DNA of 62,903 nucleotides, the filler included, from Jimgerdemannia flammicorona (Eukaryota): the NCBI GenBank assembly GCA_003990765.1. It is 2 parts of 2 records of this genome, joined end to end, with 100 filler letters (N's around TTAATTAATTAA, not from the genome) between each part and the next. Parts side by side here need not be neighbours in the genome. Positions count along the whole stretch, not along the records: positions 1 to 31,409 come from RBNJ01000402.1; 1 more part is not named here. One strand, 5' to 3'. Shown here piece after piece: positions 1 to 62,903 of the stretch. Position numbers and translations under genes: made by a program. Positions within the stretch are counted from its first letter, which is position 1, and every line of letters starts with the position of its first letter. The notes under the pieces are model-generated. The model saw nothing but the letters and a program-made list of their open reading frames with translations, did no database searches and had not been told where the DNA came from.

Positions 1-3000
1 TACTAAACCTCGACGTCTGCCCCCCTGAGGTCCCCAACCCACCCACCATCCGGTCAGCAGATCCCCCACCAACTCCTCCCACCTTAACACCTTCTCACGT
101 AACCCCAACCACTGCCCCTCCTCAAATACGAAAAGCCAATGTCCCACCAGTCCCACCCATACTGCTAACACCCATCCTACAGTGAGCCAACTGTCCCCAA
201 CCCCACCCACAAGCCAAGATTTGAAGACCTCCCAGTGACCCCTCTCCCCCACCCGCCTATGCCCAACACCCAATCTATCCCCTATCTCAGCCCAAAATTC
301 CCCCAAGACCTCACACTCCTCCAGCCAATGTTCCGGCATCTGTACATAACCCCCAGCTTGCCCAACATCATAACACTCCTCGCAGTCAAATTGTCCACCC
401 TCTACTAGATGCCCTGAGTGGAAATTCAGCATGACATTCCTCCGCAACATTCTCCACCATACCACCCAGTACTTGGGAGGGAGCCACCTCCGGACCTCAG
501 CACTCCAAGACCAGATGCCTGCCCAGTCCCACTCCTCTCCAATTCCAACTGCCTGCCAGCTACTTGGCCAAAGGTCCCGGCCAAGCCCCTGCTGACACTC
601 CACCCCCTCTCCAATATCGAACACAGCTAGGGGAGTACCCCCTAGGAGCAGACTATCCCAATGCCATATATCAGGCCCCCACACCACCTCCCCCTCATTA
701 CCCTGCCAGCGCAGGCTAATTCGGTGTGCTCCCTCGGCCACTCCTCACCAAAACCCCTTGAACCGCAGTCGCCGAACTCCATTCAGCCCCACCAAAGAGA
801 GCAGATCCCCGGAGGACCCTCGAGGGGAGGTTCATATCTCCCATACCTTCTGCAGCAGAGGCACCCAACCCCTACCCTGCAATTCCACAGCTCTCCTCAA
901 CCACCAGGCCCTCAAGCAGTGCAGCCTCTTAGGGAAATCCACCAGGCCCAGACCTCCCCTGACTACCGGTCTCACCAGAGTATCCCAACTGACCTGGGAC
1001 CTCCTCCCCGCCCAAATCCAGTCCCTAGCCACCTTCATTAGCTTCTTCACCACCCATGCTGGGAAGTCTAGGTGATACGCCACATACTACAGCTTCGGGA
1101 ACCAATATACATTCAGGATTGACACCCACCCTGCTAGAGAGATATGGCGGCCACCCCATCCTTGAAGGGCCTCCCCCCAACTGTTCACCCTGCCCTCCCA
1201 CCACACTCGTGGTAAGACAGAACCATATACAGAGAGGAAGATGCCCAGATACCGCACCACCTCACCAGTAGGGACAATTGTTCCAATGACATCCCCACCC
1301 ACTAACCCATTCCCTAGCACCATTGTCTCGCACTTATGCCAGTTGAGTTTTGCCCCCGAATGGGCCTCATACCATTCCACAGTCCCCTGAAGTACCTCTA
1401 CATCTGCCACCGACCCAAGTCCAACCACCATATCATCAGCAAAGGCCCCCACCTTCCACACTATGCCAAATATAGAGAGCCCCGCTATCTTCCGGCGAAT
1501 CCTATCCAACAATGGTTCCAGTGAAAGGGCATAGAGAATCGGGGACAGAGGGTCCCCCTGAGGTACTCCCCTTCCTAAAGAAAAAGCCCTCCTGCGATAA
1601 CTATTACATGTCAGAGCTGCCCAACTACTTTCCAGCAGACTCAACATAGAGGCCCGAAATGTTGGGGGAACACCAATGTGGTCCAACACCTTTCTCAGCC
1701 ACACCCACCGTACACAGTCATAGGCCTTCTCCTGGTCCAGAAAGACCAACCTTCCATCCAGCCTACAGGCCCAGGCCCCCTCAATGACCCCATGAACCCA
1801 TGCAGTCCCATCTCAGATTAGCCTACCCCCAACAAAGCCCCTCTGCTCTTCTCCCAGCACCTGTTGGGCAACCTTCTACAGCCTCGCGACAATCACCTTA
1901 GTCACCATCTTCCTGTCCATATCCAGTAGCATGATTGGCCTCCAGTTCTTCCAGTCTTCCCTTCTTCCCTTATCCTTGTACAGTAGGGCCACCAGCCCCA
2001 AATCCTGCTCTCCAACCCATGTACCACTCTGAAGGACATGGTCACAAAGACCAGCCATCTCGCCCAACACTCCGGGGACATTCACCATCTTCTTCCAGAA
2101 GTCCCACGGCAATCCATCCTCTCCTGGTGCTGTCCCAAGCTTAGTTGCTGCCAGGATACCCTGGATCTCCTCTCCCTGGACTGGCAAGATCAAGTCCCCC
2201 AGTCCATCAACCTACGGTGGTTCCCACTCCTCTAGTGAATCCGCAATCTCAGTCCCATCCGCACCCTCTTCTCCCTCACTCCACAAACCCTGCCATCTCT
2301 CCTTCAAGACCCCCAGGATTTGTTGCATGCCATGAACCATGTTCCCATCGGCATCCAGGACCCCATCCCACCGATGGCGCACCTGCCTAGCTTTGAGAAG
2401 TCTTGATAAGTACCTAGTAGGCCGCTCACCCTCCTCAAGCCCCTGCCACTGCAGCCTAGCAGCCATGCCCTGCATATGTACATATCTCCTCCTCTTCCCT
2501 CAGTACTTGTTGTAGTTCCACTACCTCCAATTTCGCCCTCTCTATCCTCCAATCCTCCACCCCCGCAACAGTGAGCAAGTCTGCCCAATCCACTTGTAGT
2601 CTCCGCAGCCTGCTGGAAGCACACCTCATGTGCCTCCTTCTCAGCCTCCCAGCCTCCCTACTGGCCTCTCCCCAATAAACCCTTGCAGCCTCTTTCAATC
2701 GCATCCAACAGACAGCCACAGGCAAACCCTCATGCTTCCAAGTACAAACTTTTGCCTGAATATCCTCCACCCAAAGTTCCCAAAGCCCCTTCTCAGCCAG
2801 CAGGGAGGAGTTAAGGCACCAATGTCCGGGTCCATCTCCACTCCCCCCAAACTGCCCCTGCTCCAATAGTCCCCAGTGATCAGACCATGGGCACCACTCC
2901 ACTTCCAACGTCTTCCAAACATCCGAACCCCAGTACTCTGCCATCAGAATCCAGTCAATCCTTGTGCCCAGGCCATTCACCCAATGTGTATAGACCCTGA

Positions 3001-3556
3001 CATCACCCCACCTCGTTCTGCCCATATCCCCCAAGGAGCTCAACGTCTCCACCTCCTCCCATGTATCCAGACCTCCACTCCTACCCCCGGCACTCCTCCC
3101 TCCATCAGTTCTGTCTAGACGCTGATCCCGAACCATATTAAAGTCCCCACCGAGAACATCTACCCCTTCCTCCAAGAGAGTACCCTCCTCCAGCAATCCC
3201 TTAATCCAAGCAGTCCACTCACCCCTAGCCACAGGGCAGTAGCAAGAGCCCACCTTCACCGATTCCCAACCTGGCCGATGTCAATCTCCCCAGACCAAGT
3301 GATCACCTCAGCTCCTGATTCCCCCCAAGTCTCCTCTGCCTTTCCTCACCAGAATTGCTACCTTTCCAAACCATGCAGCAGCCCCCCCCCACTCCTTAGT
3401 CCACTCTGCCTGATCGTCCTCATCCTCACATCAAACATCCTGTAGTAAAAAGAGATCAGCCTCCAATCCCTTGAGCCAAGTAAAAATGTTCCTATGCCGC
3501 CCAGAACCCCGTAGCCCATTCACATTCAAGGAAAAAATGTTGGTTGTACTGTTCAT
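1..3556 (-). pseudogene. LINE ORF2 (APE endonuclease - reverse transcriptase - zinc finger), multiple stops and frameshifts
   Basis: ATG at 3556 (MNSTTNIFSLNVNGLRG). Fragments 2456..3259, 2212..2475, 1876..2193, 1087..1749, 832..1083 and 426..614 carry consecutive EN and RT motifs. Confidence 0.92.
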
Positions 3557-3628
3557 AAAGAATAATAATATATAACAAAGCCCATCCTCTATAAGTCGGC
3601 ATCCTGTCTCTCCTGCGCCAGGTCCAAG

Positions 3629-5626
3629 TTATGTAAGTTCAGCAGTCAGTTCCCTCTCCCCAGCTTTCCGTGCCTCCAACTCCTCCAGAAGTTCGACCAT
3701 CACCCCATCCTCATGCTCCTCAAAATCCTTGCGATACTCCAGATATGCCTCCTGCCAGAGCTGTAGACCCCGACGCTCTGCCCAATAGTAGGCTGCCCGC
3801 TCAGCAGCGACCACCTCCAGGTCTGCCTTCCTCATCTCATCCACCTCATATCCCTCCTCCTCCAGCAAAATCGCCAGAATCTCCACCTTCAGTGCCTCCA
3901 CCATTCCATCCCCACACAGGATCCTTGCCCAATGCTCCTCAGGCATCGCCCACAGGTCTACCTCCCCTAATGCTTCTGCTGCAAGGTTATCCATCACCTT
4001 GCATACCCACAACAAGTTCCCCACCTCTTTCCCTCCTGGAGTCTCTGGTCGCCCTGCATCCAACATCGTAGTATCAGCTCCTACACTAGCAGCCTCATCC
4101 CACTCCTCCTCAGGGACATCCACCAGCTCATCCTCGCCAACTGCCACCACTTGACCCCCTTGAGCCACATCAGGGACCCCAAAGCGCACCTGCTGGGCCC
4201 CCTGCATCCGTGTATCCTCCGGCCTCTCTCACATCCCCACTGGGCCCCTCCTGATAAGTGGGGGGGGGGTGGCATCCAACTCCAGCTCCCACACTTCAAA
4301 GGTACCATCAGCAAATGGGTCCTTGACCAGCCCCTTCCCAGTCCCTGCCTCCTTCGCTTCCACCTCCTCTCCTCCTTTACCAGCCCAGACACTGGCCTCA
4401 GCACCCCCAGACTCCTCAGCTTCACCCGACTGCTTCTTCCCCCCACCTGTCATATCCGCCAACAGCTTCTTCTGCCTCTTACATCTCTGGATCCACTCCC
4501 ACTGCTTCTTATCCATACGGATACATCTCCCGCCCATAACCTCCAGATGTATCGATTCCTCAAACAATTTCCAGGCCTTCGCCCTCCTCTCTACAGCACC
4601 ACCCAACTCCTCCAGCGCCTCCAACAAGTCCTCCTCCTCCTCTTCACCCCCCTTCACCCTCGATACCTTGCAGATGACAGCCCCCCACATCAGCACCGAG
4701 GGCCAGTCACTCTGCTTCCCTGTGGCCTCTTTCCCTGCCAACCTAATCCTGACATCGACATCGCCCGTCCTGATAGTCATCCCCTCCCACAATTGAAATC
4801 CAATGTCCACCACATCGCCATACTCAACCATCACCTCCTCCACCCTCCTTCTAGTCTCCTCCTTAGTCACCATGGGCACTCCTCTCACCAGCAGCTGCAC
4901 GACCCTGGGGTCCCACCTCAAGCACCTAACCATGGGGACCACTACCTCCCCAACCACCACTCCTGTCTTCATGGCCTCGTCCAGTAGGCCTGCCTCCTCA
5001 AAGCCCACCTCAACCCCCTCCATGCCCTTCAAGAACTTCACTGAGGCCGCACCAGCCACCTGCTTCGAGATAAGCCCCAGGACCATCCTCACCATCACCG
5101 CCAAGCCCCGGAAGCACAAGGTAGCTGCGAACTCCGAGATTGACTTCTTGAGCAATGGGGCCACCGCCAGTCCTGTTACACCATCAGCCAGGTCCCCCTT
5201 CCGCATCGGGAGCCCCTGCCCCCCCTGGCCATCAACTGTCACATCTCTTTTTTTTTCCAGATTCACCATCACGCCACCATCAGCAGTCCCACCACTACCC
5301 CCAGCCGCCCCTCCACTTCCCCCACCTCCCCCCAGCGAAGGTCTAGCTCCCCCAGTGGTTCCATCCTTCTGCTTCCCCTTCTCTCCTGCCAGTCCACCAC
5401 GAGTGCCCATCGGCCAGCCCCCACCCCTCAGTATGTCTGCAAAGCTCCTCCCCTGCTTCCCTCCAGCCCCCCCACCAGTGCCACCACCACTACCCGAGCT
5501 GCCCTGCCCACTTGAGCCACCGAAAGACCCCATCCCCAATCTATACCCTCTCTCGACAGTCTGCCAGTCGAAGGCCCCAGGTCCACCCGACCTAGTACGT
5601 ACGTCGGCTTGCTTGCTGGTTGACAT
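3629..5626 (-). pseudogene. LINE ORF1 (Gly-rich N-terminus, RRM-like middle, acidic helical C-terminus), one in-frame stop
   Basis: ATG at 5626 (MSTSKQADVRT). Track ORFs 4229..5647 and 3629..4207 are in the same frame, separated by a TGA at 4229-4231. Homologous to 14556-16580. Confidence 0.85.
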
Positions 5627-5714
5627 TACCTTAGTATCTTTCTCCAATAAACACTACGAAAGTGTGTTGAAAAGTGTGTGTAACGTGAATTGTAGTGGAG
5701 AGAGATGCAGACCT

Positions 5715-6229
5715 GGCCTGACTACCTCAGCCAACAAGGAGAAGTAATCCACAAACTACTCTTCCTAGACAACTACTTCATCAGAGATGATGTCATCAAT
5801 GGTGATATCATCAAAGACTACCCAGACAGTATCTAAACCTATAAATAGCTTAGCAGTCATAGTATAGTTAAATTAGTCTTATATGACATGACTGTGAACT
5901 GACTCAGCAGTCAGATGATCTCTTGACATATCAGATCACACTTATACTATGTGACTGTATTCTGACTCAGTAAGGTACTTAGTGCTATATCCATATTTAG
6001 TATAGTCTAGATAGTCCCTCACTAGTATAAATACCCCCTCCCCCAGACCTCAGAATCTCAGACCTGAACAATCCAAATACAACTCCTGAGCACTTCTCCA
6101 CAATATCCCCTTATACAACTACTCCTAGTATAGCAATATCATGAATAGCAAATAAACCTATTTAATAACCCACAAACTACTCTTAAGTAAATCTACTCTC
6201 TATTAGGCCCCACTCCTAACTCTGTCACA
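5715..6229 (+). mobile_element. Probable 3' part of a decayed solo LTR interrupted by the LINE
   Basis: Short internal repeats (TGACTG/TGACTCAG), TATAAATA at ~6026, AATAAA at ~6151, and a ..TGTCACA end at 6229 as in Ty3/Gypsy LTRs. No second LTR seen. Confidence 0.35.
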
Positions 6230-7748
6230 AAATTTCTTAATTGGATATTGTCTGCAGTGATATATCAATTCAACTAAACTGGTCTTAGTTTCTTGAACTT
6301 CCTGAAATACAGAAAATCCTGAACATCCAGAACTAGTCCAAGAAAGGACTTTGGTTGAGATGTCAACCCAATCTTGAAATCAATAAGTATAGAGGATGTA
6401 CTCTATATGAAATTGATCTTGACTATAAGAAAACAGTCTTTCAGAACATCCTGAACTTCCAGAAAACCCTTTCAGAACTATATAATGATTATCCTAAAAA
6501 GCAACCCTCTTACAACTACTTAAACTTCTCAGTCTAGATAGTAGCTAGATTGTTTAAACTTATTAAGAACTGGATTTAAGCTAAGAGGAGATCTTAGATA
6601 GAATGTTTTAGACTCTTTCTCTCAAACTATACTGATCAAAAGGCCTGGATGGAAATTGGATCTCTATAGTATAGGAAAAGTGGGGCTATCAGTATCTCAA
6701 GATTGGGTATATCAGAAGTAGTGAGAGAAGAGGAGCCTAATAGTATCAGGTTGCTCTAATCTCAAGACTATAGTTTTCAAGAATTTAAGGTTTTTATTGT
6801 TTTATAGACTAGATAGTATAATACAGGCTCTGAGAGCTACTGGTAATAGTATAAGGAGTTGAGAAGTCTTTTTTCTAGTAAAGTGGCCAGCTTTATAGTA
6901 AGCATTCTATTATTAGTATACTTTGGTAGACTGGGAGATATAGATCAAGCTCTTAGACTTTCTTTTATACTAGGGGGACTTTGCTATATCTTCAAGATAT
7001 AGAGATGATTCAGGTAATTTCAGAAGATACTCAGAGGATTTCAAAAAGCATAACAGATAATTGGTCAAGATAGATGAGATAATTTTGATATATAGTATAT
7101 GTAATGGTAACTGATGATTGGCTAGCAGTAATACAATATTTAGCAAGATGATCAGCAGAGTGACAACTTCACTACTTTGGAGAGGGAGAGCTGATAGATT
7201 AGGTATAGTACTGTTGAAGTACTCAAGATTCTGGGGTCATGTCTAGCAGCCCTTTTGAGTAAGACCAGGTATAAATCAGTACCCACTTGAGATACTGGGG
7301 TCACAAGCCAGATAATGACCTCTAACTTAGAGTAGGGTAAAGAGAGTAGTAGTCAGATAGCAGATCTATTTATTAAGTATATAGATTGATACTGAGCAGC
7401 TAAGGTGAGATAGAGTAACTCATTATTGAGAATTTCTCAGATCTATATACTATTTTATTTCTTACTTTACAATTGTATATATTATTTGTATGAGGGGACT
7501 AGTTGTGGTCTTAGTGGGGGCATTGTTATTGATAAGAAAAGAGGGGTAGGAGTAGCTCAGGGTAAAGTAAACTAGACTCCAGCCACCTTAGCCTTACTAA
7601 GATTAGATATCAAATTACCTGAAGCTACTCTGTTCAGGGCCTGACTTTACTTACTTTCTTGTCAGAAAATCTGAAGGATGTTTTCCTACTATTTACTTTA
7701 TAACTATATTTTGAATAAATGAGTGTAGAAAAAAAAAAAAAAAAAAAA

Positions 7749-8650
7749 TCTCAGATAAGCTAAGAGGTCTTATTCTTACTGGTAGATTAAGGAGAATTAG
7801 AGCTGATAGATTTCCTAAGGAGGTTGTATTGTATATAAGCATGGTGGTTGAAACAGGCTACTGAACTCATAGTAGTAGATAGATTCCTCTATTACAGATG
7901 ATCTAGAAGATGAGATACTCTCTCAGAGAATCCTCAGAAGATCTATTGCCCTTGGTGGATCTGGGCAATAGTAAGAGGCTATACTATAAGAGGTTCTGAT
8001 ATAGAGTAGTAGAAGGTCTATATCATATTGGGCTCTAATAGTAAGATGATAAGAGTGAGATACAGTAAGGTCTAGAAATGTAAAGATGGAAGAGACTGCT
8101 GCTGGAGGGTGCTCTTCTGATTGATTTTGATATTAGAGATAGAGTAGAGTATTAATGAGATTTGGGATAGGATCTGTGACCTAAGAAATAACAAGCAGTA
8201 GGAGTGAAACTGAGCAGGAGTCTGGATGTAGAGTACTGAAGTATGGCAATAGCTTCTCTCTAAGTTCTAGAGAGTATAGTAGTAAATGTTAAGATGGAAT
8301 ATCATGTTGAATTTTTGCTCTGGGTACTTAGTAGATGGGGGGTTTTTTAATTGTAAAGAGTACTATAATGTGAGACAAGTGGGGAGTTTTGTTCAGATAC
8401 CAGAACATTGACTGGAAGAGTGTAAAGTGCTGAGGAACTTTTGGATAGCAATAAGTAATTGACTTGATATTAAAAGGAGAGCAGATGGAGAGAGAGATCA
8501 TTAGAAGGATCTGAGGGAGAGGTTGGTGAGAGATACAGATAATGAATAACTCACTTTAGAGTAGATGTTAGCTATATAGGTAGAATTAGCTATCTATTGG
8601 CTTTAAGTATTTTGAGGAGAGACAGTAGTTAAGTAAGAGAGAGACTTCTT
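7749..8650 (+). mobile_element. Highly decayed family A LINE fragment (ORF2 C-terminal part)
   Basis: Translates with stops to SQISxEVL..GELELIDFLRRLYCIxAWWL and IPEHxLEECKVLRNFW, matching the C-terminus of ORF2 in the copy at 1-5714. Confidence 0.8.
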
Positions 8651-9409
8651 TTGTTCAAATAATATAGAGTAAGCTAAGTTACACAAGCATTCTTTGGTGA
8701 AAAATAATATGTTTAACTATTTTCACTTTAGCAAACAAGGTATGCATAGTGTGGCAGGAGTTTGGTGACTATCTACAATAAGTTTTATTAAAATCTGATA
8801 AGTTTTAAATATATAGTAAGTCAAAATTCTTCTGACTCTAAGTGCTTAGAGAGGAGAAGGTCTGGCTTAGGCCTACTCAAGAGTTTTGTGGTAGTTGTGG
8901 GAGCTGGTACTATAGTTGATAGAGTGAGTAGTCAGGGGAGGCCTATTGATATCAAAAGCTGATATACTATAGTGGTGGGCAGAAGGGCTGCTGCTAGGTC
9001 CATAGGAGTAGGGTAGGGGGGATATAGTGTTGATAGGAGAAGGAGTCAAGTGATTGATAAGATAACTGGTCATATGTCTGGTAGGGGCAAAGGTCTGATA
9101 GTATGATGGCCAGAACTGGTTCTTTTAGAGCTAGACTGGTGGCTGGGGAAGTGACTATAGCTATAACTAATAGGGTAATAGTAGAAGTTTCTAGAAACAA
9201 AGAGAAGGTAACATTGATAGCTAAAATAGATGAACTGGTAGTGTGCCTATTCTTCTATAAGGCTGTATTGATGTAGGCTATCTCTGTCAACTTCTTAGGG
9301 CTTAGGCTGTTAGCCATAGCTAGTGGGTGAAGAGATTGCAGAAGCTGAGTCTTTGAAGTTTATTCCTTCAGTAGAGATAGTAAAGGTTGGCTTCATTGAG
9401 GAGAATACT

Positions 9410-10740
9410 ATGGGGAGGTCACCACATCTCGCTAACAGGCTGGGTATTGATTCTGAATGTCTACTGATTCCCTAAGCTGTAGTATATTACTTATCACTTG
9501 AACTTCCCAGCTTGGGTGGTGAAGAGACTAATGAAGCTAGCTAGGGCTTGGATTTGGACTGAGAGGCAGTCCCGGATTAGTTGGGATATTCTATCATTGT
9601 CAGTAGTGAGAAGAGGGCTAAGACTGATGGATCTTCCTAAGAGACTTCACAGCCTGAGAGCTTGGTAGCTGAAGTGAGCTACTGAACTATGGAGAGCAGA
9701 ATGGGTGCCACTGATACAGAAGGTATGGGAGATGAGGTTCTCTCCAAGAGGGTCCTCAGGGGACTTGCTATCATTAGTGGGTCTGGGTGAGAGCTATCAG
9801 TTAAGGTATAAAGACTTTTGGTAAAGAGTAGTGGAGAGAGCTCACTATATTGATTTGTATTAGTATAGCAATGAAGAGGAGATGCTATGGGGTACAGAGA
9901 TGTGGCAATGGGACAGACTGCTATTGGGGGTACTCTACTGATTGAGTTTGACATTAGTAATGGAGTGGAGTATTAGAGGAGATTGGGTCAGAATATCTGA
10001 CCTGCCAGTTGGCAAGCAGTGGAGATTAGTAAGGAGTGAGACTGGACAGGTATCTAGTCATGGAGTGCTGAGGTAAAAAGGTGGCTTCCTTTTAAGTTCT
10101 GAATAGTATGGTGGAGAATGCTTCAGAGAAATGTCATGTTGAATTTCCACACTGGGCATCTGATGAATAGGGGAAGATTGGACTGTAAGGAGTGTTATAA
10201 TGTTAAACAAATTGGGGAATTTATACAGATGCCAGAACATTGACTGAGAGAGTGTGAGGTTCTGGAGGACTTTTGGTTAGCAGTAGATAGACAGTTGGGG
10301 GTTAAGAGGAGACCAGATGGGGAGAGAGGTTGATGGGAAGGCTTGAGAACTAGGTTGGTGGAAGGTATAGGCAATGAATGGCTTACTATAGGGTGGGTTT
10401 TAGCTATATGGATAGGGCTGGCTGAATATTGGCTCTTTGTTTTTGAGGAGAGGTAATAGTTGAGTCTGCAAGAGAAGTTGTTAAGATGGGAGGGGTTATT
10501 GGGAGATTTATTGACAGAGTGGTGGATGGGTTGGGGTCCCCAGAGTGAGTGCTGTTACTGTCTGATAGAAGAAATCTGCAAACAGAGTAGTGGACAGGTT
10601 ATGATGATTAATGACCTAGTAGTCTTTAATTATGATAGGGTGGGGAGAGGAGGGCCCTCTAGAGGGATCAGATAGTAGTGGGCTTAATGTATTTATATTG
10701 GATAGATAGATGTATTAATAAAGAATAGAGTCCAAGAGAC

Positions 10741-10796
<56 letters not shown>
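9410..10796 (+). mobile_element. 5'-truncated family A LINE with intact 3' end and long poly(A)
   Basis: Starts at WGGHHISL..PKL..YHL.FPAWVVKRL. Ends AATAAA..AGTCCAAGAGACTAT + poly(A) at 10744-10796. Confidence 0.9.
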
Positions 10797-10798
<2 letters not shown>

Positions 10799-10957
10799 TA
10801 CTTCATATAGAACTTAAGAAAGCTAACAATGTCAAAACCAATCTAAGTCTATCTATGTAACAGATATTATTACTAGGAATTGCCTCAGATTATAAGAAAT
10901 ACTATTTTCAAGAGGTTCAAACCCCCAGCCATAACAATAAGAGCTCTTGTCCTAGAC

Positions 10958-11025
10958 AAGGATGATCAGTCCTTTTTTTTTTATTTTTTATTTTTTTTAT
11001 TTTTTTTTAAGGATGGTCAGTCCTT
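10958..11025 (-). mobile_element. Poly(A)-only retrotransposition scar with target-site duplication
   Basis: AAGGATGATCAGTCC (10958-10972) and AAGGATGGTCAGTCC (11009-11023) flank a T-rich tract. Confidence 0.75.
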
Positions 11026-11384
11026 GCAAATATACCAACAAGACAAAAAAAAAAGGAGGCTAAGATCTGTCAACTCTGTGTAACCACAACTGCAAGTGAT
11101 GATTTCTTTGAAATCAGGATTTCCTTATATGACTAGCACATACCCCACTTATAGCAATAAGTCAAACATTCTGCTGGAAAGTATGATCAAATTATGGTTA
11201 TACCAGACAGGCAAATAAGTATAAATACCTAAGAGAAGAATATACTACAACTCTTATCCCCCTCTTTTCACAAAGAAAAGACAAGACAAAAATACCTGCT
11301 ATCTGCTGTTAAACTGCCTACTGTAGCCAGCCCCTCCCAAGTCAGGTTGACCACCTCTTTGGACATATCTAGGTTATTATTCAA

Positions 11385-12008
11385 AGAAGAAACTACTGCT
11401 CTGAGGCCCTTAACCTCTCTAGCAAGGACCTTGGACAGTATGTTCTTGACTACCATGAACTTATCAAAAGGATCTATCTAGCTACCAGCCAGCTAGAGAT
11501 CTGGTATAAATATGAAATTGGTCATCAGCTTCTTCAATATATAAATGGCCTACCCACTGACCAGATCTCAGACTGAACCCACCTAGACAGGCATGAGCAA
11601 AGACTTGCCAAGAAGGTCTATCAAATCATACACCATACACCCTTTATGATCTCTAATCTCAACTACATATAACTGAAGGACTTTCAGAATCTCCTCTTTT
11701 CTGAGATTGATGAGCTAGAGATCAAGGTAGCCCAGGAAGCTAACTTCTGGATTACTCTCAAGTCTACTGATATCAAACTCTACTGGAGCCCCTTCCTGAA
11801 TGACAACTCAGACCAATGGCTCCAAGGTCTCTCTGACCTCTTTGAAGAACCATCCATCTGAATGGATATCTCTAGGCATGAGAATCAAGAACCCTACTTG
11901 GATGGCCCCAACTATATTAGATGGAGACTCCTACCCCAATGTCTATATCAGTTTAAGAACCATTTGCAGACCTTATTGACTTCTCTATCCTGGACACTAA
12001 GCCATTAG
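11385..12008 (+). pseudogene. Decayed ORF of unknown family, probably TE-borne
   Basis: About 208 codons in one frame with three internal stops (RRNYCSEALNL..YEIGHQLL..AKKVYQII..KDFQNLLFSEIDEL..). Essentially no CpG, like the surrounding TEs. Confidence 0.5.
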
Positions 12009-12884
12009 TGACTATCCCCCCAGCTACTGAAGAAGAGGATAAAAATACTGAGGAGAATTCTCCATCTTTCTCTCTCCTGATTCTCAATTTCTGAATCAAT
12101 GAGGATGTTGATTTCTAAGGAGAGAAGGATATAATAGAATGAATGAGTGAATAGATAAAATGTGATGAGACAAGCAATCATATGACCCAGTAAGTGATGA
12201 TATCATACAATTGAGCATAATATATAAGATTATGAATGATAGATGAATAATACAAAATGATGCAAAAAATAATATCCAGCTTATTTCTAACAATTGGTAC
12301 TATAGGAACTATTGCCACAGTAGCTGATCATTGTCTAGTAATTGAGGTTCTGATCACAAAGTATTTTTTACCATAAACCATCTGACAAAGGTCATGATCA
12401 CAAATCTCACTATAGTTACCAAATTAGTCACTCAAACTTAGTCAGAAATTGCAGACCAACTTGTATAAATATCTTCCAGTTTCTATTCAAAATAAAGCAG
12501 TTTTAGATCAATCCTTGATACAAGAATCAAGTTCTCCCCCATATACATACATTCCCCTGAGTCTTAGTAATGACATCTTAGTGACTCTAGTGTTTCTAAT
12601 TAAACTTCAGAAGCTTAGCTAACTTCAGTCAGAACTGAGATTGGTATATAAATCCTCAAAGACTTAAGTAAACTCATTGAATCTGAATTCTAAAGCAAAT
12701 TCAGTCTATATATAATAAAGAATAAGACTCTTAAAAGATAGGGCAAATAAGAAAGACCTTTGAAAGATAAGGTACTGCCACTACAACTACTTTCAAGTGA
12801 GTACTTTCTCAAACTAAAGACTTCTTAATATACATTATATACTGAGTCTCTAAGTAATATCTTATTTCCCTAAGTATCCAAAGA

Positions 12885-15800
12885 ATCAGAGAGGGGTAGA
12901 AATAAGAGTTATTACAACTAGGTATGATATCAGAGAAGGATAGTCTGCTCTGGGACTTTTAGAAGAAGATAGTGGGAGTCTCTGAAGTACTGGAGTACTT
13001 TGTAACTTGATACTATAGTCAGGGAGATAGGTGGGGGAGCAGAATCTAGGGCTGGTGGTACTACTTTATAAGAACAAGAGCAGAAGAGAGAACTGGAAGA
13101 ACTGGTGGCTATTTATACTTCTAGATATAGACAGAAAGTTGGTTACTAAGGTGGTGGTCACAAGACTACAGAAAGTGGCCCAGTAAGTCTTAGGTATAGA
13201 GCAGTAGGACTTTGTAGGAGGCCAGCTCATTAGGGATGGTATGGCCTGGGTACATAGAGTTATTGAAGGGGTATAAGCCTGTAGACTAGATGGGTGACTG
13301 GTTTTTCTGGATCAGAAGAAGGCATATGACCAGGTTTGGCAGGTCTGGTTGATAAAGGTATTGGATAGAATTGGGATATCTTGCTAGTTCTGGTCAGCAA
13401 TGGTCAGCCTACTGGAAGAAAGTAGGGCTGTGCTCATATGTAATAGACATAGAGGAGTGGTATTTTCCCTGGGTAGGGGTATTCTTTGGGAGACCCACTA
13501 TCCCCCATTCTGTATGCTCTTTTGCTAGAGCCTCTGATGGATGGGATTCAGTAAAAGATAGTTAGACTCTCAGTTTTCAAGATTGGATGGTAAGTTGGAG
13601 CCTTTGCAGATAATATAGTAATTAGTCTGGGATCAATCACAGATATCAAGGAGCTCAAGTAGACAGTAGAGTGGTATGAGGTATACTCTGGGGCTAAACT
13701 CAATTGGTACAAGTGTGAAATAATGGTATTGGACAATAGCCTGGTGAGAGGGAATATTATTGGAACAATTGTCCTTGCTGAGGAGGCTGTATGATACTTG
13801 GGTATCTATCTAACAGTATATGGGTCAGTCCTACCAAGATCTTGGTAAGAGCAGAGGGTTGTGATCTGGGGGGAGGCCTTGTAGAGTTGGAGAGAAGAGC
13901 AGAGGGTTGTGATCTGGGGGGAGACCCTGTAGAGTTGGGGAGGACACCACTTATCTCTGGCAGAATATATTTTGATTTTGAACTTCTACTGGCTACTGAA
14001 GTTATGATATTTGGCTTATCACCTAGACTTCCCAGCCTGGGTGATAAAGAGACTACTAAAATTAGCCAAGGGTGGATCTGAGTCAAGAGAAGGAGTCAGA
14101 TCAGCTGAGAGGTCTTGTCTTTATCAGTGGCTAGAGGGGGCCTCAGACTGATTGATTTTCTGAAGAGACTGTACTGCCTGAGAGCATGGTGGCTAAAGAG
14201 AGCAGTGGAGCTGAGAGGAGATAGCTGGATTTCCCTGATACAGAAGGTCTGAGAGATGAGGTCCTCACCAAGAGGTACTATAAGAGATCTACTATCCTTG
14301 GTTGGACTTCAGAACAATAGGTATATACAATATAAAGACTTCTGGTGGGTGGTAGTGGATGGGGTATACTGCATTGGAATTCACTGATAAGAAAATGAAG
14401 GAGAGATACCTTGGGACTCAGCAATATGGAGATGGGACCAAGTATTGTTGAGGAGTATCCTCCTAACAAGGTCTGATCTTTCTCCAGTACTGTTCAGATT
14501 ACACAACCTTTGAAAGGTACTTACAACATCATTTTTAGAGTAAAGAGACTAACAACATAGCAACTGACAGACAATCTGAGGTGCATACTGGGCAGAGTGG
14601 CTCAAGCGCTTTCAAATGGCAGTAGGTGGGGAGGGGCCCAGGCCTGGGGGGGGGCATGAGGGGGCTGCTGGTGGGAGGACACAGAAGGGGTGGAGGTACT
14701 GGTGGAGGACAAGGGTCTGGGAGGGCGAGCTTTGCAGAGATAGTGAAGGGAAGGCAGTAGGTGTCAGGGCTGGAGGACTGGCTGAGGAGGGGTAAGGAGA
14801 CTGAGAAGGAGGCAGTGCATAGGGGAGTAGCCCTTAGAAGGGGGAGCAGTGGAGCTGGGGGAGTAGCAGCTGAGGGGAGTGTGACTGCTGATGGTGACAG
14901 AACTGCCAATCTGGAAAAAAATCCAGATGTGATGGCTGTTGGCAAGACTGAGTGGCTGAGGCTTAGAAGACAAGGGGATTTGGTGGATGGCATGATGGAT
15001 CTGGTGGTGGCTCCATTACTCAAAAAATCAATCTTAGTATTCACAGTTACACTGTGCTTCTGGGGCTTAGCAGTGATAGTGAAAATAGTACTGGGGCTTA
15101 TTGCTAAGCAGGTGGTAGGAGCTGCATCAGTGAAGTTTTTGAAGAGACTGGAGGGTGTGGAGGTGGGTTTTGAGGAGGCTGAGCCACTGGAGGAGGCACT
15201 GAAGGTTGGGCTAGTAGTTGGGGAGGTATGTGTTCCAATGGTGAGGTGTCTTAAATGGGATCTGAGGGTGGTCCAACTGCTGGTGAAAGGAGTGCCCATG
15301 GTGATAGTGATGGAGATAAGAAAGAGAGTTGAGGATATCATAGCAGAGTATGGAGAGGTGGTGGATATCGGGTTCAGGGTCTGGAAAGGGACCTTGCTCA
15401 GAACTGGGAACATGGATGTGAGGATTCGGCTGGCTGGGAAAGAAGCTACTGAGAAGACAAGGGACTGGTCTTTGGTGATGGTCTGGGGAGTGATCTTGTG
15501 CAAGGTAATGAGGGTGAAAAGAAGTGAAAAGGAGGAAGAGGACTTATTAGAAGCACTGGAAGAATTGGATGGTACTGTGGAGTGGCAAGCAAAGGCTTGG
15601 AAGGCTTTCATAGAGTTGACACACCTGGAGGTGGTGGATGGAAAGAGGATTCAAGTAGACAAGGTATAGTGGAAAAGGGCTCAGGGGTGTAAGAGACAGA
15701 AAAATCTGCTGGCTAAACTGGGGAGCAGATTACAGAAGGATGTGAGCAAGATGACAAGCATAGAAGGGGCCAAAGCAAGTGTCTGGGCTGGTGAGAGGAG

Positions 15801-18800
15801 TAGGAATGCCAGGAAGGAGACAGGGAAGGTGAAGGAGGTGAAGATTATTGACCCATATGCTGATGGCACCTTGGAGGTTTGGGATGAGGTCTGGGAGGAC
15901 TCTCCCACTCCTTCTCCTCTTATCAGGTAAGGCCTGGCTTCCAGAAATAAGATTGTGGAGGACATGACAATGCTGGAGACCCATCAGGTGAAATTCAGCA
16001 TTCCAGAGATAATGAATGGGGAATATGTGGTGGCAGCTAGAGAGGAGGAACTGGTGGATGTCCCAGAGGTATGGGATGAGGCTGCGAGTGCTGGAGCTGA
16101 CACCACAATACTGGATGGAGGGAGGCCGGTGATCCCTGGAGGGAAGAAGGTGGAAAACCTACTTTGGATGTGCAGGATGATGAATAACCTGGCAGCAGAA
16201 GAGTTGGGAGAGGTAGACTTACAAGTGATGGGTGATGAGCACTGGGTGCAGATATTGCAAGGGGATGGAGTGATGATGGCACTGAAGGTGGAAATTCTTG
16301 TGGTGTATCTGGAGGAGGAAGGGTATGAGGTGGACAAGGAGTGGGAGGCAGAGATAGCAGTTGTCACTGGGGAGAGGGCTGAGTACTGTTGGAACAAGCA
16401 TCATGGATTGTAGCTTTGGCAGGAGGCTTGTATTGAGTACCAGAAGGAGTTTGAGGAGAAGGTGGATGGGGAGATGAATGAGCTGTTGGCTGGATTAGAG
16501 GCTCAGAGGGTTGAAGAGGAGGAGGTGATGGTAGAACATAATTTGGACATAGCACAGGAGGAGATGAGCATGAAGCAGTAGAGATCGACTGATAACAAAT
16601 TGTATTTCATTATGAACAGTACAACCAACATTTTTTCTTTGAATGTGAATAGGCTATGGGGCACTGTTAGATGTAGGAATATTTTTATTTAGCTGAAGGG
16701 ATTGGAGGCCAATCTCTTCCTCTTGTAGGATGTCAGGTGTGAAGATGACTCTGATAAGATAGAATGGATAAAGAAATGGGGTAGTATAGCAATTTGGAAT
16801 GGCAAGGTTGGGATTCTGGTTTGGAAAGGCAGAGGGGAGATAAGAGATGTGAGGAGTTGGGAGAAGAGACTGGTCTGGAGTGAGTGGATTCATGTAGGCT
16901 GGGAGCTAGTCACAGTTGGCTCTTGTTACTGCCCTGCCATATGGGGGGAGTGTGTAGATTGGGTGAAGGGTCTCCAGGAGAGTGGGATCCTTGCAGAGGC
17001 TGGGGTGGATATGCTTGGGGGAGATTTCAATATAGTTTGGGATATACAGATGGATAGAACTGATGGAGGATGGGGTGCTGAGAGCAGAAGTGGGGGGCTG
17101 GTGATATGGGAGGAAGTTGAAAGACTAGGAGTACTGGTAGATACTGGTAGGGAGTACTGGGGAGATAGGAGGGTATATACGTATTGGGTTGGAGGCCTGG
17201 GGATAAGGATCAACTGGATTCTGATGGCCAATTGTTGGGGCCGAGATGTTTGGAAGTCACTGGAGGTGGAATGGTGTCTATGGTCAGATCACTGGGGCCT
17301 TTTGGGACAGGGGTGCTTTGGGGGAAGTGGGGATGGGCCTGGACATTGGTGCCTAAATTCCTCCCTGTTAGATGATGAGTCCTGATGGGAGGAGTAGACT
17401 AAAGACATTCAGCTGAGGGTAGAGAACTGGTGGCAGGAAGGTGCCTCGATTGGGGTTAGGTAGATGAGAATGAAAGAGATGGCCAGAATGTACTGGAGTG
17501 AGGCTGGCAAGGAGGCAGGGAAGCAGCAAAGGTAGAGAGTACATTGGGCTTCTACTAGATTGGCTAGACTTCTGGAGGAGTGGGTGAGACTGGCGATGGT
17601 GGAGAGAGAGGAAGATTGGAGATTAATGAGGGCAAAGATGGAGGTTGGGGAACTACAACTGATGCTGTAGGAAGAGGAGAAGGCAAGAGTGCAAAGCTTG
17701 GTAGCACAGCTCCATTGGCAGGGGCTGGAGGAAGGGGAGAGGCCTTCCAAGTTTCTCATGAGGATCCTTAGGGCAAGAAGGGTACAGCAATGGTGGGAAG
17801 GGGTACTTGACTCAGATGGTATTCTAGTGCATGGTGTACAGGATATTCTTAGATTGCTGAAGGAGCAATGGAGTGGATTGTGGAGTGAGGAGGAGGGTGG
17901 GGCAGATGCTACTGCCATTGACTGAACATTGGAGGATTGGCACCCACCACAAGTTGATGGACTAGGTGATCTAGTGATACTTGTAAAGGAGGATGAGATC
18001 CACCAGATTCTTGTTACGACAGCCTCAGGTACAGCACCTGGGGAGGATGGCCTACCCTGGGACTTCTGGAAGTGAATGGTTGGAGTCCCAGGTGTGATGG
18101 GAGAGTTGATGGCATTGTGTGACTTTATATTACAGATGGGGAGATGGGTGGAAGAGCAGGATCTTGGGCTGGTGATGCTGCTTTATAAGAACAAAGAAAG
18201 GTGAGAGGATTGGAAGAACTGGCGGCTGATAATGTTGCTAGATATGGACAGAAAGTTGGTGACTAAGATGGTGGTTGTGAGACTACAGAAGGTAGTCCAG
18301 CAAGTTGTAGGGGTTGAGTAGAGGGGATTTGTGGGTGGTTGGCTTATTAGAGATGGTACAGCCTGGGTACATGGAGTTATTGAAGAGGCTAGAGCCTGTG
18401 GACTGGATGGGTATCTAGTCTTCTTGGACCAGGAGAAGGCTTATGACCAGGTATGACGAGTCTGGCTGGGGAAAGTATTGGATAGAATGGGGGTTCCAAT
18501 CCAATTTTGGTCAGCAATAGTCAGCCTACTAGAAGGGAGTAGGGCTACACTCATGTATAATGGGCATAGAGGGGTAGCATTCTCTCTGGGTAGGGGGGTG
18601 CTCCAGGGGGACCCACTGTCCTCCATTTTGTATGCTCTTTCCCTGGAACCCCCTAATGGACAGAATTAGGTAGAGGATAGTGGGGCTCTCTATCTATGAC
18701 ATTAGGTAGAAAGTTGGGGCCTTTGCAGATGATATGGTGGTTAGTTTGGGATCAATTGCTGATGTCGAGGAGCTCAAGAAGACAGTAGAGTGGTATGAGG

Positions 18801-21159
18801 AGAACTCTAGGGCAAAGCCGAATTGGCACAAGTGTGAAATAATGGTACTAGGTAATGGCCTGGTGAGAGGAGAAGTTATAGGAACAATTGTCCCCACCAG
18901 TGAGGCAGTGTGGTACTTGGGCATCTACTTGTCAGTCTATGGGTCAGTTCTGCCCAGGCTTTGGTGGGAGCAGCAAATTGGAATTTGGGAGGAGGACCTG
19001 TGGGGTTGGGGGGGAAGACACTTTTCTCTGGCAGGATGGGTCTCAATTTTGAATATATATTGGCTGCCAAAGCTGTGGTATTTGGCATATCATCTGGACT
19101 TCCCAGCCTAGGTGGTGAAGAGATTGGTGAAGGTGGCCAAGAGATGGATTTGGGCTGACAGACAGAGTCAGATTGGTTGGTAGACCTTGTCTCTACCAGT
19201 GGCAAGAGGTGGTCTTAGGCTGGTGGACTTTCCCAAATGACTACACTGCTTGAGGACATGGTGGCTTAAGTGGGTGGTGGAGTTGCAAGGAGGGAGTTGA
19301 GTTTCCCTGCTACAGAAGGTCTGGGAGAGGCAGTTATCACCAAGAGGCTCAACTGGTGATCTCCTCTCATTGGTTGGACTTCAGAACACTGCACAATTGT
19401 GATATAAAGATTTCTGATAGGAGATAGCAGAGGGGGCACACTGCATTGATATTCGCTAGTAGGAGAATAAGGGGGAGGAGGCTTGGGACCTGGCAATGTG
19501 GAGATGGGATGGCATACTGCTGGGTGGCATGCCTTTACTTGAGTTCAACATTGGTAATGGAATAGAATACCAAAGGGGACCAGGTCAGGATCTGTAGCCT
19601 AGCAGTTGGCAAGGAGTTAGAATTGGAGAAGAGTAGAACTAGCATAGTATTTGAACCTGGAGTGCCACAGTGCAAAAATGGATGCTGCCAAAGTACTGGG
19701 TGGTCTGGTGGTGTATGCTGAGGAGGAATGTAATGCTCAACTTCCACTCAGGGCACCTTATCATAGGGGGTTGCTTCAACTGTGAGGAGTGCCATAAAGT
19801 TGGGCAGGAAGAGGGCTTTGTATAGATACCAGAATATTGGCTAGGAGAGTGTGAGGTATTGGGAGACTTTTGGCAGGCCATTGAGGACCACTTGTGGGTG
19901 AGATATAGGAGAGATGAAGTATGGGAGAGGTGGGAGGACTTGAGGGATTGATTGGTAGGAGGGGTAGAAAAGGAGTAGATTACCTTAGGCTGGGTGTTGG
20001 CTATTTGGGTTGGGCTGGCCAGTCACTGGCTATTTGTTTTTGAGGATGGGAGGTAACAGAGCTTGGGGAGCCAGTTATCACAGTAGCAGAGACTTATGGA
20101 AGATACCTTGACAGGCTGGTGGCTTGGTTGGGGGCTGCAGGGGGGTCAGAGGCGCCGCTTGGTGGAGAAAATCTGTGGACAGAGTGGGGGGAGAGTTGGA
20201 GTCATTGGTGAGAGGGTAATCTTTATTTGTGAAGAGGTGGAGAGGGGCTCCCCTATGGGGATCAAATAGTGGGTAGTGATATTGTATACTTATTTATAGA
20301 CTGGTAATAAAGATAGAGTCCAAGTAACTATAAAAAAAAAAAGGGGGTATCCTCCTAATTGATTTCAATATTGGTGATGGGTTAAGTACCAGAGAGAGTT
20401 AGGATAGAATCTATGGTCAAGTAGATGGTAGTTGACAGATATCAGAGAGAAGTGAGACTGGAATGAGGTCTGGGTCTGGAGTATTGAGGTAAGGTAGTGG
20501 CTGCCACTAAAGTACTGAGTAGTCTGGTGGCATATACTATAGAGAAATGTCATGCTCAACTTCTGCTCAGGCCACCTTATAGAAGGGAGAAGCTTTGACT
20601 GTGAGAAGTACCACAATATAGGGCAAGAAGGGGGATTTGTACAGATGCCAGAACTTTGGCTAGGAGAGTGCAAGGTACTTAGTAACTTTTGGCTAGCAGT
20701 TGGAGATTGATTGGGTATCATATAAAGGGGAGATAGTAAGTAGAGTCAGTAGGAGAATTTGAGGGATAGATTGGTGGAGGGGGTGAGAAAGGAGTGGCTT
20801 ACTATAGATTGGATATTGGTAGTTTGAGTGGGGCTAATAGGTCACTCATTGTTTATTTTTAAGAAAGAGAGGTATCTGGGTTTGGGGGTATAGCTATTGA
20901 GATGAGAAGAGTTGATAGAGGATGTTATAATAGACTGGTGGTTAGATTGGAGTGCAGGATGGTCAGAGGCATTGTTTGGTAGAGAAAATCTGTGGGCAGA
21001 GTAGAGAGAGTATTAGAGTAGTGAGTGATAAAGTTGCCTTTAAGTGTGAAGGTATGAGAGAGGGCTCTCCTATGGGGATTGAGTAGTGGGAGGAGATATT
21101 GTAACTATATCAATAGATTGGTAATAAATGGCAAAGTCCAAGTGACTATAAAAAAAAAA
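12885..21159 (+). mobile_element. Older 5'-truncated family A LINE (12885-14466 + 20344-21159) split by a nested full-length LINE
   Basis: RT motifs at 12.9-14.4 kb (DQKKAYD, GDPLSP, FAD). ORF2 resumes colinearly at 20344 and ends AATAAA..AGTCCAAGTGACTAT + poly(A) at 21150-21159. Confidence 0.88.
14469..20342 (+). mobile_element. Full-length family A LINE (ORF1 ~14556-16580, ORF2 ~16612-20270), decayed, nested with TSD
   Basis: Colinear with the reverse complement of 1-5714. Ends AGTCCAAGTAACTAT + poly(A). Flanked by GGAGTATCCTCCTAA (14452-14466) and GGGGTATCCTCCTAA (20344-20358). Confidence 0.95.
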
Positions 21160-24100
21160 GTTAGTGGTCAAGAACATTAAGGTTGGGATAGTAAGATATC
21201 TGAGGTGAGATCTGTATACTGTATATCTAGTAGTAGAGAGACTGTCAATACTGAGGAGGCAGGAGATAAAGGAGATAGTGGTAGAGGTACTAGGAGGCTT
21301 TGGAGAGATAGTTGACTTCAGCTTTATGTTCTAAAAAGGGACCAAGCTGAGGAATAACAACTGTGAGGTAATGGTGAGGCTAGAAGGCAAGGAGGCTATA
21401 GGGCTAGGGAGGGACTGGCTAGAGGTGATTCATATTGGTGGTTAAGAATGCAAGGTATAGAGAAGGAAGAGATCTGAGTAGAAGAAAGAGGAATTGTTAT
21501 TAGCCCTAGAGGAGAGGGAGGCCATTAAGGATCTATAAAAGAGGAGATAGAAGGAGTTTGCCAAGAACTGGATCTGAATTTCAATAGATGGGAGAAGAAA
21601 GAGATGACAGAAAGAGAACTGAGAGTACCTGCAGACAGTTCTCCAGAGTTCAAAAGTAGAGGAGATAGTAAGAACAGAGATAGTTAAGAGTCAGATAGAA
21701 GAGATGGAGATAGCCAAGGTATCCTTTTCACAGCTAGAGGGAGTGGAGAGTTCTATTCATGTACTAGTGACAGAGAAGCAGGCTGATAAGGAGGAGGTGA
21801 GAGAGGGGAGTTTTGAGGACATTACTGAGATAGTATCAGAGACTCAATTGGAGGACTTATGGATGACAAGGACAGTAAATTTTCACTGGAAGTGTCTAGA
21901 GGCAGGTGAGGTAGTAAGGCTGGAGAAGATTATGGAGGAGAACAACTTGGTAGATATGGCCTCTGATGTCTCAATAGATAGGGAGCTACTACAGGAGTTG
22001 AGTAGGACCCACAGGCTGGCCACCCCCAGGCCTCTGGTAATGATGACTAATATCTGATACCAGGCAGTGCTTGAGGAACTTACAGAGGAAGATATTAAGA
22101 AAGTAGATGTATATCATAGATATCAGGAGACTTGGGAGGGATTTCTCAATATTGCTATATAGGAACTGGAGTTAGTAATAGTGATGGTGGCAGTACTTCT
22201 GATAATGAGGGATATGACATTGATAAGTACAGGATGGCTGACATTAGGAAGGTGGCATCTGAGCAGGTAGATGCATTCTGTAGCAGTATAAATGGGACAC
22301 ATATCTAGAGGGCTATCTGTGAGAAATAAAAAGAAATAATCCATAGTAGGGCTGAGAAGATTGTAGTGATTCCCATGGAGCTTTAAATATTTTTATTTAT
22401 AATGATGAACAGTCTATATATATTATTACTAAATATCAATAGTCTGTATGATAGAGTTAAACAATAGTATCTATTTCATTAGCTAAAAGTCAGAAGGTAT
22501 GATATGATACTTCTATAGAATGTTCAAGCCTATAGTGAGTAGGATTATGAGGAGTGGAGTAAAGAATAGTATAGTAGTGCTGATTGGAATGAACAGGTGG
22601 GCATTTTAGTTAGTATTAGAAGAGGTAAACTAGTAGAGATGGAAATTTATGGTAATTGATTGATATGGGGTAGATTGAAAGGAAGAGCTGGAGATAGATT
22701 AGTAGTGGGCTCTGGCTATCTTTCAGCAGTTAGTAGAGAGCAAAAGCAATGGGTGGAGGACTGGCTGGTATGGGAGGACTAGAAGGAAGTTGGGCTGGAC
22801 ATTTTGGGGAAAGACTTTAATATGGTTCATGATAGGACATTAGATAGGTCCAATGGTGGGGTTAGTGTAGCAGACTCAGCTGAGCTTTCTCAGTGGCTTC
22901 AGGTTGAGAGAGATATAGGATTGGTTGATGGTGTCTAACAGTGATAGGGAGAAAAGCCAGGGCCCTTTATTCAGTAGTATTCTGTTGGTAAGAGTCTGAT
23001 TGAAATGAGGATTGATTGGATCCTGATAGCTGAAGGTTGGGGAAATGTACTGGACATTGCTGAGGTATGGTGGTACCCTTGATCAGATTACTGGGGAGTT
23101 GAGGTATATGTCAGATTTCAGACTATCAGTAGGGGTAAGGGTTACTGACAGCTCAATATGGCCCTCCTTAGAGGGCAGGCAGAGTAGGAATGATTTGTGG
23201 AGATTACAAGACAGGAGGTGATATAGTGGAAGGATGAAGGATAGCTGATAGGGCAGTGGTGGAGTAAATTTAAATACTTGGCTGGTACCTATTGATATAA
23301 TATCAGAGAGATAGTGGAAAAGGAGTAAAAGAATAAGGAGAGGAGAGTTGAGTAAGGACTGTGATGGTAATTGAGATTGATGGAAGAGGGGGAACTTGTC
23401 AGAAGAGAAGTACTCCTAATTGGCAGCAGAGATAGTAGATTTGCAGCTGGATCTCAAGGTAGCTGAGGATAGAGTAGTCAATGATCTGCTGACAAGGCTG
23501 AGGGCTAGGTGGTTGGAAGAAGAAGAGCAGCCTATAAAGTATTTATCAGATATTTTGAAGACCAGAAGGGTACATTACAGCTGAGCTTCAGTGTTATGAG
23601 AGGATGGTTCTGAGGTCACTGATATTGCAGAAATACTGGGCAAGATCTCTGGGCAATAACAGGCTCTCTGATAGGATGAAGGAGGGCTTGTAGAAGACAA
23701 GGTATTATAGGAGGATAATGGCAATTTGGTGGGCAGTTGGTCAGTAGTAGCACAATCTAAGATAAGTAGGACAGTAATAGATATAGTATCACTGGAAGAG
23801 GTATTAGAGGTATTGAGGAAAGTGTAGATAGAATTGTCACCTAGGGAGGATGGGCTATCTTGGGAATTCTAGAAGGAGTTCCGAGTGGAGTTTGGTGACT
23901 GGTTTGTAGAAATGGCAAACTTTGTTTTGAAAGACTATAGCTGAATTGGCAATAGCTTCTTAGGGCTGGTCTCTCTACTATATAAGAAGAAGGGGAACTG
24001 ATGTATATAGTAGAATTAGTGGCCTATCATATTGCTAAATATAGATAGAAAATTGGTGTCCAAGATTCTAGCTGGAAGGATATAACAGTGAATCAGCTGA

Positions 24101-26182
24101 CTAGTAGGTGAGGACCAGCAAGACTTTGTTAAAGAGAGGCAGATTAGAGATAGTACTGCCTGGGTACAGAATATCTTGGAGGGTTACAGAAGCTGGTGAG
24201 TGGATAGGCAGATGGTCTTCTTAGATAAAGAGAAAGTATATAATAGAGTATAGTGGAATTATCTAAAAGCAGTGCTACAGAAGGCAGAATTCAGTATAGT
24301 AGATACTAGAAGATTGATGGGTCTGATGTAAGGCTGCTGAGCAGCTATACTGATGAATGGATAGAGTGGTCCAGAGTTTGCCTTAGGGAGAAGAGTACCA
24401 TAGGGTGATCTTCTCTTCTTTCTACTCTATATTCTCTCCTTGGAGCCCTTACTGGCTTGGCTGAAGGGGTGGCTTACTGGATTGCAGATAGGAGATATGG
24501 TATAGAAGCTGAGGATAATAAAAAAAAAAAAAAAAAAAAAAAAAAATAGAAACTGAGGATGATATAGTGGTTGGGTTAGGCTATATAGTAGATGTTAAGA
24601 ATCTGCAGAAGGGAGTTGGACAATATGAGAGGCTGGTAGGAGTAAAACTAAACTGGAGCAAGTGTGAGGCAATGGAGCTAGGTACTGACTTGAGAGAGGA
24701 TGGGTATTTGGACAAACAGTGGCTGTGGGAAATACTATCTATTGTTTGAGCATCTGGTTCTCAGTTTATAAGACTATATTACCAAAAGAGTAGTAATGTG
24801 ATATGATTCAGAAGTAGGAGGGTATATTAACAGATTGGTCAGAGAGGTACTTCTTCTTGGTGAGGAGAGTAGTGGTTTTGAATGTATTCTGACTACCTAA
24901 GTTATGGTATTTGGGGTACTATCTGGATTTTTCTAGATGGGTGATACAGAGGCTGAAGAAGATGGTGAAAGGATGGTTATAGTAAAAGAGACAGCTGCAG
25001 ATTAGCTGGGAGACTGTGGTGTTAAGAATAATAGATAGAGGTCTGGAGTTAGTGGATTTCTGGAGGCAGTTGAAGGTACTCAGAGATTGGTTGGAGTATC
25101 AATTAATAGAGTTGAGAGAGGATAGTTGGAACAGACTAGCTATAGACAATTGGGAGGTCAGGTTCTACCCCTGTGGTGAGGACTTAAAGATTATATGAGG
25201 GTTGCTTTAGTTTGGAAGAGTTAGTAGATTATGGTTTAAGGAGTTTTGGTAGAGTATTATAGAGGCTTGGCTAGCTATAGAGTTGATAAGATCAGAGATG
25301 GGTGAGAGTGAAGATCTCAAGCAGCAATAGTGGTAGTTGGAGAGACTTCACATTAGTGGTCACTAGTTGGCAGAGTACTCTCTGTCTGAGGCAATGGAAT
25401 AGATCAGATCTGACTCTCTTGAAAAATAGTCTATAAATTGGCAGAAGGCTGGATTTAGGAATAACTGAGATTGGAGACAGGTCTGGAGCTATGGGGCTTC
25501 TTTACTTAAGGTGGTACTACTTAAGTATTGGGTGATATAGTGGAGATTCTTAAGGAGAAATATGATACTGAGCTACTAGACAGAATAAATAAAAGTAAAA
25601 AAAGGTTAGGAATAAGAGTAGTATAGTAAGGTAGATAGAGAAATAGTTCAGATACCAGAGTATATTCTAGCAGAATGTCAGAGTATAGAGGGGTATTGGC
25701 AGATATTAGAAGGATATTGGGGCTCTGAGGTTGGGTGGTCAGAGGATTCCACTAGTCTGGTAGTCAAGTAGTAGCTGGTAAGAGAGACTGGTGATATCTG
25801 AGATAAGCTGGACCAGATCCCTGCAGTCTGGGTCCTAATGACAGTATATTAGTGATAGGTGTTCAAGCAAGATCCATAGATGGAAATAGGCAAATTAGTA
25901 GAGCAGTGGAGGTGGTTTCTCAGAGAGATAGTACAAAGGTAGTAGTATTAAGAGAAGTAATATCAACTAGAGACCTTAAGGAAGATATGAGATATTGTAT
26001 AGAGGAGCTGAGATAACCTAGTACTAGATGACCAGAAGATGCAGTGGAAGAAAGGAGTTGGCTGAGGGGCCTTTGTCTATATATTATTTTTGTAGTAATT
26101 ATAATATAAGATTTGTTATTGTATTAAATTTAGATAATAAAGAAGTCTAAGAGACTATAAAAAAAAAATAAAAAAAAAAAAA
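21160..26182 (+). mobile_element. Second, divergent L1/Tx1-type LINE (family B), lacking the ORF1 5' part, heavily decayed
   Basis: ORF1 remnant (VRYLRxDL..). ORF2 starts ~22402 (MMNSLYILLLNINSL) with KDFN, RIDWIL, SDYW, DKEKVYN, VPxGD and PKLWY. Ends AATAAA..AGTCTAAGAGACTAT + poly(A). Confidence 0.9.
24502..24564 (+). mobile_element. Poly(A)-only insertion with TSD inside the family B RT region
   Basis: ATAGAAGCTGAGGATAATA (24502-24520) and ATAGAAACTGAGGATGATA (24546-24564) flank an A-run. Confidence 0.72.
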
Positions 26183-26432
26183 ATCTGGGTTCTAATGATA
26201 GTACATTAGTACTAGATGTTTAAGCAAGATCTATAGATGGAAATAGGTGAGTTGGTTGAGTGGTAGAGATGGCTTCTCTGGGAGGTAATATAAAGATAGT
26301 GATATCAGAAAAAGCAATATTAGCTAAGAGCCTTAAGGAAGGTATAGGACATTGTACAGAGGAGCTGTGATAACCTAGTGCTAGATGACCAGAGAGTGTG
26401 GTGGAAGGAGGGAGTTGGCTGAGGGCTTCTAT
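26183..26432 (+). mobile_element. Additional family B LINE 3'-end fragment
   Basis: Homologous to ~25827-26075 (TCTGGGT.CTAATGA.AGTA.ATTAGT..CAAGCAAGATC.ATAGATGGAAATAGG..GATAACCTAGT.CTAGATGACCAG). Confidence 0.8.
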
Positions 26433-26438
26433 CAGGAT

Positions 26439-27060
26439 ATGGTATTATATGATATAAATTACAAGTATGCTTGTAATATATACATTAATCAGAAATACAA
26501 TCAGAGGACTGCTTTACTCATCGCCGGTCCTGTGATTCAGCATGACATTAAGATTTTAATTATGTCATCACAGCCAAGCCACCAAAAAAGATTTTTCTAT
26601 TGCCAAGGTATCTTGCGACTGTCAATATCTGTAAGAGTCTTGGCAACTGCCAATACACTGTAGGGAATCGTCTGGTTGCCTTGAGGTTATAGAACAGATG
26701 AAAGCAAGTACCTGGGGAAATACACCAGTAACTGAGGTGAAAGCTAGTACTTGATGCGGAAAGTAGGTGAGTAAACCTTCTTTCAAGAAACTATCTTATG
26801 CAGGGTGAATACAGTGTAGACCACTAAACACCAAAGTAAGGCTTTATTTTTTATTTGTTTTCAATACTTTATTAAAACTCTCTTACTCTTACTTACAAAT
26901 CTTTTGACCAATTCCTTATATCAGTCTTGGTTGCTTTTTAAGCCAACTGATGAGCCCCTTGAGCAAGGGCGAAACTGGTCTAGATCATAGTTACACTAGT
27001 TACACCTCATAGCTATGTAATAACACACAACTTTGGAATAAAAATATTATATTAAAAACA
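26439..27060 (+). mobile_element. Possible Penelope-like element 3' remnant (GIY-YIG-like ORF end, T-rich UTR, hammerhead, AATAAA)
   Basis: MVLYDINYKYACNIYINQ resembles VYxIxC..C..YIGQ if G>A decay is reversed, followed by VRVLATAN..LEVIEQM. Downstream hammerhead and AATAAA follow the PLE pLTR layout. Confidence 0.4.
26921..26978 (+). ncRNA. Type III hammerhead ribozyme
   Basis: Stem III UCAGU/ACUGG, cleavage triplet GUC (C17=26926), stem I UUGGUU/AGCCAA, core CUGAUGA (26947-26953), stem II GCCCCUU-GAGC-AAGGGC, core GAAA (26971-26974). Confidence 0.85.
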
Positions 27061-27486
27061 TGGAAATATGATAAAGTGTGAAAAGGGGAACGGAAAGGTT
27101 GCATCCTGCATATGTCACATATCCTGTCCACATGGTCACTTTTGGGGAGCTGAATCTGAGCTATAGCTCACTTCTGAACCTACTTCTCCCTCCTAACATA
27201 CTGCCTAACCTAATCTCTCTGCTCTTCCCACCTCTGAGCTCTTCCCACACCTATGCCTCAACCACAGGCACAGGCTGCAAGATCTACTGACTCACCAGGG
27301 ATTGAGATACCCTACAATGGCAATAACTGGCAGGAGACACTGCAATTGCCAATCCGGACTGCACGAGAACATAATTCTGGTGGAGGGGTATGACAGGTAC
27401 CAACATACAGATACGTAGTACTAGACTGGGGTCTGTTCGGCTGCTGGAGAGATGAAGGGGTTTACCAGAATGGGCAAAGAGGTTGG

Positions 27487-28820
27487 GGCAGATGCTTGTT
27501 TTCTTTGGTAAGCATGAAAATTCATTATTTGTATACAAACAAACTCACTCTTGCATATCACCTACTGGTTTTCAATTGCTTTTGTTTTCCATTGCTTTCC
27601 TCTCAGACTCAATTTTCAGAATTGTTATAATCCATTCTTTATCTATCTCAGGCTTAGGTAGACAGTCTATAATGACATTAACATCTTAGACACTAGGATA
27701 ACACCTATGAAATTGGTCACTGGCTTCTGCCAAAACTCTTCCTTATTTGACAATTTAGTCTTCAGCAACCCCGCTCTCAACACCTCAAATACCAACACTT
27801 CAACTCCCAACACCACTTTTGACAATTCTCCTGGTACCCTCAATATGTTCACCATAGTTGGTGGTATCGGCGGCTTGATTGGCATCTCTATCAGCATTTG
27901 GTTGTTGCTATCATCTCCATCTTTCTCATCATTTGCAGACCATGGCGAAAAGACTCTATGCCAGATAACCTGCCGCCCGCTATCCACGGGAGTCAGGTTC
28001 AAATGGTGGATTCATACACCACCCACAAAGGACAGGCTCTGGCATACTGTCGGTTCAATCATTGCCATTCGATTATTATGAGTAGCTTGGTGGGGGGAGT
28101 ACACCAACTATCAAACTCAATTAGCAGGTCCGTACAGCACCCCTGCGAGTTCCCTTATGCTACCGAGCCAGGCCGGGTACGCCAATCAGCAAATCGCACC
28201 AGTGGTTCCATACAGAACTTGTCCCATTGTGCCACCGGCTCAGCCACTGCAACATGGTTCCGATGGGTACAATAATCAGCAAATACAACTAGCTGCTCCA
28301 TACAGCATCTTAGCAAGTCCCGGTTTGTCATCACTATAGTATGGTTACAGCATCGAGCCTGGTGGGTATGATAATCAGAAAATCCACCTCAGCAAGTCCC
28401 GTTATGTCGTCGCTGCAGTACATTCACGGTATTAAGCCCAGTCAGCCTGAATACAACAATAATGTCTCTCCCGTCGGTACCGGAGACCATCTGTTCAGTT
28501 TTGATCAAGTCTGTCCCAACAACAAACCTGATAATATGGCACCAAGGGGGGAGAATGGCTACTTTAACCCTGAACTCAGATCTCCGCCGCATGAGATTGA
28601 ACAGATGACAGAGCCAAGAAATGGCTACCCTATCCCTGAATACAGAGCTCCGCCACATGAGGTTGAACTGATAAAAATGGCTATTGAAATGTACCTAATG
28701 ATGAATTACGGTCTACAAATGACACAGATGAGGAATAGCTATCGTGATGTACCTAATGATGAATTATCGCCGCTGGACGAGATTGATATGGAAACTGTGA
28801 GACTCTTGACTAATTATTAG
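27487..28820 (+). pseudogene. 3' part of a kelch-repeat single-pass membrane protein gene, frameshifted
   Basis: GQMLVFFG, then an intron (GTAAGC at 27508), then YNDINILDT, a Ser/Thr/Asn linker, a TM segment (IVGGIGGLIGISISI) and a P/Q/Y-rich tail with peptide repeats split over several frames. Confidence 0.55.
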
Positions 28821-29423
28821 GGAGGCAAGTAGTTGGGGGTCGCCAATCCTTAATTTTCTACCATCTGCATCTCGCTGTGCCTTTTTTATTTATTTTGTTT
28901 ATTTGGTAAAATAAACAAATAATGGTGAAAGTTATTTTATCATGTATATAATTTTATCCTCTTCCAGTTCTAATTGTAGTAACCACTTATCACTGATCAA
29001 TCCAATCATAATACTTGACATGGGCTTACTGGTGCGAAGTCTCGGCAGCAGTCATTCGGATGTAGATATGACGGGGCCAATAGTCTATTGTAGCTCATCA
29101 GATAAAAGCGGGGGGAGGGGGGAAGAGGGGCAGATGGATGCCTCTCGAGCAAACCTCCGGGTCCACACTGTACCATACCAATCTTCTCCCACTCCTATGG
29201 TGTAAACCGAACGTGGTGACGCATCGGAAAATCAGCAATGATATAGAAAGGGAGGAAAATTAAAGTCCGGAGGACACTGATGTGATGGTCATACTTAAAG
29301 AGCATTGGTCCGAGTGTATATTTTAAAATAAAATAGACAGAATACACCCCGATTACCCCTTTTCCAACTTGGTCAAACAGAGAATATAAAATAAATAAGA
29401 TAAGATAAACGAGCATTAATGTT

Positions 29424-29466
<43 letters not shown>

Positions 29467-30048
29467 GGTCTATGATTTACACACACCTTACGCTGAACGC
29501 TCTATAATGAAAGCGTTTTAGGCTGTCCTCCCAATTGTCTTGTAATAATGCACGAAGGATTATCCTTCCGTTTCGTTTATTGATCGTTGCCTAATAGATA
29601 ACAAGCCCGTTCGCATTGAGGCATCCATACCAAGATGTTTTCTACACAAAAAATTAACAAGACATTGCACCGTCTGTGCCATTCGAGCAAAGGCGATGGG
29701 CAGGTGCAGGAGGTGCTCGAGTTCGCCCACGGCTGGAGAAGCGTGCGGAAGGAAATACAAAGAAGGAAGCGGGGACGGCGTAAGCCGAGGTTCCGTTGGA
29801 GGACTGGTGAGGGGTTAGGATGGCGCAGTGTAGCACTAGAAAATAAAGTTGCTCTTTTCGCGGCGAGTGTATTGGTGAATAGTCCATGCTTCAAGGACCA
29901 ATTTATCGTGCTTGAATTTGACCTTTCTCTATTTCGGCTCACAAACCACTATACAACTAGTTAGTTGAACCTTTGCCCAATGCAGTGATTACATACTCTT
30001 ACTGAAAAGATTTTCTAAGTCATCGGGGTCTTGCGGCGGAGTGAAATG

Positions 30049-31392
30049 AGCCTTTTTCCTTATATAGTAGGGAAACTAATCCCAAGGAACCATTGCCAAT
30101 CCAGCTGCCTCCTTCAGAACAAAGTTGGCCATCTCCACCAACCAGCCTCCAAACTCTGCCTGGAACTCCTTCCAGAATTCCCTGGGCAACCCATCCTCTC
30201 CAGGCAATGAACCAGTCTGTGTCTTCCTCAATATCTCCAATACTTCATCCAAAGACACCTCACCCATCACTGCCTCCCCTATCTCAGGTAATGCCATCAC
30301 TGGCCAATTGTTCACCACATTGTCATGAACCTCCCAAAGCACCACATCCTCAGCATACTCCTCTCCATCCTCCCAGAGAGCCTTTTATTGTCCTGAGACC
30401 TCTTCCAACATATCAGCAATCTCTGAGACCTCTACTCTATCTTTATACAACACTGAGGCCCAGCTATATCATACCCTTCTGGGCTTCAAAATACCAGATA
30501 GATATTTAGTTGGCCTCTCTTCTTCCTCCAACTGCCTAGCCTACAGCCTGGCCAGCAGGCCATCTACTCTGCCCTGTCCTCAGCTGCCTTTAAATCTGCC
30601 TGCAAATCTACCACCTCCACTGCTAACTAGTGGCATATCTCTCCAGACAAGTTCCCCTCTTCTATTAGCTTCAATCACCATTGTAGGCCCTTCTCTACCC
30701 TCCTTTCTTTGTCTTTCTGCTCCTTTCCAGCCACCTCTAGAATATCATGCTAGTAGGCATCTGCCAAATATTTAAATTTACTTCACTATTCTACTATCAA
30801 CTGCCCATCATTCTGCCATTGTACTACTTCCTGTCTCACAATAGCTACAAACTGTTCCTTCTCATTCTTCCTCCTGAGTAGAGCCATATTAAGGCACCAG
30901 CACTCTCCACTACTGTCTGCTGCTTGAAATCTACCATACACCTCTACTCTCCAATAATCTGACCAAGGATACCAACATACCTCTACAATATCCAATACAT
31001 TGCCTCAATACTTAGCTACTAGTACCCAATCAATTCATATTCCAATCAATCCTCCACTGACCAGGTGCCATCAAGTGAAAGATCCTGACTTATCTCTCTA
31101 ATGCTAATGAACACCATCTATCAGTCTCATATCACACTCTACCTGAAGCCACTGAGACAGTCCAGAGGACACTGCTACTCCTGCTCCACTATCTGACCTA
31201 TCCAGTGTCTGATTACATACCATATTGAAGTTCCCTCACCGAATGTCCAGTACAACCACCCTCCAACTCTCCCAAGCCTACCAGCTCTCAACCTATTGCT
31301 TTTACTCTCTGCCAACTGCAGGGAGATAAACCAAGCCTACTGCCAAACCATCACCTGCCCCTCCTCTTGGTCTTCCCTACACCAATCTGTCA
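30049..31392 (-). mobile_element. Family B LINE internal fragment (endonuclease to start of RT)
   Basis: Reverse complement is colinear with ~22660-23995 (NFNMV, WYPWSDYW, LPGEDGLPREFWKEF, GLVSLLYK). Confidence 0.88.
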
Positions 31393-31409
31393 CTTTTTTT
31401 TTTTTTTTT

Positions 31410-31509
31410 NNNNNNNNNNNNNNNNNNNNNNNNNNNNNNNNNNNNNNNNNNNNTTAATTAATTAANNNNNNNNNNNNNNNNNNNNNNNNNNNNNNNNNNN
31501 NNNNNNNNN
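31410..31509. other. Artificial scaffold linker (44 N + TTAATTAATTAA + 44 N)
   Basis: Exactly 100 bp with a palindromic six-frame stop 12-mer at 31454-31465. Confidence 0.95.
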
Positions 31510-31651
31510 AGAGAGAGATACTCTGGAGATCTGAGATATAGAGGTGAGATAGGCTTCTCTTAGGTGACTCATTGGTGGTAGAATTCAACATCAGTACTAA
31601 TATAAAGTATTAGCAAGATGTGAGATAGGATTTATAATCTATAGACTAATA

Positions 31652-33266
31652 CAGTGATGAGCAAAAGGATAACAATGTTTTGAAAATTTTACTTTTATAA
31701 ATAATATCTCTATAAATAATTAATATAATGAAATGTAACTTATATTTTCCAAAAGCTCTTGCTTTTCTTTATCATTGGTTAAAATATCATTTTGATACCA
31801 TTATTATTTAGCTTGCTATAAATTTTTACATTAATACTATATATTATTATTCTTTTGGTTTTTCCACTGCCATTTTTGCTATTTTAATATTTCACATAAC
31901 CTCCTTTGGCCTTGTACACAGCAGCAATGCATCTTGGCATGCTCTCAATTAGGTCAATATATTTTTCGGTCGATATGCCTTCCCATTTATGCTCTATATA
32001 TTCCCAAAGCTCTTGCATTCCTTTGGGTGATTCATCATACACATTGAGCAGTTGTTTGAGATGTCTCTAAAGATGTTCAATTGGATTAAGATCAGGAGAC
32101 TGTGCTGGCTAATCTAGCAAACAGATGGAATTGTTCTTGAACCAGTTGTGTGCCATCTTCGATGTATGTTTTGGATCATTATCTTATTGAAATATCACCT
32201 TCTTTTTGTCTATTCTAAAGAATTTAATAGATTCCTTTAATTTATCTTCAAGGATTTCTATATATAGCTCCAAATTCATACACCCATCGATTCTGCATAT
32301 ATATTCAATACTATAGTAACTCATACATCCCCAAATCATAATCGATCCACTATCAAATTTTAATGTCAGAGTTACATGATATTGCTCAAGCTGTGCCCCA
32401 GGCCTCTTCCATGCCCATTCTCATCTATCTGACCCCAAACAGTTGACTTTTGTTTTGTCCAAGAATATCACCCATTTCCAGTCATCTATGGTCCAGTCCT
32501 TGTATTTTTGTGCAAATTCATACCATGATTTGATATGGTGTAGCAACAATAACAGCTTTTTCTGCTTCATGAATGACTTCAAACCAGTACCTTTTAATGT
32601 TCAATGTACTGTGGTTGTACTCACACTGGCTTGGCCCTCTTCTTGAAGTATTTTTGTGATATTTGCAGTAATTTCAACCTTGCCACTGGACACCTGGTGG
32701 ACAATCCATGATCTATCTTGAGTAGATAACTTTGGTGGACAACTGCCTTTTGATATATTTGCATCATCACAATACTCATTTCAGATATGGCTAATCAAAG
32801 TAATGCTTATGCTGATTGCTTTGGCAATCTTTTTTGCTAACTGTCCAGAATTTAACCTATTGATGATAGTGTCATGAATCTCAATAGATAGCTTCTGCAT
32901 TTTGTATAAGAAATGAATATTGGTATGAATTTTTACACCATTTTTACACCAAGAATGACATCAAGAATGATACCAAGAATGATGCTATATATTGCAGCTG
33001 TATAAAAGGTTGAGCGGGTTATGTGAAATATTAAAATAGCAAAAATGGCAGTGGAAAAGCCAAAAGGGTAACAATATATAGTATTAATATAAAAATTTAT
33101 TGCAAGCTAAATAATAATGGTATCAAAATGATATTTTAACCAATGGTAAAGAAAAGCAAGAGCTTTTGGAAAATGTAAGTTACATTTCATTATATTAATT
33201 ATTTATAGAGATATTATTTATAAAAGTAAAATTTTCAAAACATTGTTACCCTTTTGCTCACCACTG
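31652..33266 (-). mobile_element. Tc1/mariner DNA transposon, complete, 1615 bp
   Basis: TA|CAGTG...CACTG|TA ends. TIRs of 250 bp (31652-31901 and 33017-33266) with 10 mismatches. Internal transposase. Confidence 0.97.
31884..32900 (-). pseudogene. Tc1-family DD34E transposase with in-frame stops and no frameshift
   Basis: 339 codons: MQKLSIEIH..WTIDDWKWVIFLDKTK..IMIWGCM..FQ*DNDPKHTSK..PAQSPDLNPIEHL..SMPRCIAAVYKAKGGYVKY*. Confidence 0.95.
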
Positions 33267-34317
33267 TAGTTAGCCAGTATTGGTGAGAAGTAGAATTGAG
33301 CTAAAATCTGTCCTGGAGTACTGAGTTATAGTGATGACTTTCTCTGAAGTTTTAGATAGTATAATAGTATTTTTTAAGGAGAAATATTATATTGAACTTT
33401 AGGTCTAAATATTTAGTAGAGAATGAGATCTTTAAGTATAAAGAATATTTCAGTATAAATAGAAGAGAGAAGTAGTATAAATTCTAAAACATTGGTTGAG
33501 AGAGTATGAGATACTTAATGTCTTCTGAGAGTTATCTTCAGATATGGTATCAGAAAGATGAGGGTAAAAGAAGATGTGATGACCTGAGAGTGAGGCTAAT
33601 AGAGAGTATTGATAATTAGTAACTTATAATTGAATAGATATTGGTAATATGAGTGAGGTTGGCTAGATACTGATAATATATACTTGAGAATAGGTAGTGA
33701 ATATTATTAGAAGAGAGGGTAGCAAGGTAAAAGAAGTTAATAGTGGATATTCTATCTAGTTAGTAGAGGGATGAGATTCTCAGAAGAGTTACTATAGATG
33801 ACTAGTGGAAGAAATATATGAGAGAAGTAGTGAGAGGATTGCAGTAATTTATGACTTAGTAGTATTTCAGAGAAAGAGAGTGAAAGAGTAGGTAAGTATT
33901 GAGATAAGGTAGGGAAGAGTTGAGATATAGTTACTGATATAGTATGAAAACTATATATATATTATAGATTAGTTAATAAAGGAGTCTAGCACTTAATGAG
34001 AAAAAAAAAAAAAAAAAGACTAAAGAAAAGATATGAAAATATACATACTATAACTAAAAAATTATTATAGTTGAGTTCATCTTAAGTTCCACTTTAGTCT
34101 TCTCTATATTCATATCATTACTGTTAAAAATTCTATATCTCCTTACTATAAAGATCTAATTACACATCTATCACTATATTATAATTATTATAAGAAATAT
34201 TACAACTGATCCAACTCATAGAGATATATCAACAATAGCTCTAAGTTCATATAAGATAGAAGTCAGAAGCAATAGATGCTCATCTGAATCTACAAGAAGA
34301 ACAGAGTTACCTTCCAT

Positions 34318-35110
34318 GAGAACCAAGTGGGAGGCCCCTTCATCTCTTTGTCTACTCTCTAGATCCTGGACTTTGCACATTCTTAACCTGATGAGTAATA
34401 AAATTTTTGATAAATAATGTTAATGCTCTTTTGTCTTAGGTATTCATCTACACATGGCGCTGGCTATATCAGCAACCAAGATGCTCGGAAGCTCATCCGT
34501 CTCTGCCTACAACCTGACAATCTCATCTCCCGGACTACTCAGGCTCGCTTGCATGCTCAGGCTCGCTCATGTAAGAAAGGCCTCACCAACCCGCGCTCAT
34601 ATGTGTCAGGCTCAGACCTGCATCTGACAGCGGATTCGCAACCTCATCAATGAGTGCTATTGCAGGGTATTTGCTTTTATCAATATAATATTTACCTTTC
34701 CAATACTTCCCAAAACTGATTTCGTAAATTCAAGACAGCACTTTGGCTCGTCCGTACCTTTGACATGGTCATCATCCCACCATTCAACAGTGGCCAGATG
34801 GCCCAGAGGCGACACCGCAAGATCAACAAGACAGTGGGCAAATGATGACATGGGCACACGGAAGATTTCGCGAGAGGCTGATTTCGAAAGCAGAAGAGTT
34901 CGGGGAAAAGATCAAATTGGTTGATGAGGCATATACGAGTAAAACATGCAGTCGCTGTGGGTGGATGCACCAGATGCTGGGAGGGCGGAAGGTTTTCAGG
35001 TGTGGAGGGATGTGAATGGCGCTCGGGGGATCTCCCTTTGGGCTTTGCTGGAAAGAATTAGGCAGTTGGCTAGTAATGGCCAACAGTGTCTATCTAAGCC
35101 ATCCGAGTGA
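34318..35110 (+). pseudogene. Intron-containing Fanzor (IS607 TnpB/Fanzor2-like RNA-guided endonuclease), C-terminal RuvC half
   Basis: ENQ..SLDPGLCTFLT[intron 34391-34439]WYSSTHG..RKLIRLC..QRIRNLINECYCR[intron 34667-34734]TALWLVRTFDMVIIPPF..MMTWAHGRFRERLISKAEEFG..VDEAYTSKTCSRCGW..LGGRKVFRCG..RDVNGARGI. Contains frameshifts, one stop and a small zinc-finger deletion. Confidence 0.88.
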
Positions 35111-35135
35111 TGTAGACTTCATATGAAATGTCGAG
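35020..35135 (+). ncRNA. Putative Fanzor omega-RNA scaffold / element right end
   Basis: Overlaps the ORF 3' end. Hairpin GUUGGCUA-GUAA-UGGCCAAC (35065-35084), stem GUCUA/UAGAC (35088-35117), palindrome TTCATATGAA (35118-35127), then ATGTCG. Confidence 0.5.
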
Positions 35136-35970
35136 GCGATTAAAAAGTGACTTAGGAGTATTATAAAACTAATAACCAAGCCCCTTCATTTGTTTTTAGC
35201 ATAGAGAAAGAAAAAAAATGTAAAAGAGAGAATCTCCAGAAAATTGGCTCGCTTTCAGGATGCTTAGTACCAAAGACCTATGATCGCAGTCAAAGGGTTT
35301 CACCATTGTCGCGAGTTTTTGGAGAGTGTGATACATACCATACATTTGCGAATTGCATAATCTCACGCCCTTAAATTGCATTTCGTTTTTCATTGTGCCA
35401 GATAGGCTGGCTCCACCAATGCTAGTAAATGCTGCAATCCCAAAGAGGTAATCGACTTATCGGAGTCATGAATGCCAACCGATAAGCGTATTGTTCTGTT
35501 ATGTGTCTCAGTTTTGAAACTATGCAGCTATGTAATACCGGCGGATTATAGAGAATTGAACCTCGTTAGTTCAGGTGGTTTATTTGTAAATCGGAGAAGA
35601 TAGAAGGTAGAAAGCAGAGAAAGATATAGCTCTCTTGCGAGAACTATTTGTTTAGCCTCGGTACAGAGAATCGTGGAGTCTCCTATATCTTCCTCTGTGT
35701 AAAAGAAATTATTGAAGAGACATTATGATACAAAATAGTAATAGAGCGGCAATACTAGCCAGCTAGTAAAAGACTACAAAAGACATGTAGCCAAGCTCAA
35801 GAATGACAAAATATGTTCAAGAAACGAGTGTAAATTTCGCACCAATATAGACAAGAGAAAAGGGAAAATACGAAAGCAAAAACAAGCCAAACTAACTCAA
35901 TACTATGTATGAAAGTTTCTATTGTTCAGTCAATTCAGCTATTTACCGACGTATCTAAGACATTCGTACT

Positions 35971-36863
35971 TCACTTCGTCATCATCAAAGCCCTCATCCA
36001 TTTCATACCTACGCGCAGATTCAGCTTATTTTCAAGCGCTTCAACGGAAGTTAGCAACGTCGACCCGAAACCACCGCAGGATGTGAACCAATCCTCGTCC
36101 TTTAAGCGGAAGTTGTGGTGGCAGTTAGTACACACGCGACCTAGATACGAGCCGTCTTCCGTTGGCTCTGCGGTTGCTGGATTCAACAGGGCCATTCCAG
36201 ACGAGCACTCTGCGCAGAAGAGCTTGCCGCACACGCGGCAATGGTGTCTCCTCCGCGTGAAGGTGAACAGTTTGAAACAGAAGTTGCAGTTTTTGGAGGA
36301 TTTGTCCGACTACATTGCGGGGAATGTAAGTTTGAGTGTTCACAATGCAACAACAAACAAAGGGCGTTAACGGCTTTGATATGCCTACCTCCCAATGGTC
36401 TCTCTTTACCACAGGCGCGGAGGTCGCTGAAAGCCGTCCGTTCATTTTTGACTGCCACCAAGACCAAAGTTTTGTGGTAGCGTTTTTTGGCTCTCCATTT
36501 GTCAGATTCACGGGATCCAGGGAATCCGACCCAACCAAAACAGTCTCATCGCATCCTTTAGCTATTTCTTGGATCTTTTCAACTTCAGCACTCTGAGAGT
36601 GCACGGGAATGCTTTCGGCAACGCCTGCAGTTGTCACCATGGGTATCCTGCCATGCTGCGACGTCCTATTGAGTTGCCTCGAGTACGGGAGAGGTGCACG
36701 AGGCTCTTGCTGAAGGGCCTCTGTGAGCAAAGAAGATGGCTGTCTCTTATACTCTCCGCGGTAAGTGGTTTGGTAGATGAATACCGGGAGCTTCTCGAAC
36801 ATTATGTCATAGCAATCATCCTCTGAGTCACCGCCGTCATTCTCGAATTCATCATCGTAATCT

Positions 36864-36907
<44 letters not shown>

Positions 36908-37390
36908 CAATTCATCATCCACCTGTGTCCGATCTTCCAACGAGCTTGGACCAATAACGAACGATGATCCGTCCTTATCGCAATATGCTTGCTGCTTGTC
37001 TCTCTCCTCTTCGGTGTCCGTGGGCCTTTGCTTATCATATTCGTCCTCAATGTACCCGCTGTCGTATCGCTTCAACTCAGGCATGTCGGCGCTGAGCGGC
37101 CACGAGGTACGGTAGGCATGTTTTACTTTTGGAGAAAAGGAATGCTGGCACTGCACATCGTTACTGCCATCGACCGCCGTGGGACTCAGAGAGGGGCAGG
37201 ATTTGTTGCCGCGACTGTATCGAAGCTTGATATTCATGAGGTGCTCCTTGGCATCGTTGTTGGAGGCGCCGTACCCGGAGTCAGTGGAGACACCAGAACA
37301 TTTGGAATTGCTCGTGTGGTCATTGCCAAAGATGAGGGAGCACGAGGGCGTCGGTGGGATGAAGAACCCAGTTAAAGTGTTTGCGTCCAT
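35971..37390 (-). CDS. FYVE zinc-finger domain protein (2 exons: 37390-36389, 36309-35971)
   Basis: Splicing out GTAGGC..TAG gives WESD..CNFC..FTFTRRRHHCRVCGKLFCAEC..RVCTNC, the canonical WxxD/RRHHCR/RVC motifs. The N-terminus is acidic and disordered; the start codon is uncertain. Confidence 0.88.
36864..36907 (-). repeat. (GAC)n microsatellite encoding poly-Asp
   Basis: (TCG)n on the plus strand inside FYVE gene exon 1. Confidence 0.9.
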
Positions 37391-39159
37391 GGTTTTTAGC
37401 AGTTGAAAGTGGCGGGGAATTAGAGCGATGAATTTATAGGACGTCGGGAAATACCCGAGTGTCGTCTCGCTGTGGGAAAAATCACCTCGGAAATTTGTCA
37501 ATGAGGACTGTCAATCCTGTTCAAGGAAGTATGCCAACTGTTATTGTTACTACTAAAAGGGTCTGGACCAATGCAAACGACTTCGCTGAGCAGATTGTAA
37601 ATGCAGCAGAGCTTTTATAGGCGGTGGTTGGGTGCACACGCCAAGCGTGTGGCAATATGTGTAAGGAAAGACGATGCACACAATTGCAAAGGATCCACGG
37701 GCTACGAGAACTTATTTTCAAGGGCGGCTGTGGGGTCTGACACTAGCTATCGATATATGCAAGCAGGCTGATAAGGGGGGATTCTAGGTTCTAGGTCCTT
37801 TGTGTGTCGCGTGTTTACGACTCCTTTCTGTGAGATGCAAGATGATGGATTGCTCCCATGCTAAATGCCAATCACAAAGTCCATCTGAATGTAATGAATG
37901 CGCTCAGCTGACACCCTGTGCTTCTATATTACAATCTTGGGAGTCGTTGTGTGTGTGCTTGTGCGAAATACGATAGCAGCTTTGTTCGCTTCAAAACCAT
38001 ATATATGAAGTGCCGGAATAGGACGTTGTGGACAGGATGTGGTATAAAATGTGATCTATGGCTTTAATGTCATTTCCCAAAATATGTCGTTCACTTGAAC
38101 CACCAAAAGATTGTTCAGAATATCCCGACCTTGTCCAGTTGTTGAAAACAAAGTTTTTTTTAAATGAAGAGCTGGGTTTCATGGATAATACATGAAAAAA
38201 CAGGTGTTTAATCGTAATGTTGTATTCGCAACTCAAAATGCTCTCCGGCCAGTATTATCCGGTCAGTTAAGAAGGGACTCTAGAAGGGGGAGTCAAACAG
38301 TCAAACACCTCATATTAGGTACCACCCTTCAACTGGCCTAGATGCCTAGAATGGAACTCCGATGCATCAGTGCGACCTTACATTTCGTGGCTGGAAGAGT
38401 TTGGGTGGCGGCACGTGCTTGAACCTAACTGCGCGAACGATCCCAACTCGCGTCGCCCACCTTGTTGACATCGCAGCCCTAAAATGGCGCCCACGGCTCA
38501 CCTATCTGCGTTGTGCTATTGCGTTCAAGAGATTGCGAATTCCACGCCCGTCTGTCAAGTACAGGTATAATCAAAGACCCAGTGTCAGGACGTCAGCGAA
38601 GTCATTTTTAGGTCGTGGTTCTGTTCCGATGAACGGACCTTTCTGCATTGGAAAGCTGATCATATAATTAATACTTTCTATTTTATTTTATTTTTTACAG
38701 CCATATCTCTAAAAATATTTGTTTATCTTCCAAAATAAATTTTATAGGGTTTTGTTTATTTTATTATTATCTAAATTTTTGTCTTTTAGAGCAGTTGGAA
38801 AAATAATTATTAATGGCTAAACTTTTACTAAATCTTGTCATTAAATATTAATTTTACATACTAGTAATATTTTAAAAAGAGTATTTATTTTATTTTGATA
38901 ATAATAACATAGTCAAACAAAAAACAAAAAACCTTCTTTTGGTATACATTTACCAATATAATATGGGATATCTGGATCATGATATAAACCCTATTAAATC
39001 TAATATCTTAAAGATATTATATACATATCCATTCCAACCAATATGCCCAATCTATTAAAATTAAAATAAAAAGTTAGATTTGGAGAAGTTAACAGCTTGG
39101 TCATAAAGAAACAATAAAACAGAATAAAATAATCATTCACTCAAGACCGGCCATCTTGA

Positions 39160-39281
39160 TGATGGCTCGCCAATACTGGCTTCCGACAGGTCTAGCCCTG
39201 TCGCAGGAGCTTTGCGTGCTCTAATTCTGTGCCTTGATGACTCGCCATCACCGGCTCCCGACAGGTCTAGTCCTACCGTAG
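39160..39281 (+). repeat. Imperfect direct repeat, 75-bp period
   Basis: TGATGGCTCGCCAATACTGGCTTCCGACAGGTCTAGCCCT (39160) vs TGATGACTCGCCATCACCGGCTCCCGACAGGTCTAGTCCT (39235). Confidence 0.75.
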
Positions 39282-40566
39282 ACGCTTCTTTCGCGACTTA
39301 ACGGAACTACTGCCACCTACCCAGTCACCGGAATGCGAGAACGAAAGCGTTTAAATTACAGAGAAACGGAGCGCCAGAGCAAAGATATTGTAAACACAGG
39401 CATCAAAAATGTCGCAAGTGAGGAGGGCTTACCTGATGGATTTCAGTTGTTATTTCGTTTTTCCATGCAACCGTGGTAGGAATGATCATCATGTAACAAG
39501 GCACACGTTCAAGAAGAGAGTGTGCGGGTAAAAAAACGAAACAAATGGCGACGCCGGGTTTTCCTATACTGTATTACCCGTGACCTGTGACCCCTCGCAC
39601 TTGGTTTGTATTGTCTGTGCGGATCGAATCGTAAATGATCACAATCAATTTAAGTTTGCGAAAGACCTGAATTCTTGCAAAGAACAGAATTAGAAATTGC
39701 AGGCATGTGGAGGACACAATCCTTTGTTCTGAGCCGTATACAATCGCAGACAGTGAACGCGAAGCCTGCATTAAGGGAGTATCGGGGGGCTAGACAGGGT
39801 CAATCCCCTTGAAGTCGTCGACGGTGTCCATCTCGCTCGCCCCGATGGTGGTGAACGAGCAACGTCCTATTTACAAAGAGGGGTGATTGGTATGCATGAG
39901 TGGTAAGAGAGACGAATCTAAGTTCCGTGGACCCAAGAGTGCTGCGGTCTTCACACTCAATCGAATGAAAACTTCTTTTGTTACCAATCTGAAAGTGATG
40001 GATTATTTTTTTGCAACAGGGGGATGGACAAAGGTCTAGGAAAAGCTTCTGTCTACGTGATTTCGGCTTTGCCCGGCTCGAATTAAAATACGAGATCACC
40101 TCGCACCATGTCCCGGATGCCCGGTCATTGCTTGTTTTTCAAGGGGTTTCCGCACCATTGAATTTCAATACGTCGAGGCTCTATGCGAAGTAAATGAGCA
40201 AGCTCTCATTTTGTATATGAGGTAAATGTGATTACGAGAATCTTGATGGTACGCTTTTACCATGTCTTGATACCATACGTTCTGAAACACTTCCAAAAAG
40301 AGGACAGCAGAGACAACATCCTCGTTGCAATCTAACGAATCATCTCTCACCAGCCACACTCCGATCTCACTCTCACTACCTCTTCCGATGATTTTGCAAG
40401 ACGACATGCGTTCCTCCCGCTCTCCATGTTCTAAAGCCAAGACCGCGTATAACCCTTTCTGGGCATGACGACCACGACCGTGGGCTTGTTCGGACTGGCG
40501 GGAGGGACATTGATGGTCGAAGAGGGCATCTGCCCATGTCCCTCAGCGCTGGGAGTATTAAGGCGT

Positions 40567-40603
<37 letters not shown>
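40567..40603 (+). repeat. G37 homopolymer
   Basis: Uninterrupted G run. Confidence 0.9.
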
Positions 40604-40604
<1 letters not shown>

Positions 40605-41027
40605 AGAGTGTGTAGTAGATAGAGGGATTATAACGAAAAACCGCCACTGCCAACTCAAAGAACTGTGGCGGGAAACCCGACCGGCTCGCGAGGCGTGTCC
40701 AGCGAGTGGCCCGTTGCTATCACGTTGCTGATCGTCGCGTGGAACGGTGATAGTCATTGTAGGACGGTCCCTGGCCAAAAATGGACTTGCTGCCTAATCT
40801 TAATTATGAATATGAGCTAAATATTTAGGATGATCAATCAAGATAGGTCCCAGGTTTATATGGTTTTGAAACAAGCTGATCATTTTACTTGTCCAGTATT
40901 ATGTTTCAACTTGTTTATATTTTTTATTCCAAGGTGAATTCCATCACCCAAAATATCTCGTAAACCTTGAGGATTTTTAGGACGTCTGAAAGCTATTTCG
41001 TGATTTCTTTCTAAAAAACACCCCCCC

Positions 41028-41063
<36 letters not shown>

Positions 41064-41380
41064 AGTCCGTGAGGGATCGAAAGATAAACGAGCAATAGAG
41101 CTGCAGAATTTACTTACGTGGAAAACTGCCATTATACACCTTAGTAAGTCTCATTATGCAGGCAAATTTGCCTGTGGATTTTATATTTTATTATATAAGC
41201 ATACTTGGATTTTGATATAACGCCAAACGAATATGAAATAACAGCAGAAGCCAGCTCGGACGCCAGAAAGGAACCATCGATCAACATACCAAAATAATTA
41301 AAGGCAACCTACCAATGACTTGCAAGCTAAAAAATTTATCTGCATCCCAGACTCCACCGGAAGGTCGAGGTGGAAGACAT

Positions 41381-41411
<31 letters not shown>

Positions 41412-42109
41412 GGTATCTTTCACCGTATATGGTGTCGGTGGTGATGACGGGGGGCCAGCCACCTCCATGATCCAAACGTCCTTGTCGTCGAACACCCGAC
41501 GATTCCAGAGTCGGTACCGGATTTCTTTATTTTTGCTGCGGAAAAGTGATTCAATCCAATCGAAGTAAACAGTTACAAATGTTCGTTCGCAGAACTATAT
41601 TTTGTACAATGAATTTTCGCTCTTCAATATTTCTTGACAAGTCCGCAAAGGATTCTACTAAATTGTAGCTGGAACAAAAGAAACAATATTTAAGCATTTA
41701 GTTATCCTCTGAGAGCTTGATTGTGTTGACAGTTATGCAATACAATATGTATAACCCACAAATCCATTAAAACCTTTTCACAATAATATGGAACTTTTTA
41801 GATCCATTCCCTTCAATTTTTCATATTATTGCTGTCTTAAGATCACTTCCACCCTTCTGTAAATGCGTAATACAGATTTTTGCAACGTTGTTTATCTGGT
41901 GAAAATAATTCAAAATCGTAAGCTTAAAGCATACTCCATTCTTGCTGCTCGATCACGCGACCAACCCTCCCCACAGCCAGCCATTACTGCCACTACTGTC
42001 TGCCGATGAGAAGGAATGATAGATACCAGAATCTCGCGAAATTCGGAAGCGCGATCCTAATGTAGCTTGGTATTTCACATTACCAGATCGCTGCCTAATT
42101 GGTGTCTTT

Positions 42110-42150
<41 letters not shown>

Positions 42151-43256
42151 GAAAGAGTAAGGAACAAAATTCCTTAGCAAGCACAAATGCCGTAACAAGC
42201 AATGCATCGGGGGTTTCAGCAAAAAGCTCTCCACTAGCCTAGACATGCCATTGCATTAGGAGGTTTGGCAAAAAGCTCCTCCCTAGCAAAGATAGCCAGC
42301 GGTTAATTAAGATTCACACCCCGGAGCGAGCCACAACTACCGATAAGATAATGGGAAGCACAGCAAAAAGCTGTACAGCCTGTTGTGGAGACATACATCA
42401 TACACCGCGGAGGTACATCAGAAAGTATGCACCCGTTAACATCACAATGCAAAATCATATGTGAATCTTTATATTGTCACAGGCGTGCTTACTCTGCTTG
42501 CAACGGTTTGAACAGCTTTCTGAATCTTAGCATTGTCACCACATCTTGGTGAGTGCGCCACTTGCCTTCTGATAAAGAAGCTTTTTTCGGATTGTCTTTG
42601 AATTCGTCAATCCATACTTTATGGACCCCGAACTCGCTCCACTTGCTAACGTCGGAGTTGTTGAAATAGCGGTGTGGCAGAGGGGGGAGGAACATGTCTA
42701 AACAACATAGACAAAAGAACGCGAGACGCAGGCAAATGAGGCTTCCTGCTAATGAAATCACTGAAATTCGGTTAATAAAACATACCCTTGGGGTATTTTT
42801 ATCAGGCAGGTGATGCAAAAATAAAAAACATAAGGATTATGTCAAAACGATGCACCGATTGCAAAGGTCGCAGGGAAAACAACAATACGGCGTGTGCGTA
42901 AAGTGCGCTCACGTAATAGTTTGCACGGCGGTGGTAATGGTTTTGTTGATTCAGAAAACGCTCAAAGACGTTAGCAATGACACTGTCTCTTCGAGTAAAG
43001 GGAGATGTCCGGCGGGCGGAGGGTGGTAACTAGGGAAAGGAGACCAGAGCGAATGGTCATGTTTTCTTTGGTAGAGTGACGTCACGCGTATATACAGATA
43101 ACAGAAACTGTCCTCCGCTTCGCTCCGACAAAAACTAATATTATATATATACCTGTTTGAACCCACAATTACGTCGTCTAAACGTTGTGACAGGCTCTGC
43201 TATGTGGTTTTCAGAAATCCTCTTCTTCCGAGTTTAAAATTACCAAGGCGAGAAGC

Positions 43257-43296
<40 letters not shown>

Positions 43297-43893
43297 CAAT
43301 TATCCAACTATAAACTCGCTGTGCTTACACCCTCAAGTGGCAGGCATGGATGGGAGATGTCACATCACCGAGCACGAGCCGCATGGCAATCATCGAATTT
43401 AAGGTGACAAAGGCAATATGCCGATAGTCATCTGCTGCAATTCAACAACGTTATTGTGCTCAACACTCAGACACGGCTTTGGACGAGACAAGTGATACGC
43501 CCTTGCTCAGGAGTACAAGCTTTCGCCAGGCAGATGATTTGATTGAAGCTTCCTATTCGGGACAGTCGCACGAAGGAACTGTGTTTTCAAAGCCATGTGA
43601 ATCTAGACCTGTTATTGCCAAATCACGAAAAAATGGACGAGCGGAGAAGAAAAACAACATAGTAAAACAGGAGGGAGGGATTGTAAAAGAACAAGAATCT
43701 TCACTCTGCCAAAGACATATGCACCATTTTATTTGTTCTAAGTAGGCGTCATTTTATTCATTTATTCATAACAGGCCTGCTTGAAAGAGAGGGGAAAAGA
43801 AATAAAGGAACAAAAAATAAATCGAAATATGAAATAATGCACTAGACATTGTCTATTAACTCTATGGGACAACCAGATATTTGAACATGGTTT

Positions 43894-45003
43894 TTAGTTC
43901 TTCTTTTTCTCTTTCTCCTTCACGATTAGGTGCGCCTGCTGCATCTCAACTTCCTTCCATGTCCTTCCCTTACCAACGTCTTCCGCAACTTTCGACCACA
44001 ATTCCCGCGTCTCTTTTGACCGTGCTTTAATAGCCTTAGTGAGTTTTTCGTTTTCCTCCACCGTCCAGTCCCGGCGTGGGGGCAAGGTCTTGGCCTGCAT
44101 TGACTGCCAATGCAGGTAGCATCCCGATCGATCACGCGTCGGAAGGTATTTTCTGGCAATGGCTTGCCAGCCCAACCCTTCAGCGAAACCCTTCTTGAGC
44201 AAAACTTCCTCCTCCTCCGTCCACTTGACTTTTGGCCGTTTCTTGGTCTTGGTCGGCGCCTCGGGCGGAGTCAGGAGTTCAGGGGAAGTTGGAGGAGGAG
44301 AGGCCAGTGACGCGGAAGAGGTGTCACCTTGTATTAACTTTGGTTTTTTGAGCTTGTTAGCCGAGTCAATCCCACAATCTTCTGTGGCATCGTCGTCGTG
44401 CGATCTGTCAACGACGGCCACGGTGCTTGATGATGGGACTTGATTGTCTGGTATGGCTTCATCGATGTCCGGGTGTGATTTCCGTTTGGTACTGGCTGTG
44501 GTATGCTCGGCTGAAATATGGTTGTCGTGGGCGGTAGCATCAACATCAGGTTTCCGTTTGGTTTGATTTACGCGAGGAATTTGATGGTCGTATGTGGCGT
44601 CCGGGGTGTCAGGCTTCCACACCCTCTGAGGCATTTTGATGGTGTTGTCCTGGGTTGAAGTTGAGTCCATGTGAATAATAATCTCAGGGTTCAAGAGCTT
44701 TGCAATCGCGGGAGGAACGTCGCGCTCGAACACCTCTACCGTGAATGAGGGTCTGGGTGGGCCTTCGGCATCGTGCGACTTGTATCCGATCCCGATTTCA
44801 GGATTGAGGGACATGCGTTCCGAATTGTGGTCGGCAGCATCGCATGAATCATTTTCATCTTGTCTGTAGGCTTTTGAGTTTGAATACCATGCCATTCCAT
44901 CCTTGGCGGTGCTTGTGTGGATCATCGATATGTGGGGCTTTGCAGTGTACAATCTCAGATTGAAGTGGTGGATTGAGTCAAGTTCGGGATAGACTGTGGC
45001 CAT
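43894..45003 (-). CDS. Myb/SANT-repeat protein, intronless
   Basis: ATG at 45003 (MATVYPELD). Two C-terminal repeats, KWTEEEEVLL..GWQAIARKYLPTRDRSGCYLHW and WTVEENEKL..WSKVAEDVGKGRTWKEV, plus basic NLS-like clusters. Confidence 0.82.
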   Translation of the reverse strand: MATVYPELDSIHHFNLRLYTAKPHISMIHTSTAKDGMAWYSNSKAYRQDENDSCDAADHNSERMSLNPEIGIGYKSHDAEGPPRPSFTVEVFERDVPPAIAKLLNPEIIIHMDSTSTQDNTIKMPQRVWKPDTPDATYDHQIPRVNQTKRKPDVDATAHDNHISAEHTTASTKRKSHPDIDEAIPDNQVPSSSTVAVVDRSHDDDATEDCGIDSANKLKKPKLIQGDTSSASLASPPPTSPELLTPPEAPTKTKKRPKVKWTEEEEVLLKKGFAEGLGWQAIARKYLPTRDRSGCYLHWQSMQAKTLPPRRDWTVEENEKLTKAIKARSKETRELWSKVAEDVGKGRTWKEVEMQQAHLIVKEKEKKKN

Positions 45004-47401
45004 TTTATATAAACTCGAGTGGCAACGAGTAAGGGAGCGTCGACTGCTACACAAAGAGATCAGGAAGAGGCTGGGGAGAGGAGGAGGAGGGCACGGCAGA
45101 GTGCTTGCAAGGCGTTTCGACGCGGCTAGCTATCCTACAAGGAGTGAAGAGTCGGAAATGAATCCATAAAAGATTGTTTCCATACAAGGGTAATAACCGG
45201 TATGCACGAGGGAGGAATGCAATATGGTCTTTTCGTTTTTGGTGGGCTCCGGAAGTCACGTCGATGACGGCCATCCACACAAGGGCATCCTTTTCATGAT
45301 TATTAGACGTTGTTCTTGTCATACCTAGACAGCAAGGAAGGTGGGAAAAATCAATTGAAACGCTGAATTGACGACTGCCAGGCCGTCGATTGGCCTTTCA
45401 CCCACTGCCGTAGACCTTCCATATGCTAGACGGAAAAAAAAAAAACATTTGTAGACAACGAAACAGGGGTGATGTTTAAGTGTTCTTGTTTGTATGATCT
45501 TCATTATCTCCATGCCACAACAGTAATTATTAGTTATGAGATGATGGGTCGACAATTCGAAATCGAAAATGGCTCAAGCAAACTACCCTTGCTGGCTTCC
45601 AGACACACAATGAGCCAAAATCAGCACACGGATTTCGTTGGTATTGCGAATGGCTCAGCACGCTCTTTTCCCTCCTTTCGGTAGAAACTCATCCTTTGAC
45701 TATGCCATTGCATTGTCGTCTCTGTCCCCGACTATTTTTCATATTCGAATCGCGAAATGAAAACAAACCTTAACGCAAATTTAGTGAGGGCCGGCGCATC
45801 GAAGGAGTTGCCTTCCGGCCTTTATCTTTTCGTTGTTTTCGGCAGGGCAAAATCACAGTTCACTTGCAAAACAGTGCGATTGGGACCCTTGCAACACATA
45901 CTCGTGCGAATCAAGGGCTGCGAATCTTCGCACGCGTAAGCGAAGGTTTATTAGGGGCCTAAATGAGAAGTATTTCTCCACTCAATACGAACTTAGTAAC
46001 ACGCGGCGATCTTTCTAAAATAAATAAATAATAATATATATATATATATAATATAAAAAATAAAAATCACCGGAATTCAACCTCTCACAGCCTGTAGCTG
46101 TTGAGGAAGAGGATAAACCTTTCGCTATATTAACACATCTTCAACTGACTGGTAGCGAATTTGTCGAGCCTTCTACCTTATTTAAAGAGAACAATGGCGC
46201 TACGGATAATTACATGTCGCACATTCGAATTTTTGATCGGTCGATCAATTCTTCCAGCAGGGTATATATGAAAATAGGGTACACATGAAATCAAAACCCA
46301 AATAGTTCGCATTAACCGTTCTTAGACTGTATAGAGACGTCGATGACTCCTATTTCAACATTAAAATAGTGCATGTTGAAAAGCAACACAACCTGACTCG
46401 GACGTGGCTCAAAATACGTGATTGAGGAGATCAACAAGGTCATCGTATTTTAGCTCATCGCGCAATCCGTTGGGCATGATCCCCAGCAGACCGACATGAG
46501 CACCCGCGTCGCTCCGCCCACCCGAGCGTTGGGGTCAAATGCGGTTGCATCGGCTATTACTCAAATAGGAGACTTCTCTTTGTTGATTTTGGAATTCAGA
46601 ATTGTCGCTCAAATGAAATCTCAACGCATTCAGTCCGTACACAACGGTTGTACCTTATCCTCTCCTGGAAACAGAAACATTGAACTTTGAAATAAAACAA
46701 TGCTTTACATTCCGTTGCAAGAGCAGATCAATAAGCGTGAAAAATATTTCGGTTGTGTGCGTCGTGCCATGTGAATGTTCGGCAATTCCAACGAGATGGT
46801 GTGTGTAAGTGGTGGTCTGGATAACAGAGATAGAAGAAAGGCCAAAGACCCTAATCCGAAACAAGTGGCTCGAAAATGACATCATTCGATGTAGAGAACA
46901 AAGCGTTGCTGCATTGGACGCCACCAAGCAAGATCCTCCGAGTGGTGTTTGTGTCCATTCTGTATACTATGATGGCCCCAAATCCCGCAAGCTTCACTAC
47001 CTTTCGGAAACCACAAGATGCAGGCCAACAAGCACCTGTCTCCTATATTGCCCCTTTCGCGGTCACGCTGTCAAACATCTAGGCGGAGTGATATGTTATC
47101 CAGATTTATAATGATCGAGTAGCCTGTGCTCAAGAATTGTCGAAATCGGAACGGCTAATCGCATGGACGTGCACAAGTAGAGGAATCGAAGGACTCCCCC
47201 CCCCCCCAAAAAAAAGGTAACAAATTTGCAAATTATCACTTTCTTTTTTTTTTTTAAAAAAAAAAAGGGAGCAAAAATATAAATATAAGATACAATATCT
47301 TGGAATCACATGTGTGTAGTGTTATACACGGTTTACGTCATCTCTCCTTGACGTTCAGAGGTATACCAGTGCTCTATACGTTATGGTGTCATCTATATCT
47401 T

Positions 47402-49366
47402 TTAAGGGAAATCACAAACAATGGAAGTCCCGCTGGTCTTGCACACAGTGCTAGGCCCGCAGTTGTTCGTGGACCAACTACTATTCACGCACTGCTTGTA
47501 CGCGGTGGACGAACCAGAGGAGACGCAGATCATCTGACCGTTGTTGGAACTACCGCAAGCGGGTTTGTCGGTCGGGCCACTTCCAGCAGCAGAGGTCGTG
47601 CTGGTAGTGGTCTTGACCCTCGAGGATCTAATTTTGATGGCGGAAGGGGGTGTGGTTTTGACGACGGAAGAGGATGTGGTTTTGACGGTGGAAGTCGTGG
47701 CCTTGCCGGCGGAAGCGGAATTCGTGGTCTTGGATGGCTTGGCTGTACCAGTTGGGTTCACTCCTGCTGAGCAGGTAGCCTGCGGGGCGGGGTCGAAGAT
47801 ACCCTGGATAGCTGGCAAAAGTTCGCCATTGTCCTGCGAGATCTCCCACACCATGGCACCGAGAACGTCACTGCAGCGGAGGTAATCGACCTTGTACTTG
47901 AGAGAGCGTGGATCGTCGTACGAAAGGTAGACGTTCTTGTCTGCCCTCCACAGCCAGTTAGTGTAAGTACTGGCGTCCCAGTGCTGTTGCCACGGGGAGG
48001 CAGCCTTGGTGGTGGAAGTCAAGACGCCTTCCGAACGCAAGTTCTTCCACTTCCAGACGCCCGAGTAGTGTTTGTAAGCGGGGCCGTCACAGGAATCGGG
48101 GTCCAAGGCGTCGTCGCTGTCGCCAATGGGCGGATTGTTCTGGACTTGGCCAACGTACTGGTCGTTGTTGGCAAGGCTGGCCATCGATGAGGTGGTCGTC
48201 GTTGAACGGGCATAGAAAGGCAGACCCATTACAAGCTTATTAGCAGGGACGCCGAGCTTGATCCAGCGCTCGACGGCCTCGATCAAGCCGAACTTGAAAG
48301 AGGCCTGAGTGTTAGCACCGGGAGCGGTAAGTGGAGCGTTGGGGCCAGTGAAGGTGTTCCAAGGGCCGGAGAAATCGTACGACATGACATTCACCCAGTC
48401 AAGGGCGTCCGCTAGGCCATCCATGGTGCACTGCTGCACGGCCCACTGGGCCGAGAGGTCGCGGCAGTTCCAGATCGCCTGCTTGATACCACCGAGATGT
48501 GCCGCGATGGTGATCTTGACCTTGGAGCCAAGCGTGCTCTTGAGCTTGGAGAGTAGCGAGACGTAGTTGGCATAGTCGGCAGAGGAGGTGTGCGTGCAGG
48601 TCTGGGAGGAATCGGGGATACCAGGGTGCTCCCAACTAAATAATGATGAAATTTTGTAAGCGCAGATCACATTCCCAAAATCAAGATGTCGACCACCATT
48701 ATTTATGAATTTTTCGATACTTACTCAATATCAATACCATCCAATTTATAGGTATTCACCAACTTCTGCACAGCGGCGATGAACTGCTCGCGCTTGCCTC
48801 CAGAGCCGGTATCTGCGGCCATGTCAGAGAAGAAAGTAGACCCGGCCCAACCGCCGATAGATAGGAACACTTTATTTTTTTTTTTATTTTATTTTTTTTA
48901 TAACCAAAAGCAAAGAGATGTCAGCATTGGTACCAGTCTTAATTGGATGTATCAATTTTTCAAAACTCATTAAGAATCTGTACCTTTGGTATCAGCGCCG
49001 TGAGCAGCGGTCACAAGAGCCTGAAGCTTGGGTCCGGGTGTGAGGCTGAGGTTGGTACCGTTGTTGCCGAGGTCGAAGCGGGGAAGATGATCTTGGCGTA
49101 GAGTGGCGAAAGCTGTAGAATAAAAAGGTGAGGAGATTTAGTAAATGATTTTGTTTTGGTAGGGTTCGAAAGGAGGTAAGGTCTAGCGTACCGTAGTTGA
49201 CGTGAGTGACTTGGCCGAAGGGGATCTTAGCCGGCTCCATGCTGGTCCAATCTGCGTAATAGATCTGGAGGACCTTGCCATCGGAGCCAACGGCCCTCGC
49301 GGATGCGGAACCGAGTAGGCCAAGGGTGGCCAGAGAGAGAGCGCCCAGTTGAATGATGTTCTTCAT
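47402..49366 (-). CDS. Secreted GH18 chitinase with Ser/Thr linker and C-terminal Cys-rich CBM19-like module (exons 49366-49192, 49112-48984, 48869-48725, 48635-47402)
   Basis: Signal peptide, YYADW, THVNYAFA, SIGGW, spliced catalytic LDGIDIDWEHP (DxxDxDxE), MSYDF, KLVMGLPFY, SYDD, GAMVWE. Three GT-AG introns. Confidence 0.95.
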
Positions 49367-52300
49367 GATGGTATTGTGTTGTGACAATGAGAAGGAAAAG
49401 ACAACGATATCGCAGCTCAATTTTTTGCAAGCTGAATCTGAATAGATGTTTGGATTCCTGACCCTTTTATACCCTTGCCCTGGATCCGGCGTCTAAAAAA
49501 AAGGGGGTAGCAAGAAATTGACACTAACCTGGATGATTTTTGAAACCGATCATTTCCCAAACTGGACACACATCCATGACACTTGATTAACCTGCTGCTC
49601 GGAATTTCCATCCACATGCGCCTCCGGAGGCGAATATCCGGAACGAGTCAGACCAGACCCTACTGCAGATTGACGTCAACGTTGCCGGAAATAGAGTGAC
49701 GCTGGAACCAAAGGGGTCAAATAACCGATGAACAGTTTTGGGCACCGGAAATTAAGGAAAACTTCCGAGAGATTTTCGTTTTCCAGACTATCCAATCTAT
49801 AGCGTAAACCCTCCCCCCTTGGCAACAGGGTCCTATCTGGGATTGTTTTGGACCCCTAACCAGGATGGTTTCTGAACATAATAATCATTCGCTGTTGCAC
49901 AGAAATTTACAGCAAATAAAGCTATATTGAATTACACACATCACATGGCCCAAAGTGCCTAGCATACCAGATTGGAAGCAATTTATTAGTTTTGAATACG
50001 ACGAAACGCTCCATGGAACGAGTCATTTCCTATCTTGTTTATGATTGTCAGAAGATCTGGATCTCAAGGCACCAAAGCGGATATGCATTGTATCCACCAT
50101 CGTTATTATGTACCTCTTGCTTATTGAGAGCAATCAACAAATGGACTCATAACACGCTATTCATGTAGTAAATTCATACACAAGTTGAGGGCTTGCCATT
50201 TGGGCTGAAGATCAGCGATTACACACCCACAATTTGCCCAATCTTTTATATTAAATAAAAACACCTGACCCCACAGCAAAATTCCGATTCGACCATACTG
50301 GCTCATGGATCTCCATATCCATATACAGATATGAAACCGCATCTGTCAGTCTGATATTACTCCTAGACGAAAGATCAGACTGCCTAGAAGGCCAGCGATT
50401 TGATTGGTATCCTTGTCAGGGCATTCCATTTTTAAAACTACCGTCGCTGTGCATTTTCCGTTCCAAGGCAAATTCTGAAGGAACATTTGTAGCCGTGTGT
50501 ATTTGTTTCTTCTCTTGATGATGAACAAATATTTTCTTTCACATTTTGCGTATCGAAGTATGGTTCGCGTAGAATAAAGATTGTCTAAGAGAACTGTCTC
50601 GTATAATTCCGTTTCAACTCCATTTCTGTCAACGCCTTTTAGTTTCATGAAGAGCTTTTTTGCATCAATTTTCAATTTCCCAATTCTGTGAGTGAGTTAT
50701 TGGACTGAAAAACCAACAATACTGTGAATGTCAATGCATTTCAAATATACAGGTTGTTGGCATGAGGCGAACCTAGCTCGTCTATTTCTACTGCTCGTCA
50801 TCATGACCGCAAAGCATAGCTCAATCTGCGTTAACACTTAGGATGCCGAGACTAGAGGGGAACAGAAGTGTAATTATCGGCGGCAAGCTCCGCGATGAAC
50901 AGGTTGAAAAGGTTCGTGATACCCTGAGCTTGGTTCCATACGTCCGTCCAATGTGCGTTTGCAGCTTACATTAAAAAATTCGAAACCAAAGCCATCCTTG
51001 TGTCTAATATTCACACCTTGGACCTTGTCCAGCTAGTTCTCGGCTCATTTACATTGGGTGGCCCAAAGCCATCAGCGGATCCCCCCGAGAAGCCTGCTAT
51101 GTCAGGCAGCTACGAGTAGTGTGATGGCTCCGAAAGATTTGAAGCTTGGCTGGAACGAGTGCAAGTTAATTTCATACCACGATGTTTAGAAAAATACTGT
51201 ACCTCTAGGGCAGTTTTGCGGAACTGTCTAATGGAAGTTGACTATGCTAATATTCCAATTTGCGTTCCCCGTACTTCTCCAGTACACCTGATAAAACCGA
51301 ACGGGAACCTTGGTCATTAAAATGAAGTTATTATCCATATTAACGTAAGAAACCCGGTGTAAGGGGTTGTGTCATTCTCACCTCTCTGTTTCTCTCTCCT
51401 TGCCTCAGCCCTCTCGGTAGGTTTGACACATCCTCAAAAGCACCCTTCCTTCCACGGCGTACCCTCTACATGTGCTTGGAAGATGTGGCCAGCAGTAGAG
51501 TTTCAGCACCACAAGACGGGATTTCATTCCTGAAAATCACGCGGGTTGCTTGTAAATCCCGAGCCTAGGCAGGGTGCAAATAAACTGAAAATCTCAACGC
51601 CGACTTTGATTACAGCCAAGGGTCCGCCGGGGACTTCCCGTTCCTTCATTTTGTGCCCTGTTTTTCGCTTAGCCGCGCCTTCGGAGATCCCGCTAGCATA
51701 ATAGTAATAGTAAAGCGAGTCGCGCTGTCGGCTGATACGGGTGCAACTCCGGCACCGGATCATAGCCGCAAATCAATCGTACGTCTACGATCCCATATCG
51801 CAACTTTGATGAAATAGACGTCATTTTTGGTCGTGAATGGGGAGAGGGTAAGGAAAAGGATACGAGAATTGGGGATGCCGTCGTGGCGAAGCAAAGAAGT
51901 CCAAGTAGTAGACGTTACGGCATATTTGGTAATCTACCGCGTTGAATCGCAAGGGAAGAAGGGAAGGTAATGCATCACCACATTTGGGGCTTTGTCATAT
52001 TATCCATTCGAGGTTGTGCACACGTCTCAGGTATCACCACGACAACCGATATAAAGTCGAAAGGTTCGTATCTTGTCATCCGACTGCGAGATGATACTAC
52101 CCCTACACCGAAGGTCACCATAAGCTAATACTCAACGACAATTGCATGAGTGTAAATATTGAAAATTGTCCGGTATCCATAGTTGCATACCTTCCTTGTC
52201 AATCTGCTTCGCTGTTGGTTGTCCCTCTCGTATGTAGTGTCCGTTTCAGATGAGGCGGCGACGTCATTGACAATGGGGGAAAAGAGGACAGTTTGATACT

Positions 52301-53885
52301 TGGCAAAATAATGGATTGGACGGGAATGGGGGGAGAAGGGAACAAAAAGCCACAGATAAGGTGATAACCAGCAATGCCCATTGCATACAATAAACGGTAT
52401 TGAAGCAAGCTCGTCATCTAATGGAGGTCTTTGCATGTAAATACTTTTTTTGGGAGGTTGGTTCGAATCTTTCCTAGCCTATAAGGAAGAGTCATACCAC
52501 AACCGACAATCCGTCAAGCCTTTCGACTGACCATCGGCCTCACACGATCACACACTCGTCTTACAAAAAAGAAATTCACACGAAAACGGGCACACCTTCC
52601 CCGCACACGTTTCCATTCCCTGTCGGTAGGGTTCATCGAGGGAGACCGAAAAACAAACGGATGATTCAACACGATACGGAGAAGGGCCATACGTGAAACC
52701 ATCGGGCGGACCAGTGTGGGCGTTCCTGCCTTTTGGGGGGAAGGGAGGGTGAGACAAGGGGAAGTGAGCAAGTGGGCACCACGCGATGACCCTTCGATTG
52801 TGTACCACTTGGTATGCCCGTGCTCGAACAAACAGATGTAAACTTGTTCGCTGATTCGTTGTTTGGTTGACATAGAGGTCCACACAAAGCGACCAGAGCT
52901 GAAATTTGGGATAGATATGATATGTCAATATACAAGTCTCAATGAATTTGTTTCATACCTGTGACCGTAGCTCCGGATGTGGGTAAGTCTGAATATGGGT
53001 AGGAATGTATTGGCAATGATGTCCCAAAGGGGTGCACAAGACGGGAACGGGCGGATGGGATGAGTGCCCATAGTATGATATCAGAAGCTGATATAACTTG
53101 TCACAATTAAAATGTTTCAATGCGTGCGTGGTGCATGCTAAGTCTCGCAAAGTCGGGCCAGGCCACATTTCGAGGGACCTGGGCGAAGAGATCCTTGTTG
53201 GAGAAAATGCTTTGTTTTCTCAGAAGTATGTTCAGGCAAAAAAAAAAAAAAAAAAAGAAACAAAGATAAAAAGAAAGAGAAAGACAAGAACATGGGTGCC
53301 TCTCCGATGCCAGGTCACGCATTGAAGTTCTTTCTTAAGGCCATAATATTGATAAGAAGCTGTCATGCCGGCATGCAGCACGAAGTGGACCCGTTACATT
53401 GACAAGCAATGCTGTCAAACCAACCAATCTGGGACGATCAGTAAATATTATCGAGCGGCATAAATGCGCTTGGCAGGCCGGCTGAATAATCCCGGTGGCC
53501 AAGTCGTTGGCGTGCTGGCGTCTTTTGGGGGGGGGGATGGATGCATGGCGATTAACTGCATACAACGGTTCATTCTCAAACGTTGTATAGGTGGGGTGGG
53601 GGTGGGGGAGGGCAGTTATGTAAGTATTTGACAACGCTCAGGCCAACGTGTGCGGGTGACATCATCTCAACAATACACAACGGGGTACGTTGTAGCACAG
53701 GGACTATGTAGGTTCGCTCCCCTCTTGCCTCTTTTGGCCCTCTATTTCCATGTAAACATCAGCTGCCCCCCCCATTAACATTTTTTCTTCATACAACCCC
53801 CTTTCCACACAAGTCTTTCCCCCCTTCCCTCAAATTTAAACCCGCGTCGCATCTTTCACACCACAAAATATCTCTCAACCAGTCC

Positions 53886-56800
53886 ATGTCTAGTCACTCA
53901 AAACGAACAACGGTATGTACAAACACCAACTGAACAATCCTGAGGCTCGTACTCTGGTTCCGTTCGTTTCCGATACTTCGGCCTTCTTTTTCCTCGTATC
54001 AACCACGTGTCGCCATAATCCTTTTGCATGCACCGCTCACTTGCGCTCCACACAGATTCCGACGGCTGCGGAATTCGACAGGGAGATCAAAAACTTGCAC
54101 TACCTCTTTCAGGAAAAGGAAACAGATGCCAATTGGGAGTCATTCGACAAGGCGCTCAAGAACCTGATCACGTGGACGAAGCTCGGCGCGTTTGAGTATG
54201 AATCGTTTCTGCCCGCAATTCGAGGACTGAAAACGCCCATCAACAACTCGGTAAGTCCATTGCCTGTGATTAGGACGCGTGAAACGAAGAGAGGAGCAAA
54301 GTGGGTCACAGCAAACGCGACCACAGAACCGTGTTCGCAACCCCACAACTCAAACCTCTCTTCCCGACATTCACATCCTGACCATCGCCGTCTCTTCTTT
54401 CCTTTTCGGCGCTAATCCGTCACAATTGCTATTACAGCTCATCACAGAACGCACTCGGCTCTCCGGCACTGCCACCGAGCTGATAGAATCCCTTGCTCTC
54501 GTTCTCGGGCGCAACCTCGAAGCCCTTAGCGACCTCTTCCTCCCTACCCTCATCAAGCTCTGTGGCCGGACTAACAAGGTCATGGTCACGCGCGGCCTGA
54601 AGGCCATTGTGGCCATCATCACCCAGTCGCGCGTCCCCCGCGCCATCCCAAAGTTCTGCGAGCCCCTCATCCAGGTTGACCCAAACAAGGGTCTCAGGGC
54701 TGTCATGGCCGAGTGCTTGCTCACCAGCATAAAGGTCAATGAGGTGAAGGACCTGGAGCCGTACCTGGGGGAAATTGAGAAGGTCATCAAGGGCGGCGCC
54801 ATGGACTCCGCGCCGGAGGTGAGGGAGATTGTCAGGAAGATTAACGAGATATACAAGCTCAAGTTTGAGGAGAGGTGGGCGAGGTAAGTTGGCGAGGGAT
54901 TTATTTTTTATTGCCGGTCATTCGTCAAAATATTGGGCGAAGATAGGGTTATGAGTTCAGGCTTGGTTTCCTCGCTCTTCTCATTTATTTTTATCCATCG
55001 TCTAGCTTCGTTGAGAATCTTCCCACGGATGTTAAGAAATATCTAAAGGTCTCCACTGGTGCCAGCAAACCTCCCCCCAGACGTCCCCTACCCCCGAAGC
55101 GACCGATTTCACAGCAGGATGATCATCCCGAGGATATGTCCACATCGCTCAGCGAGAGTGACCGGGCTAATTCCAACGTGCCCCTAGCTAGAGCGATGCG
55201 CGTGAGGGCCATTTCCGTACCCGCCCCTCCTCAGCCCCCGCAACCTGACAACGCCGCCTCCCGACGACCGGCCCCCTCCAGCAGCGAATTCTCGCGTGCC
55301 CTCTCAACCCTGGAACAGAACTCACATAGCCGATCCAACGCTAGCACCGCCACGACCGACAATCCGAGCCCGAACTCAAGCGACACCCACTCGAACGAGG
55401 ACCCCGCCGATTCGCATTCCGCTGCCTCCTCCGTCGACGACGTCGCCGCCGAGGCCGTCGCCCTGATGGCCAAGCATCGCGCCAATATTCAGAGCGTCAA
55501 CACCACCACCGCGCAACGCGTCGTCCGCCAGCAACTACCTGTCGGGCCCCTCGATCTCGCCCCGGCCACCCCCAGCGTGGTCTCAACCCCATCCTCCCGC
55601 ATGCCCCCCGGCCGTCTCCTTTCCACCATCTCCTCGGCCCGCAAGCTCGAGGGCGGTGCCATCCTTTTCGGCCCGCATCTATCGGAAGCTCATCCCCCGT
55701 CCTTGAACCTTTTCCCCGCCGCACCGTTGCTCAATGGCAACGCGAGCACCGACGTCAATGCGTCCACGTCTGCACCCACGGATCATATCAATGACACGGC
55801 GAGTGATATTGGCTCCGCGGGAGGCGTAGATGCTACTCTGCCCTCGATCAATGGTCGTCCCGTCTCGCACGCCATGCGCGTGAAGGCGCCTATCGTGATT
55901 CCTGGGCCGGTTGGAGCGGGTTTGCTGGGCAAGCCGACTCGGCCGATCGTCAAAACGCAACGTGCGCCGGCTCCTGCTGTGTCGGGCACTGGTTAGTTTA
56001 TTTTATTTCGTTTTATTTTATTTTTTTTCCTTATCGTCATCATTATTTTCCACTCGAATTCATTGACTTCTCTTTGCTAGCCATGGATAGTAGTATATGT
56101 AGGGGTGGGGGAGGATATGACAGCAATCAAAGTGAGGGTCGCATGGGGTTTGACTTATGCTTAACAAATTTTACGCTTCTATGCATCAACAGCTGTACCT
56201 TCCAGATCCTCAACCGCCGGTGGCGCCCAACGCGTGATGAAGCGCGTCCCCGCCGTCACGGAAAAGCCCTACGATGGAGACCGACCGACGAGCGCGACGA
56301 CCGAGCGGCCGCCTCCCATGGGCTCGACCAAGGCGAGGAGCACGACCGCCCCTCTCCCAGCACTCGTCGAAAAGAAGAGTAGGGACGTGATCGCTGCGGT
56401 TGAGAAGCGGAGGAGGGAGGCGGCCGACAGGAAGGAAGCGGACATTGGCCACCACATCGAGGAACAAAAGCACAAGCCCAAGGTCATCGTCGAGGGGTCC
56501 ACGAACGGACGCCGGCCGGTCTCCTCGATGGCGACGTCCACGCGCAGACCGTCGCAGCCCCTGGTGGACACAACCAAGAGGCCAGCCACAGCCTCCGCCG
56601 CTCACAAGCCCACTGCGACCACGTCCAGAAAGACCACCACCACAACGTCAACCACAAATGCCGCCGCCGCGGCGAAGCCGGCCACCTCGAGGTCCTTTGT
56701 CATCACGAAGTCGAGATCGACGGCAGGGGCGCCTGCCAAGAAACCCACCTCTGCCATCGCTGCCGGGCCCGTGTCGAAAAAGGCTGGTTCCTCCACCGCT

Positions 56801-57139
56801 TCCGTCACTTCCTCCACTGCTTCGTCGACAGGGAAGAGGTCGGCCCCGACGAGCCCCGTGGTGGCACCGGAGCTCTTGGCCTCGCCTATCGGCGACCTCG
56901 AGGAGCTAGGAGCTGTGACGGTCGACGAGACAGTGGTCGAGTCCATCTCTGTCGCGTCGGACGATGACCGCTTGGTGAACCCCGCCGGGTCGGTCGAAGG
57001 GTTGCCGCTGCTCGCCATGGTCGCCGAGGCTATTGCCGAGGCACAGACGGACGCGAATGCGAGCATCAATGGATATGAGTATGCACATCACGCGATTGCG
57101 GGGCCAGCGGTGATCGCGGCGATTGGAGGGAGTGATTGA
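53886..57139 (+). CDS. CLASP/Stu1-like N-terminal TOG-domain microtubule-associated protein (exons 53886-53912, 54056-54250, 54438-54883, 55006-55991, 56193-57139)
   Basis: KETDANWE..ITERTRLSGTA..LIKLCGRTNKV..DSAPEVRE matches CLASP_N. It is followed by a long S/T/P/R-rich tail, and four GT-AG introns keep the frame. Confidence 0.88.
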
Positions 57140-57349
57140 GAGGGTGAATGTAGGAGGCGGGTTGGGAATGTACGAGTGACACGATGTGCTTACGATAGCT
57201 TTAGGTTGACTGGAGGTGAGGCTTTTGAATGTGGTGCGTGTGTATTTGGGAACCAGCAATCATGTAAATCTATACCTAATACGCCGTGTTCCTGGATGTC
57301 GTTTTTTTAAGATAGTTGCTGTTGAAGGGTTGCCGGCTCGACAACTTTG

Positions 57350-57393
<44 letters not shown>

Positions 57394-57700
57394 CTCTTTC
57401 TTTCTTGATTCTTTACATATCATTTATCTACCATTTCATGCTTGTTGGCTCGCTCACTACATCACTCCTCATAACGTAAAATACTTGTTTTGTTGGGGTT
57501 CAAAAGAGGCGTGTGGCTGCTAGGACGGAATAGAGACGTTTCAGAACGCCACTACGCCCAACCATCATCCAGTAACTCATTCGTCATGGCTACGTCTGTC
57601 CTCTGTCTCAGCCCCACCAGCTATATAAACCATCCTTGCCTTCTCACTCAAACATCAACCCACCCCCTACCCATATACTTCACCAAGACTATCAATTAAA

Positions 57701-59869
57701 ATGCTCCACAAGCACATCGACGCTGAATCTTTCATGGATGCGACCCGCCGTGAGGAACGCCGCGGGAGCGTTCGCGGAAACCCGGGAGTGCACTCCATGG
57801 CCTATGGGTCGCGCTACGCCACCGCTGAGATCCCAAAGTACCATCTACCTGAAAAATCGTCGTCGTCGCAGGTCGCATATCAGCTCGTTCACGACGAACT
57901 GGAGATGGATGGGAGGCCGGCCATGAACCTCGCCTCGTTCGGTACGTGTTTCTTTATGTTCGTTTGCATTAATAATGGTTGCTTCAGGTGGTGGAGCTGG
58001 TGAATTCAACCTTAACCTCCTCTCCATCCACAAACCCGTCGTCCTCAGTTCACACCTGGATGGAGCCCGAGGCCGACCGCCTGATTATGGAAAACATCAA
58101 TAAGAATCTCTCGGACCAGGACGAGTACCCAGCTACGATGCGGATCCATTCGTGGTGTGTCTCCATCCTGGCCAATTTGTGGAAGGCGCCCACTCAGGGC
58201 AACAAGAGCGTCGGCACCGCTACCGCCGGCTCGTCGGAGGCCGTCATGCTAGGTGGCCTAGCCATGAAGAAAATGTGGCAGGCGAAGAGGAAAAGGGAGG
58301 GCAAGGATGCCTCGAAGCCGAACATTGTGTTCGGGAATAACGCGCAGGTGGGTGGGGCCACAAGATGGTTACTTTCTTTTTCTATGGTACCACATGGCGA
58401 GCTGCCACCATATTCATAAACTCTTTAACCTCACAGGTTGCTCTCGAGAAATTCGCTCGCTACTTTGATGTTGAGGCGCGCCTGGTCCCCGTGACTGCCT
58501 CTTCGCGGTACTGCCTGGACGTGAAGCGGGCCATTACCTTGGTGGACGAGAACACGATCGGCGTGTACCTGATCCTGGGCTCAACGTACACGGGCCACTT
58601 TGAGGACGTGGAGGGGATGGCGAAGGAGCTGGATCGTCTGCAGGAGGAGCGCGGACTCGATGTGCCTATCCATGTCGATGCCGCAAGCGGTGGGTTCGTC
58701 GCACCCTTTGCGTTTCCCGATTACAAGTGGTCGTTCGAGATACCCAGGGTTGTGTCTATTAATTCGTCAGGGCATAAGTTTGGGCTGACGTATGCTGTGA
58801 GTTTTTTTTTTTTTTTTCACAGTTGTTCGTATCTTCAGCGGACGGCGCGCGTTGCTAAATGAACCTCTCTTCCCACTATAGGGTATTGGCTGGATCCTCT
58901 GGCGCAGCGAATCGCACCTCCCCAAAGAACTCATCTTCGAGCTCCACTACCTTGGCGGCACGGAGCAAACTTATACGCTCAATTTTTCGCGCCCCGCGTG
59001 CTTCATGATTGCGCAGTATTACAACTTTGTGCGTCTGGGTGCAGAGGGGTACCGGTCAATCATGGAGAACGACTTGCTGAACGCACGACTACTGTCGCAC
59101 GCGCTCGAGAAGAGCGGCTACTACGACGTCCTGAGCGACGTCCACAGGCCCAAGGGGGTCACCTTCGCGGGCAAGAATGAACAGGGGAAGAAGCCTAAGG
59201 GAGACGGCAAGGCTGCCGACTATAATGCTAGCTTGCCCGTCGTGACGTTCAGACTGAACGAGGAGTTTAGGAAGGAGAATCCACATGTCAAGCAGGCAGC
59301 TGTCAGTGGGCTGTTGAGGACGAGGGGATGGATTGTGCCGAGTAAGTACCTTTCTGGTGAGGTTCCTAGCAAAGGTAGTTTGGTTTGCTGCAGCGCAAGC
59401 TAACGACTGCATGTGATTAAATTCTATCAGATTACAATCTTCCACCCGATTGCGCCGAAACCGATATCCTTCGCGTTGTGGTAATTCAACATTTCTAGAC
59501 CTTTCCTCCTATTTTCTATTGTGCATCCACTCTCTCACCCTAAACTCTTTCACCACCATCAGGTTCGCGAAAGCATGTCGGAGGACCTCATCGACCGCCT
59601 CGGTAAATCTCCTCATCCCCTAAACCAAACCTCACTATCCCCCTTTGTCCACATCGATCTAACCCAAATCTTTTCCCCACTCTCCAAAAATAAAAAAAAA
59701 TAAAAAAATAAATAAATACACAGCTTCCGACATCTTCTGGGTGACCGAGACACTCATGAACAGCGAGTCCATCGACTCGGCCATCTTCAGCCAGACCGCC
59801 GGCAGCTTGCCAGAGTCGAAGCTTCAGGAGGAGTCAGTGAAGACTAACACTTACGCCAGGCAGTGCTAA
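57701..59869 (+). CDS. gad: Glutamate decarboxylase, PLP-dependent (exons 57701-57941, 58049-58347, 58437-58796, 58882-59341, 59431-59480, 59563-59602, 59724-59869)
   Basis: DGRPAMNLASFVHTWMEPE, DEYPA, GSSEAVMLGGLA, EKFARYFDVE, LGSTYTG, HVDAASGGF, SINSSGHK (PLP lysine), YLGG..LNFSRP, GWIVPNY, ILRVVVRE. Confidence 0.97.
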
Positions 59870-60156
59870 GATATAGAATCGTTCTTCCAACTGAGATTTC
59901 TTCTCTATGCGAGGGAGAACAACAAAAAAGTGAATTTGATGAAAGAGGCGAGAGAATATATCGGAAAATTGTATTCAAACAGGTTTTTAAAATAAACATA
60001 TATAACATATGTAACAAGCGAGGTATCGGTTGAGGAAATAAATGAGGGGGGTTTTTTTTTTCTTTTTTTTTTTTAAGAACCAAAGGAGTACTTCTATCAC
60101 GAGATTTTTAGGCATCGACAAAGCAAGAAAATCAATGTCTAATAAATTCTTCTCAT

Positions 60157-62137
60157 TTAAAGCCCACCCACCCCAATTCCAACGACATCTCTCCTCTGCA
60201 CCGTCCACCCGACCCCTTTCGCCGCACACCCTCTAGGCCACCTCGCTCCCTTCCCAAACGTCTCCTCCACCTCCCTCATAAACCCATCAAAGTATGTCCA
60301 CTCCTTCTCCTCCTTCTGTGCCTTCCCCAACCCGCCCCCTGGCCACACCAGCTTCGCATGCTCGCGATGTACGATGAACTCCCCCCTTGCGACGCGGAAC
60401 CGGTACCCCATTGCGTTGAGGATAAGTGCGTGTGACTGCTTATCGCCGCCTTGGTTCCGAAACCGCTCGTCGTACGCCGGTGCGGTGGACCGGTGAAGGA
60501 TATAGTAGGGCTCCCACTGCGACTCGTAGCAGACCTCGTAGGTGTGCGGGTCTTGTGCGAAGAAGGGGCGCGCCAGGAACTGCTGCGTCGTGAGCGTCGG
60601 ACCGTGGCCCGCCCGCGGGTCCGTCACAAAGGCTGCGCCCGTGCGGAAGAGGGGGCGCAGGTCGGCGGGTGTGGCGGGGATGGGGCCCATGTGTGCCTCG
60701 ACTAGGGCTATGCACGGGATGACAAGGGCAATTCGGTGGGCTTGTTGGGTGCGAGGGGAGAGAAGCGGGACGGCGTGGTGAGCGGCGAAGGCGTGCAGGG
60801 ATTTGGAGGGGACGAAATCGGCGTCGATGACAAAAACGTAGTCGGTTGGGGCGGTGGCAGTGGCAAGGTTGCGCAGGCGGTTGATCGGATAGCGGAGGTG
60901 GACGTTGTGTGCGTCGTACGCCGGTTTGAGGATCGTGAGTGTCACACGGGAGTAGAGGGCCGATTTGGCGGCATCATTAAAGTAGGTGTGGAGGGGGTCA
61001 ATGTCGGTGGATTGGGTGAGGTAGCTGGGATGTTGCGGATTGAGATTGGGAGCAAGGATGAATAATACGCTCCTTGGTCATTTGTTACACATTACTCGCC
61101 CCAAACTTTCCGAAGGAGCACATTGCTATACCCAAACCCTAACTTCAATTCATGACCATTTCCTTGCAAGTCCCACCACCCCCGTCGCGCCCCGCCCCGC
61201 CCCGTCCCACACCCCAACATACATGACCGCGGCTATAGGCCCTTCCCACGCACCGATGGCGTCCTCGAACCGTTCCAGTCGGTTGATAGAGAACTGCGAC
61301 ACGAGGGTGACCTCTGTGGACGGAAACGCGAGAGTCGGTGGGTGGGTGTAAATGATCTCGGTCTCGGCAGCGTGCTTGCGGGTCATGTTACGTTTGATCT
61401 GGTCTAGAGCGATGAATATGCTCGCTGGAAGGAAGGAAGGAAGGGGAGGTGGGGATCAAGGGAAAGGGTTGATTGGCCATTCTGTCCAAATCAGATCTCG
61501 TATTCCAACACTTATACCACACGAAACCCTAAAAAAATGTCAACGACTCACTCTTGACCTCAATTTCCCTAACAAGCTTGCACAGACTATGCTTTTTTGA
61601 ATCGCACGAGAACTCCCCCACATTCAACACCACAGATTTCCCAACCCTCTGCTGCGATTTCTCTCCCTCCTCATCCCACCTCTCCTCCTCTGCCTCGGCG
61701 TCAGGCTCCCCCTCAAGCGTCAAGCTCATCCCCACAGGCACACTAACACGATGCACGTCATGATATACGCCCTGCTGCACCAGTGCCTGCCAGTCCCACC
61801 TGCCGACCAGCCACGACGAGCACCGGTTAGTGGGGTTGCAGATAGTGACGCTCGGGGCAGAGGTGGAGCCGTGGTACTGCTCGTGGTGGGGTGTACGGGC
61901 AGCCGAGTCGGGACGTTGGGCAGGGGAGACATGCTTACCGAGGCGTGGCCAGACGAAGAGGATGAGGGCAAAAAGGAGGAGGCAGGGGAGGAGCAGGGCA
62001 CGCGTGGGCGAGGCTTGGGGTTGGGAGGTGAGGGGACGTTTGGCGGCGGTGTAGGGGAGATTGTGGCGGCGGCGGCGGGCCCATTGCCGCCATATGCGGT
62101 CCAGGCGAACCTGTGTTCTATTGAAGAAGGTGTCCAT
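60157..62137 (-). CDS. Type II membrane LARGE/B4GAT1-like (GT49) glycosyltransferase (exons 62137-61552, 61424-61223, 61024-60157)
   Basis: N-terminal TM (LLLPCLLLFALILFVW), VTLVSQFSINRL, WEGPIAAVIY, YPINRLRNLA, VIDADFVP (DxD), WEPYYI, YDERF. The start codon is uncertain. Confidence 0.87.
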
Positions 62138-62828
62138 GCCGGTAACGCGAATTGACAGGCGGACAGGGTGGCTTTGCTCGGGGCAAGGGGGAGGGCTAAT
62201 TATATCCAGCCCAACTTGATCCGGCCCTTCACTATCCGCACACATCCAAGAAAGGTACGGCTGCCAAATGCCAAATGCCACAAAACCATCGGCATTAGCC
62301 TTCGCACCCTCCAACCAGAGTCCATTCCGATCCCTGTTGGTGATATTTGGTTTCGCCATGCCAGACCAAGATAATTCCGTTTAAAATCTAATCTCCATAG
62401 GAAGCTTTCCCTTCGCCAAGGGACTGAGCCTGGTCAAGATTCTGTCCAACCATCATGACCAGGGCCGATCTGTGGATGGCCAACTCTGCCACTTTTAGCC
62501 CGCGCGCATCCTTTCCCATTCGTGGCCGGATGGTCCCTGGCAGTGACCCGGTTCGGGTATTTGCGTGACGATGCGCACCGATCGGGTGCATGTCGGTTGG
62601 AATCTCTGAGGTAACTATAGGCTCCATTAAATGCATGAGCGTCACCTGCGTGTGACAGACAAACGATCCAGCCATCTCCGTCGACGGTTTTTCGTGGGTG
62701 CTTCCAGCGAGACCCTCGACTCAGTTTAATTGCATCCCTGACAATCTGACATCGTCATGTCGATTTTTGCACAAAGGTCAATGTGTTATCTAAACGAAAC
62801 TATGTACATTTTTCAAGCCAGCCACAAA

Positions 62829-62903
<75 letters not shown>

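What the first reader, a model, noticed from the sequence alone, without database searches (positions are those of the whole stretch)
26921..26978. Intact type III hammerhead ribozyme among fungal TE debris
Seen: all core nucleotides (CUGAUGA, GAAA, GUC) and all three helices are present: III UCAGU/ACUGG, I UUGGUU/AGCCAA with an 8-nt loop, II GCCC(C)UU/AAGGGC with a GAGC loop. The type I reading fails because TAGATC after the downstream GTC does not pair with AGCCAA. Established: Penelope-like elements mostly carry minimal type I hammerheads, while type III is typical of plant retrozymes and viroid-like RNAs. Inference: this is an unusual topology for a fungal retroelement, and it may still cleave because the apparent C>T changes leave G-U pairs.
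Basis: partly seen in the sequence, partly recalled or inferred. Interest (0 to 1): 0.75.

Follow-up and report, generated by a model that had tools for sequence, protein, structure and literature searches.

The report
Hammerhead ribozyme behind stalled splice signals
This is a real but ageing copy of a self-cutting RNA motif that a soil fungus carries in about two hundred copies, and in the main families it sits right behind intron-like signals and a hairpin that should keep it switched off, which hints that the splicing machinery controls when it cuts.

Summary
The type III hammerhead is real: Rfam RF00008 gives 42.5 bits, E 6e-7, below the 48.5 cut-off. It is one of at least 174 copies in an Endogonales-like genome, with 0 control matches. 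Helices I, III and a loop I-loop II kiss covary. No reverse transcriptase, LTR pair or target duplication was found, so 'retroelement' is unproven. This copy is CpG-decayed and predicted to misfold, with the hammerhead 3.4 kcal/mol above the best fold.

New here: many families share an upstream cassette. It has a U1-complementary donor (13 of 32 groups versus 2.4 expected; 11 of 13 lack the first G), a branch point, usually no acceptor AG, and a hairpin that locks helix III. A hold-out confirmed it in known families (9 of 14) but in 0 of 6 new groups.

Best reading (0.4): first-step-only splicing, as in fungal telomerase RNA, coupled to a locked ribozyme. The scan noted this ribozyme family before on other DNA of this genome (21 notes fit), once beside splice signals.

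The parts
26919..26980 (+). Type III hammerhead ribozyme; predicted cut after C26926
   Evidence: Rfam RF00008 42.5 bits, E 6.2e-7; family covariation
26933..26935 (+). Loop I triplet GCU of the loop I-loop II kiss
   Evidence: Triplet pairs covary as GCU/AGC, ACU/AGU, GCC/GGC; 94.3% of cells paired in 41 sequences
26962..26964 (+). Loop II triplet AGC, partner of the kiss
26906..26911 (+). Decayed arm (GACCAA; GACCGG in relatives) of the upstream hairpin that locks the 5' strand of helix III and the GUC
   Evidence: Sequence; folding controls
26890..26896 (+). Branch-point-like TACTTAC, putative branch A 26895; TACTCAC or TACTAAC at the same distance (-31/-32) in sister families
26836..26841 (+). 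Splice-donor-like GTAAGG; sister copies read AAAG|ATAAGTAAG, so this copy lacks 5 nt and exposes a canonical GT donor
   Evidence: Alignment, donor table; one contig joint begins here
26922..26924 (+). CAG inside helix III (CGG in most copies): possible acceptor of an 89-nt GT-AG intron 26836-26924 in this subfamily
   Evidence: One contig of run X2 joins 26835 to 26925, ends GT..AG, letters between not known
26484..26835 (+). Upstream block shared by family-1 copies: decayed TGACGTCA-like sites (26543-26550, 26563-26570) and a roughly 250-nt non-coding 'exon'
   Evidence: 17 genomic matches to part of it; alignments; covered by contigs of X1 and X2
27017..27060 (+). AT-rich patch with AATAAA (27037-27042), possible 3'-end signal
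   Evidence: Such hexamers follow the ribozyme in 14 of 30 groups versus 7.8 expected, 3 of 500 controls as high
27061..28547 (+). Downstream block: shared with most family-1 copies to about 27416-27490, then only with L004/L005; holds a broken fragment of a Ser/Thr-rich single-pass membrane-protein-like frame from 27662
25089..26425 (+). Decayed repeat with a poly(A) run near 26158-26182 (LINE-like by context), duplicated together with the cassette in L220
   Evidence: 88% identity over 25089-26723

Best explanation
The motif is the last module of a multi-copy RNA-processing cassette in an Endogonales-like fungus: upstream non-coding exon, U1-binding donor that usually lacks the first G, branch point, lock hairpin, type III hammerhead with a kissing loop, AT-rich end patch. 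Shown by sequence comparison: the ribozyme family, the kiss, and enrichment of donor, branch point, missing AG and lock. Inferred: RNA polymerase II transcribes the unit; the spliceosome performs only its first step, freeing the capped exon with a 3'-OH end as for fungal telomerase RNA; the lock holds the ribozyme off until spliceosomal helicases working just 3' of the branch point open it; the ribozyme then cuts about 30 nt past the branch, freeing a small lariat from the 3' tail. The window copy is an ageing member: lock arm decayed, ribozyme prone to misfold, cassette drifted to an ordinary GT-AG intron whose removal would delete helix III. How copies spread is not settled; ragged ends and shared flanks point to DNA-level duplication, with a few head-to-tail units.
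For: Donor: U1 5' end taken from this genome; match of at least 8 of 10 (first base ignored) in 13 of 32 upstream groups versus 2.4 in random flanks (max 7 of 500 draws); 11 of 13 start with A, T or C; 47 of 52 among all 90 copies. Branch point CT[AGC]AC in 13 of 32 versus 4.1 (random) and 6.5 (dinucleotide shuffle, 2 of 500 as high); donor and branch in order in 6 of 32 versus 0.3-0.4. No AG between branch and cut in 37 of 52 copies versus 22 expected, max 31 of 300. Lock: native upstream sequence lowers P(helix III) to 0.08 versus 0.34 shuffled and 0.40 random flank in the 24 of 32 groups that fold alone; the arm changes in step with helix III across families. In the largest family the branch-plus-lock segment is 88% identical against 56% for the exon. 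One contig joins exactly the predicted donor to the CAG. Precedent: AUAAGU blocks step 2 in Aspergillus telomerase RNA (PMC4299874, passages); Prp16 binds RNA 3' of the branch point (PMC7935899, abstract and passages).
Against: Hold-out of 20 unseen copies: donor score of at least 8 in 9 of 14 copies like known groups but 0 of 6 new groups; lock weaker (0.24 versus 0.42; 9 of 14 below 0.1). 19 of 32 original groups miss the donor threshold, the window copy among them (score 7). 3 of 16 outside loci, all three phage- or bacterium-like, also reach 8. Motif windows were chosen after seeing the data, groups share ancestry, and copies were picked for an intact core. The donor region can pair with the branch region, so both could be RNA stems. 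CCGG is palindromic, so some lock pairing is expected. Sm-like site before the donor in only 1 of 51 copies. TGACGTCA sites are not enriched across groups. The single joint is one contig, letters between not known, in a run only guessed to be RNA, and it shows complete splicing, not step 1 only.
Confidence: 0.4

Rival explanations
1. Retrozyme-like selfish RNA. Head-to-tail units are cut by the ribozyme into monomers that circularise and are reverse-transcribed by a helper. The donor-like and branch-like words are stems of the circle or leftovers, and the lock merely stops the circle from cutting itself.
For: L026 is a circular contig with a 1152-bp unit and one ribozyme; two dispersed copies carry its far end upstream of the ribozyme. 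L219 places window 28178-28445 directly before 26501. Same-strand pairs at 1993 and 4319 bp. Interiors diverge fast while the ribozyme is kept. Type III is the plant retrozyme type (PMC4918200, passages). A separate 495-bp type III element with fixed ends occurs in about 18 metagenome loci.
Against: Only 2 held loci have two intact same-strand ribozymes. No LTR ends, target duplication or poly(A); PBS-like motif in 3 of 90. It does not explain a near-perfect U1 complement with A, T or C at the first base, nor AG avoidance.
Confidence: 0.28
2. Relics of Penelope-like pseudo-LTRs (promoter, retained intron, ribozyme) mobilised by an autonomous PLE not seen here.
For: In D. virilis Penelope the intron end maps to helix I of the ribozyme (PMC4209133). 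PLEs form partial tandems (PMC11167929, passages). 34 of 98 copies keep a palindromic GAAAC-NN-GUC as in dimer-type type I motifs.
Against: PLE ribozymes in print are type I. No RT next to any copy examined. The 10 GIY-YIG loci fetched look like stand-alone homing endonucleases and the 9 scanned with the family model hold no ribozyme. I had no PLE-specific RT query, so absence from the genome is not shown.
Confidence: 0.14
3. The ribozyme lies in an ordinary, fully spliced intron or just after one, and tunes expression of neighbouring host genes; non-G donors are decay or bulged GT/GC registers.
For: The one observed joint is a complete GT-AG splice. Three AT-rich metagenome relatives have GCAAG..CAG just before the ribozyme. 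AG|TTAAGT and AG|CTAAGT can be read as GT or GC donors with a bulge (recalled). An earlier scan note reports AT donors arising by decay in a dead transposon of this genome (e1-7553441, not checked). Intronic hammerheads are known in amniotes (PMC3088659, passages).
Against: ATAAGT is in 35 of 52 donor-bearing copies, many with CpGs intact, against 5 G donors; G>A decay cannot give T or C. Most have no AG after the branch. Neighbouring ORFs are unrelated host genes with no fixed position.
Confidence: 0.13

Closest known systems
Type III hammerhead ribozymes (Rfam RF00008), including pseudoknotted forms (Perreault et al. 2011, PMC3088659; passages read)
   Same: Topology, core, loop I-loop II base pairing; repeat-associated hammerheads were already reported in a fungus (Yarrowia lipolytica). 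Phage- and bacterium-like contigs carry very similar motifs.
   Different: Scores under the gathering cut-off (best copy 47.4 bits); upstream donor, branch point and lock were not found in the passages read.
Plant LTR retrozymes (Cervera et al. 2016, PMC4918200; passages read)
   Same: Type III ribozyme in a non-coding, heterogeneous, multi-copy repeat.
   Different: No paired 300-400 bp LTRs, 4-bp target duplication or PBS found; ragged ends; splice-like signals.
Fungal telomerase RNA 3'-end formation by spliceosomal cleavage (Kannan et al. 2015, PMC4299874; passages read; PMC4993307, passages)
   Same: Donor AUAAGU plus branch point, an arrangement shown there to stop after step 1.
   Different: Many copies and many unrelated exons, no Sm site, T and C also found at the first base, and a ribozyme in place of the acceptor.
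Penelope-like element pseudo-LTRs with ribozyme and retained intron (PMC4209133, parts 1-2 of 4 read; PMC8557442 and PMC11167929, passages)
   Same: Intron end adjoining a hammerhead, with splicing altering the ribozyme fold.
   Different: Type III instead of type I; no RT or GIY-YIG ORF attached.
Metazoan non-LTR retrozymes (PMC7229834; passages read)
   Same: Non-coding head-to-tail units with one ribozyme each (L026).
   Different: Those are type I in 150-450 bp units; here type III, mostly dispersed, unit 1152 bp where seen.

Membership tests
Type III hammerhead (RF00008) | Conserved core CUGANGA, GAAA, NUH | tested here: met
Type III hammerhead (RF00008) | Helices I and II closed by loops, helix III open, supported by covariation | tested here: met
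   Helices I, III and kiss: 95.5% of 492 cells paired, 44 double changes, 0 of 500 shuffles; helix II was left out of the count because the alignment slips there
Type III hammerhead (RF00008) | Rfam gathering score 48.5 bits | tested here: not met
   42.5 bits here; none of 37 genomic matches passes. A curation threshold, not a biological feature
Type III hammerhead (RF00008) | This copy folds into the active structure | tested here: inconclusive
   Predicted 3.4-4.1 kcal/mol above a misfold; tertiary contacts not modelled
Type III hammerhead (RF00008) | Self-cleavage | not testable with these tools
   Needs in vitro transcription or raw reads; only contigs were available
Plant-type LTR retrozyme | Two 300-400 bp LTRs, each with a ribozyme, 600-1000 bp apart | tested here: not met
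   Same-strand pairs in 2 held loci only, 1993 and 4319 bp apart; fragmented assembly limits this
Plant-type LTR retrozyme | Defined ends with 4-bp target duplication | tested here: not met
   Ragged ends in 21 family-1 copies, read by eye
Plant-type LTR retrozyme | tRNA primer-binding site | tested here: not met
   Recalled PBS motifs within 700 nt in 3 of 90 copies; motif list incomplete
Plant-type LTR retrozyme | Circular RNA intermediate | not testable with these tools
   No backward joint among the 10 listed; contigs cannot exclude one
Non-LTR retrozyme | Type I ribozyme in short tandem units | tested here: not met
   Type III; one 1152-bp circular contig
Penelope-like element | Telomerase-like RT ORF, with or without GIY-YIG, next to the ribozyme | tested here: not met
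   0 RT hits in 68 and 107 ORFs; decayed or intron-split ORFs could be missed
Penelope-like element | Intron ending at the ribozyme | tested here: inconclusive
   Donor and branch enriched; acceptor mostly absent
Penelope-like element | Telomeric repeats beside the ribozyme (EN-minus clades) | not tested
   Not searched
Telomerase-RNA-type spliceosomal cleavage | Step-2-blocking donor such as AUAAGU with a branch point | tested here: met
   In the main families: 35 AT, 7 TT, 5 CT of 52 donors; not in 6 new hold-out groups and not in the window copy
Telomerase-RNA-type spliceosomal cleavage | Sm site just before the donor | tested here: not met
   1 of 51
Telomerase-RNA-type spliceosomal cleavage | Free 5' exon accumulates, ending at the donor | not testable with these tools
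   No raw RNA reads listed

The most novel reading that the evidence does not exclude
A natural spliceosome-gated ribozyme. The fungus makes many different capped non-coding RNAs, or a new kind of selfish RNA, whose 3' ends are set by first-step-only splicing at deliberately non-G donors, while a locked hammerhead placed where the acceptor should be is released by spliceosome remodelling and cuts the lariat free. This would extend spliceosomal cleavage beyond telomerase RNA and couple two RNA catalysts on one transcript.
Probability: 0.3. Interest if true: 0.85.

Novelty: new variant of a known kind. Interest (0 to 1): 0.58.

Why it matters
The ribozyme alone is a modest addition: a type III hammerhead family in a fungal nuclear genome, noted repeatedly by this scan. 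The cassette is what could matter. Spliceosomal cleavage is described for fungal telomerase RNAs, and PMC4299874 discusses computational attempts to find other substrates as hampered. Dozens of copies with A, T or C at the first intron base, a branch point, no acceptor and a locked ribozyme would be ready-made test substrates, and a natural case of splicing controlling a ribozyme. Six literature searches (listings seen) showed no paper describing this; the library lacks most subscription journals, and I read no supplements, where fungal ribozyme lists may sit.

Tried and rejected
1. Carrier protein: Pfam on 68 and 107 ORFs near ribozyme copies gave assorted host domains, integrase domains 1.8-2.8 kb upstream of one copy outside its shared block, one weak zinc knuckle and one retroviral protease, no RT. 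The 4.8-kb downstream block of three copies gave no Pfam hit and few full-length matches. 2. GIY-YIG loci: no link to the ribozyme. 3. The upstream exon as a known RNA or rRNA fragment: no Rfam hit other than the hammerhead in 18 loci, no match in E. coli genomes, one chance match in viral contigs. 4. Intron-less retrocopies: 6 of 6 exact exon-end matches continue into the intron-like part. 5. Variable exon interiors as captured guides: no match elsewhere in the held loci; the genome was not searched. 6. AT-AC intron reading (recalled class): the AC is not kept across families (sequences). 7. Preference for divergent host promoters: weak, not pursued. 8. My first reading, that the window copy is unlocked and active, was wrong: the pairing counted there was with the catalytic core. 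9. Expression: no RNA holder listed; depths sum many contigs from guessed-RNA runs and do not measure expression. 10. ESM Atlas on the downstream ORF of a relative: best score 0.79, uninformative. 11. Look-ups of earlier findings by sequence and relatives were blank. 12. The Qi et al. 2015 paper on Neurospora telomerase RNA is not held, so it is not used.

Full report
1. Observation. The sequence at 26919-26980 contains every element listed. Rfam Hammerhead_3 matches it over the full model at 42.5 bits, E 6.2e-7, under the 48.5 cut-off, and it is the only strong RNA hit in the window. The loose core pattern alone is not above chance. The surroundings hold decayed RT-bearing repeats. A chitinase further along the same scaffold, beyond the N gap at 31410, is 69% identical to an Endogone protein, with Jimgerdemannia and Umbelopsis next, so the host is most likely an Endogonales-like Mucoromycota fungus. 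Window 1-31409 is contig C402 of a 231-Mb assembly in 35,354 contigs.

2. A large family. A DNA search gave 242 candidates, 40 scored. RF00008 gave 37 matches at E up to 0.001, none over the cut-off, and 0 of 14 control genomes. Two patterns gave 165 and 174 exact matches with 0 for the reversed controls. I held 98 distinct intact-core copies, 90 with at least 150 nt upstream, in 32 groups of dissimilar upstream sequence. In 41 of 70 distinct ribozyme sequences, chosen for diversity, helices I and III and a three-base loop I-loop II kiss were 95.5% paired with 44 double changes; 0 of 500 shuffles reached either value, and slid controls fell to 9-48% paired. Helix II was left out because the alignment slips there. 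Such pseudoknots are known in all hammerhead types, and repeat-associated hammerheads were reported in Yarrowia (PMC3088659, passages).

3. This copy. Against two close relatives, 104 of 122 differences are G>A or C>T, 79 of them at CpG. The core is intact, but the decay turned the 5' strand into UAUCAGU, which pairs with ACUGAUG of the core. The best predicted fold is this misfold. P(helix III) is 0.02 against a family median of 0.97, and the hammerhead lies 3.4-4.1 kcal/mol higher; 13 of 98 copies are worse. The kiss and magnesium are not modelled, so some activity is possible. A second GUC follows GAAAC-NN in 34 of 98 copies, pairing with helix I at 3 of 6 positions here and up to 5 of 6 in relatives: a weak type I alternative.

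4. No carrier found. Family-1 copies share about 400-460 nt upstream and from 145 to 4,800 nt downstream. Ends are ragged, without TG..CA, poly(A) or target duplication in 21 copies read by eye. Pfam on 68 and 107 nearby ORFs found host domains and no RT. The window copy was duplicated along with 1.4 kb of upstream repeat (L220), and L219 places window 28178-28445 directly before 26501. L026 is a circular contig with a 1152-bp unit, and two loci hold same-strand pairs. The shortest contigs I met were just over 1 kb, so short tandem units may be missing from the assembly. Plant retrozyme and PLE membership both fail on tested features; how the family spreads stays open.

5. The upstream cassette. 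Families with unrelated flanks show a donor-like word 44-136 nt before the cut, then a branch-point-like word. The genome's U1 snRNA begins ATACTTACCTG. Ignoring the first intron base, 13 of 32 groups match its complement at 8 or more of 10 positions, against 2.4 in random flanks (max 7 in 500 draws). Of these 13, 5 start AT, 5 TT, 1 CT, 1 GC, 1 GT; among all 90 copies 52 pass and 47 lack G. Host introns read in the window start with GT. CT[AGC]AC occurs in 13 of 32 groups against 4.1 and 6.5 in two controls, and both signals in order in 6 of 32 against 0.3-0.4. Between branch and cut there is no AG in 37 of 52 copies against 22 expected. Just after the branch, a hairpin arm pairs with the 5' strand of helix III and changes with it across families; it lowers P(helix III) to 0.08 against 0.34 and 0.40 in controls in the 24 of 32 groups that fold alone. 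An AT-rich hexamer follows the ribozyme in 14 of 30 groups against 7.8. TGACGTCA sites sit near -380 in the largest family and upstream of two of three U1 genes, but are not enriched across groups.

6. Results against the cassette. In a hold-out of 20 unseen copies, 9 passed the donor threshold, all without G, but all 9 resembled known groups; 0 of 6 new groups passed, although one has GTGAGT, lock and CTAAC closer in than my window. The lock was weaker there, 0.24 against 0.42. 19 of the 32 original groups miss the threshold, the window copy included, and 3 of 16 outside loci reach it. Windows were set after seeing the data, groups share ancestry, and CCGG is palindromic. An Sm-like site precedes only 1 of 51 donors.

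7. RNA evidence. Two runs guessed to be RNA, kept as contigs, were laid on 26300-28700. Contigs cover the ribozyme, the exon and the downstream block, and mostly show the undecayed letters. One contig of X2 joins 26835 to 26925, ends GT..AG, letters between not known. That is exactly the donor at 26836 and the CAG inside helix III. In this subfamily a 5-nt loss exposes a canonical GT donor and decay created the AG. It suggests the spliceosome can use these signals, but as a full splice, from one contig. Contigs cannot show RNA ends.

8. Mechanism. In Aspergillus telomerase RNA an AUAAGU donor blocks the second step, and changing A to G restores splicing (PMC4299874, passages). That C or U at the first base also blocks step 2 is recalled, not checked. 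Prp16 binds the RNA 3' of the branch point (PMC7935899). I infer step-1-only cleavage that frees the exon, with the lock delaying the ribozyme until the spliceosome has remodelled that stretch (0.4). Rivals: a retrozyme-like circle (0.28), PLE pseudo-LTR relics (0.14), an ordinary intron (0.13). The first two can coexist with the cassette. That the motif is a genuine hammerhead of a selected family is about 0.97.

9. Beyond this genome. One metagenome scan gave 38 loci. Three AT-rich ones score 67-69 bits on the family model and have GCAAG..CAG just before the ribozyme; about 18 belong to a 495-bp element with fixed ends; others look phage- or bacterium-derived.

10. Verdict. Observation confirmed, interpretation partly supported. 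The scan has met this ribozyme family before (21 notes fit), and one note saw a single copy beside splice signals (seen after my own test). The family-wide statistics for non-G donor, missing acceptor and lock are what this report adds; they hold for the main families, not for all copies, and none of the inferred steps is shown. New variant of a known kind, interest 0.58.

Noticed in passing
L133, L138-L140, L143-L146, L148, L153, L154, L156, L157, L159, L162-L165, L168 (about -260 to +235 around the cut): A dispersed element of about 495 bp with fixed ends and a type III hammerhead in metagenome contigs of eukaryote-like context; no TG..CA ends, no TE domain among the flanking ORFs scanned. 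A cleaner retrozyme-like candidate than the G000 family.
   Followed up: partly
L132:381-438, L147:617-674, L158:971-1028: Closest outside relatives (67-69 bits), in 35-37% GC contigs, each with GCAAG about 75 nt and CAG about 10 nt before the cut; L132 and L147 also carry upstream repeats that resemble broken ribozyme halves.
   Followed up: partly
L134, L141/L142/L166/L167/L169, L152, L155: Phage- or bacterium-like contigs with several type III kissing-loop hammerheads between ORFs; L152 scores 61 bits on the fungal family model.
   Followed up: no
L026 (G000:C31841), 1-1279: Circular contig, 1152-bp unit: ribozyme, AT-rich patch, T-run, several TGACG sites, exon, AAAAG|ATAAGT, branch point, lock.
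   Followed up: partly
L011, L013, L016, L017, about 130-230 nt upstream of the ribozyme: A second, broken donor-branch-ribozyme module is inserted in front of the intact one, suggesting module shuffling.
   Followed up: no
L090-L100, L069, L107: 100-350 nt upstream of the donor: Largest family: TGACGTCA, T-run, GGTTCAAA (resembles a Pol III B-box, recalled), then a GTTCGAG..CTCGAAC-type stem enclosing a highly variable interior.
   Followed up: partly
G000:C509, C6559, C1998, C17552 (L080-L089): Several GIY-YIG homing-endonuclease-like ORFs per contig, about 4 kb apart on C509; mitochondrial-like, no ribozyme.
   Followed up: partly
L190-L192: Three U1 snRNA genes share upstream ATCCCAT and CGCCACC words and a TATA-like box: candidate snRNA promoter elements.
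   Followed up: no
window 31410-31509: Two 44-N runs flank TTAATTAATTAA, which looks like a scaffolding linker; the window joins different contigs here.
   Followed up: no
window 31650-31901 and 33017-33268: 252-nt inverted repeat, 96% complementary, 1115 nt apart: possible young TIR element.
   Followed up: no
window 43894-45129, 47402-48724, 57700-59750, 60157-61077: Host genes beyond the gap: Myb-domain protein, GH18 chitinase, glutamate decarboxylase, GT49 glycosyltransferase.
   Followed up: partly

Follow-up and report, generated by a model that had tools for sequence, protein, structure and literature searches.

A dead right half, very probably of an IS607-type Fanzor2 transposon, in an Endogone-related fungus

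Layout of the locus

A series of nuclease motifs lies on the plus strand between positions 34027 and 35105 of the window, that is, the whole stretch of DNA analysed here (62,903 nt). An earlier note on this DNA had read a Fanzor relic in 34318-35110, and every motif that it listed is present there, on the plus strand and distributed over the three frames. The interval does contain such a relic, but its start is further upstream, at about 34027. The relic thus spans about 1.08 kb and is a single copy within the window. Its features and lesions are collected in Table 1.

The RuvC-I motif contains the D-P-G codons at 34362-34370, the first of which encodes the catalytic Asp. In the RuvC-II region the segment IIPPF places a Pro at the position of the canonical Glu, and an alternative Glu (GAG, 34926-34928) occurs in DEAYTSKTC, six residues before the first CxxC (E-AYTSKT-CSRC, 34926-34958). 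This is the rearranged RuvC-II that the earlier note had described. Of the zinc ribbon, the first CxxC is encoded at 34947-34958 and the third Cys at 35001-35003. The Arg-Asp pair of RuvC-III (AGG GAT, 35006-35011) stands in another frame because of a 22-nt deletion immediately before it.

Table 1. Features and lesions of the relic; lesions and introns were called on a MAFFT DNA alignment with five relatives.
Feature	Position	Strand	Evidence
Hypermutated remnant, 3′ part of the middle exon just before RuvC-I	34027..34334	+	tblastn and transition-tolerant alignment
7-nt deletion	after 34063	+	alignment
In-frame stops in the hypermutated exon remnant	34207, 34219, 34252, 34273, 34285	+	alignment
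Frame-shifting 8-nt insertion, exact border of the hypermutated 5′ and the better-kept 3′ part	34335..34342	+	MAFFT
End of the middle exon with RuvC-I SLDPGLCTFLT	34343..34390	+	Asp codon GAT 34362-34364
Intron at the position conserved in relatives; donor AT instead of GT (G>A at 34391)	34391..34439	+	alignment
Exon piece, helical segment YSSTHG...RLCLQPDNLISR...RIRNLINECYCR	34440..34666	+	profile match hmm 257-304, E=1.6e-5
34-nt partly duplicated insertion	34547-34580	+	alignment
In-frame TGA; relatives have CGC, CGA or CAA	34625-34627	+	alignment
68-nt AT-rich GT...AG insert	34667..34734	+	absent from all five close relatives
RuvC-II region and zinc ribbon (IIPPF, MMTWAHGRF, DEAYTSKTC)	34735..35005	+	Pfam and profile matches
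1-nt deletion, frameshift, in an A run	after 34839	+	alignment
22-nt deletion; fourth zinc-finger Cys removed, frame shifted	after 35005	+	alignment
RuvC-III RDVNGARGI and start of the C-terminal helix	35006..35060	+	profile E=5.4e-4; Asp 35009-35011
32-nt deletion; last codons, stop codon, small hairpin and one arm of the long hairpin gone	after 35060	+	alignment
Remnant of the 3′ non-coding guide-RNA (omega-RNA) region and element right end	35061..35105	+	94% identity to L012/L014 over 35061-35093

The 5′ part was recognized through L012, the closest full-length relative of the relic, which comes from a soil metagenome. The middle exon of L012 (aa 103-188) matches 34078-34335 by tblastn with E=5.9e-16 and 41% identity, and the differences form a string of His-to-Tyr, Trp-to-stop and Pro-to-Ser changes. 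A local alignment tolerant of C-to-T and G-to-A changes pairs L012 1549-1906 with window 34027-34395 at a score of 305, against a maximum of 51 for shuffled sequence. The homology ends at 34027, directly after a poly-A tract at 34000-34017. No match to the N-terminal half of the nuclease was found by tblastn anywhere in the window, nor by the family profile among the 379 ORFs in 26-42 kb, and transition-tolerant alignment of the 5′ part of L012 with the rest of the window on both strands gave scores of 56-73, which is the noise level. The size of an intact element can be taken from L012, in which 146-2668 is 99.5% identical to L014, corresponding to about 2.5 kb with both ends in view; of this length the relic, without a left end, keeps only the last 1.08 kb. 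An element of the Fanzor2 type would be expected to have neither terminal inverted repeats nor a target-site duplication.

The earlier note had followed the peptide from frame to frame; several of these changes are true frameshifts, but two are introns. For the first, at 34391-34439, the phase agrees with splicing, since TG at 34389-34390 and G at 34440 together restore a conserved Trp codon, and L012, L014, L013 and L009 carry an intron at the same site. The segment can alternatively be described as 4 extra bases with TGA stops. In the related locus L003 the gene has neither of its two introns, each being cut out precisely at the GT...AG borders; this locus thus represents a spliced form, which shows that the introns are real. 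The second is the 68-nt insert, which judging by its sequence is probably a lineage-specific intron. Its excision joins ECYCR to TALW in frame and gives the same length as ECHKKTALW of the relatives; MAFFT places the insert at 34663-34730, and the position 34667-34734 is the inferred splice-site reading.

The right end is defined by a terminal CCATCCG at 35099-35105. The terminal CCATCC[G/A] occurs in 16 distinct loci (as CCATCCA in L010), and beyond the motif the flanks diverge. An independent soil-metagenome contig of 234 nt, from one soil sequencing run that shares a small part of the words of the stretch, aligns with 34959-35175, where it differs by a single mismatch and by an insertion of 17 nt behind 34982. 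The contig crosses both 3′ deletions, with the same deleted form at each, as well as the junction of element end and flank, and so speaks weakly for real 3′ lesions rather than errors of the assembly. Because of the 17-nt insertion that the contig carries there, the exact sequence around 34982 is uncertain. Parts of the stretch that this run leaves uncovered carry no information. The 1-nt deletion after 34839 could be an assembly error since it falls within an A run. Among the sequencing runs matching the stretch there was no RNA run.

The earlier note had called this copy dead, and the list of losses agrees. On the 5′ side the relic no longer has a recombinase gene, a left end or the N-terminal half of the nuclease, and towards the 3′ end the fourth zinc-finger Cys, the stop codon and roughly half of the guide-RNA scaffold have disappeared. 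What remains of the frame is broken by six in-frame stops, a mutated splice donor and frame-shifting indels of +8, +34, -1 and -22 nt. Preserved are 13 of 14 family-invariant residues including the codons of the D-E-D triad, one conserved intron position and the terminal motif of the right end.

Membership in the TnpB/Fanzor family

The assignment to the TnpB/Fanzor type, proposed in the earlier note from the motifs, holds under profile searches, with matches well outside what chance would give. The open piece, which is an ORF of 83 aa from stop to stop (34764-35015) rather than the 78 aa noted before, scores 50.3 bits (E=2.6e-13; cut-off 26.3) with Pfam PF07282 (Cas12f1-like TNB, formerly OrfB_Zn_ribbon). 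The other five of the six relic pieces scanned against Pfam gave no relevant match. Of 152 relatives retrieved, the 87 with 340 aa or more were taken as full-length and combined into a family profile, which matches four relic pieces in collinear order, with E=1.6e-5, 8.6e-11, 1.7e-33 and 5.4e-4. A search of a library of 1.84 billion proteins returned 2129 proteins at E ≤ 1e-3, with 163 at E ≤ 1e-10. Amino-acid identity to the relatives reaches 79% (78.9% to P0001 over 57 aa).

An alignment of 71 full-length relatives has the invariant columns D315, P316, G317, H431, F434, E455, T458, T461, C462, C465, C480, C483, R489 and D490, and the window keeps every one of them except C483. Measured against the TnpB/Fanzor motif of Bao and Jurka (D..[TS][TS]xx-C4 zinc finger..RD), the RuvC-I Asp and the RuvC-III Arg-Asp are present, as are TSKT, the CxxC and the third Cys. 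The C4 zinc ribbon is incomplete, while the relatives have all four Cys, and the copy is therefore classed as a decayed descendant and not as a working member. The combination of DPG with an alternative Glu is described in passages of PMC10711439 (Yoon et al. 2023) as the fingerprint of Fanzors and of their bacterial "pro-Fanzor" relatives. The published regular expression for this fingerprint fits 2/2, 61/85 and 48/106 of the full-length relatives in three retrieved sets.

Fanzor2 versus Fanzor1

Comparisons of sequence and fold, made on intact relatives and not on the broken copy, support the assignment of the family to the Fanzor2/IS607 type and not to Fanzor1, in line with the subtype favoured in the earlier note. 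In a phmmer search against all PDB chains both P0007 and the L008 ORF have 9b0l_P as best match (E=6.4e-29 and 8.8e-23), followed by TnpB/Cas12f chains at about 1e-11 to 1e-12, and no Fanzor1 chain is found among the 25 matches of P0007 and the 24 of the L008 ORF. The entry 9B0L is the ternary complex of the mimivirus Fanzor2 (ApmFz2), for which passages of PMC11832414 give the triad D324/E467/D501. For the fold, an AlphaFold model of the L008 ORF (mean pLDDT 83.8, pTM 0.79) was compared by Foldseek. For this one relative, represented by a predicted structure, 9b0l_P ranks first (E=8.8e-24, TM 0.66/0.71) and ISDra2 TnpB second (E=1.1e-15). The Fanzor1 of Spizellomyces, SpuFz1 (8gkh_P), is found at rank 46 (E=6.6e-5, TM 0.28/0.24).

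According to passages of PMC3627910, Fanzor2 elements are defined by the architecture of IS607 with its serine recombinase TnpA. In 10 of 11 related loci the nuclease gene is preceded on its own strand by an ORF with a Resolvase domain (PF00239), counted from the 50 of 99 listed upstream ORFs that were scanned, and five of these ten also have a MerR-type HTH. In L008, the eleventh locus, no recombinase was found upstream among the ORFs scanned. The earlier note had asked for an upstream serine recombinase. None was detected among 86 of the 91 ORFs (38 aa or longer) that lie in 28.5-36.1 kb of the window (the other five are relic pieces already scanned against Pfam), but the related loci supply one. 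The association with a recombinase is thus a property of the relatives, and that no such gene was detected in the window is consistent with the loss of the 5′ part. Giant-virus contigs also contain relatives, in 350 confirmed stretches whose best segment is 21-58% identical.

The guide-RNA region and the proposed mechanism

The last ~110 nt of the related elements fold better than shuffled sequence, with z scores of -2.4 to -5.4 in 9 of 11 and of -1.8 and -2.0 in the other two. The relatives share a fold plan in which GGAUGG, within the last codons, pairs with the terminal CCAUCC to form a closing stem. Inside this stem are a small hairpin, which spans the stop codon, and a long hairpin of a sequence that varies between subclades. 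The relic has lost the small hairpin as well as one of the two arms of the long one, and its GGATGG partner of the closing stem is mutated. An omega-RNA scaffold of the Fanzor2 type would also be expected to include a pseudoknot at the 3′ end. RNAalifold on sets of 15 and 10 relatives gave a weak consensus with only the invariant closing stem and short pairs in the coding region, and no usable covariation; to the eye, the two inner hairpins look compensatory. Rfam gave no match at E ≤ 1 in 33000-36000 of the window or in L012, L005 and L010.

The working of an intact element has been outlined in passages of three papers (PMC10711439, PMC10530073, PMC11832414). Mobility depends on the serine recombinase (TnpA). 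Fanzor2, a RuvC nuclease resembling TnpB, binds an omega-RNA transcribed from the stretch that reaches from the 3′ end of the Fanzor2 gene to the right end, and a guide derived from the flank directs it to cut matching DNA beside a short motif. By analogy, the element at this locus would once have been mobile and equipped with an RNA-guided Fanzor2 DNA cutter, and would later have been truncated at its 5′ side and have decayed to an inert right half. The relic can produce neither nuclease nor guide RNA and is inert, because the recombinase, left end, N-terminal half, open frame, zinc ligand and half of the RNA scaffold have all been lost.

Host genome and mutation load

The window contains eukaryotic genes for a GH18 protein, a Myb protein, a glycosyltransferase 49 and a FYVE protein. 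The best match of the GH18 ORF (47402-48724) is a protein of Endogone sp., with 69% identity; proteins of Umbelopsis and Jimgerdemannia come next. Judged by these sequences, the host genome is fungal, as the earlier note had stated, and lies in or near the Endogonales.

The relic sits on the edge of a repeat island that is nearly free of CpG. Observed and expected CpG counts are 28/805 in 6001-27000, 10/131 in 30001-34335 and 1581/1619 in 35106-62903. There is no CpG at all between 33016 and 34457, while in the 3′ part of the relic the ratio of observed to expected is 0.60. The mutation load changes in the same region. With L014 left out as a near-duplicate of L012, G/C has become A/T at 45 of 89 conserved sites in 34066-34335 (reverse changes, 11/111), as against 20 of 177 in 34441-35110 (reverse, 9/164). 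The switch coincides with the 8-nt insertion at 34335-34342. Classic RIP was rejected as the cause in the 5′ part, since the C-to-T changes have no preference for CpA or any other dinucleotide (CpA 19/34, CpC 13/24, CpG 5/8, CpT 8/23).

Alternative explanations

The interval 34027-35105 on the plus strand is very probably the decayed, 5′-truncated right half of an IS607-type transposon with a Fanzor2 gene, resident in an Endogone-related fungus (Mucoromycota). The two introns among the frame changes, the retention of 13 of 14 invariant residues and the position of the 1-nt deletion in a homopolymer could also be read as signs of a living gene, a working intron-containing Fanzor2 whose frame changes are all introns or assembly errors. 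Such a gene is scarcely credible in view of the six in-frame stops, the +8, +34 and -22 nt indels that follow no splice-site logic, the missing fourth zinc-finger Cys, stop codon and entire N-terminal half, and the soil contig with the same deleted form at both 3′ deletions. A different carrier could be sought in the neighbourhood, where a Tc1/mariner relic with weak HTH hints (31646-33273) lies 750 nt upstream on the opposite strand; passages of PMC3627910 and PMC10530073 link Fanzor1 with Mariner/Tc1 elements, and the piece might accordingly be a Fanzor1 carried by this transposon. However, the Tc1/mariner relic is closed by its own inverted repeats of 284 nt (31646-31928 and 32991-33273, 93% alike) and is therefore a separate element with the Fanzor piece outside. 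The serine recombinase of the relatives and the Fanzor1 structures, which rank 46 and lower and do not appear among the sequence matches, likewise speak against Fanzor1 cargo, which is most improbable. An equally slight chance attaches to a prokaryotic IS607 TnpB, present through bacterial contamination or a very recent transfer and not as a resident eukaryotic element. TnpBs of Ca. Uabimicrobium and Limnothrix do reach 34-37% identity over 77% and 100% of the query, and passages of PMC10711439 report that Fanzor2 clusters with cyanobacterial IS607 TnpBs, but the spliceosomal-type intron at a position common to the relatives, with a spliced form in existence, is foreign to this reading, the flanking genes are fungal, and among named organisms the nearest relatives, at 47-68% identity, belong to Glomeromycotina and to a chytrid.

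Within the reading as a decayed Fanzor2 element, the history of the two halves can be told in more than one way. The sharp change in load at 34335 is unlike simple decay in place; it could reflect the edge of a chromatin domain, two copies joined together or a chimeric assembly. In the case of a join, an old hypermutated 5′ piece would have met a younger 3′ piece at 34335-34342 through recombination, gene conversion or assembly chimerism. The fall in mutated conserved G/C sites from 45/89 to 20/177, the passage from no CpG (33016-34457) to an observed/expected ratio of 0.60 and the coincidence of the switch with the 8-nt insertion would suit it. Both parts are, however, collinear with single relatives across the junction, and the same pattern could arise at the edge of a methylated or heterochromatic domain, so a join is unlikely, if with an appreciable chance of being right. 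It is also conceivable, though quite doubtful, that a targeted C-to-T hypermutation of repeats, RIP-like or driven by a deaminase, killed this one IS607-Fanzor2 copy in an Endogone-like Mucoromycota fungus. If true, the hypermutation would be a form of genome defence so far undescribed in these fungi. Its basis would be the loss of CpG from the 5′ part and the 4 kb upstream, the change of half of the conserved G/C positions in that part without dinucleotide preference, and a 3′ part, 100 nt further on, that is nearly spared. It is likewise conceivable but doubtful that the Fanzor2 family is still transcribed and spliced in soil fungi (locus L003). For how the host genome inactivates repeats, the difference in mutation load between the two parts of the relic offers a marker dated by homology.

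Relation to known systems

Among solved structures the mimivirus ApmFz2 (Acanthamoeba polyphaga mimivirus, protein L79, PDB 9B0L, from an IS607-type element) is the best match of the intact relatives by sequence and, for the L008 model, by fold. The present family shares with it the D-E-D triad in which the Glu has shifted to a place immediately before the zinc finger, as passages on ApmFz2 describe, the serine recombinase partner seen in the relatives of the relic and, again in the relatives, a 3′ RNA region, predicted to be structured, that ends at the right end of the element. In contrast to ApmFz2, the fungal lineage has spliceosomal introns in both genes (recombinase and nuclease), the L008 model is only 18% identical in the structural alignment, and the copy in the window is broken and truncated. 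Prokaryotic IS607 TnpBs ("pro-Fanzor", ISXfa1-like, cyanobacterial) agree with the family in RuvC fingerprint and in the kind of recombinase partner according to passages of PMC10711439, and the bacterial matches reach 34-37% identity. They differ in residing in bacterial hosts and in having no introns, and ISDra2 TnpB is only the second-best structural match. Fanzor1 (SpuFz1, PDB 8GKH) is likewise a eukaryotic descendant of TnpB with DPG and an alternative Glu. It differs in being carried by DDE-type or other eukaryotic transposons and not by IS607, as stated in passages of PMC3627910.

The soil-metagenome elements L012/L014, L003/L013 and L009, together with annotated hypothetical proteins of Paraglomus, Gigaspora, Cetraspora, Diversispora and Rhizophagus and of the chytrid Borealophlyctis, belong to the same family as the relic and have the same exon structure and terminal CCATCC[G/A]. 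The nearest named relatives of the nuclease come from these six genera. Compared with these soil elements and named fungal proteins, the relic has 74% DNA identity over 34732-35013 and protein identity of up to 79%. Unlike the relic, these copies keep the recombinase and the full nuclease, although the recombinase of L012 has a stop.

Fanzor2 in IS607-type elements has been known since 2013 (passages of PMC3627910), and introns and nuclear adaptation of Fanzors have been published (passages of PMC10530073). The earlier note overstated the rarity of such sequences in fungi: the supplement of PMC10711439 lists Glomeromycotina members from Diversispora, Gigaspora and Rhizophagus, and many fungal homologues are present in databases. 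In the literature searched and in one supplement of PMC10530073, which has none of the six host names looked for, no text naming a Fanzor in Endogone-like fungi was found. The literature search also found no paper that combines Fanzor with Glomeromycotina. The relic is an ordinary dead copy of a kind already known, and it matters little by itself since it cannot act. Its presence does show that intron-bearing Fanzor2 elements of the IS607 type found their way into the Endogone lineage. Through the relic, relatives that are intact or nearly so were found in soil data; their compact nucleases of ~430-500 aa each go with a recombinase, a right end that is defined and a 3′ RNA predicted to be structured, and these are better starting points for new eukaryote-adapted RNA-guided nucleases.

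Hypermutation and CpG loss

The relic, a dead, 5′-truncated IS607-type Fanzor2 copy, carries two very different mutation loads. Measured at G/C sites conserved in the aligned relatives, its 5′ part (34066-34335) has undergone GC-to-AT change at 45 of 89, and its 3′ part (34441-35110) at 20 of 177. The GC-to-AT hypermutation is confined to the 5′ part and displays no dinucleotide preference. The switch in mutation load coincides with an 8-nt insertion at 34335-34342.

CpG is almost absent from the repeat islands of the window, with 28 observed against 805 expected at 6001-27000 and 10 against 131 at 30001-34335, and a complete lack of CpG across 33016-34457. GpC, unlike CpG, is not depleted in these islands, and in the gene-rich half (35106-62903) the CpG content is normal (1581 observed, 1619 expected). 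Together these counts suggest that CpG methylation and deamination are restricted to repeats.

Borders and flanks of the relic

The relic occupies the gap that separates the repeat island from a FYVE zinc-finger gene, the end of which lies about 870 nt away. The A-rich tract on its 5′ side could mark a retroposon insertion, of which it would be the tail. A contig from an independent soil-metagenome sequencing run matches the 3′ end of the relic and its flank and has 17 additional bases at 34982 that repeat the neighbouring sequence; the relic locus therefore differs between sources.

Features around the relic
Feature	Window position	Strand	Remarks
Decayed Tc1/mariner-type transposon	31646-33273	-	284-nt terminal inverted repeats
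A-rich tract	34000-34017		Includes a 17-A run; directly 5′ of the end of Fanzor-element homology
FYVE zinc-finger gene	35974-37510	-	Next gene after the relic; PF01363, E=2e-17

The inverted repeats of the Tc1/mariner relic (31646-31928 and 32991-33273) are 93% alike, transitions accounting for 14 of their 18 mismatches. Pfam searches of this element returned weak HTH hints only. Just upstream of it are two runs of 44 N (31410-31453 and 31466-31509), which are assembly gaps or masked stretches.

Organization of related elements

Compared with the intron-bearing nuclease genes of L012, the closest full-length relative of the relic, and L013, the related locus L003 is missing both introns exactly at the GT...AG borders. 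Its sequence continues beyond the right end of the element into the flank, and L003 appears to be a processed copy or a transcript that was spliced and reads through that end.

L012:1-145 is the right end of another family member of the L010/L023 type, including the terminal motif, and the L012 element begins immediately after it, placing the two elements head to tail. The recombinase gene is likewise intron-bearing in L012 and in a further relative, L005. In both loci the long open frame that runs into the nuclease overlaps the second recombinase exon in a different reading frame (L012:723-1220/809-1216; L005:977-1486/1123-1482), and the long N-terminal extensions of database proteins may in part represent read-through of this overlap.
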